A model generated the notes under the pieces. That model had not been told where the DNA came from. It did not search any database and saw nothing but the letters and a program-made list of their open reading frames with translations. The position numbers and the translations under genes were made by a program. Below are positions 1 through 39,135 of a DNA stretch of 39,135 nucleotides, piece after piece (position 1 is the first letter of the stretch; every line of letters starts with the position of its first letter). The stretch lies in NCBI GenBank assembly GCA_000934665.2, contig JYFJ02003661.1, positions 1 to 39,135 of the forward strand, read 5' to 3'. The DNA is from Catajapyx aquilonaris (lineage: Eukaryota).

Positions 1-96
1 TATAGCCATAATTATTGCAAAGGTTACTACTAAATCAATGAGTCACTCCTATGGAAAAGTCTTTCATAACCTGAGCAACGCCGGGTATCCTGCTAG
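1..96 (+). mobile_element. Probable Helitron 3' terminus (rest of element off-window)
   Basis: CCTGAGCAACGCCGGG (70-85, GC-rich hairpin-like) is followed after a few nt by CTAG|T (93-97), the typical Helitron 3' end. The 5' TC terminus is not visible. Confidence 0.5.
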
Positions 97-99
97 TAA

Positions 100-113
100 C
101 AATGATAATAATG

Positions 114-160
<47 letters not shown>

Positions 161-169
161 CATCATCAT
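100..169. repeat. (AAT)n/(CAT)n microsatellite in GARS intron
   Basis: Directly visible trinucleotide run ending about 10 nt before the acceptor at 178-179. Confidence 0.95.
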
Positions 170-179
170 GTTTGAATAG

Positions 180-3100
180 GGTGATTTGGTGAGGCGGCTG
201 AAAGCAGAAGGGGCGCCGGAGCTGGACGTAAAGAAGGCTGTGAATGAGCTGAAGACTAGGAAGAAAGCTCTGGATGAAAAAGAACTGGCTCTAGCGCCGA
301 GGGAAGAAGGTGACACGTTTGATCGGGCGCGAATGGAGGATCTGCTCAAGAGGAGGTTCTTCTTCGACCAGTCCTTTGCAATCTATGGAGGTCAGTGTCT
401 GTCTGATTTGTGATTGGCAGTATTTACAATAGTTTTGCTCATTTAGGGATAAGTGGGCAGTATGACTTTGGTCCCATGGGTTGCGCTCTCAAGACCAACA
501 TTTTGAATGCCTGGAGGAGCTTCTTCATCTTGGAGGAGCAGATGCTGGAAGTGGATTGCTCTGTTCTTACTCCTGAACCAGTCTTGAAGTAAGTCATTTT
601 TGTGCTCGTTTGTAATTACATTTACTAACTTACATGTTGGGAATTAGGGCGTCTGGCCATGTGGATCGGTTTGCTGACCTTATGGTAAAAGATATGAAGA
701 ATGGGGAGTGTTTCCGCCTGGATCACCTGATCAAGGCACACCTGGAGAAAGTTGTGAGTGACAAGAAGAGTTCTCCAGAGACAAAGGCCGAGTGTGAGAC
801 CATTGTGGTTCAGGTCAGTATCACCTACTGCAAGGGAAATTGCTCCTTTCATATCCCATTTTATAATTAGCTACTTGACAATGTAACACCGCAGTAACAC
901 CTAAAGACAGGCATTAATTATTTTATCCCAGGGTTTCAAAGACTATTTTTAGATCACTAGAGAAATTAAAAGTTTCCATACATACTATTAGTTACTAGTT
1001 GGTAGGAAGCAGTAGTGGTGTAGTGGATATGGTGTCCGACTGCTAATCGGGAGGTCCTGGGTTCGAGTCCCGGAGGCCGGCGGTCCTGACCTTGGTTTTC
1101 TGTGGTTTTCCAAGGTCACTCCAGGGAAATCCCGGGATCGTACCATTATATAGGCCACAGCCGCTTCCTTCCTTTCCCTGGAGGAGGCGCGGTGTTCGGT
1201 GGGGGGCTTCCGGCCGCGCCTAGGGGGGTGTCTAAGCTTGGCCCCCTGAGGGACTGCACACGGCCCCCACCACAGGACAACGCACTGCACCTTTGTTCCG
1301 CCCTCCCTATCCCTTCCCTGTCCCTGCACCGGTGAGATTGAAAAAGTTAGAAAAATGGAGGAGATCTCCTCCCCCTGCATTGGCCAATTGGTCTCAAGGG
1401 GGATCCCAAATAAATAAATAAATAAATAAAAGTTACTAGTTGGTAGTAATGTGTATGTTTCTCCCTCAGTTGGATGGCATGACCAAAGATGACATGAAGC
1501 GGATAATGGTCAAGTACAACATGAAATCTCCAATAACTGGCAATGACTTGTCTGATCCCCTTGAATTCAACCTCATGTTTGGCACTCAGATTGGACCAAC
1601 GGGACAGGTCCAAGGGTCAGTTAACAACCGAAACATAATTCAATTATTCTTCATTTGCTCTTTTTTAAAAACCCTTCTAACCTGCTAAATAGATTTCTTC
1701 GGCCAGAAACAGCTCAAGGGATTTTTGTAAACTTCAAACGCCTTCTGGAATTCAACCAGGGGAAGCTTCCATTTGCTGCAGCACAGATTGGAAATGCCTT
1801 CAGGAATGAGATTTCACCTCGATCTGGACTCATTCGTGTCAGGTAATTGACATTCAAATAACTAATGCGCATGTTAGATGTGTTCTCATGAATGCATGAA
1901 AAGGTTACCATGTGAAATAATAAGTCAAGTCATTAATATCTTCAGTCAATTGACAGTCTGGGAAGGTGAATGTGCTCTTGCATAGTATTATTAACAAGTG
2001 TAATTATATTTCCAGAGAATTTACTATGGCTGAAATAGAGCACTTTTGCGACCCTACTGAGAAGCAGCACCCAAAATTTGAAGATGTCAAGGCCACTCAA
2101 ATGTTGTTGTATTCTGCCTGCAATCAGATGGACGGGAAGCCTCCTGTTTCGATGTCAATTGGAGAAGCTGTTGGATCTGTAAGTAATATTTCACAATATT
2201 TTCACATGCCGGCAGTTTATTCTAAGTGGGCAATTTTGTAGCGTAGTGAACACTTTGGGGTGTTGGAGAATAGAGAAGATGTGGAGGCTCTGGACAGATA
2301 TCTGTCTAGTCGGAGTTACATCATTGGTTATGGGCCATCCCAAGCTGATGTGTCTGTGTTGGAAGCATTGAAGAAAATGTGTCCAGGGGACAGTGGTCCA
2401 CCACCCAATGTCCTCAGGTGGTCTCATCACATCTGCTCTTTGAAAGAGAAGTGGAGAGACTTTCCAGGCAAAAAGGGATTAGGGTTGGATGAACTCTGCA
2501 AGGAATTGTTTGGGAGCAGCCATGTGCCAAAGCAGGTGCTAGTCAAACTTGTCAGCATTAGTTTGTACCATCCGAAGAAAAAGTTGGTGCATAGTTAATT
2601 AGTAATGGAGTAACTCCTCTAGAGCCGACAGTGCTTTGATTAAAAGAAACTTGCTTGAATCGAAACTAAGCAGAAAAATTATTCGTTTGTTGCGGGTTCC
2701 TCTTTCTGCGGAACTACTTGTAGCAACGCACCTACCTTTTCCACTTGATGGTCTTGTGTTGCTCTTGTATGAATTTTTAAATTTTTTATTAATTCTCTAT
2801 GAGTTGCATTTTTATTGAATTTGGATGAGCTCTTGACAGATCTAGTGTAATAAGCAAGTTGATTACATAGATTAATGAATAACCTTGATATTTATGAGAT
2901 GCTATCATATATTAGTGAATTATTTCACACTGCAGTGGTTACCCAGCTAATTTAGGGCATTACTTTCTCAAGGGGGGCAGCCTACAAGAGGGGGAAAAAG
3001 TCAGGTGCAATACCATCCCATATTTGGTTGTGTATTGCCAGCCTGAAACTACATTGACATTTTGTGTTTTTTTTTTTCTCATAAAGGACAATTTTGCTTT

Positions 3101-5092
3101 CAAAGTATGTATTTGGCATGTCATTTGGTGTCTGGTATTTTTGTAATGTAGTGTGAGTAGAGCCAAAACCTCTAATTCTCTAATCCCCCAAAAATGATAT
3201 TCAGTTTTTCTGCACTGCTTGTGGAGACTTGTCTGAACATGTAGCCCATGCAAATCACTGTGTATTAATTTGTGTTTTTCTTATCTATTAGGGTCTGGTT
3301 GCAAATGAGACTTTGGGCTACTTTATGGCTCGCATCCACCAATTCCTGGTGCGCATTGGCGTGAATGAGAAGAGGTTGCGCTTCCGGCAGCACATGGGCC
3401 AGGAGATGGCCCATTATGCAACTGACTGCTGGGATGCAGAGTGCCTGACTTCTTATGGCTGGGTGGAGTGCGTTGGGTGTGCTGATCGCTCAGCTTTTGA
3501 TCTTACCCAGCACACAAAAGCAACTGGAGTCAGAATGGCTGCAGAAAAGAAGCTCTCCACACCTGTTGTCAAGGATTTTGTTGGTTTGTTGGATTGCTTG
3601 AACTTATTTTGTGCAAATGGACATGCATACATGCTTGAAACAAGTCTACATAAAATAATTGTCTTGTTTAACAACTTGCAGAGGCCCAGCCAAACAAAGG
3701 AGTAATCGGAAAGGCATTTAAGAAAGAGGCCAAATTGGTCATGGATGCATTGATAGCACTAGACGAAGAGGGCTTATCCAACATGGAGCGAGATCTGGAG
3801 CACACTGGGTTAGTTGATGGTATTAGTAACACCACTTATTGTTCCTCAAATTGTCTATTTACACTTTTGAAAATTACAGGAAATATGCAGTTACCACTGG
3901 CAGTAACAGTTATGAAGTAACCAAAGAGATGGTGGCTGTCAGGAAGTACCAGAAGACTGTACATGTCGAGGATGTGATTCCCAGTGTTATTGAGCCATCC
4001 TTTGGCATTGGGCGTGTCATGTATGCCTTGTTTGAACACAATTTCCGCTCCAGAGATGATGAACAGAGAACAGTAAGTGCCTCTCATCCTAATTTGACGC
4101 TTATCAGTCAAAATTATATTTGTGTAAATTGGGAAGATGGGTGGAGATAGAGGGACACATGACTGTCCATTGTGAAAAGATAATGTAATTAGTGTGTTCC
4201 AAGTGAAGCGTTCTTAGTGGTTATGATTTTTTGAAGACCTAAGCTGTTCTGTTGGAAGAGCATGGATCTATCAAAAATATTGCCATATTAGAAAAGCATG
4301 TTTGACAACTTGGAAGAACGAGACAAGGATCCTGTGTGTGCTAACCACTTTGGACCTCTAATTTCAATCCTTGGTTGCCACAATCTACTGGCAGTAGTTG
4401 CTTCTGAGAATGACTACTGTAATTTACGATGTCTTTTTTTGTTTACAGTACTTTTCGCTCCCACCATTGGTGGCTCCTCTCAAATGCTCCGTACTTCCAT
4501 TGAGCAACAACACCGAGTTCCATCCACTGGTGAAAAGAATATGTACGCACCTTTTTAGACTGAATTATCTAAGTGTCTGTCACTATGCAAACTTTTGTTT
4601 CCTTTGCAGCAAGAGAGTTAACCAACGTGGATGTGTCACACAAGGTTGATGACTCCAGTGGATCCATTGGGCGGAGATATGCAAGGACAGACGAGATAGC
4701 AATCCCATTTGGTATCACGATTGACTTTGACAGCCTCAAGGAGCCACTGTCAGTTACGCTGCGGGAAAGAGACTCTATGGGTCAAGTGAGACTCCCGGTA
4801 TGTGAACTAGTAATGTTGCCAATCACCTCAAGAAAAACCTGGGGTGGAATTTTCGTCTATGCAGTAACTATCAGTGGGACGAAAATTCCATCCCTATTTA
4901 TAAATTATTAGTGAAATGTCTGTAACACAGGGTGACCTTGCCAATGTCTGCAATTAATAGCAACTACATACGATTTCATTTCAGGTGGATGACGTTGCCA
5001 ACGTTGTACGTGACCTGTCCTTAGGTCGCCTGACTTGGAGACAGGTGGAAGCAAAGTATCCCAAATTTGAGCAGCAAGAGTCAACCAAATGA
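180..5092 (+). CDS. GARS1: Glycyl-tRNA synthetase (5'-partial). Exons 180-390, 447-588, 648-813, 1470-1615, 1693-1842, 2016-2178, 3292-3583, 3682-3808, 3880-4072, 4449-4542, 4610-4797, 4985-5092
   Basis: WHEP-like start ([25 protein letters not shown]), then [62 protein letters not shown] and the anticodon-domain [11 protein letters not shown]. All junctions are GT-AG with consistent phase; TGA at 5090-5092. Confidence 0.97.
1006..1430 (+). mobile_element. tRNA-derived SINE in GARS intron
   Basis: tRNA-like head with A-box-like TAGTGG...GG and B-box GGTTCGAGTCC, a GC-rich body and a (TAAA)n tail. Perfect 16-bp target-site duplication AGTTACTAGTTGGTAG at 990-1005 and 1431-1446. Confidence 0.92.
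2242..2535 (+). CDS. Putative alternative (cassette) exon of GARS encoding an EF1-beta N-terminal/GST-C-like domain (98 aa)
   Basis: TTTTGTAG acceptor (2240-41) and CAG|GTGCTA donor (2536); 294 nt, phase 0/0, open in the GARS frame. [40 protein letters not shown]...[11 protein letters not shown] resembles EF1-beta GFGDL..[36 protein letters not shown]. Confidence 0.72.
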
Positions 5093-5160
5093 TGAGGGAA
5101 CGACAAATGCAATTTTGAAAATGGAGATAAAGATTGATAGAAAAATGGAACCATATCCTT

Positions 5161-5589
5161 TTATTCCTGTTTCTGCTTTAGATACAATGCTTGACAAACA
5201 GTCCATATTGGGATGTCGGAAATGGGAGGGATCCCATTCGCAGGTTTCGGCTTTGGTGTGTAAATAGCATGCTGATCCGTGAAGGTCCGAGTGTCATTAA
5301 ATGCTGGTACCATAGTCAAGTTTGTTGCTGGGTATATGCAGAATGCAAATAACCACAATATCACACTCACTGCAACTGGAATAGCAATTGCCCAGTACTT
5401 TTGTGGCCAGTAAGTGAAGCCCATAGCCACCAGCCATGGTGCTGGAATATATGCCCAGCACAAGTACAAACACATGCAGCTCATAGAGACTACGTATAGG
5501 CCAAATCCATACACAGCACGGCCTGGTGTTGGTGCTGGGCTGTGTTCAGGTGGTTCTAAGATGTGGTCAGGAATCCTTCTGTTACTCAT
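5161..5589 (-). CDS. PIGP: GPI-GlcNAc transferase subunit P, intronless, 142 aa
   Basis: PEHSPAPTPGRAVYGF, YLCWAYIP, GFTYWPQKYWAIAIP and IPPISDIPI are PIG-P family motifs; two hydrophobic segments. Confidence 0.93.
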   Translation of the reverse strand: MSNRRIPDHILEPPEHSPAPTPGRAVYGFGLYVVSMSCMCLYLCWAYIPAPWLVAMGFTYWPQKYWAIAIPVAVSVILWLFAFCIYPATNLTMVPAFNDTRTFTDQHAIYTPKPKPANGIPPISDIPIWTVCQALYLKQKQE

Positions 5590-6002
5590 AGCGAGAACTG
5601 GTCCATTGTTTCAGTGACTAGCGACAACAGATCAAAGAAAGATGTAACACTGGTCCGCAAATTCCGCAGATTTTTAGATTCAAAGTGCCTGTTGGAATGA
5701 ATAGGTTAAGAAATATTCAGGGACAAATCTGAAGGGTCTGGCGTTGATACGTACGCTTTCAAAATATTGTCTTGGACTGACAGCTTCTTTGTGACTCCTC
5801 CTCTGACTGGTTCTACATCAACACGTAGAGCATCGTAGGCAATCTTTGCTTGTTCTGCTTCTGGGAACGGCACCTCCAACAACCTGCGTAAAAATTCAGA
5901 ATAGTTTTACGCAACCGCTTACTGCATTTTATGCTTCAATAGTGCTAGTACCAAAGACGTGTGAATATCTTACAGTTCAGCTGGTGCGTCGCTGGCTGCC
6001 AT
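5586..6002 (-). CDS. LAGE3: KEOPS/EKC subunit Pcc1/LAGE3, 86 aa. Exons 6002-5974, 5883-5755, 5688-5586
   Basis: Spliced translation: MAASDAPAELLLEVPFPEAEQAKIAYDALRVDVEPVRGGVTKKLSVQDNILKAHFESKNLRNLRTSVTSFFDLLSLVTETMDQFSL. Matches the Pcc1 pattern (VPFP..A.IA..L..D.EP; LR.SV..F.D.L.LV..TM..F). Two GT-AG introns; 261 nt total. Confidence 0.9.
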
Positions 6003-7456
6003 TCCTACACCATTGTTCTGAAGCGTTCTGAAGTGTTCTCTTTTTCACCTTCACAAACTGCAATGTTCAGGACAGCATGGTGAACACCTGGGTGAACACT
6101 CTGCTCACAGATGGCCCTAAATGCATTAAAAAAATGCAAATCCAAGCCCCCCCCCCCCCCCCAAATAATTTTAACTTCACAATTAACCTGAACCCTTCAC
6201 CTGAACATAATTACCTCAAAATTGTCATTTATATTAGTTATTGCGAAGAACGTTGGTGAGAAAATGTCACAACATTGGCTATATCAGTTATATTAGTTAC
6301 TTTTCATGAACGACCACTGTCGGTAACTCGGGATATGCCTTTTTTTGAATTGGAACGGGTTGGAAGTTAAACACAGGTGTACTGGCCTTCACTAATTGTT
6401 ACACCGAGTGTTACACACATCTTTGTAAGCTCCGTATGGACCAGCTCAGCGCATCAAATGGCCCCCGTTTTGTAGCTAATATAACCGTTGCAAGTAATAA
6501 TAGCTAGAAATCAGCGCCCTCTTTCATACCATGCGATGTGGTTGCCCTCTGGTGTCAAATAATACACACTAATTGCACTCTTTTTTTTTTTTCTTCCCTT
6601 TCTTCTTATTTTTTTTGTTTGCTCCATCTCTTGTCTCAGCCTGACTTTCGTCCGAGTCAGTTGTGCGTACAAAATCTCTCTCTCTCGCTGTGGGAGAGAG
6701 TCTCGCTGCTGTGGTGGTGTGGATATCTCCCCCTTCCATTTGTTGCGTTGTGATCTCCGTCTCTTTGTTGCTGCATGGATACCAGGGGGATCCAACATCC
6801 CTGCCACTTGTAGGGCCTTCCCTTCCACCCCTCCACCTCTTTTGTTGTTCATCCGACCAAAAATAGCCCCCCCTCCCCCTCCTCCTCCACCCTCCCCAAG
6901 GCAGGCAACATAAGAAGAAAAGAAAAAAAAGTGAGTCCGTTATGATCTTTTGTCTCCCCCACATTTTTATTGCAGAGATTTTATGTGTAACTAGAGCATG
7001 ACCAGCGTCTGTGTGATGTACATATACTCGTGGCATGTAAGAGGGGGAGATTGATTGATAGAGAGGCCAGCTGGGGGTTTCTTTTTTGGGGGGGGGTCTG
7101 TTTCGTGTAGGCCTGGGTCAATGGCAGGCACTCTGTTGGGTAAGAGGTGTTTGCATGTCGGATGTTACTAAATGGCATTCACAAAGTCGCACTTTCAGAT
7201 GGGGATGGTGTGAAATGGTTTTGTGAACATGCAGTCAAGGGCGCTTGGCAATAATAATGACAATTATGAAAAATATGCCGTAAATAATATGCAAATTTTG
7301 TAGTAGATTACAATTATTGAATTTTTATCAAATTGCTGCTCTGTACCATGTTTTGTTACGCTGCAGAATATGGGATGGCCTACTGAGTGATGTGGTTCGA
7401 GGGGTTGTGTGAAACAGTTGCCTCAATGTGGCTTAGATGAAATGAAAGTATTATTA

Positions 7457-7636
7457 AGGTGTGTTGACATGTGAGCAATTTGACGAGCAAAGTCTTCACC
7501 AAGCGATATCATAGCTGAGTAACCAATATCGGTTGAGGTAACAATAGATTTTCGCCTCAAACAATACTGGTTACTCAGTGATGTTATCGCTCAGCAAAGA
7601 CTTCGCTCATCAAATCGCTCACATGTAAACGCACCT
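7457..7636. mobile_element. PIF/Harbinger-like palindromic MITE, copy 1
   Basis: Termini AGGTGTGTTGACATGTGAGC ... GCTCACATGTAAACGCACCT, long imperfect arms and TTA on both sides. Related copies at about 15.5 kb and 21.9 kb. Confidence 0.8.
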
Positions 7637-9221
7637 TTATAGTGTGCTGATCACAAAGCAGGCTGGGAAACTGAGGAGGAATAACAGCTACCCTTGGTTG
7701 TGTCTGCCCACATTTGTTGGAATTCCAGATGTTACGCTAGCAATATAAAGTGCAGTGCAGTCAGCTGGAGGCCTCAACTGATTTGCTGCCATAATGATGA
7801 GTTTGGAAAATGATTACCATGTCCTGATTTACACTTAATGTCAATCAGAATGTTCAGTGCTGCTAATTTACTACCACGTAAAAAAAAATAATCAGAGAAC
7901 TCGATCTATACCAGCGATTTGGAACATGTCCATATGGCATGATTAGCACCTCAGTTCTAACAGTAAGTCGCTCTCGCTTATTGCATTCTCTTACTGTCTT
8001 TGAATTTGTACAAAACAAGCAGAGAATGGAACATACTGATCTGCCTTATTTGTACAGTCATGTGTCAGTGATACTCTGCTCAGTCCCTACTAGACTTCAT
8101 GGACAAATATGCTTACCAAAATCTGTGCTTATAGAATCTTTAACCCAAACTCAGCAGGGTTGTAGTGCCTCAGCTATAATTTTTTTTACAACAGAACGCA
8201 GCATGACTTTTGTCTGATAAGTGCAGCCTATACCAGTGGTATCATGCTTTGATCATATTTACCCTCATGACTTTTATAAGCAGAAATTGTTTACTGGAAT
8301 GACATCATCATCGTCAGAAATGTTTGTTCGTGACTAGCATGAGACTGGTAGTACTTGTTACAGCCCATCCTTTACTGCTTTGCAGCATCTGGAAAAGACC
8401 ATTGAAGCGGTCAATCGCAAAACATTTGAAACCTCCATTTTGTGCTTTCCAGCACCATTTGTAACAAAAGTGCTCTCCAACATAAGTGAAGTTTGAGACC
8501 ATTTTTATCATGGCTGACAATGGCTTAAGAACTGGGCATAAAATGTTAAAATTGTCCTCTGAATAACTTAGACAAAAGTGAGACTGAATGATCATTTAAA
8601 ATAGCTTCTACAGTACATTCTACAGCATTTTTAGATGCAGAGTTCATCTCTAATTTATAACTTAAAAATAACTTAAGATGTTTTAATTCCAGTTCTATAT
8701 ATAGTAACTTGTGGAGAGATTTTTCACAACTGTTTTCTGCAAGATCCACAAACATCCACAAAAACAACTCTGGATATCACAAGACTTATCTCAAAGCTGA
8801 CCTCTTCATTTTTATGTAACTATTCACAGAAACTGAAAAAAAAACCTGCTATTGACACAACCACTCTGAATAACTGATCAATATTTGTTATTAAACTGCA
8901 TTTTATTTTATGTTTATTACATTGTCAGGTATTTAATTTAGGACAATCTTCTTTAAAACCTTATTGCCATACTTGACATCAGAATACATAAATTCCAATA
9001 AGGTCAATCGATAGCACTGCAGATAAGTGAAATAATATCACCCCATGTGCCCAAACAACATCGCAATACAGTTGCTGGTCATGTAATCATGTTTTGTAAC
9101 GAATATGATCTTAATGTCATCTTAAACACTTTATATAGGTATAAACACTTTACAGTTGTTTAACTTGAGTTTGTTTCTAATTACAGGTACAACTTTGGTG
9201 TAATCATCTCCGGGCAAAAAA

Positions 9222-11339
9222 ATGGGAATTTTATTTGCTAAAATCTGGAGTTTGTTTGGGAATGAAGGTAAGGTGTACGTTGCATGCACTGATTTCATTG
9301 AGACTGTTCTTGACAGAAGACTTTCACTTTTATAAACACCCCTCCATACCTTCCTCTAAACTTTCTCTATTTGCTCAACAGGAAAAGGAACATGAATGTC
9401 AGTCTAGTTTTTCCAAGGCAATCAGTTGATGTGTTCGAAGATCAGTGATTGTTTTTCTTCCATTTTTTCCCCACCACATTCGAGTTGAGCAAGGTCTAGT
9501 AAAATAGTTCTGTTCTGTTATGTAATGCTGATGATTATGGAATAATTTCTTTCAAGTCCTTTTTAAACATTTGGCGACCTTTAATCTTTACTTTGTTGAC
9601 AAGAAATCCCATCCAACCTTTTATCAGCACCTGTCAAGATCTTATCATATGGACCATGTGGACTCCATTTGTTTTCGTTCTTCACTGAGTGTGCTTTAGA
9701 AATATCAATTTGTTGTTTGCATTTTGTAATACTGAATATTGGCACTTGCTTTGCAGAGCACAAAATAGTGATAGTGGGACTGGACAATGCGGGAAAGACA
9801 ACGATTCTGTACCAGTTCTTAATGAACGAGGTGGTTCACACATCCCCAACGATTGGGTCCAATGTGGAAGAAGTGGTATGGAAAAACATACACTTCATTA
9901 TGTGGGACCTGGGTGGCCAGCAGTCTTTACGAGCAGCTTGGAGCACATACTACAGCAACACTGAGGTACACGTTCAATCATGATGGGAATTTATCTTCCA
10001 CTTTTGTAGGGATGTAAGTCATGGGCATTTGTCAACATCATTTATCAGTGGTTGGAATTAGGATGACCTAGATTACATATGCAATGTGACAGATGCTGAC
10101 ACAATTTGGATACCGCTAATGGTTGACATATTTCAATTCTGATGGGAGCCATATGTCACGTTTCCGTTAATGTGTTTAATGTGGTTCAGTTTTGTTTGCT
10201 GCAGGTCTTTGTGCAATATGCATTGTCATGCATCAATTTATCTGCATTATTTTCTCTTTTGTGAATATGGTATGTCAGAGAGGGGAAGCTTTTGAATGCA
10301 TTTGTGTGCTACTTTAGTGCCCATTAGAAGCAAATTGATAATTTTAATGATCCTGCCATTCCAAGAAAATTCTGCACAAGTTTCCATGATATATGACATG
10401 AGTTCCATTACTGTGAGTTCTGCTGAATCCAGATTGCCACTTGTTATATGGTTGAGGTTCACCAGTGTGCCGGAGGACAATGTCAGTTACCACTGAACAG
10501 ATGTCTCATTTGCATATATCCTGTGCATTGTTTGTGAACATGCTATGTTTGGCAGATAGTGCTGAATTGTGGGTTTCAGATGTTTTCGTATCTTTCTGCT
10601 ACCAAGTTGCATGGAATGCTATGGTTGAACCTAACCAATATATTTCTGAGTGGCATAAGTCCCTTGATGAACCCTTGTAGGCTACCGACATAAACAAACG
10701 TGACTAGGCACTAACCACATTTCCTGTCCTCGTTCTTAAGGATGTGGGAGGGATGATATCCTGCGTACATTTTTCCCAACCTCAACTCACTGATTCTCTG
10801 AATTTGGCTTCTACATATGCTCTGGCCTTGAGCAGGTCTATTGTTTCACCACTGTGACAGCTGCCTTTTTACCTGGCCATTGTTTTCTCCCTGCTCTAGT
10901 TTGTGATAGTTGTGGTCGACTCTACCGATCGGGAGAGACTGACAATCACAAGAGATGAGTTGTACAAGATGCTGGCTCATGAAGAACTTTCAAGAGCTGC
11001 TGTGCTGATATTTGCCAATAAGCAGGATGTGAAAGGTTCAATGACTGCTGCCGAGATTAGCAGGCAACTGGACCTCACTACCATCAAAAATCACAAGTGG
11101 CAAATTCAGTCTTGTTGTGCCCTCACTGGTGAAGGGTAAGTTCATATTATTTATCTACTTAAAACATTTTAATGTGTGGTGCAACCTCTCATGAACAATT
11201 TGATGCATATGTGTCCATTGTGCACACACTCATTGTTTACTTTGCATGCCATCAACCTATGTACGATAGCTAATGTTTCTTGTTGCTTAGTTTGTACCAA
11301 GGACTGGAATGGATATGTAGCCAGTTGAAGAAGAAATGA
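9222..11339 (+). CDS. ARL5: ADP-ribosylation factor-like 5, 179 aa. Exons 9222-9267, 9757-9965, 10900-11135, 11291-11339
   Basis: [41 protein letters not shown] and [15 protein letters not shown]. 540-nt spliced CDS with GT-AG junctions. Confidence 0.96.
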
Positions 11340-12343
11340 CAAAGGACTGATTGTAGTAGGGAGGGTCAACAAGAAGGCAGCAACATGCAGCTGATTCCAT
11401 CATTGTCACCAGCTTCCAGAAGCATTTTTTCTTTACAAAGTTGGGAATTGGGGGGGTGGGATGTGTGAATGGCGAGAGAAAAAAAATCGTGTGAATTACC
11501 TGAGAGGACCCCCTTTGACTGCCATTTTTTGTTGTGAGTACCAGTGCTAGAAACTGGGGGAAGGATGGTTGGAAAAAAAAAAAATGGTCAGGGGCTCTCT
11601 CTCATATTGAGAGGCAGGCAGTGTACTGGACAGATTTTAAACAGTGAAAAGAAAATATTTAAGAAAAAATCATGGTTAAGATTCTCAGGCTGTGAGATAC
11701 TCACCCAGAGACGAAGAAAGAAAAAAAAAAAAAAGACGCTCATTATTAACTGTTTCATGTTTACCGAACCATTTCCCCCCTTGCCCCGAGAAAATAAGCC
11801 ACCACACTTGTTTTATACGATATCATTCTCCATTGTTCATTACTTTACTCTGCAAATGCATTAAAAAACTATGTTTACTGTTTTGTTAAGTCAGATTTAT
11901 TTTTCTTTGGTGTCTCCTGTACATATGATCAGTGGCTTAGAGATTAATATTTTGACCAACTGTTGGGCTCGTGTCGACCTGAATTATTTTGTTTGTTTTC
12001 CCTGTCCAAAAAAATACTGCCACAAGAATTTTCTGCTTATGGGAAACTTTCATTTTTTAAAAAGTGACCATAAATTTGGTGATGAAATTGTCCACAAAAC
12101 GAGGAAAGTTGGGCGAATAAAAATAAATGTTCTTTTTTTATACGAGTCGAGTTTAATTTTTCCGGATACAAACTGTCCAATCTTCTATCTGCATGAATAC
12201 ACCAAATATTTGTTTCAGGGGATTCAAATGCGTGGGTTTACATAATTATCGTCAAATATGCTGACTATTGGTCAAGTACACTCTTTGGTAAAACCTACGT
12301 AGCAATGGTAGCATTCATGGTAACTTACATTTGTGAAATTGCC

Positions 12344-12919
12344 TCAGAGACCCAAAAGTGTTTCGAATGCCATCAGTTGCTTCACAAATCCATCATTTGG
12401 TCTAGCTGCTGGCCTCTTATCCTTCACAACTATGTAAGCATCCTTGTATTTCATATTCGCAGATTCCATCAAATAGCCAATTGCAACAGCGCATGCTCTG
12501 GAAACTCCAGCATTGCAATGGACCAAAACATGACCACCTTTGGCCTCATTAATAAACTTGAAACACTCTGGAAAATATGCCAGTAGATCTGTCTCAGGGA
12601 GGTCCATAATGCTAACACATTTGTGCACAAAGCCGCTTGGAACTTGAACAGGGCAGAGGCTTAAAATGTGTGTAACAGAATGAGCAAGAAGTGTGGGCAA
12701 ATCAGCAGCTGCATCTTGTGATGATACGGACAGATGCGGAGTTATACATGCAACTTGCAAGTCTGGAGTCGGGTCAGAAACAAACCCTAAGGCACCAGTT
12801 GACTGCAATGTGACAACACCGTGATCGTCCGTAAATACAAGTCCATCACTGGTGGTTAAGCGGGTTTTGCTCGAGCGAAGAGCAGTCTTCTGTTTGGCTA
12901 TCATCTCCTGCAGTGACAT
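12344..12919 (-). CDS. DUSP19: Atypical dual-specificity phosphatase, DUSP19-like, intronless, about 191 aa
   Basis: Catalytic VHCNAGVSRA, DLPETDL and RPNDGFVKQL. N-terminus MSLQEMI..K..LR..KTRLTT..G and D.TPDLQV are DUSP19-like. An upstream in-frame ATG exists at 12958. Confidence 0.85.
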   Translation of the reverse strand: MSLQEMIAKQKTALRSSKTRLTTSDGLVFTDDHGVVTLQSTGALGFVSDPTPDLQVACITPHLSVSSQDAAADLPTLLAHSVTHILSLCPVQVPSGFVHKCVSIMDLPETDLLAYFPECFKFINEAKGGHVLVHCNAGVSRACAVAIGYLMESANMKYKDAYIVVKDKRPAARPNDGFVKQLMAFETLLGL

Positions 12920-14590
12920 CTTCTGGGTTGTATTCAACGTCAAGTAAAAACAGACCATGAGGTGGTGCTGGTATTGCCCTGGGATTCCAGCTTTTGATAC
13001 CCGGATTGTCCAGCATCCACTTTATGTCTTCTAGAGTGATCCGACCTGTGGCTGCAGCCACCAACGCACCAATTGTTCTCCGCACTTGCTTGTATGCAAA
13101 TGACTTCCCAGAAAACACTACATCAATGAATTCTGCATTTTGATACAGAGGATCATACTGGGCATCCAATAAAGGACGGCCTGATGTCACAACAACTGAT
13201 TCAAGATTTCGAACTGGACTCCGGATTGGGTTGCTTCCAGCTGCAGTGAAGGTTGTGAAGTCACGGAGGCCTGGAAACAGCTGTGCACCTTCCTTGAACG
13301 TGTCCAGGTCAAACGGGGGCATCAACACATGGCAACGGTTCCATTCTGACATTGGCACCAGTGCGTGAGGTTTGTACGTAGTACAGTATGAGGCATCACA
13401 TCCAGGCTTGAGTACAAGTAACCGGTATAGGTAACGTCTCCTTATGGCAGTATGGCGGGCATGAAAAGTGCTGGGGACGATTACAGTCTTATGAATTCTG
13501 GAAGTAAAATTTGATCATGTGTAAATATTATGGAGGAATTCATAATTAGTCTAAAATTTAAAATATGAACACTACACTCCAGTTGCTTTTACGAAATGGA
13601 AGTTATTACAAGTACACTACATGTGAAATTAACATTTTCATATGAATTTTCAATAATTTTTTTTTGTGTGTAAAAATCAAGGCATTCATGACCTCATTAA
13701 ATGAAATCATGAGGTTTTGTTGCCTTATGAAATTTTCATAAGGCATGTTTCTCTAATCTGCAGAGAGGTCTTGCAAAATTTTTAATGTTAAGGAATATTA
13801 TGTTCCGTGTTCTTAGATTATAATCCGTAACTTATATTTCCTGCAATTCAAATAGATATTTTTTCAGAACGAAAAAATATCTATTTGAATTGCAGGAAAT
13901 ATAAGTTACAGATTATAATCTAAGAATACGGACGTTTGGATGAATTTGTAATACGAAAGAGATCACCTGACTTCCCGGCTCTGGCGCTCAAAGTACTTGT
14001 TGAGAACAATGGTGAGTGACTTGGGATCATAGTGTGCCTCAGGGGCTTTGGGGTGCAGGAGGTCCACATGGGCTGTTGTTCTCAGGGCATGGACACCCTT
14101 GTCAGTTCTGCAAGATCATCACAGTGAGAGAGCATCAATAGCGTAGAATATGAGATCAAAAAACTGATCAAACTTGTACCAAAAAAAATTTGCGTTTTTG
14201 CTTATTTTAAGTGAATGTGGTAAAATGCAATTTTCAACCCAATTTCTTGCGTTTTCAATTAATTTCAATTACTTGTTACAATAAAATGCCATTTTACTCT
14301 GTCAATAATTACCTGCTTGACGAGTAGACCCGTATCTCATTCGCAGGATTCACCTTTTCCAACGCCAACTCCAAAGTCCCTTGCACCGACAGTGGATCAG
14401 GTGATGACCTATCTGAATTTATATACTGCTTCTGAAGACCCCTAAATGAATGTTAAAATGAAAACAATGTAACTTGGGTGGGAAAAAAAATCAGCATCGT
14501 TAAAGCTCAGTGCATCATTCATTGTTCGTTACATTGCAATTACCTAAATCCAGTACCGATGTACGAGTAATACAACAGGTACCGCCTCAT
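12846..14590 (-). CDS. PUSL1: tRNA pseudouridine synthase-like 1 (TruA family), 322 aa. Exons 14590-14544, 14441-14313, 14107-13967, 13497-12846
   Basis: MRRYLLYYSYIGTGFRGLQ, catalytic SSRTDKGVHA, FHARH..RRYLYR, SFAYKQVRR and APPHGLFL. GT-AG junctions in phase. Confidence 0.92.
13804..13932. repeat. Near-perfect inverted repeat (62-bp arms, 5-nt loop) in PUSL1 intron
   Basis: 13804-13865 is the reverse complement of 13871-13932 with 2 mismatches; loop AGAAC. Confidence 0.95.
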
Positions 14591-14900
14591 GTCGTGCACA
14601 GCAGCCTGTGGGCGCCACCATCTTGAATTTACTCCAGCCAGTGTTGACAGATCTAAAAAAAATGCAAGTAATTAAATTTACAACCTAATTATTAAAACGA
14701 GCCAACTAATAATTAACTCTCAGTAGCAGCCGCATTTAACCATCCATTAGATTCTGTAAACCATTCTGATTGTTGAACCTGGCAACCCGAATCGCAATGC
14801 ATTTTGGGATCGAGGTCAACGTGGATGACTTCCGGTTCGTTTTCATTTTTTTTTTTCTTTTTTAACTATTCACTTGCTATCAAGTCCTATTGGAGTGAAG
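14591..14900. promoter_or_regulatory. Probable bidirectional promoter region PUSL1/RER1
   Basis: Divergent genes; ETS-like ACTTCCGG at 14828-14835. RER1 has an acceptor at 16232-33 upstream of its ATG, implying a non-coding first exon somewhere upstream. Confidence 0.4.
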
Positions 14901-15397
14901 GTGTGAAGCTATGGCTTCGTTTTGAAGGCTATCGCGGGTTGGAAGGGCTATGAATTGGACCGGCGGGATCCTCTGAATCTGCACTGGTGGACTGGCTGAA
15001 GAAATTCGAGGAGGAGTTTCTTGAGAGGTTCGCATGAGTAGTACTATGGAATATTCGAGGGGGAAAACGTCACTGTTCCTCAGGCGATGTAATAATTTAT
15101 GCGCGTAATGTTCTTACGTCTGGTTTAGTCACGCGACATGATCCGTTGGATTTGCACCGGATTGCATCAGTTGTCTTGTAGTACGTTTGGAGACGGGCAT
15201 GGTGTTTGGTGAGAGAGTATCCGTTTGGTCAGAGTGCATCCATTTGGTCAGGTAGGAAGTCATTATAACGATGTATGAACAGTAATGCACATTAAAAGAG
15301 ACATTTACATGAGACTGGTCCAACACATTAGTTTACGTCACATCGGGTTTCCTGCATAACAGGGAAGTAAAGTTCAGTTACACAGAGTTCAGATCTA

Positions 15398-15824
15398 CAG
15401 GGTGACTAATAAGTCAGGATACATATGCCAACTCAAGGGCCAACCGTATCGAACTAAAGGTGCGTTTACATGTGAGGGATTTGATTACGCCATGTCATCG
15501 CCGAGTACCCGAGTTATGATTGTCGCTCCAAACAATTGGATTCATCTCTCTGCGATGACATCGCGTGATCAGATAGCTCGCATGTAAACGCCGGTGAGCG
15601 ATTTGATCGCGCAATGTCATCGCCAAGTAACCCAAGTGACCAATATTGTTCGAGGCGAAAATCGATTGTTAATTTCAGCCACGGCGACTATTTCGCTCCG
15701 CTTCGCTCGTCAAATCGCTCACATGTAAACGCTGCTTCAGAGTCAATAATCTGCTAATTGGCACAACTGGAAACCACCAATACAAGCCAATTACCTATAT
15801 ATATCCTGACTTAGAGTCACGCTG
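15398..15824. mobile_element. Tc1/mariner-type MITE hosting a nested Harbinger-like MITE
   Basis: TA|CAGGGTGACTAATAAGTCAGGATA at the left; TATCCTGACTTAGAGTCACGCTG|TA at the right (imperfect TIRs, TA flanks). Confidence 0.65.
15458..15737. mobile_element. Harbinger-like MITE, copy 2 (longer, internally rearranged)
   Basis: TAA|AGGTGCGTTTACATGTGAG ... CAAATCGCTCACATGTAAACGC, the shared core GAGGCGAAAATCGA, and an extra internal terminus-like CATGTAAACGC near 15580. Confidence 0.7.
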
Positions 15825-16172
15825 TATCATGAAAAAATGTTTAACGTGTACGATGGATAGAACAATATAGACATTAATATTTAAATTTGACAAATGACAA
15901 ATCAATAGCCTGAATGGAGCTGTTGCTCAATAAAATGATCAATGGTGCAAATACAGGCCACTTCAACTTGCGTAAGTTCCACAACATGATGGGTAACTCT
16001 GAACCTTTAAAAAAAAATGCTATTTAGGCCTACTGCATTGATACCGTAGTCACTGGCGCGTAATGTTGAGAGTAAAAAGGGATAATCTGTGTACAACCCA
16101 CCAGAGGGTAGTAAACTGAGTGAGGGAATTAGCCTTGGAAGCGTTTCCATTGTAGACTGGTTTCTTGGTGGC

Positions 16173-16212
<40 letters not shown>
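16173..16212. repeat. (ATT)n microsatellite upstream of the first RER1 coding exon
   Basis: Directly visible. Confidence 0.95.
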
Positions 16213-16214
<2 letters not shown>

Positions 16215-16248
16215 AGACATGTTTTTCTTGCAGGTTGACAATTACAAA

Positions 16249-19036
16249 ATGCAGGATTCAGTATCAGATAGTGCAAAACCACCACCTAGTGCAGCAGTTC
16301 AAGCATGGAGAAGGCTGCAGCAGGTATGCATGATGTTTGCTTCGCCAGATGTGTGTGCCAAACAATTGCTCATTTATGAACCAGTTTATTGCTACTGGAA
16401 AAGAATATATTTGCAAGCAGGCGTCGCCTAATCAGTACGTAGAGTAAGCAATGTAGAGTATCTTGTAATAGAAACAGTGAATTGAACAAATAATAATACT
16501 CCTAGAAGGTTTGTGTATTCAAGAGTAGTCATGAATCTTAACCACCTCAGGAGAAGGCTGAACATGGATTAACAGTAGCTCTATATAAGTACAGTGTTCT
16601 CTCTACAGCACAATTGAAGGGAATTTTTTATTTTTGGCTCGTCATAATTCATAAGCATATTTTATCGCAATAAAATGTCTTTACGCCTTGAATTCACAGA
16701 GAGGCTGCTTGTGAAAAATCAGTCGTTGACTTGGAGGGAGCTGAATGCGTTTTAGAAATTGAGAGTATGGTGCTGCATAGATTATGTATCACTGACCTTA
16801 TGTAGACCAGAGGATGGAAATACATCCATACGTAGTCTCTTTCTAAATGGTGTCATGCATATGACAAAGTACCATTTTCAAGCCCCTCGAAAAGGAATAA
16901 TAATTACGTTTATTATATGAGAAAAAGCCTTTAAATACATTGTAGTGGAGTAATTTTAATACTTCTGGGTAAATGGTAATTTCTTTTGGTTACAAAGCGA
17001 TTTTATTCGATAACGTTTGCTGTAGAGAGTACACTCTATAATGTATGGGAGAATATGTATGATTGTGGAAAACAGTAAAGGCAACAGACATTGCTGACGT
17101 AAATATGGCCATGAGTGCAACAATTCCAAAGTGTATTTTAGTTGAAGAATAGCAACATTTGAAAACATAGGCAGTCTTATCTTCTGATTTGTATGCCATT
17201 TGTTGCATTTACTGTTCTTTAAGTGCACATTCTTAGAATTTATGCAAATCATGGAACAGATGCATGGCGCAGCATTACGAGCAGAGGGAGAGATTACCCC
17301 TGAAACTGCAAGTTGCACCCTTTCACACTGAGAAAAGAAACATCTTTCGAGGAAGAGTATCATGTTCTTCCATATTTTTCCTACCCGCCCTCCCCCCTGT
17401 CTTGCAGATATATCAGGCGTACTTAGATAAGTGGACCCCACACGCGGTGTCTCGGTGGGTTGCCACTTCGTTGCTCTTAGGAGCCTTTTTGGCACGCATC
17501 TTTTTTATGCAGGTACGTAAACAGGGAACTAAGGTAATGCTTGTTCTTTTTTTTTTTGCCTGTCCATCCTTTCCCTTGTTACCGATCATTACCTTTGCCA
17601 CGTTCTGGCCCCCAATTTCCCACCCCTGTCCTCCCACCCCTGCTGCCCGGTTTTTGCTGTTCTAGAATTATCAGAAGATGCTAGATGATGTAACTCCTTA
17701 TACCGGGGCCAGGTGGTCCTTTGCGGCATTCTTGACCCTACTGTTCCTTTTGAGAATCTTGTGGCTACAGGTAATGTAGACGTTTGTTTGTCCCGTCTCT
17801 CATTTGGTCAGCCGGGCTCATGTTATTTTTGGCTTTGTGTTTTTGGATCTGCTTGATTTTTTTTATTGGTTTGCTTTTTCGACCTTCACCAGTATCAATG
17901 AATAAAGATCAGAGAGAGGTCCAATATACACTCGGCTGTTGGTTGAAGGCAAACACATTAATTTTCTAGCAAGGAAGCAATTCAGTTTCTTTTTCACTTG
18001 ATTAATTTAGCAATTCCTTGCGATACATGGTTGTTGCTTCAGAAATTAAATGAGTTCATGGCCAGTGTGGTGCTCTTTTTAATGCACATGACATGTCCAG
18101 AAATTATTAAATATTTACAATGCGCAATATGCAAGCCTTCATTGATATTGGTACAGTTTTTGGCTATGGGAACAGTGTGTCGTTTTGTGCCCCAGTTTCA
18201 TGCATTAGTAGGGCCAATGGTTTTGTTCTTGAATGACAGATTTTATATCGTTACATGTGTTGGCTTCCTGTGCTAAATTATGATTGTTCTGATATTTTCA
18301 GGGCTGGTATATAGTGACATATGCCCTCGGTATATACCACTTGAACCTCTTCATTGCATTTCTCTCGCCAAAGATTGATCCAGCCTTGGCGGAATATGAA
18401 GGTTCTGATTATTTTTACCATTTGCAAGTATGAGCGATATTTTTTGACTCTTCTTAATCTTCTGCTCTTTAGAGGATGGGCCAGAGTTGCCTACGAAGGT
18501 GAATGAGGAGTTCCGCCCGTTCATCCGCAGGCTGCCAGAATTCAAGTTTTGGTACTCCGTGACCAAGTCCACAGTGATTGCTGTGATCTGTACCTTCTTT
18601 GACTTCTTCAATGTCCCAGTCTTCTGGCCAATACTTGTCATGTACTTTATAGTGCTTTTTGGCATCACCATGAAGAGGCAGATCAAGGTGCAAATACTTC
18701 TCTTACATGAATCCTTTGCAATATTTTCAGCTCATTATGGTTTGCCATAATATTCTAAGAGTTGTAATGATAGTCTTGTTTCGATGCAAAATGTGTAACT
18801 TTGCAAATTTGATGCTTCCCAGAAATAGTAAGTAAACGTGTTGTGCACATCTTGTAGGAAAATATGTTCTCTGAGTTCGTCGGAGAGTAACGTTTTATTG
18901 TTGTGGTTCACTGCCTTAATGTTTTGTTTCATTCCAGCACATGGTCAAGTACAGATACCTGCCGTTCACTCATGGCAAGCCCAGATACCAGACCCACGAA
19001 GATCCAGTGGTGGCAAAAGCTGCTAACTCAAAATGA
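16249..19036 (+). CDS. RER1: Protein RER1, 197 aa. Exons 16249-16323, [17408-17512 or 17666-17770], 18302-18401, 18473-18687, 18938-19036
   Basis: YQ.YLDK.TP..RW, QGWYIVTYALGIYHLNLFIAFLSPKIDP, EEFRPFIRRLPEFKFW and TMKRQIKHMVKYRYLPF. GT-AG junctions. Confidence 0.96.
17666..17770 (+). CDS. RER1: Duplicated alternative RER1 exon 2B (35 aa)
   Basis: TTCTAG acceptor and CAG|GTAATG donor; 105 nt, same length as exon 2A. NYQKMLDDVTPYTGARWSFAAFLTLLFLLRILWLQ aligns without gaps to IYQAYLDKWTPHAVSRWVATSLLLGAFLARIFFMQ. Confidence 0.85.
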
Positions 19037-20003
19037 TCCAGTATTGTGTACCAAGGGGAGTGGAAAAAAGATGGTTCACTTTTCTCTTATTATTATTTTT
19101 TTTCTCAATTGCTTGGAAGACAGCAATAGTTGGTTCTGAAGAAGTGAATTGGACTGCAGAAGGGAACTTCAACACTTGCTCTGCGACACTAATGTGATGT
19201 TGACCTTCCAAGTGTGGTGTTTTGTGATGTTTTGTGTTCCCTTACACACCTCCCTTCATCTAATTGACCGTTCGGTTATTCGGGTGGTCAAGTAATATTG
19301 CATTGGATAGAGGACCGTAAATATTATTAACTTTATTACTGTTGTTACTTTCTCAACCCAGAGTCAGGCTTTTTTATTTTATTTGGGCCTTTATTATTAT
19401 TATATTCTGTTTTGTGGCAGTCTGTTTAAGCATTCTCCCCGGTGTTTTCCCCTCACGTGTCTGGTGATTTTGTGGAGGGTTTGAGGACAAGAAACTAACT
19501 TTATTTGGAAGAAAAAAAAAAGAATCATAAAAATCATGTTATGCAGTAAAAGTGAGTGTGTGGGTAAAATTGTTTTAATGAGTGGGTGTGATTTTTTGCT
19601 TTGTTGGGGAAATTGTGACTGGTTTGGCGACAGAATCCATGACCAACTTGGGGGATACGAACAACAAAAATTAAATCAGAGAGAAAAAAAAAAACTATGT
19701 ATGACATTTTTGTTGTGCGGGACGGTTTCCTTTTGGAAGTGAGAAGACGACAGGAAGGTTGGAACTGGGTTTTATTTTCATTCTTTGCATTCAAACATAC
19801 GGCTATGCACAAGACTGGAAAAAGTACCGTTTGGCCGCCACCTCCACTTCAGACAACCTGGTGTACAACAGTCCACTTGGGTGGTAGGATGAATACTGGT
19901 GCCGCTATCCATGAAAACTACGCTCTTCTCTAGAGGATGGTCTTTAAATTACGTTTCGCCAATATGTAACCTGCAACTGCAAGTCTTTTGAGATCGTCTG
20001 TTC

Positions 20004-22795
20004 CTAACCCAAGGGGTTTAACCCCGGAGTTGGCTTCTTGGCTATTCCAGACAGCAGCTTCTTGATCTCAGCAATTGCTCTTCCTGGGTTCAGACCCTGT
20101 GGAAAACAAGCAGTTTCATATCATTTGGGTTTTAAAGGAAGTTTTGCTCTGGTACGCTGGTGTACATACGGTATGTGTAAGTACACCAGGAATTTAATCA
20201 GGTTGTCACATCTAGTACGTCACAAGTCAAAAACAAATTACTCATAGGGTTGCTGTTATCCCAAAATCAACCCATCATCATCTGAGGGCTTTATCTTGAT
20301 CCCAGGGCAAATGTGATAATTTCCAGCAACAATGTCATAGCAAAGATTACGAGTTACTGATTCATGCACATGGCGTGCACGTGGTGAACTTATCGCATGA
20401 CAACTCTGCATTTTAACGAGGGTATTATTGGATAAAGATAAGGCGGGCCAGGACAGTCATAAGATATTGGTTGGACTATGCCCTATATGTGCACACGTTT
20501 TCCAAGGTAGAGAAATTTCAATGCAGAACATATTGCCGCACTTCCATGAGGACTTTCAAAGTGGCTTATGAGTGATACGTTCTGTAACATATCTGTTGTA
20601 AGCAATTTGATGACATTTCACACAAATGGCCCTGAGTTTGGGAATGACTGGTTTAGACAAGCAGAAACCAGACAGGCCACAAAAAAAATATTGGAAGTTG
20701 ACCTCATTTTATTTCGCCCAATCTATTATCCCATGATAAGGTGAACCTTGTTGGGGAATGTTGTGTTTTCATTCAGTATCTTCTGATACATTCCGCTTGG
20801 TAAACTTTGTCTGGAAGTGGGCTACTGTGCATAGAGATTTATCTTTGCATTTGCCTGGAAATCTTAAGAAAACCATGGCTGGGATAGCCTGTGCCACATA
20901 CTGCAGCCGCATCATCCTGAATGGAAGCCAGATGCCTCGCTCACATAGGTACATTACTTACTAATCGTGGTTGTAATGCTGTTTGTTGTGTCCAACGTAC
21001 GAGTTTGATACGTACCTTGGGGCATGTCTTGGTGCAGTTCATAATGGTGTGACATCTGTAGACAGAGAAAGGATCTCTCATCTGGTCCAGCCTTTCTGCC
21101 GAGGCCTCATCCCTTGAGTCAATAATCCACCTGTAAGCCTGCATAAGCACGGCAGGCCCCAGATACTTGTCCCCGTTCCACCAATAGGACGGACAGGAAG
21201 TGCTGCAGCAGGCGCAGAGGATGCATTCGTACAGGCCATCCAAACTCTTACGGTCCTCCACACTCTGCAGATACTGCCGCTTGCCCATCACAGTCTCATC
21301 CTTACGCTGCAACCAAGGCTTGATGGAACGGTATTGCTCGTAGAAGTTAGTCATGTCTGGGACTAGGTCCTTCACCACATACATGTGTGGTAAGGGGTAG
21401 ATCTTCACTGGTTTTGGTCCACTGTCGACCTTACTGTGGAAGATGGAAATACGTTTATCACTACAGGTAGGATTATGCTTTTACATATTTGTTCCTGGAC
21501 GTGCAGGAAAGCGAGACTCTTACAATTGTTCAAATAATATCTTTCTGAACTCATTATTAAGTACAGTTGACTCCAGATATAACAGCCTCGGTTATGGACT
21601 TTCGGTTGTAACAGATTTGAAAGGCTGGTCATGGCATACTTCCATAAGGCCCTGTGTATTTTTACTCCTGATATAAGAGACTCATTCTCACCTCGGCAGT
21701 AACATACCTTTTTTTTGGCCCCTTGGCAGGAAAATATGCTGTTTTTTTTAATTATTCAACTTCCTTTCCCATGCGCAGTAAGGAGTGTGGAGGGGAGTAA
21801 TTTTCGCCTCTGTCACTGATCTAAAAATCACTTTCTGGTATATTTGGCGGATTTTTTTGGTCCTGCATAATTTACAGGTTAGATAATTTTGCCTTTTTGT
21901 GGATAGTTTCATTAAAGGTGTGTTTACATGTGGGCGATTTGACAAGTGAAGTCTTCGCCGAGCGATAACATTGCTGAGTAACCCGAGTATCCAGTATTGT
22001 TTGAGGCGAAAATCGATCGTTACTTTCACCTCATACAATATTGGTTACTCAGCGATGTTATCGCTCGGTGAAGACTTCGCTCACATGTAAACGCACCTTA
22101 ATAAATGCATTAGTGTGCATTATAAGCATATGGAAAGCAGAAAATTACTGTATTCGTTGCAAAAGTGGTGGTTTGGCTATAACAATCTCTTTTCCGTGGT
22201 CCCCGGTTATATCTGGAGTCAACTGTATGAAGGCAGTACGTAGGTGTCCTCACCAGATGCAAGCCAAGGTGTTGACTCCACCAATGTTCATAGCGCAAGA
22301 CCCGCAGATCCCTTCACGACATGACCGCCGGAAGGTCAGGGTTGGATCCACCTCGTTCTTAATCTTGATCAGCACGTCAAGGACCATCGGGCCACATCTG
22401 TCGCATTAAAAAAATGTGCAAAACATCCTCCAAAGCATCACCCCCTCAAAATTGGCAAACTTACGCGTTCATATCCACATCATAAGTGTGGATATACGGC
22501 TTTTCTCCAGGCTTGTCCGGATTCCATCTGTAGATTGCAAACTGCTTCATCTGCTTCTGAGGCTGGGTAGACGCCGCACATCTGTTCTGCTGGGGACACA
22601 TAATGAGATTATTCCAACAAAATCCAATACATATCACTTCAAACTTGAAATGCCCTTCAAAAGTTTCTGGCGCTAATATTAGTGCTACTTTAATTAGTCG
22701 CTAATTACGAGCCTGACCAGGGCCAGAGAGGAGGCTGCGACGGGGATCCGGCTCAGCAGAAGAGCCTTGGAACAGCCAAGAGAAGACATCGCCAT
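20004..22795 (-). CDS. SDHB: Succinate dehydrogenase iron-sulfur subunit, 285 aa. Exons 22795-22718, 22589-22465, 22397-22254, 21433-21016, 20096-20004
   Basis: [44 protein letters not shown] and [20 protein letters not shown]-terminal transit-like peptide. Confidence 0.98.
21564..22225. mobile_element. pogo/Tigger-type (Tc1/mariner) MITE filling most of SDHB intron 3
   Basis: Perfect 20-bp TIRs CAGTTGACTCCAGATATAAC / GTTATATCTGGAGTCAACTG with TA on both sides. Confidence 0.85.
21916..22098. mobile_element. Harbinger-like MITE, copy 3 (nested)
   Basis: TAA|AGGTGTGTTTACATGTG ... CACATGTAAACGCACCT|TAA. Its core is the reverse complement of the copy 1 core. Confidence 0.85.
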
Positions 22796-22802
22796 TTCTA
22801 GC

Positions 22803-22823
22803 TCGTCGTCGTCGTCGTCGTCG
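22803..22823. repeat. (TCG)n microsatellite just upstream of the SDHB ATG
   Basis: About 7 repeats, directly visible. Confidence 0.9.
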
Positions 22824-22899
22824 GTCCTCTTCCTCCACTGCCAGCCAGCAGCAAAAGTCGGAACACCAGTGCTGCCCCGTTGCCCACTGTTCTAATTTT

Positions 22900-23000
22900 T
22901 AAAAAAAATTGCACAGGGTTTTTGTGCAAATTTTTTTATGAAGTTGAATTTATTTGCGGAAAATAAAACTATGCCACATTCTTCGGTATGACGTCACAGG
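22900..23000. promoter_or_regulatory. Divergent SDHB/PPP1R35-like promoter region with a CRE palindrome
   Basis: TGACGTCA at 22989-22996 and a short AT-rich inverted repeat at about 22902-22937, between divergent genes. Confidence 0.4.
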
Positions 23001-23420
23001 CAGTTGGACTATTCCCAACAAATTCCCAATCTTTAAACCTGAAATATAACGATCTAAATATTTAACTTCATTTTAATTATACACGTCCGTGCGCAATTAT
23101 CTGTAAATAATTAGGTAATTTTTTGCGGTTAAAATTAAGTGTAGGAACGCGTATTACCTGAGCGGGTGGCACCACTGGGACCAGTAATGGCGGGCGGCTG
23201 ACGGTTGGAGTTTTTTGTCGGCTGAATTTTAATCGGATAAAGGTAAAATCCAAGCGAGGTTTGCTGATAAAATAAGTGGATAAGGTTTGGGGCATTAGGT
23301 TCAGTAAGTTGCAATATGGCTCAGGTGTTAAAATTCATGGTTGAGATATAATCAGAGGCCAATATTATGAAGTTGCCACAACTTACTATTTACAGTAAAA
23401 AAAATTGTAATTTTCAGGCA

Positions 23421-24734
23421 ATGGAGTTGTCCACACCGAATCGTGAGCCTCGTGAGGATGTGCCCACACGAACCACACCTTCAGCACCCGCCATCCCACA
23501 GCCGGATCCAGACTTGACTTTAACGCCCATACGTGATTCTCCGGCGTCCGGAGTGGTGCAGGTTAGGGCAGGGCAAAAGATTAGTCGTTTAGCATCAGAA
23601 AGGGGAGTAAATGGGAAGAAGAAGGTCACTTTTGAGGCTGTGCCTGGGAAGACTGCTACTGCTTCTACTTCTGAAGGTACGTGCACTGATTACCATTTTT
23701 TGTACACTGTAACCTGCACTTTTGCATTTTAAAAGTAAGTACATAACGATTGTTTTGCATTCAAGGTGGGAAATCTAGTCTGCCGGTCGGTAGCAAATCC
23801 GAGTATGTTTTGCAAACTGTGGATGGACAGCTGCCATCAGCTAAGAGCAGTACGAGCAGTTCGCTAAGAAAATCAGTGTTGACGAAAAAATCTGCGACCA
23901 AGAGCAGTTTGGGCTCCAACAAGGTCGTTGTTTCACGCCTCAAAAAAATGGTGGAACCAGCCACGGGAGCAAGAAATATCAAGCAGGCGGAGAGGCAAAA
24001 AACCAGCTCCAGGGTAGCAGTTGTGCAGAACAGGATGTTTCCACTCCCTAATGTGAAAGTGACATGCACATCTCCAGTAAAGAAGGTCACTGTCAAGCAG
24101 TGTGTGACAAATTATCCCCAGGAACCTAATGCAGTAGAACCTAATTTGGCGGAACCTGAATTGAACACCATTCAGAAGTTTATGGACCATGCCTTGAAGC
24201 AAATTCATGACAACTTTACAGCAGATATGTGCGTTGAAGATGAAGCAAGAGAGAAGGTAAGACTTGCTAACATTTTCTCTTAATTTTTATTATTGGCATG
24301 CCATGTACAGTGCATTCAAATTTAATTCCGTAGTTAATGTTATGCCTCAGTTCAATCTTGTTTCAATTTAGTGAAGGAATAACATTTTTTTCCAAGGCTG
24401 TTAACTTTCCATCCATTTTCAGTCTTACGTCAAACTGTCCTTCCATCCAGACGACCGTGTCTACAGAGACCTGGTGTCCCTGAACATATGTGAAGATGAC
24501 TCTGTGACCAGAATGGAAAAGCGGCTCCAGTCGAAATCTACTCGGCTGCATCCAAAGCCAAGGGAGAGAGATCCGGATCCAGTCTTGAGCGACTTTTCCT
24601 CCATCAGGACACGGCAGGCACCTCCCATATTTCCATATCCATCCTTACAAGTTTCGTCCGTCCTACAAAAAGCACCGGCTAGTGCTGCATTTACATTGTG
24701 CGCTGATGTGGAAAAGTGGGGACAGTCTTGGTGA
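23421..24734 (+). CDS. PPP1R35: PPP1R35/Rcd4-like centriolar protein, about 352 aa. Exons 23421-23676, 23766-24256, 24423-24734
   Basis: Phase-consistent GT-AG model and an RVxF-type KKVTF motif. C-terminal AEPELNT...F.A..CVEDE...DRVYRDLVSLNI recalls the PPP1R35_C domain (APELQS...LFRDLVSLQV). Confidence 0.6.
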
Positions 24735-26052
24735 ACTTGGTAAATAGTGGAGGCCAACAGATTTGAAATCGACATGGTATTCCAGTGCAACGTTGGTTGT
24801 TCAATTGTAAGTGCGTTTGCATGCGGCACAAGTATTTTTAAAAATTTCAATTCCTTCTGTAGATATTTGATTGAAGCTGAAAAATGTTAATGACAACACC
24901 CTTTGTACATAAAATTACTTTTTTAATGTATCCATGATCATTTATAGAAAACAAGAATGTGATGGAAGTACAGGATTTAATATTTGCTGAATTAAATAGA
25001 GTCCCTTTTCATCCCTGAGATAAGGTAAACTCCCTGCAGAAAAAGCTATAGAAAAAAAAAACACCTTTGTCAATATCCACACCATAGATATTAATCTATC
25101 TATGATCCTCACAAAGCAGAGAGAAATCCTTTCACACAAAAATGTCCAAATTTTGAGCAATTATTCAGGCATACCTTATAAAAAGCTGCTATATATTTCT
25201 TTTAAATAAAGTTCTTTGCTACATTATACCATTTGAAAAATCCACACAACGATAAAAATAATTGAATACACAAAAAACCAGTCTCATTTAGGACAACCAT
25301 AACGCTTGGAATGTTGAAGTACATTTAACAGGGCAACTGTAGTATTGACATGCAACCTCATTACCCATCCATTGATATGTTGTCAGTATTGTTACAGCTG
25401 TTTATGAAACACTTGATCATTTTGTCCTAGGCTAATGCGTTGACAACTGCTATACATCTGGTATTGGCACTCAGGTACTGACGTCACTAGCCTAGTTAAT
25501 CCATAATTTCATTACTGGCATCATTGAAAGTCACTTACCATAGTGACGTACGCACCTGAGTTCCAATTGTGCTACTACAGCAGTGTATCACTCAAAGCTG
25601 CCTTTGTTTGTACTGTAATAGTCATACAACACGTTTCCATGAAATGAATACAATATTTTCTTAAAAATACGATAATTCCATTGGTCTATTCATTTATGGG
25701 CTGGTGTAGCCCTGGTATAACAAGTGCATGAACTACACTTGTTTACTCCAGTGCAAGTTGCACAATTGCAGCAGTAGCATTAATTGCATTTCAGATAAAC
25801 TTTGGTGTGGTCTAGACGGAAAAATTTAGGGTTTGACTGCATGTTTCATTCACAGTGTGCATAGCTGCATATTCATTTTCAGATATACATTATAATTCAC
25901 CCAGAGGATGTTTAAAAATTCCCTCTTGTATACAATCTACACAATGTTAAGTGAACTATATTACAACCAGCCGCAGTACTATAAATTAACTCGTTACAGT
26001 CCTTTTAAAGGTATGAACATTGTGACCTTCCATTTCCTTCTTGAAGACGGGC

Positions 26053-29000
26053 CTAGACCGCGCTTCTTAAGCTCCCAACGTGGCTCTGAAGGGACGCCGT
26101 CTTTGAAGGAATTTCCTTTGCATGTGAATGAGCAACAACTATGGAAAGACACTGGACCCACTCCTCTGCATTTTTGCCATCTTTAGCCTTGAGGACAAAG
26201 GACTTGTCATTTGTGAAGATCTCAAAAGCTTTTGGAATGTTGCGACCTCCTCGAGTCACCTTCACACTCCGGATTTGGGTCACCTCTATTGGTGACACCT
26301 CCTTGTCATCCTGAAACGTTGGAGGGTAAGTTCATTGTGTGACTGGCAGGGTTTAAACAGCAGAATCCGTTTATAAGGAATCTGACAGTATGGGAAGTCT
26401 TTCATTAATAAGAGACAATCTTAATTAGTGAAGTTCATGATTTGTAGCTTACAAGAATTTTTTGTTCCAACCAAGTTCATTAGAAACGGATTCTACTGTT
26501 TATCTGGCATGGAAAGTGTAACTTACAGTCCCCCTGCAGGACAGGTGAACTCCAGAGAGGGTGAAATATCGCGTCCGCCACCGCTTAAAGATCTTCCACT
26601 TTCCCTTCTTCTCCTTCAGCTGCCCTTCAATCACTGGCTCCGTATTGCGAAGGAATCCAAGAGCTCTGTCAGGATGGTTACACAGAAAGCAACCCCACTG
26701 CTTCCGTGGGCCGTTGTACTCAAACACATCAAAGAAACCGTTGTTGCGTAGCTCATGAAGAAGCATGTCCTGATCCTGGAATGGAATGTTGGTGAGATAT
26801 GCCATCAAAATACGTATGGACAAATGGAAGACCGATGTGGTCATATGCATTTAAGTTGTCACAAACACGGTGCATGCATCATTACCTTTGCAGAAGGAAA
26901 TGCTGATGTGACCAGTGTGAGGAATGTCTTGTTCTCAAATTTGAGTATGTCCCAGCAGTTCTTCAAACTACTAACTGAAGCTTCACGTGTGCTAAGTGCT
27001 GAGCTGGAGCGTGCCTGTTGGGATAATGATTCAAGCACATATGTACAGGATTACAAATTTTACATCTGCTCACCTGCTGTGCTAGAAACATGAGATGTAT
27101 CCAGATGCGCGGGTTTCTCGTCTTCATTGCAAATAAGGTCTTGTTGTAGAGGCAGTGCTCTCCTCTCCCTTGGCAAGCAAAGTGGAGTTTGGCCAGCTTC
27201 CTGCTCTTTCGCTCTACAGCAAAAGGATCATCAATTGCACGTCCCATGTAGAGATGGTATGAGCAATTTACCTTCAATAGTACACTTGGCTGGCAAAGGT
27301 ATCTTGACCAGAACCTTCTCCATGTAGGACTTAATCTTGTCCAGATGCTTCTCGCAAAAGTGCTGCACTGTGTCGCGCATTGGGTATGGCTCAAACACAC
27401 TGATCCTCTGAAATGGAATCATTGAACATGTTACCCTTTGCAGTCCTTAGCTGGGAAGGCATAGTGCTATGCTGCTGCCCATTTTTCCGTAATGAATAAT
27501 ATTCACTCACCTGCGTCCCAGACAAACTGGTCTGCCCCTGGCTGTTGGAAATGACCGTGACGCTGGTGTTGGTCCTTCTGGTGTACGTGACTCCTGACAG
27601 AGTGGTAGCCTGGCTTCCAGACAGTGGTGGAGGGGAGGACGCAGCAGGAGGAGGTGGAAGGGGGAACGATGGATGACCATGTGAATGGATGTGAGGCGGG
27701 AGGTGTGAAGTGGTGGTTGTAGGGGCAGCCAGGGGAGGAGCTGAGGATGACGTGGAGAGTGGCGGGGGNGGGAGGTATGAGGAGGAGGTGGTTGAGTGGT
27801 GAGGAAGAGGAAGAGATGGCAGTTCCAGATTGGCTGAGAGGAGAAGTGGTTCCCGACTGGCTCAAAGGGATGGTCGTGCCCGAGTGGCTCAAGCTGGGAG
27901 CCATCACTGCGCCCGAGTGATGAAGTGGAGGAGGATAATGGAGGCGGCTTCCCGACTGGTTCAACGGGATCAGGTTGCTTAGGTTCAGGCCAGGTGGACC
28001 TGGAAGAACTGTAAAGAAATGGAGTGTAAATAAGTCCATAAAAAATAACTATAAGTATTCTGGAACAATGCATGCTATTAAAAGAAAGTGGTACTATTTT
28101 CGCACCTGTGTCTCTCGCTATCTGCGCAGTAGGGATGGCCTGTGGGTGGTGTGGAAATGTAGTTGTGATGGAGACCAGGGTTACGTCTCTCTCCTCTCGA
28201 AGTGCTGACATGCTCCCACTGGATGTTGTCAAAAAGCTGAAACCAAAGGCATTCGCTCTGAGTTAAATATTAAATATGTAGATTAAAGTAATAAAAGACG
28301 GTGCATTGAAATTGAGTGAAGAATGACCTTTATCTAATTGTTCTGACCTCAGAAAGCACCAAAAGATTTGACCCTTGATGTCTCAATATATTAGTTTCTA
28401 GTAGATGTGTTCATGCCTAACCTGGTGCTCTTGTTAGGATTGATGGTGCCAAGGGTAGTGGTGACAGTGACACTTCCGCTACTGACCCTTCCACCACCAC
28501 CAGAATGGTGTACATTTCCTCTGCTACTCCCAATGGCAGAGACGCTCTGGTTGACGGAGAGTGCAGAGGGGACCATCCCTAAGTTGATCTGCTGGTTGGA
28601 GTTCAGCCTCGTCATGCTTTTGTGCAAGCCAGCAGAAGAAGAGCCGAGAAGACGGCCTCCTGACGAGTTCAACCGGGTCATGCTGCGGTTGACATGAACT
28701 GAAGATCCCAGCCGACTTCTTCCAGCCCCTGAGCCTGCTTCAGACAGCTTCTGCCTGCTACCCAGCACGCGACTCCCTGTCACTTCTGGTTTGCTACTAG
28801 CCTCCTGTCTCTGAATACTGCTGCAGCTTCCACTTTGGGGCAATAGGCTGGGAAGATCGGTCTTGCTGCTCTCGCCTCCCACCTTCACAATAGTTATTCG
28901 ACCGGATGTCTGGCTCACCTGCCCACTGCTGCGCCCACAAGGTGATGTAATTATTACACCGAGACAACTCTTCGATAATCACTAACTTACTTTCTGGAAG

Positions 29001-30934
29001 AAAATTCAGCCTTGAGCTGCTGCACCAGCATCCTAGCTCCACTCGATGTGGAGTCACCACACTTGGTTACTTCACCAACAACCTTTTCAGTCAGAAGCAC
29101 TGGATAGCTGGAGCACAGGGATGAAACCTCCTTCAGCAAGAGTGCTTGGCTTGCATGGTCCACTCGACACAACTCCCCCAAGATATAGTCAAGGGCATCC
29201 TGCGACTTTTCCTGATTTAGAAAATTAAAAAATTAACCTCAGCAACTGTGAGCGCCTTTTTTGACGTACACAGAGAATTGTGTCTGACCTTGCTAAGTTT
29301 GCTCACAGCCGATATGACCTGGCAAGCAAGGCAGGTAGTGTTCGGCTGCCTGTCTGCCACCTGCTTCATTTTGGCCAGGTGCTCTATAAGGGGCTGAGGA
29401 CGAACTGAGGACATGTCCAGGAATATCTGGAGGGTGGCAGCAGATGTTCCACTCACTGTCAAGCACTCACACAACTGGGGGAGGCTTGGATCTAGAAGCT
29501 GGAGAAAAAAAAATGATTTAAATATGGTCATTTATTTGGCACATGTCGTAAGAAAACAGTTCTCAGATCACTTACAGATGGCTTGTTCTTAGCGATGAGT
29601 CCAAAGAGAGTAAGCAATGCAAGCTTCTCTGGATTTTCACAAAGAGGTAGCAGTGAGACCAACGCCATCACATGGTCATGGATAGGCTCCTTATTGACAG
29701 CATAGATTTGGGGCAGGACTCGTGACAGAGAGTAGTTTCCGGATATGACAGAGTCAATTATGGGCTGAATATGCTCTGCAAGTAAATCAGCATTTCCAAT
29801 AGCAGCCAGGGACAAGTATGATGACATGTTGCGTGACAGCTCCTTGTTTCCTTTGTGCAAGAATTTGACAGCGATTGGCAAGGCCAGCTTCATGACTTGG
29901 CGCTTTCCATAATTCTAGAATGAATATTCACATTATTGCAAGATAAACATACTTGATGATAAATTAGCCTTCAAGACACAGAGGAGATGCATACCAGAAA
30001 TATGCAGGAAATGACATCCGAGGATATCTTTGCATGTGGAGGATCTTCATCTCTATTGGACGGTTTTAGGTCATGACTCAAGCAGGACTCAAGAAGTGCA
30101 ACTAACGCCTGGGAATGTTGTTCAATAGAGCCAGTTTCCCTGCAGATGATGAGGATTTTAATTTTTTTAATTTACAAATGACCCTATTCTGTTACAATCA
30201 TACAACTGAACCCATGTTCACAAGCCAAGAGACGCAACTGAATTGTTTTACACTGATCCAGCTTAATCTTCGCCATACATGACATGTCCTACCTGATTGC
30301 AGAAGTAACTCTCGTTATGCAGATTTCCACTACGCTTTGGTCGTTGTCATTGTTGAGGTAGTCCGGAAGGCTGGAAATCTCACGAATTTTGTTGACCACT
30401 TCAGTCAAGTCATTCACTATGAGTTGGTCTGCCACTGAGAACAAGTCTCCCGCCTGCGAAAACAAAGTCAGACTGTCAATAACTGCAGTACATAAATAAA
30501 ATTGTCCACATCCATGCTTGTCATGCCAGGTTTCAAAAAAACAGAAAACTTAACGAGTGCAAATGTGAAAAACCAAGTAATTCAAAGCAATAACTGTCAG
30601 GCACTTCATGTTTTGCAGTGACTAAATAAATTCCTTCAAATAAAATGGCAAAAATTGCATGCATTCTGGGTAGTATTAAACACTGCACACATTAATAGCA
30701 AATAAATACTGGCCATTTTTTTATACAAAACAACATAAGCTCCAGCTGCTTTCTGGCTGCTTCTTGTTTGCAGTACTGCAAATGGAAGTAATTAAACACA
30801 ACATCCAATGTTCACATCCCCTTCCCAACAACAGTTCCTGAAATAAGTTTAGGTTGGAATAAACAGGTGTATAATCGACTCATTACCTTTGACAAGTCCT
30901 TCTTGTTGAGGACTTGAGTAAATAACTCGTGCAT
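26053..30934 (-). CDS. VEPH1: Melted/VEPH1 PH-domain protein. Exons approx. 30934-30887, 30453-30293, 30139-29995, 29914-29576, 29498-29289, 29211-28991, 28925-28422, 28236-28106, 28008-27511 (apparent frameshift), 27407-27272, 27213-27074, 27014-26886, 26775-26527, 26310-26053
   Basis: [43 protein letters not shown] and [15 protein letters not shown]-terminal PH domain [27 protein letters not shown]...AFEIFT...AEEWVQCL. Confidence 0.93.
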
Positions 30935-33134
30935 TGTGGTTGGAATGCAGAGAGACATGGTGTACTTCTTCTTGTCTTTTCTCATTCAAGATTATCACAT
31001 CATTTTCATTGGAATATCTGAAATGAAATGATACGTATTAGGATTTCTCTCCATCTTGGCAGTGCCTTATCTTTGCTAAATGCACACGGTCGTTTGAAAC
31101 AATAATGCAAGAGTGCACTTTCAATGAAGACATTGACGGATTCCTGACAAAATGGCGTTTATTGCTGCCGTCACATTTCATCGGAAATTAATCATTTACG
31201 TAGTTCCACACCATTCTGTGACGATTCAGCAACATTGTAGTAATTGGGGGGAAAAAAAATGTCTATGACTTAATTTCAGTAGTGAAAGTGACAGTTCCAC
31301 ATTCATATGATAACAGACAAAAAAAAATGCAGATTAATGCATACGTGTCTAAAAACTTTACGTGATCTACTTATGTCACGCTGGGGGAATTAGCAATATT
31401 ATGAAAATTACATTAACGCTTTGCATGGTCTGACCAGTCACCAGAGGTGTCATTATGTCGGTCTTAAATAGGTGGTCAGGTAATACCTGGACACCACTGG
31501 CGACCCCACTATTATTATTATTATTTTATATGGAAAATAATGCCTCGAAGAAATATATCTATGTATGAAAATTACATTTCATAATTAAAATAACGTTGCA
31601 TAAACCCCATAATTTGTTACCTTACGTCCGAAACTCATTGAAGTGCAGACATTGCTTTCACCCCGTGTTGCAGGAAAGTGAGAGTCTAGCCGGAGTGGGC
31701 GTCTGCAAACCCTTTCCTTTAGAAGTGCGGGGGTGGGTTCACACAACCGGAAAAAAATGCACCAACCAGAGCGAAACCACAAAAAAAAGGAAAATGAAAA
31801 AAAAAAAGTGTCCTATCAATACATGGGCACTCCCTCTTGTTGCTAATTGGACACCCATCTTTATATAGATAAGTACCAAGATACGTGTCATATCATACCA
31901 AAAAAAAAAATGATGTTACCCCCTCCACCCTCTGCCGCCCACATATGAATTGCGTTCCTTTTTTTTTTTTTTTTTGCCTCCTGTTGAATGTCAACCCGGC
32001 TGATTCCATACCGTCAGTTCCAACTTGGTGCGACCCAGTTTTTGATCCGTCCATTGCTTGTTGGATGCCCCCGTCTCTTGGTAGCAGCTGATCGCCTTCC
32101 TTCCGGGGTCTTTCCCTTTGCAGCTGGGCGACGGTCAATGCCCGACCGATCCTGGCCCGAGTTTCACTTGCCCTCGTCTGCCCGCCATCTTGGAATTGGC
32201 CTGTCAGCAACAAGGTTGACACGTCGGTGGATGATTTTTTTTATTTTTAAAAGGGGGGATGTCTTTTGCCATATTCAATTTAGTTTGTAAAATCGGTGTA
32301 AATTTCATATGAAATAATATGACAAATGTAGCATGTAAAATCAGAGTTAATGTCTGCCTCTCAAGGGTTGCTACCTTGGAAGGAAAAACGACTGACCCGG
32401 GCTATTCAAAATTGTGTTCGATCGTGTTCGATTGAAGCAAAACTTGCATTACATTAGTATTACAACTTTTTATACAGGGTGTTCCTTTATGTTGAAGTGT
32501 GTATACATTTTTTGGGGGCCTCCATTGGATATCGTGTCTCAGGAGGTTAAAGGTCGGCAGTGATTATTATTTTAGAAGACACACATCTGCCCGATTGCAT
32601 CAACTGAAATTAATTACCGATTCGATAGCTCCTAACAGATCATTAGCACACGTTAAAAGGGCTCCTAACGATCCATTCGGTAATTTCGGTTGGTGCAATC
32701 AAGCATCAGGCAGATTCTAAAGAATCCTTCATTCATCCAAGAAATCACAAGGAATAAACAGTTGATGTAAAAATACATGTAAATTATATGACAAAGTGCC
32801 AAAAAGGAATTTTCACAATAAGATTTAAAGGCGATAAAAACACTTTTTGGGGTACTTCTGGTTATAATTAATAAAAGTACATAGCTGAACAATACTGTCT
32901 TGCAAAATCCCATTATTCCCCATTCTAGAGTGAAAGATTATTTTTACATTCCATCATTAAAGTAAGGTTATTATTCCCTGATGGTTTGAAAATATTTTAA
33001 CAGCAATGTTTTTGAAGAAACACTTCAGTTTCAACTTCTGTTGCAATTTTTGCTGGAGTAAGACAAGGAAGTTGCAAGGCATTTCAAGATCAAGGTCTTC
33101 TGTCATAAAGTACAAGTTGTCCAAAAAGCAAGTT

Positions 33135-34567
33135 TTATTGGCTGTCAGCACTTTGTTTGGGCACAGCTCCCTTCCTCATTGGGATCACTTTCTGGAAGGC
33201 CTCCTTCCAAGACAGACCTTGACATACATTCACTATGATTTCAAAAACTGAAAAAGAAGAAAGCACTTGTGATAATCCCATCTGCAATCATTTGTACAAG
33301 TTTTTACATGCCAGCAAATGCTAGAATAATAAATTCTTCACAACAATAGAAAATTGCCTACTGGCATAATTATATTTTAAATGTATTGTGTAATTACTAA
33401 TTATAATATTAGCACTGGTTAAAAACAAGGAAAATTTATTATACCATGATCAATGGTGAGCACTTTCCTGGTCTTCATTTCCATAAATTTTTCAATGGGA
33501 AGCCGTCCATGTGAGATGCCTCCTTTGACTGCCTCACTGTGACACAATCCTTTGTGGGTGTTGTGATCCACCAACCCACCAATCACATACACCTTATCAT
33601 CCTCCAGTTCACTTATCACATTTTCAGACTCACTAGTCAGGTACACTACAGACTCCTTTGAAAATATCGCATCAAATCTCTCTTCTCTGAAATGGACCTG
33701 AAAGAATAAGCTGTCAAAATTGTGGACTACAAACGTAAAAAGTATGGCAGCTGCATATGCACCCGAGAGAACAGAATTAGCTCAGATCAGCATTTGTGAC
33801 AATTTTGTGTATGATTGTTTTATCTGCAAGTGTGGCTGGATGTCATACTGTCCTGATGTAAGCTATGCTTCATCTACTCATACTAATACCGTTGTAATGT
33901 GGCATACAAAACAACTTACATCCCAATTACTGTATCCCTCATGTTTATCCATGTCCTCCTTTGATCGTCCATTGAAGCTCGTCACATATAACTGGAGCGG
34001 GTTAGGACTTCGCCTATTTAGGCTATAGCAGTGAAGAATTTGCTTGGTGCACTTGCCCAGGTCCTACCACATAACAATGCGTTTAACAAAAATCTATAAT
34101 TTCATTTCTTGCATCTCTACCTTGTCATTCATAAGGTCGTCAAACGATAGATCTATTGCGACTTGTATCCGGCACGTACTGTTGGCCATGGTGCATCGTT
34201 TCAGCTCTTTCCTTGATGGGCCCGAAATGAGGTTGAGCTCTCTTGCAACTTCCCTACGTTCCTTCTTCTTCTGTCGTTCCCTTTCACTGCAATGATGTGT
34301 TGTCAATTTGTAATTATTTTACTCAATTGCATGCATTACCGACCGCTTCTGCTTCTTGGTCTGCTCCCATTTGACCTTCTTGGCCAGCTTTTTCATCTGC
34401 CTTTTGGACAATGCAGGTTTCCCAACCTCATGGTTATCCTGAGAGCATGGTGGGTCCTCATTACCATCAGCATGCTCGGCTTTGAGCCTCTTCTGGGCCG
34501 GTTCCTCGCCATCAACGCCCGCTTCTGTTATTTCCGATGCGTTACCTGCAGCCGCCTCCGACTCCAT
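33135..34567 (-). CDS. TRMT10A: tRNA m1G9 methyltransferase TRM10 homolog A, about 299 aa. Exons 34567-34344, 34286-34121, 34063-33920, 33697-33445, 33247-33135
   Basis: LSKRQMKK, IDLSFDDLM, CYSLNRR, YLTSESEN, YVIGGLVDHN, RLPI and RKVLTIDHVFEI...SWKEAF..VIP.RK. Alternative ATG at 34579. Confidence 0.92.
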
Positions 34568-35106
34568 ACTCTTGATCATGCCCAATCGAGCTGTGAAACT
34601 CTGCAATAATCCTAAGAAAAATCGTGAAAATTTTCGCACAAGTATATCCAGCAGCCATGCTTTTTGTGCCTCACGGGCGCGGCCATGTTTGCCTTTCACG
34701 TCTGACCAATCAAATGACGAGTCTGTGTGCACGTGACCTAAAATGCTACCGATTGGATCTATTGAGATCGTTTTGATTGAAAACCGCGAATTTTCATTCT
34801 TCAAGTCGCGGTTATTTTTGTCTTTGGTTTTCCTTCCATTTTGATAATATTCGCAATCTATTCCTATGCCGACCAGGAATTTCCTGGGAGGCGTTGCACT
34901 TCCTTGAGCAATTATGTAATACAGTGATGCATGATCAGGAAAATTGCTTGGTGAAAATAGTGCACAAGAAGTTCCAGAAGATAATGTTTTATTTTGCGTA
35001 TAATAATAATTGTGATGAGTTATTTGATATTAATTGGTCGGAAAGTCGCAATTGAAATGCAGATAATAATTGTTGTAGTATTAGTGAAGCTTGAAAATCG
35101 ATGGCA

Positions 35107-36175
35107 TTATCTTTTGGTCGCATCCTGATTGTCACTGGCGATGCAGGTTCCATGAGCAGTGCAGGAGGTTCCCCAAGGGCAGCAGTGTTGCATATCAGGA
35201 CAGCAGCTTGCCTGAAATGTGAATGTTTAAATGGTGGAAACAATTATTCAATTTTACTACTAGCTGTTAAATATGACAGTGAACAAATCTACAGAAGTTC
35301 CTGCATTCTAAAGATTTGAGTCCAACTTAAATGCTGGAAGTATAGAATTTATTGGCAAAATTATTCATGCGATTATAATGCACTGTTAGCATATGATAAA
35401 CAAAGGTGTCATTACCCCCAGTAGAGGACAGCATCCCCAGTGTCCTCCACGAACGGGACAGCAGGTGGACATTCCAGTGCAGAATGTGCGATCAGGACAG
35501 AAATCATTAACATTTTCTTCTTTGGGAACACTCATGGTAGTAATTTTCTGAAATCAAATTGCTCGTAACTATAAAGCCTACCTGAAAAAATATGAATCAG
35601 AACAAACCTGTGTGCAGCTCTTTCCAATCAAGTCGCATGTCTGTCCCTCTGGACAGCAATGAATCTTGTCAACACAGCAAACAGCATTTCCGAAGGGGCA
35701 GCATCCGTACCCTGAGTCAGAGGCGCAGCAGGTGTACCCGTTGGGACATGACTGTTGGTGATCTGGACAAAGATACCGCCCTGATGTGGTCAAATCTGCA
35801 AAGTATGACATATTATTACCAGATGACACGCAGTTTCTATTCTGCAAGAAATGAGTGAGAATTAATACAGTCACTTAATTCAAACATACTTTGTGGTATG
35901 TCTCTAGGTTTCTCTGGTGGAGCCAGTTTGACCATCCATTCCACGATGCGTCCATCCCCTTTGATGCAGAATCCCGTCTCAGTACTGCACTGGTATCCTG
36001 CAGGGCAGCAGTGTATCATGTCACCACAGCAGTTGGCATTGGCCCAGGGGCAGCATCCTTCATTCCCAAGTGGTGTGGGACAGCAGGTGTCATCTGCAGG
36101 GCATTTGCTTCCTCCAGGACATACACTGGCTGTGGCAATTGCTACAAGAGCAGACAGGACGAGAAGCGACTGCAT
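35107..36175 (-). CDS. GRN: Short progranulin-like secreted protein, 236 aa, three granulin domains. Exons 36175-35890, 35795-35608, 35547-35416, 35211-35107
   Basis: Signal peptide MQSLLVLSALVAIATA and three complete 12-Cys motifs C-C-CC-CC-CC(D..H)CC-C-C. Confidence 0.88.
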
Positions 36176-36479
36176 TACTAAGCTTCTGTTGTCCTACAAA
36201 CGTGAGCACACAGCATCCCTTCTTCACTAATCGACAGTGGCTGCAACGCGACCACATCAGATTCAGTTATCTCGAGATTACTTCCTCTGCAAAATTGGAG
36301 GAACTGCTCTTATCAAAGTGGAGGATATGTTGTATATGAAGTTTGAATTATGCAATTACGCGCCGCAATTGCAACGCTTCCAGTAGCTGAGTCGGTGCTA
36401 TCAGTGCCTGCTGTGACACGAGTTGGACGTGTTTGATTTTCCTGTCCTTTTTTGTCCTTCCTGGACCGACGACGACGGA

Positions 36480-38877
36480 ATGGCGTCGACTGCGAGCATG
36501 CACAAGAACTGGAGGACCACCATGGAGAGGATAGACAAGTACATCTCCAGGTTGTACTTCACCGATGTCAACCTTACCAGCAAGCTCTATCCGAAGAGCT
36601 GCCCTGTCAAAGGTGCTTATCTCTCATCAAATAATGCAGTGATTGTGAATTGTGTTTGAACCCACTTTAGACCTGCAGTACTGCTCCCTGAGTGGAAGGT
36701 GGGAAGAATACAAGTTTGATGACATACTGAAGATGGAATTCAAACCGGCCCACATTGGACAGTCGTTCTCACCAACGTGGTCCACTCACTGGTTTAAAGT
36801 GGGTTGACATCTTCAGGCATCACTACAGTAAGTAATTGAGGTGCCATTTCCAGGTGGTGGTGGAAATCCCAACGGACTGGGCCGGGGAAGAAGTTCACTT
36901 GAGGTGGAACTCAAATAGCGAAGCGATGCTGTGGTCTGACAAGGGAGAGCCACTGCAAGGTCTCTCAGGATCCCCCGACAGCCAGATCAGGGAAGAGTAT
37001 ATCATATCCCGATCATGGCAGCCAGAAGAAACAGTAAAAACCTTCTATGTTGAGATGACTTGCAATGCCATGTTTGGAGCAGGAGATGGGGACCAGATAG
37101 GTTTGTGTACATGTCGTATGCTGATCCTGCATCCTGTTTTAGAATATGCCTGAATTATTTTTGCTTTCAGCTCCTCCCAATCCAAATTCTTCATACACTC
37201 TGAGTCGTGTGGAGGTGTCCACGTTCAATCGAATTGCCTTTGGACTCACGCTGGATCTGGAGATTATGAGAGATATGGCAAAAGAGCTGAGGGAAGAGCA
37301 TCGAGGTTATGATGCTCTGTATGCGGGAAATGAGATGATCAACCACTTGCAGGGTGGAAACATGCAGTACGCAATTTTTTCCTGCAATGAAGTCCGTGCC
37401 TTCAAGAGCAAAAGAGTACAAGAAATGTAATTTCAGAGCTGCGAAGGAGGTTTCGAGAAGATTTTTCAGTTATTCCAATGGCACAAAAGCTCACCTTTTG
37501 GCAGCCATGGGTCACTGCCATATAGACTCTGCCTGGCTGTGGCCATACAGTGAGACCATCAGGAAGTGTGGAAGGAGCTGGTCTGCCGTAATAGGACTTA
37601 TGGATTCGTATGAGGATTTTTATTTTACTTGCTCACAGGTAAGGTACTTTACAATTGAAGTAATAGGAAGTGCAGGGTGTATTATTATGCATCATGATAC
37701 TACTGCCATTTGCTAACTGCATCCCACCTTATTCAGGCTCAGCAGTTTCAGTGGGTGAAAGAGTATTACCCTGGATTGTATGACAAGATGAAGAAGTATG
37801 TTGCTGCCGGTAGATTCATTCCAGTTGGAGGGACCTGGATAGAAATGGATGGAAATATTCCTAGGTAGGGGTTGATTTTTATGAGGGCACATTAATACTA
37901 TGTGACACCAAAGATATTGCCCACATATGCAGTGAACATATTTCCTGCACATATTGCCACATCCTGTTAATTTTTTTTCGTACCTATTTAACACCACTTT
38001 AAAAAGTAGTGCAGTGTTACATTACTGTCACTTAGAAGTGCTTAGTTGACCGATTAAAAGGCAAAACTTCCACATCTGAAACTTAGATTGCTATGCTGTG
38101 AATGTGGACAGATTAATTTAATGCATGCTTGACTTTCCAAAAACTGTCAGGATTTTGATTTGTTTTCTAGTGGTGAATCATTTGTGAGGCAGTTTCTGTA
38201 TGGACAGAAATTCTTTCATGATGAATTTTCTGTGCGGTGCAAGGAATTCTGGTTGCCAGACACTTTTGGTTATTCTGCACAGATACCTCAGATTATGCAG
38301 GTGAGAATCTACATTTGGTTGAGTCCCACTGCTCGAGAAAGTTTTGTCATGTGAAAAACCAATGATTCTTATTTGTGTGTTTAAGAAATTGTGAGGCCTG
38401 ACCTCTAGGTAGTAAAGTTTTGATTTCTGCATTCCTTTTATGTCATGTATGCAGCATGTGGGTTTGACTCGCTTCCTGACCCAAAAGCTGTCGTGGAGCC
38501 TGGTGAATAAGTTTCCCCACCACAATTTCTGGTGGGAGGGGATAGACGGGAGCCAAGTTCTGGTCCACTTTCCCCCTGGAGATTCATACGAGATGAAGTG
38601 CACAGTGGCAGAGGCTGTACGCACGTCCAGAAACCTTGCTGACAAGGGAAGGGTTGGTGTCAGCGCCTTCTTGTTTGGATATGGGGATGGTGGAGGGGGA
38701 CCAACAGCAGCCATGTTGGAGAGGGCCCTGCGGATGAGGGACGTGGATGGACTCCCTAGAATGGAGGCCAGCACACCAGACAGACTCTTTTCACAGTTGG
38801 AGATGGATGGTGGCAAGTTGTGCAAGTGGGCTGGAGAGTTGTATCTCGAGTTGCATAATGCTACGTACACTAGCCAG
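36480..38877 (+). CDS. MAN2C1: Cytosolic alpha-mannosidase 2C1, GH38 (3'-partial). Exons 36480-36612, 36671-36798, 36854-37100, 37171-37366, 37437-37638, 37737-37864, 38171-38300, 38454-38877
   Basis: [79 protein letters not shown] and W.GELYLELH. Confidence 0.96.
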
Positions 38878-39040
38878 GTGATATGTTTTGCTTTCTCTCC
38901 GCAGCAGTGTGACCTGCAGTAAGGAAATACTTTTTCTAGTTTTTGAATGGGTTTAGAAATAATTTGTAAATCATTTGAAAGTTTCCATTAAATTTTTTTT
39001 CCATAATGTAACTGAACAATATGTTTGTAGTAGATATCTA

Positions 39041-39135
39041 CAGAGTTGGGTAAGTTACTTTTGAAATGTAACTGGTTACAGTTACAGTTATTCAGTCCAA
39101 AAAAGTAACTAGTTACAGTTACAAGTTACTTTGAC
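39041..39135. mobile_element. Possible non-autonomous hAT-like DNA transposon end in MAN2C1 intron
   Basis: Starts CAGAGTTGGG followed by repeated GTAACT/AGTTAC subterminal motifs. The other end is off-window. Confidence 0.45.

Follow-up and report, generated by a model that had tools for sequence, protein, structure and literature searches.

An intact, in-frame eEF1B-alpha N-terminal-type segment in an intron of the glycyl-tRNA synthetase gene of Catajapyx aquilonaris: a candidate optional exon

Results

The GARS intron and its flanking exons

The window, the whole stretch of 39,135 nucleotides (39 kb) that was analyzed, contains exons of the glycyl-tRNA synthetase (GlyRS) gene, GARS, and one of the introns between them carries an open segment on the sense strand (Table 1). 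This intron is the longest in the surrounding portion of the gene, where the real GARS introns range from 56 to 1113 nt, six of them from 56 to 98 nt. Both flanking exons lie on codon borders, and they match residues 289-342 and 345-436 of the human GlyRS chain, respectively. The exon junction (2178|3292) corresponds to positions 344|345 of that chain. In the passages of PMC4526224 that describe the human enzyme, His318-Asn349 constitute insertion II, a peripheral insertion, and the alignment places the junction inside it. The preliminary description had located the segment within the catalytic core. Its position between EAVGS and GLVANE is correct, and the wording needs to be softened to a peripheral insertion.

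Table 1. Features of the GARS intron and its surroundings (positions in the window)
Feature	Position	Strand	Remarks
GARS upstream exon	2016..2178	+	ends ...GEAVGS at codon border
GARS intron, absent from observed mRNA	2179..3291	+	1113 nt, GT..AG
Candidate mini-intron, 63 nt	2179..2241	+	shared GTAAGT donor; CTAAG ~20 nt before end; TTTTGTAG acceptor
Open frame, 118 codons stop to stop	2242-2598	+	TAA at 2596-2598
98-codon eEF1B-alpha N-terminal-type (GST-C-like) segment	2242..2535	+	homologous part ~2251-2517
Read-through tail, 20 codons to TAA 2596-2598	2536..2598	+	contains second phase-0 donor candidate
ATTAAA hexamer	2639..2644	+	41 nt past TAA 2596-2598
GARS downstream exon	3292..3583	+	begins GLVANE..., phase 0

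A spliced contig of 2376 nt (run X1) matches the gene with 0 mismatches and joins 2178 directly to 3292 with GT..AG borders, skipping the segment. The upstream exon is represented in it by the piece 2013-2178 (cut +3) and the downstream exon by the piece 3292-3582 (cut +1). The type of run X1 is unrecorded, and it was treated as spliced RNA because its GARS contig is without all 11 introns. These data show that the default splicing of GARS is 2178 to 3292. No X1 contig covers 2302-3186; X1 is a single run of assembled contigs, in which rare variants are dropped and from which the filter omits records, so this result is silent on low-level inclusion of the segment and on whether nearly identical paralogues are expressed.

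None of the repeats found within the window touches the intron, and no sign of a transposon carrier was seen around the segment. Capture of EF1B fragments by a Helitron, like that in the plant model P0009, was also considered and found no support at the GARS locus. There are no tRNA genes in the window and no Rfam families in positions 1-6000.

Frame, borders, and composition of the open segment

The segment of 294 nt is preceded by an TTTTGTAG acceptor that ends at 2241 (AG at 2240-2241) and followed by CAG|GT at 2533-2537, and with the phase 0 of both neighboring exons it is frame-neutral. A second candidate donor (GT at 2551-2552) is in phase 0 as well, as is the first (GT at 2536-2537). 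The interval of 63 nt before the segment is within the size range of the real GARS introns. In all of these respects, as well as in the extent of the intron and the position of the TAA codon, the preliminary description is borne out.

The strength of the putative splice sites was scored with a matrix built on just 11 GARS sites, the real sites being scored leave-one-out. By this measure the acceptor before 2242 is undistinguished, with a score of -0.8 (rank 30 among 76 AGs; real acceptors, -3.3 to 9.4). The donor at 2535 is weak, with a score of -1.1 (rank 40 among 81 GTs), lower than that of any of the 11 real donors (0.3-9.3). The alternative donor at 2550|2551 (CTT|GTCAGCA) has a score of 4.7 (rank 5 among 81 GTs) and beats the one at 2535.

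In length, the 118-codon frame is only moderately unusual. Among 5000 mononucleotide shuffles of the intron, 60 contain a sense frame of at least 118 codons, and the corresponding count is 121 for 5000 first-order Markov shuffles; it is homology, not length, that makes the frame non-random. The base composition of the segment (GC 0.483, GC3 0.51) is that of the GARS exons (GC 0.485, GC3 0.53). The adjoining parts of the intron have GC contents of 0.333, 0.381, and 0.356, and the read-through tail is intron-like in this respect (0.381). Downstream of the stop codon, ATTAAA is the sole canonical poly(A) signal hexamer in 2500-3300, and as a single occurrence it may be due to chance.

Identity and intactness of the encoded domain

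The segment is recognized as the N-terminal, GST-C-like domain of eEF1B-alpha, as the preliminary description had proposed from its resemblance to EF1-beta, and this identification is supported by the sequence, the conserved columns, and the predicted fold. Residues 5-81 of the segment match residues 5-79 of chain D of PDB entry 5DQS (human eEF1B-alpha, N-terminal) with an E value of 2.8e-11. A search of 1.84 billion representatives finds 119 proteins at E<=0.001 (best 7.9e-10), and the EF1 guanine-exchange domain is present in 5 of the 13 matches that were scanned. The closest identity to the segment among these representatives is 49-53%, and no close relative of it was found there. A word-index protein search with the 118-residue query at near lengths gave no match, and the 98-residue query at longer lengths retrieved fish CysRS alone. 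With tblastn, 27 of 27 EF1B proteins of 180-290 residues match 2251-2517 (best E value of 2e-16).

In an alignment of 76 sequences, the segment retains all 11 conserved columns: Asp36, which is invariant, and Leu17, Leu21, Ser25, Tyr26, Gly29, Pro32, Arg59, Trp60, His63, and Ser66, each conserved in at least 90% of the sequences. Scored with a family HMM from which it had been left out, the segment reaches 84.2 bits, within the range of the members (66-120, median 96.3; rank 60 of 76). Against the nearest curated Pfam model, PF21972 (Arc1p_N_like), it has 23.2 bits (E value of 8.7e-5), under the gathering cut-off of 27 bits. PF21972 is a poor test for the EF1B subfamily, because its cut-off also misses true EF1B proteins that have the exchange domain (P0002, 24.1; P0024, 26.3; P0040, 24.9; P0052, 22.3 bits). 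In a tree of 77 domain sequences, built by a quick method and unresolved, the segment lies in a polytomy with EF1B and with ThrRS- and CysRS-linked modules, and its tip branch (0.6, median 0.42) is not accelerated.

The AlphaFold model of the segment has five helices (pLDDT 84.4, pTM 0.76). All 50 of the structural matches listed by VIA-align are GST or GST-like (GST-C-type) domains, with Z scores of 5.9-7.3, where values under 8 are middling for helical models. Foldseek finds no match in the PDB at E<=0.001 (E values of 0.14 or higher), and the ESM Atlas returns only unnamed or Arc1p_N_like/GST_C clusters, with scores up to 0.92.

The match to human eEF1B-alpha extends across nearly the whole domain. 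In PMC9458455, the contacts with eEF1B-gamma in 5DQS are assigned to the loop D21-V29 and the helix C50-I59. Counted on the alignment with 5DQS chain D, the loop corresponds to SRSYIIGYG in the segment, with 5 of 9 residues identical, and the helix has 5 of 10 residues identical to the aligned stretch, so that both are among the best-kept parts of the segment. There are several differences, however, between the two. The segment has three extra residues in the loop that precedes the third helix, and it sits within a synthetase gene, has no start codon, and is followed by neither an acidic region nor a guanine-exchange domain. The Pfam models EF-1_beta_acid and EF1_GNE have no match in the 98- or 118-residue frame, and as neither domain follows it, the segment is not a decayed copy of a whole gene. 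The sequence LFGS at residues 89-92 resembles a motif of the EF1B acidic region; it has no match to the EF-1_beta_acid model.

Judging from its sequence, the module looks undamaged, and this bears on the possibility that it is an EF1B pseudogene, processed or otherwise, that is old and decaying and has remained open by chance. An intronic location and absence from the observed mRNA would fit such a pseudogene. We consider it highly improbable, however, as no stop codon or frameshift interrupts the frame, neither the acidic region nor the exchange domain has left a trace, and a poly(A) tract is lacking, while the conserved columns and the HMM score are those of a family member and GC3 is exon-like despite an intron GC content of about 0.35. 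In addition, the residues have diverged by about 50% from known relatives, and neutral decay in place would probably have broken the frame over such a distance.

The segment could instead belong to a separate transcription unit, as an exon of another transcript, or of one from an alternative promoter, whose start lies upstream within GARS and whose product is either a small protein resembling EF1B or the C-terminal half of GlyRS with an EF1B tag. Nothing direct favors this, beyond the fact that the domain stands alone as an N-terminal module in other genes. The first ATG in the frame of the segment is Met46, in the middle of the domain. The 63 nt upstream hold a single in-frame ATG (2206), which reads into TAG at 2239-2241. 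Nor are there other EF1B-like parts in the window (27 full-length EF1B queries, E<0.1), all 27 queries matching 2251-2517 only. A separate unit is therefore improbable. The position of the start methionine in a ThrRS-linked relative is occupied by histidine in the segment, and the frame continues without a stop as far as the acceptor, which is consistent with an internal exon. The histidine codon is three base changes away from ATG.

Comparison with GlyRS relatives and other synthetases

Among the best 120 GlyRS relatives, none of which is close (identity across the query exon reaches 86% at most), 117 have both flanks of the junction, and 0 of the 117 carry a domain-sized insert there; the gap is 0 residues in 116 and 5 residues in one. 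With blastp, 0 of the 120 match the segment at E<=1e-3. In the review passages on this enzyme (PMC4394549), the WHEP domain is the only appendage described for GlyRS. No description of an EF1B-type domain in GlyRS was found in open-access papers and preprints.

Modules of the same type are present in three other synthetases. The GARS segment is likewise encoded in a synthetase gene, in sense orientation and in a readable frame. Alternative splicing of CysRS can add a module that reportedly binds EF-1-gamma. An EF1B-type module on an optional exon of CysRS is reported in a study of 2000 (Nucleic Acids Research 28:2866). The GARS segment would be comparable as a candidate exon of a synthetase gene. 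Inclusion is documented for CysRS, however, while the GARS transcript contig skips the segment. The N terminus of fish CysRS is 48% identical to the segment (34 of 71 residues) and shares YLSSRSY and GYGPSQAD with it, although this module is N-terminal (residues 17-80 of 823) and not inside the catalytic domain. Two CysRS sequences with the N-terminal module were noted (P0121 and P0015).

The ThrRS encoded on a eukaryotic metagenome contig (L001; protein P0003) is 46% identical to the segment (33 of 71 residues) without gaps and shares the long loop that precedes the RW helix. Its module is on an exon of its own, and the TGS and tRNA_SAD exons follow about 1.1 kb downstream. In contrast to the GARS segment, which is internal and has no methionine, this is the first coding exon and starts with methionine. 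In an AlaRS (P0113), residues 2-55 match C-Ala (5t5s_A, E value of 4e-15) and residues 78-156 match 5DQS chain D (E value of 1.9e-9). This is likewise a synthetase outside the classical multi-synthetase complex with the same type of module, but here the module is C-terminal and the acidic stretch after it is kept. The modules found on CysRS, ThrRS, and AlaRS are all terminal, whereas the segment in GARS is internal, at the equivalent of 344|345 of the human chain.

Discussion

Appended GST-like and EF1B-like domains wire eukaryotic synthetases into multi-synthetase and elongation-factor complexes. We tentatively favor, at close to an even chance, the interpretation that the segment is an exon-shuffled EF1B docking module that is kept as an optional exon of GARS and gives rise to a tethered isoform, its use in splicing and its binding being steps that we infer. 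This interpretation is supported by the identity and intactness of the domain, the preservation of the stretches at the gamma interface, the exon-like GC content, and the phase 0/0 geometry. The host gene is also non-random, as CysRS, ThrRS, and AlaRS carry the same type of module, and the junction lies in the peripheral insertion II, which supports the optional exon as well.

The cassette exon of the preliminary description stands in its frame-neutral geometry. Against it are the sole contig, which skips the segment, the absence of a domain-sized insert from the related GlyRS proteins, a donor at 2535 that is weaker than every real one, an acceptor that does not stand out, and the terminal position of the modules elsewhere. 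Of the RNA junctions that it named, 2178/3292 is present in the GARS contig of one run, and contigs drop rare variants.

The first four of these observations would equally be expected of a shuffled module that is silent, having reached the GARS intron fairly recently as a DNA-level copy of an EF1B-type domain exon. Such a copy would never have been in mature mRNA, would be functionless so far, and would remain intact since it is young. Its source would be the eEF1B-alpha gene of the same genome or a module-carrying synthetase, and its splice-like borders would have come with the landing. The host intron is the longest in that part of GARS, as expected after an insertion, and the intactness, the exon-like GC content, and the ordinary branch length are as compatible with a young copy as with a selected one. 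No near relative of the segment turned up, and had it been copied recently from some unseen gene, it would appear just as undamaged. On the other hand, no source is seen, the best identity being that given above. The histidine at the position of the start codon, next to an untouched domain core, is more suggestive of differential constraint than of a freshly copied N-terminal exon. Moreover, it is improbable that a copy would by chance land in frame and in sense orientation in one of about 20 synthetase genes, a class that recruits such modules. We regard a silent copy as quite possible, although on balance doubtful.

If the optional exon is used, the acceptor before 2242, weak as it is, would be joined after the 63-nt mini-intron, with two possible outcomes. 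In the first, the phase-0 donor at 2535 or the better-scoring one at 2550 would be spliced to the exon at 3292, and 98 or 103 residues would be added in insertion II. In the second, the transcript would end after the TAA at 2596 (ATTAAA at 2639), and a truncated, catalytically dead GlyRS head with the docking domain would be produced; such a read-through form is possible. In either case, the docking domain would anchor the protein on eEF1B-gamma or on a comparable GST-like hub.

A broader proposal, which we consider unlikely, is that GlyRS, classically regarded as free-standing, has in this arthropod lineage a splice-switched isoform with an eEF1B-gamma-docking domain in insertion II, by which glycine charging would be tethered to the elongation-factor complex, as part of a wider, undescribed habit in arthropods and other eukaryotes by which "free" synthetases (Tyr, Thr, Ala, Cys, and Gly) receive one and the same EF1B-alpha-type module.

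Should the exon be used, GlyRS would for the first time be seen to carry an EF1B-type module. It would also be the first case of such a module inside a catalytic domain and not at a terminus, and it would couple tRNA charging to eEF1B in a switchable way. Should it be unused, the locus would be a clean snapshot of exon shuffling before or without fixation, with an intact, in-frame domain exon, and the host intron would still belong to the kind of gene that repeatedly recruits the EF1B-type module.

Structure of the GARS gene and its transcript

The window opens with the 3′ two-thirds of a glycyl-tRNA synthetase gene (GARS), on the + strand and within the initial 5.1 kb. The GARS contig of a public sequencing run (X1; 2376 nt), which we take to be derived from spliced RNA, aligns to the gene with 0 mismatches and lacks every intron. 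The exon borders were obtained from this alignment, corrected by the tool's cut offsets, and GT..AG is found at all 11 exon joints. In this sole transcript contig, from one assembled run, 2178 is joined directly to 3292, and the default GARS mRNA therefore omits the 98-codon segment located at 2242-2535.

Positions of the GARS exons and of two domains encoded elsewhere in the window
Feature	Position	Strand	Basis
GARS exon	178-390	+	X1 contig
GARS exon	447-588	+	X1 contig
GARS exon	648-813	+	X1 contig
GARS exon	1470-1615	+	X1 contig
GARS exon	1693-1842	+	X1 contig
GARS exon upstream of the segment's intron	2016-2178	+	X1 contig
GARS exon downstream of the segment's intron	3292-3583	+	X1 contig
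GARS exon	3682-3808	+	X1 contig
GARS exon	3880-4072	+	X1 contig
GARS exon	4449-4542	+	X1 contig
GARS exon	4610-4797	+	X1 contig
GARS exon	4985 onward	+	X1 contig
Dual-specificity phosphatase domain	12344-13021	-	long frame
tRNA pseudouridine synthase domain	12846-13514	-	long frame

A frame of the PIG-P family (5161-5610, - strand; E 1.3e-32) is positioned tail to tail with GARS. It ends about 70 nt past the GARS stop codon (5090-5092), and the two 3′ UTRs may therefore overlap. Inside the GARS intron 814-1469 is a repeat with a tRNA-like head (1000-1250), on which X1 contigs accumulate to a word depth of about 4,300-4,900; the GARS exons have about 28. ARAGORN called no tRNA at this repeat, which is probably a SINE. 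A long AAT/ATT microsatellite (94-169) occupies part of the window's first GARS intron and recurs in inverted form 16 kb further on (16166-16213). Further downstream, long frames on the same strand overlap at 12344-13514 (- strand), and a near-perfect hairpin at 13804-13932 (two 62-nt arms, 97% complementary, 5-nt spacing) could represent a MITE-like element. Three copies of a roughly 130-nt dispersed repeat, one of them inverted, share 74-88% identity (7485-7643, 15608-15743 and 21959-22105).

An open frame in the intron

The frame continuing the upstream GARS exon is open from 2242 to the TAA at 2596-2598 (118 codons), in the 1113-nt intron 2179-3291. TTTTGTAG ends at 2241, its TAG being the upstream stop of this frame, and CAG/GT at 2533-2537 is the candidate donor of the segment. 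The end of the upstream exon and the start of the downstream exon both coincide with codon borders, and a 294-nt exon is therefore frame-neutral. The candidate mini-intron (2179-2241) has 63 nt, and 6 of the 11 confirmed GARS introns here have 56-98 nt. The preliminary description is thus correct as to the open segment, its acceptor and donor, the phase of 0 on both sides, the usual size of the preceding intron and the read-through stop. The length of the frame by itself is only mildly unusual: with 5000 shuffles of the intron for each model, a sense frame of at least 118 codons appeared in 60 under mononucleotide shuffling and in 121 under Markov shuffling.

To score splice sites, we trained a small log-odds matrix on the gene's own sites, 11 donors and as many acceptors. 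The donor (CAG/GTGCTAG) scores -1.1, rank 40 among the 81 GTs of the intron and under every real donor (0.3 to 9.3, leave-one-out). An alternative phase-0 donor at 2550/2551 (CTT/GTCAGCA) does better, with 4.7 and fifth place among the 81. The acceptor at 2242, with CTAAG about 20 nt upstream, reaches -0.8 and is 30th among the 76 AGs, inside the range of the real acceptors (-3.3 to 9.4). As the matrix is built on very few sites, these scores show borders that can be used, though not necessarily good ones. ATTAAA at 2639, 41 nt past the TAA, is the sole such hexamer in 2500-3300.

If used, the segment would be a cassette exon with its donor at 2535 or 2550, or alternatively a terminal exon, with the TAA at 2596 and ATTAAA at 2639. 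It could instead belong to a separate transcription unit, but there is no start codon whatever, and we consider this unlikely.

The encoded domain

The translated segment, 98 residues long, is similar to human eEF1B-alpha in its N-terminal domain (PDB 5DQS chain D, deposited under the name 'Elongation factor 1-beta'), with an E-value of 2.8e-11 and residues 5-81 aligning with 5-79 of the chain. A full HMMER pass through 1.84 billion representatives finds 119 proteins at E<=0.001 (best 7.9e-10, with 49% identity), none of them more than 53% identical to the segment. These matches bear out the proposed likeness to the EF1-beta N-terminus. An EF1 guanine-exchange domain is present in 5 of the 13 matches scanned with Pfam. 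With 23.2 bits, the segment misses the cut-off of the nearest Pfam model, Arc1p_N_like (27 bits), as do four genuine EF1B proteins.

The AlphaFold model, from a 76-sequence alignment, has five helices (pLDDT 84.4, pTM 0.76). Foldseek returned only weak E-values for it, 0.14 or higher. With VIA-align, all 50 rows listed are GST or GST-like domains (Z 5.9-7.3), including EPRS, AIMP3, p43, Arc1p and EF1-gamma, in agreement with the GST-C-like fold suggested earlier.

Preservation of the segment

The segment retains 11 of the 11 invariant or near-invariant columns of the family. With a family HMM built without it, it scores 84.2 bits, rank 60 of 76 (members 66-120, median 96.3), and its tip branch is 0.6 versus a median of 0.42 in a poorly resolved tree. 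According to PMC9458455, eEF1B-alpha touches eEF1B-gamma in 5DQS through the loop D21-V29 and the helix C50-I59. In the alignment with 5DQS chain D, the counterpart of the loop is SRSYIIGYG (5 of 9 residues identical), and that of the helix is identical at 5 of 10 positions. The GC content of the segment is 0.483 and its GC3 0.51, compared to 0.485 and 0.53 for the GARS exons. Around it GC is intron-like (mini-intron 0.333, read-through tail 2536-2598 0.381, remaining intron 0.356).

All 27 EF1B proteins used as queries (180-290 aa) match only 2251-2517 of the window. Neither the acidic region nor the exchange domain is picked up by them anywhere in the 39 kb; outside the segment, their strongest match (E 0.11) lies in a GARS exon. 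Because of this and the preservation, the segment is a clean single-domain module, not a decayed whole-gene copy. An old pseudogene is contradicted by the preservation data and is highly improbable. The main alternative to a retained optional exon is a young silent copy, intact in looks only, which we regard as only slightly less probable. What speaks against a newly copied N-terminal exon is that the segment has a His where the start Met would be, although its core is untouched.

Comparison with other GlyRS proteins

As relatives we took the best 120 matches to the exon 3292-3582. The named proteins among them are all from arthropods (insects, a shrimp, a mite), and none of the 120 is more than 86% identical over this exon. 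The source is accordingly an arthropod-like animal, with none of its own proteins in the collection searched. Both flanks are present in 117 of the 120, with 0 residues between them in 116 and 5 in one, and none of the 120 matches the segment. The junction corresponds to positions 344 and 345 of the human GlyRS chain. Insertion II of human GlyRS is given as His318-Asn349 in PMC4526224, and the junction would fall inside it, provided that chain index equals residue number. On that condition, the site of the proposed insert, previously placed within the catalytic core, would more precisely lie in the peripheral insertion II.

Four GlyRS models (P0123, P0124, P0138 and P0122) are irregular. Two ladybird 'isoform X2' models and one from cockroach have about 1290 aa, double the usual length, and in the shrimp model the exon-3292 region is present twice (residues 1-96 and 297-393). 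Fusion or duplication in the gene models is the probable cause.

EF1B-type modules on other synthetases

The N-terminus of a fish CysRS is 48% identical to the segment, with YLSSRSY and GYGPSQAD common to both, and P0015, a protein found by the searches, is 91% identical to this N-terminus. In a ThrRS gene on a eukaryotic metagenome contig (L001, 9956-12485, + strand), the first coding exon is an EF1B-alpha-type N-terminal module, 46% identical to the segment without gaps, and its Arc1p_N_like score of 30.4 bits exceeds the Pfam cut-off. The TGS and tRNA_SAD exons are about 1.1 kb downstream of it. A 193-aa fragment among the HMMER matches (P0113) contains the C-Ala end of AlaRS (5t5s_A, E 4e-15), then an EF1B-alpha-type module (5dqs_D, E 1.9e-9) and an acidic DLFG stretch, and is another synthetase-EF1B fusion. 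These modules are all terminal, whereas the GARS segment is internal, at the equivalent of chain positions 344 and 345.

Human CysRS reportedly has an alternatively spliced, EF-associating insert, described by Kim and colleagues in 2000, which is the closest precedent for the GARS segment. We found no account of GlyRS with an EF1 or GST-like domain in the open-access literature and preprints. WHEP is the only GlyRS appendage named in one review (PMC4394549).

We tentatively favor an exon-shuffled module retained as an optional GARS exon, since chance alone would hardly bring together a domain without damage, sense-strand placement in a compatible frame and a host gene of exactly the class that recruits this domain. 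The segment would be of interest chiefly if its inclusion can be demonstrated.

What the first reader, a model, noticed from the sequence alone, without database searches (positions are those of the whole stretch)
5161..6002. Pcc1/LAGE3-PIGP dicistronic unit with a prokaryote-style ATGA stop/start overlap
Seen: the three-exon Pcc1 ORF ends ...CTA TGA (5588-5586) and its stop overlaps the PIGP ATG (5589-5587), leaving no intergenic DNA. This ATG is the only in-frame Met before the conserved PEHSPAP motif; the next lies inside the first TM helix. Pcc1 contains three internal AUGs, which argues against simple leaky scanning, and no UGGGA (calicivirus TURBS motif) is present upstream. Known: AUGA overlaps drive translational coupling in bacteria and termination-reinitiation in some viruses, and dicistronic mRNAs occur in arthropods. 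Inference: t6A-pathway and GPI-anchor subunits are made from one mRNA by reinitiation. This pairing may already be known in insects; I cannot verify that here.
Basis: partly seen in the sequence, partly recalled or inferred. Interest (0 to 1): 0.78.

Follow-up and report, generated by a model that had tools for sequence, protein, structure and literature searches.

The report
Arthropod two-protein mRNA: Pcc1 and PIG-P
Two unrelated housekeeping genes, one for tRNA modification and one for making membrane anchors, share one messenger RNA here as they do in fruit flies, and the bacteria-like four-letter overlap between them looks like a chance detail of an old arthropod arrangement.

Summary
In detail: a three-exon Pcc1 ORF (86 aa) ends on ATGA, overlapping the start of a PIG-P ORF (142 aa). 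One spliced contig of a public run spans both ORFs with both introns removed. The pairing is in print for Drosophila (CG42498/CG14550, dicistronic only, 34-nt overlap) and was traced to Bombyx. Here, Pcc1 lay directly upstream of PIG-P in 20 of 69 related loci, including mite-, termite- and hymenopteran-like ones, and automated models from a millipede, mites and a cricket join the two. None of the 20 has ATGA: spacing runs from -14 to +89 nt in all frames, and ATGA is the likeliest chance geometry. AUGs are scarce before PIG-P (observed/expected 0.52, against 1.31 inside PIG-P) and its start has a good context, which favours scanning past Pcc1 (about 0.55) over coupled reinitiation (about 0.2). 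Neither is shown. In 14 of 69 loci (one clusters with a copepod) PIG-P instead abuts sedlin/TRAPPC2, which I did not find in print. Verdict: new member of a known dicistron; the wider range and the partner swap are the additions.

The parts
6003..6104 (-). 5' leader as far as covered by the spliced contig; the true start site is unknown
   Evidence: record 4 begins at 6104
6067..6078 (-). mini-uORF 1, 3 codons, A at -3
   Evidence: translation not shown
6005..6013 (-). mini-uORF 2, 2 codons, A at -3 and G at +4, ends 2 nt before the Pcc1 AUG
   Evidence: translation not shown
5974..6002 (-). Pcc1 coding exon 1 (start codon 6002-6000; G at -3, G at +4)
5884..5973 (-). Pcc1 intron 1, 90 nt, GT-AG
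   Evidence: joint seen
5755..5883 (-). Pcc1 exon 2; out-of-frame AUGs at 5833 (6 codons) and 5818 (start-stop)
   Evidence: PF09341 42.5 bits
5689..5754 (-). Pcc1 intron 2, 66 nt, GT-AG, phase 2
   Evidence: joint seen; same site and phase in 8 of 8 genomic loci modelled, the window included
5586..5688 (-). Pcc1 exon 3 with stop TGA 5588-5586; in-frame AUG at 5606 in strong context, 17 nt before the PIG-P AUG
   Evidence: PF09341 30.7 bits
5586..5589 (-). ATGA overlap of Pcc1 stop and PIG-P start
   Evidence: not shared by 20 of 20 related junctions
5161..5589 (-). PIG-P ORF, single exon, 142 aa, about 13 residues longer at the N-terminus than insect M-P-E-H starts
   Evidence: PF08510 112.8 bits; alignment; one match in the own genome
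5160..5165 (-). AATAAA overlapping the PIG-P stop; no AATAAA or ATTAAA between the Pcc1 stop and this one
   Evidence: use as poly(A) signal inferred; contig ends at 5166

Best explanation
This is the orthologue of the Drosophila CG42498/CG14550 locus: one spliced mRNA encodes Pcc1 (KEOPS subunit, first ORF) and PIG-P (GPI-GlcNAc transferase subunit, second ORF) as separate proteins. Shown: both ORFs, the splicing, a contig across both, the same order in other arthropods. Inferred: most ribosomes make Pcc1, and a minority reach the PIG-P AUG by cap-dependent scanning, leaking past the Pcc1 AUG or skipping it after the 2-codon uORF just before it, then leaking past or re-starting after the few short internal ORFs. 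PIG-P is then made at a low level. The ATGA overlap is incidental. I put the dicistronic structure at about 0.85 and this mechanism at about 0.55.
For: One 783-nt contig joins exons 1-3 and the PIG-P ORF, with no other joint there. No canonical poly(A) signal between the two stops in 9 of 11 lineages, the window included. FlyBase lists the fly pair as 'all di/polycistronic'. Spacing is free: +83 to +89, +55, +41/+40, +28, +5, +2, -1, -4, -8, -11, -14, -34 in the fly; TURBS-type reinitiation needs the codons within 20 nt and fades beyond about 30 (PMC10275272 section 13). AUG observed/expected before the PIG-P start is below 1 in 11 of 11 lineages (median 0.52; 24 seen, 52.7 expected), against 1.31 inside PIG-P and 1.16-2.14 in 7 of 7 other coding stretches of the window; algal bicistrons that work by leaky scanning give 0.48-0.49 (PMC11892635 section 8). 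The PIG-P AUG has a purine at -3 in 10 of 11 lineages, the intervening AUGs in 8 of 24 (Fisher p = 0.003). Of 6 lineages with a readable Pcc1 start, 3 have a 2-codon uORF within 20 nt of it and 2 have a pyrimidine at -3.
Against: No translation data. In this species the Pcc1 AUG is in good context, and a strong in-frame AUG (5606) stands 17 nt before the PIG-P AUG; its ORF ends on the overlap, and the review says reinitiation after short uORFs is always downstream of the stop, so ribosomes must leak past it. The window has the weakest depletion of the 11 (0.74). Holding the protein fixed, out-of-frame AUGs are not depleted (16 seen, 15.8 expected): the deficit lies in amino-acid choice, and Met in arthropod Pcc1 cores (6 of 968) is not significantly below four non-arthropod cores (5 of 296, counted by eye; p = 0.14). 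Every lineage keeps 1-4 intervening AUGs. In 7 of 11 lineages start and stop lie within 15 nt, often with a lengthened PIG-P N-terminus, which coupling would also predict. The 4 sedlin loci tested hold 8-17 AUGs and no depletion. Lineages are related, so the p-values overstate the evidence; in L015 and L038 I took the nearer AUG as the PIG-P start over a weaker in-frame one further up. A good context at the PIG-P AUG also fits a PIG-P-only mRNA. One lineage has ATTAAA on the Pcc1 stop (L003) and one inside PIG-P (L024).
Confidence: 0.55

Rival explanations
1. Termination-reinitiation after the whole Pcc1 ORF: ribosomes that finish Pcc1 stay on the mRNA and restart at the nearby PIG-P AUG, without a TURBS.
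For: Start and stop lie within 15 nt in 7 of 11 lineages although the PIG-P N-terminus varies in length. The strong AUG at 5606 would feed ribosomes to the same stop. Sedlin/PIG-P junctions are also mostly tight (3 to 32 nt in 11 of 14 loci; 78, 112 and 112 in the others) behind an AUG-rich ORF. TURBS-free reinitiation is reported for some viruses, the SART1 retrotransposon and some human mRNAs (PMC10275272 section 9).
Against: Gaps of +40 to +89 nt and an overlap of 34 nt occur in insects. ATGA occurs at its chance rate. No UGGGA and no unusual fold across the junction (z = 0.08). AUG scarcity inside Pcc1 is not needed under this model.
Confidence: 0.2
2. A second promoter inside Pcc1 makes a PIG-P-only mRNA; the long transcript is mainly a Pcc1 mRNA with PIG-P in its 3' part.
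For: Contigs cannot show starts and merge overlapping transcripts. Most fly dicistronic loci also have monocistronic isoforms; only 45 of 159 are exclusively dicistronic (PMC4528330 passage). It would explain PIG-P behind AUG-rich sedlin.
Against: The fly orthologue is annotated without a monocistronic isoform. Such an mRNA would still meet the strong AUG at 5606 unless it starts within 17 nt of the PIG-P AUG. It does not explain AUG scarcity across the whole Pcc1 core. I ran no promoter scan.
Confidence: 0.15
3. Alternative cis-splicing or spliced-leader trans-splicing removes Pcc1 from PIG-P mRNAs.
For: An AG ending at 5618, after a 71% pyrimidine stretch, lies 28 nt before the PIG-P AUG. 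Spliced-leader trans-splicing exists in calanoid copepods (PMC4664967 passages).
Against: No such joint and no loose end in the Pcc1/PIG-P region (contigs drop rare forms). Use of that AG would leave the strong AUG at 5606 in place. The same paper found no leader in cyclopoid or harpacticoid data, and the one named sedlin cluster holds the cyclopoid Oithona nana.
Confidence: 0.07
4. A real Pcc1-PIG-P fusion protein is made by splicing, frameshift or read-through.
For: 3 of 150 PIG-P representatives carry both domains: Chamberlinius, Sarcoptes, Gryllus; a Blomia model does too.
Against: The joins differ between species, and two delete PIG-P's first helix, as gene predictors do when forcing one ORF. 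All three relative frames occur. Both annotated donors here are phase 2, and the only acceptor inside the open PIG-P frame (5598) does not match it. No fusion joint. A search for longer homologues found none among 41 candidates (weak evidence).
Confidence: 0.03

Closest known systems
Drosophila CG42498 (Pcc1/Tcs6) - CG14550 (PIG-P) dicistronic locus (PMC2276209; PMC4528330 supplement files 5 and 7; CG42498 as Pcc1 in PMC4615747 table 3)
   Same: Same two families, order and strand; ORFs overlap; one transcript. Pair kept in Glossina, Aedes, Anopheles and Bombyx ESTs.
   Different: Overlap 4 nt here, 34 nt in the fly. PIG-P here has a longer N-terminus in place of the M-P-E-H start. The host is not close to any named insect in the SDHB search (best 85%, Artemia). 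Published range was Endopterygota.
Green-algal bicistrons translated by leaky scanning (PMC11892635)
   Same: Short first ORF, unrelated second ORF, AUG observed/expected near 0.5 before ORF 2.
   Different: Shown by mutation in algae, not here. The first AUG is weak in algae but in good context in this species. PIG-P and Pcc1 terms were not found in the supplements of the algal catalogue PMC7896298.
TURBS termination-reinitiation (caliciviruses, influenza B) and other stop/start coupling (SART1, HvV190S)
   Same: AUGA overlap of stop and start, out of frame.
   Different: No UGGGA motif, no unusual fold, and spacing not conserved among orthologues.
Prokaryotic ATGA translational coupling (PMC6728339, search listing only)
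   Same: Identical four-base geometry.
   Different: Spliced eukaryotic gene; geometry is a one-off among orthologues, at its chance rate.

Membership tests
Pcc1/LAGE3 (PF09341) | Match over the Pfam cut-off with an intact spliced ORF | tested here: met
   Exon 2 42.5 bits, exon 3 30.7 bits, cut-off 20.9; 86-aa ORF; only match in the genome (1 candidate)
PIG-P (PF08510) | Match over the cut-off across the model, with the conserved motifs | tested here: met
   112.8 bits, model 2-121 of 121; alignment
Drosophila-type Pcc1/PIG-P dicistron | Pcc1 directly upstream of PIG-P on the same strand, with little or no spacer | tested here: met
   20 of 69 related loci
Drosophila-type Pcc1/PIG-P dicistron | Both ORFs on one mature mRNA molecule | tested here: inconclusive
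   One spliced contig spans both and no canonical poly(A) signal lies between, but a contig is not a molecule and the run's kind is not on record
Drosophila-type Pcc1/PIG-P dicistron | No monocistronic PIG-P isoform; both proteins made from the shared mRNA | not testable with these tools
   Needs CAGE, long reads, ribosome profiling
TURBS termination-reinitiation | UGGGA motif upstream of the stop | tested here: not met
   None on the coding strand
TURBS termination-reinitiation | Stop and start within about 20 nt | tested here: inconclusive
   Met in the window (-4) and 7 of 11 lineages; not met in 4 of 11 nor in Drosophila
TURBS termination-reinitiation | Structured RNA element before the overlap | tested here: not met
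   5688-5560 folds as its shuffles do, z = 0.08; one stretch tested, pseudoknots not modelled
Leaky-scanning bicistron (algal type) | AUG scarcity before ORF 2 | tested here: met
   Median 0.52, 11 of 11 below 1; not met when the protein is held fixed
Leaky-scanning bicistron (algal type) | Weak context at the ORF 1 start | tested here: inconclusive
   Purine at -3 in the window and 3 more of 6 lineages; pyrimidine in 2; nearby 2-codon uORF in 3
Leaky-scanning bicistron (algal type) | ORF 2 output changes inversely with ORF 1 start strength | not testable with these tools
   Needs a reporter

The most novel reading that the evidence does not exclude
PIG-P is an obligate second cistron across most arthropods: behind Pcc1 since before chelicerates, myriapods and hexapods split, behind sedlin/TRAPPC2 in copepod-like lineages, and behind a zinc-finger gene in one more locus. 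What is kept is low, indirect translation of PIG-P, not the partner. Behind sedlin, with 8-17 upstream AUGs and gaps mostly of 3-32 nt, scanning cannot plausibly reach it, so these loci, and tight junctions like this one, would be cellular cases of TURBS-free reinitiation after a full-length ORF, with a natural series of spacings from -34 to +112 nt to test. A further speculation: since Pcc1 helps modify the tRNAs that read AUG, t6A level could tune how many ribosomes pass the Pcc1 start.
Probability: 0.2. Interest if true: 0.72.

Novelty: new member of a known kind. Interest (0 to 1): 0.36.

Why it matters
The pair itself has been in print since 2008, and its eye-catching ATGA overlap is not conserved. 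What this adds: the arrangement reaches mites, probably millipedes, and hemimetabolous insects, so it is likely as old as arthropods; gene predictors turn it into false fusion proteins or would miss one ORF; knock-downs of fly Pcc1 or PIG-P would hit both genes; and PIG-P sits behind a different gene in copepod-like loci. How second ORFs on animal mRNAs are reached is an open question, and this small essential locus, with its natural range of spacings, is a convenient test case.

Tried and rejected
ATGA as a conserved coupling signal: rejected. TURBS motif and junction structure: none found. Real fusion protein: rejected. Out-of-frame AUG depletion at fixed protein: no effect. Met depletion against non-arthropod Pcc1: not significant, small control; no DNA of a stand-alone eukaryotic Pcc1 was available, so that control is missing. 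Second copies in the own genome: one match each. Run search: no RNA holder listed on record; the one run listed has kind unknown, and I infer RNA from its four GT-AG joints. Naming the host lineage: SDHB hits are spread over crustaceans and insects at 85% or less among named ones; unresolved. Of the 69 loci, 35 gave no Pcc1 or sedlin hit; many have PIG-P unlike the arthropod set or under 200 nt upstream, and I read the upstream ORFs of only three (L026 zinc finger; L049 nothing recognisable; L055 a long ORF ending 11 nt or so before, not scanned against Pfam). Literature searches that found no account of the wider range or of sedlin/PIG-P: (open-access library only; file 1 of the PMC4528330 supplement could not be searched, and its other files were searched only for four terms). 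Earlier notes of the scan: none on this pair. No structure or complex prediction was run, as neither bears on the question.

Full report
Observation. On the minus strand a Pcc1 ORF of 86 codons is spread over three exons (6002-5974, 5883-5755, 5688-5586) with GT-AG introns of 90 and 66 nt, and its TGA (5588-5586) overlaps the ATG (5589-5587) of a single-exon, 142-aa PIG-P ORF ending at 5161. Pfam confirms both families, and each has one match in the genome.

Transcript. The run search listed one run, of unrecorded kind. Its contigs skip four GT-AG introns, so I take it for RNA. One 783-nt contig covers 6104-5166 without a differing letter, skips both Pcc1 introns where predicted, and carries the PIG-P ORF up to its last codons; no other joint or loose end appears in this region (8 records laid, 4 pieces not shown). 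A contig merges overlapping transcripts and shows no start sites, so this supports but does not prove a single mRNA. The first AATAAA after the Pcc1 stop lies on the PIG-P stop, so a Pcc1 mRNA should include PIG-P.

Host. The neighbouring SDHB gene has its best named hits in Artemia (85%), Anabrus (84%), stick insects and Daphnia (82-83%) (120 of 6124 hits listed); PIG-P is 49-55% identical to its four near hits, a spider and a wasp among them. It is an arthropod, probably a pancrustacean far from the named species; not resolved. Two earlier notes on this genome also call it arthropod-like.

What is in print. Hayden and Bosco 2008 (PMC2276209; passages; supplement passages and part 14 of file 2) list Drosophila CG14550 as a PIG-P main ORF with a Pcc1-like conserved upstream ORF, kept in Glossina, Aedes, Anopheles and Bombyx ESTs, range Endopterygota. 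The FlyBase rule-benders paper (PMC4528330; passages; supplement rows) lists CG14550/CG42498 as 'all di/polycistronic', unrelated, overlap 34 nt. PMC4615747 (passages) names CG42498 as Pcc1. All five insect PIG-P starts read M-P, so ATGA cannot form there. Searches found no account of the mechanism, of a wider range, or of other partners; the library is open-access only.

Related loci. A scan of metagenome contigs gave 69 PIG-P loci. Profiles that I built from loci and the window found Pcc1 directly upstream on the same strand in 20 of 69, sedlin/TRAPPC2 in 14 of 69 and neither in 35. Pfam confirmed Pcc1 in 11 of 11 scanned (two last exons under the cut-off) and sedlin in 7 of 7. By similarity, the Pcc1 loci include cockroach/termite-like (75-76% to Diploptera PIG-P), hymenopteran-like (71-75% to Prorops) and mite loci (clusters holding Dermatophagoides and Tyrophagus); several have no named relative. 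Of 150 PIG-P representatives (943 found), 3 carry both domains: a millipede, a mite and a cricket; a Blomia model does too. Their joins differ and two lose PIG-P's first helix, so I read them as prediction errors that record adjacency. L009 lacks both introns present in its relatives L010 and L011 and spans both ORFs, a second likely mRNA. Pcc1 intron 2 has the same site and phase in 8 of 8 genomic loci modelled. The pairing therefore looks older than winged insects and probably as old as arthropods (inference).

The ATGA overlap. Distances from Pcc1 stop to PIG-P start in the 20 loci are +83 to +89 (6 loci), +55, +41, +40 (3), +28, +5, +2, -1, -8, -11 (2) and -14 (2); none is -4, and all three frames occur. 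In a null model from the window's composition, -4 is the commonest offset, 17.5% of AUG-started frames within 15 nt of a stop; 1 of 7 close-spaced lineages has it, 1.2 expected. The junction folds no better than shuffles. TURBS-type reinitiation needs an rRNA-pairing motif and codons within about 20 nt (PMC10275272; passages and sections 9 and 13); neither is a constant of this family. Closeness is common, though: 7 of 11 lineages lie within 15 nt.

How PIG-P is reached. For counts I kept 11 lineages (the window and L003, L009, L010, L015, L016, L018, L022, L024, L028, L038) and dropped 10 near-duplicates; Pcc1 exon 1 was left out. With a composition-based measure like that of the algal study (PMC11892635; abstract and section 8), AUG observed/expected before the PIG-P start is 0.18-0.74, median 0.52, against 0.82-2.09, median 1.31, inside PIG-P and 1.16-2.14 in seven other coding stretches of the window. 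The PIG-P AUG has a purine at -3 in 10 of 11, the intervening AUGs in 8 of 24, and AUGs inside PIG-P in 47 of 94. Five of six lineages with a readable Pcc1 start have a nearby 2-codon uORF or a weak context. This is the pattern of scanning. Against it: with the protein held fixed, out-of-frame AUGs are at expectation (16 against 15.8); Met scarcity is not significant against four solved non-arthropod Pcc1 cores; the window has the weakest depletion and a strong in-frame AUG 17 nt before PIG-P; and the lineages are related. I give scanning with leakage and short-ORF restarts about 0.55, coupling after full Pcc1 0.2, an internal promoter 0.15, splicing 0.07, fusion 0.03. No step of translation is shown.

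Partner swap. In 14 loci PIG-P follows sedlin at 3, 3, 3, 8, 8, 8, 8, 28, 30, 32, 78, 112, 112 and -1/+5 nt; one sedlin cluster holds the copepod Oithona nana, and the copepod label for the rest is inferred. In the 4 intron-free loci counted, 8-17 AUGs precede PIG-P, with no depletion. In L026 the upstream ORF is a zinc-finger gene. This weakens a functional tie between t6A and GPI synthesis and suggests that PIG-P tends to be a second cistron. Spliced leaders are known in calanoid copepods but were not found in cyclopoid data (PMC4664967 passages). Whether these loci give one mRNA is untested.

Verdict. A real feature and a new member of a known dicistron. The headline ATGA geometry is most likely chance. 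The wider range and the sedlin swap were not found in the searches named above and carry the remaining interest. Interest 0.36; the boldest reading, TURBS-free reinitiation after a full ORF on cellular mRNAs with PIG-P as a standing second cistron, has probability about 0.2 and would deserve about 0.72. The roles of KEOPS in t6A synthesis and of PIG-P in GPI synthesis rest on the family names and on established knowledge, not on tests here.

Noticed in passing
window 13514-12344, minus strand: A second same-strand overlap: the last exon of a TruA-type pseudouridine synthase (PF01416, stop at 12846) overlaps a dual-specificity phosphatase ORF (PF00782) whose likely start is 12919 (other Mets at 12958 and 12904), about 74 nt of overlap. 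Another candidate two-ORF transcript.
   Followed up: partly
L019-L021, L023, L025, L029-L033, L036, L037, L040, L044: PIG-P directly follows sedlin/TRAPPC2 (PF04628 in 7 of 7 scanned), gaps 3-112 nt, one with a TAATG overlap option; one sedlin cluster holds Oithona nana. Not found in print.
   Followed up: partly
L026:3-614: A C2H2 zinc-finger ORF ends at the PIG-P start (in-frame AUGs at 604 and 637), a third upstream partner.
   Followed up: partly
window 5090-5166: Glycyl-tRNA synthetase (plus strand) ends tail to tail with PIG-P: 68 nt between the stops; its contig reaches 5113 and the PIG-P contig 5166, so the 3' ends probably abut or overlap.
   Followed up: partly
L009:20-28, L010:71-79, L011:3520-3528: In hymenopteran-like loci a 2-codon uORF ends on an ATGA overlap with the Pcc1 start codon itself.
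   Followed up: partly
window 5923-5944, minus strand: Intron 1 holds a 22-nt stretch flanked by AG and GTAAG that looks like a micro-exon; inclusion would stop the Pcc1 frame early. Not seen in the contig.
   Followed up: no
L016:200-295, L017:1200-1282: A further same-strand ORF appears to end about 130 nt before the Pcc1 exon-2 acceptor in these loci; family not checked.
   Followed up: no
P0013, P0082, P0118, P0155, P0291: Public gene models of Chamberlinius, Sarcoptes, Gryllus and Blomia fuse Pcc1 to PIG-P, probably in error; a 277-aa Tyrophagus model in a Pcc1 cluster (P0367) may be another, not scanned.
   Followed up: partly
window 9600-38919: Gene-dense neighbourhood: Arf-family GTPase, Rer1, tRNA m1G methyltransferase, granulin, alpha-mannosidase (Pfam) and SDHB.
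   Followed up: no
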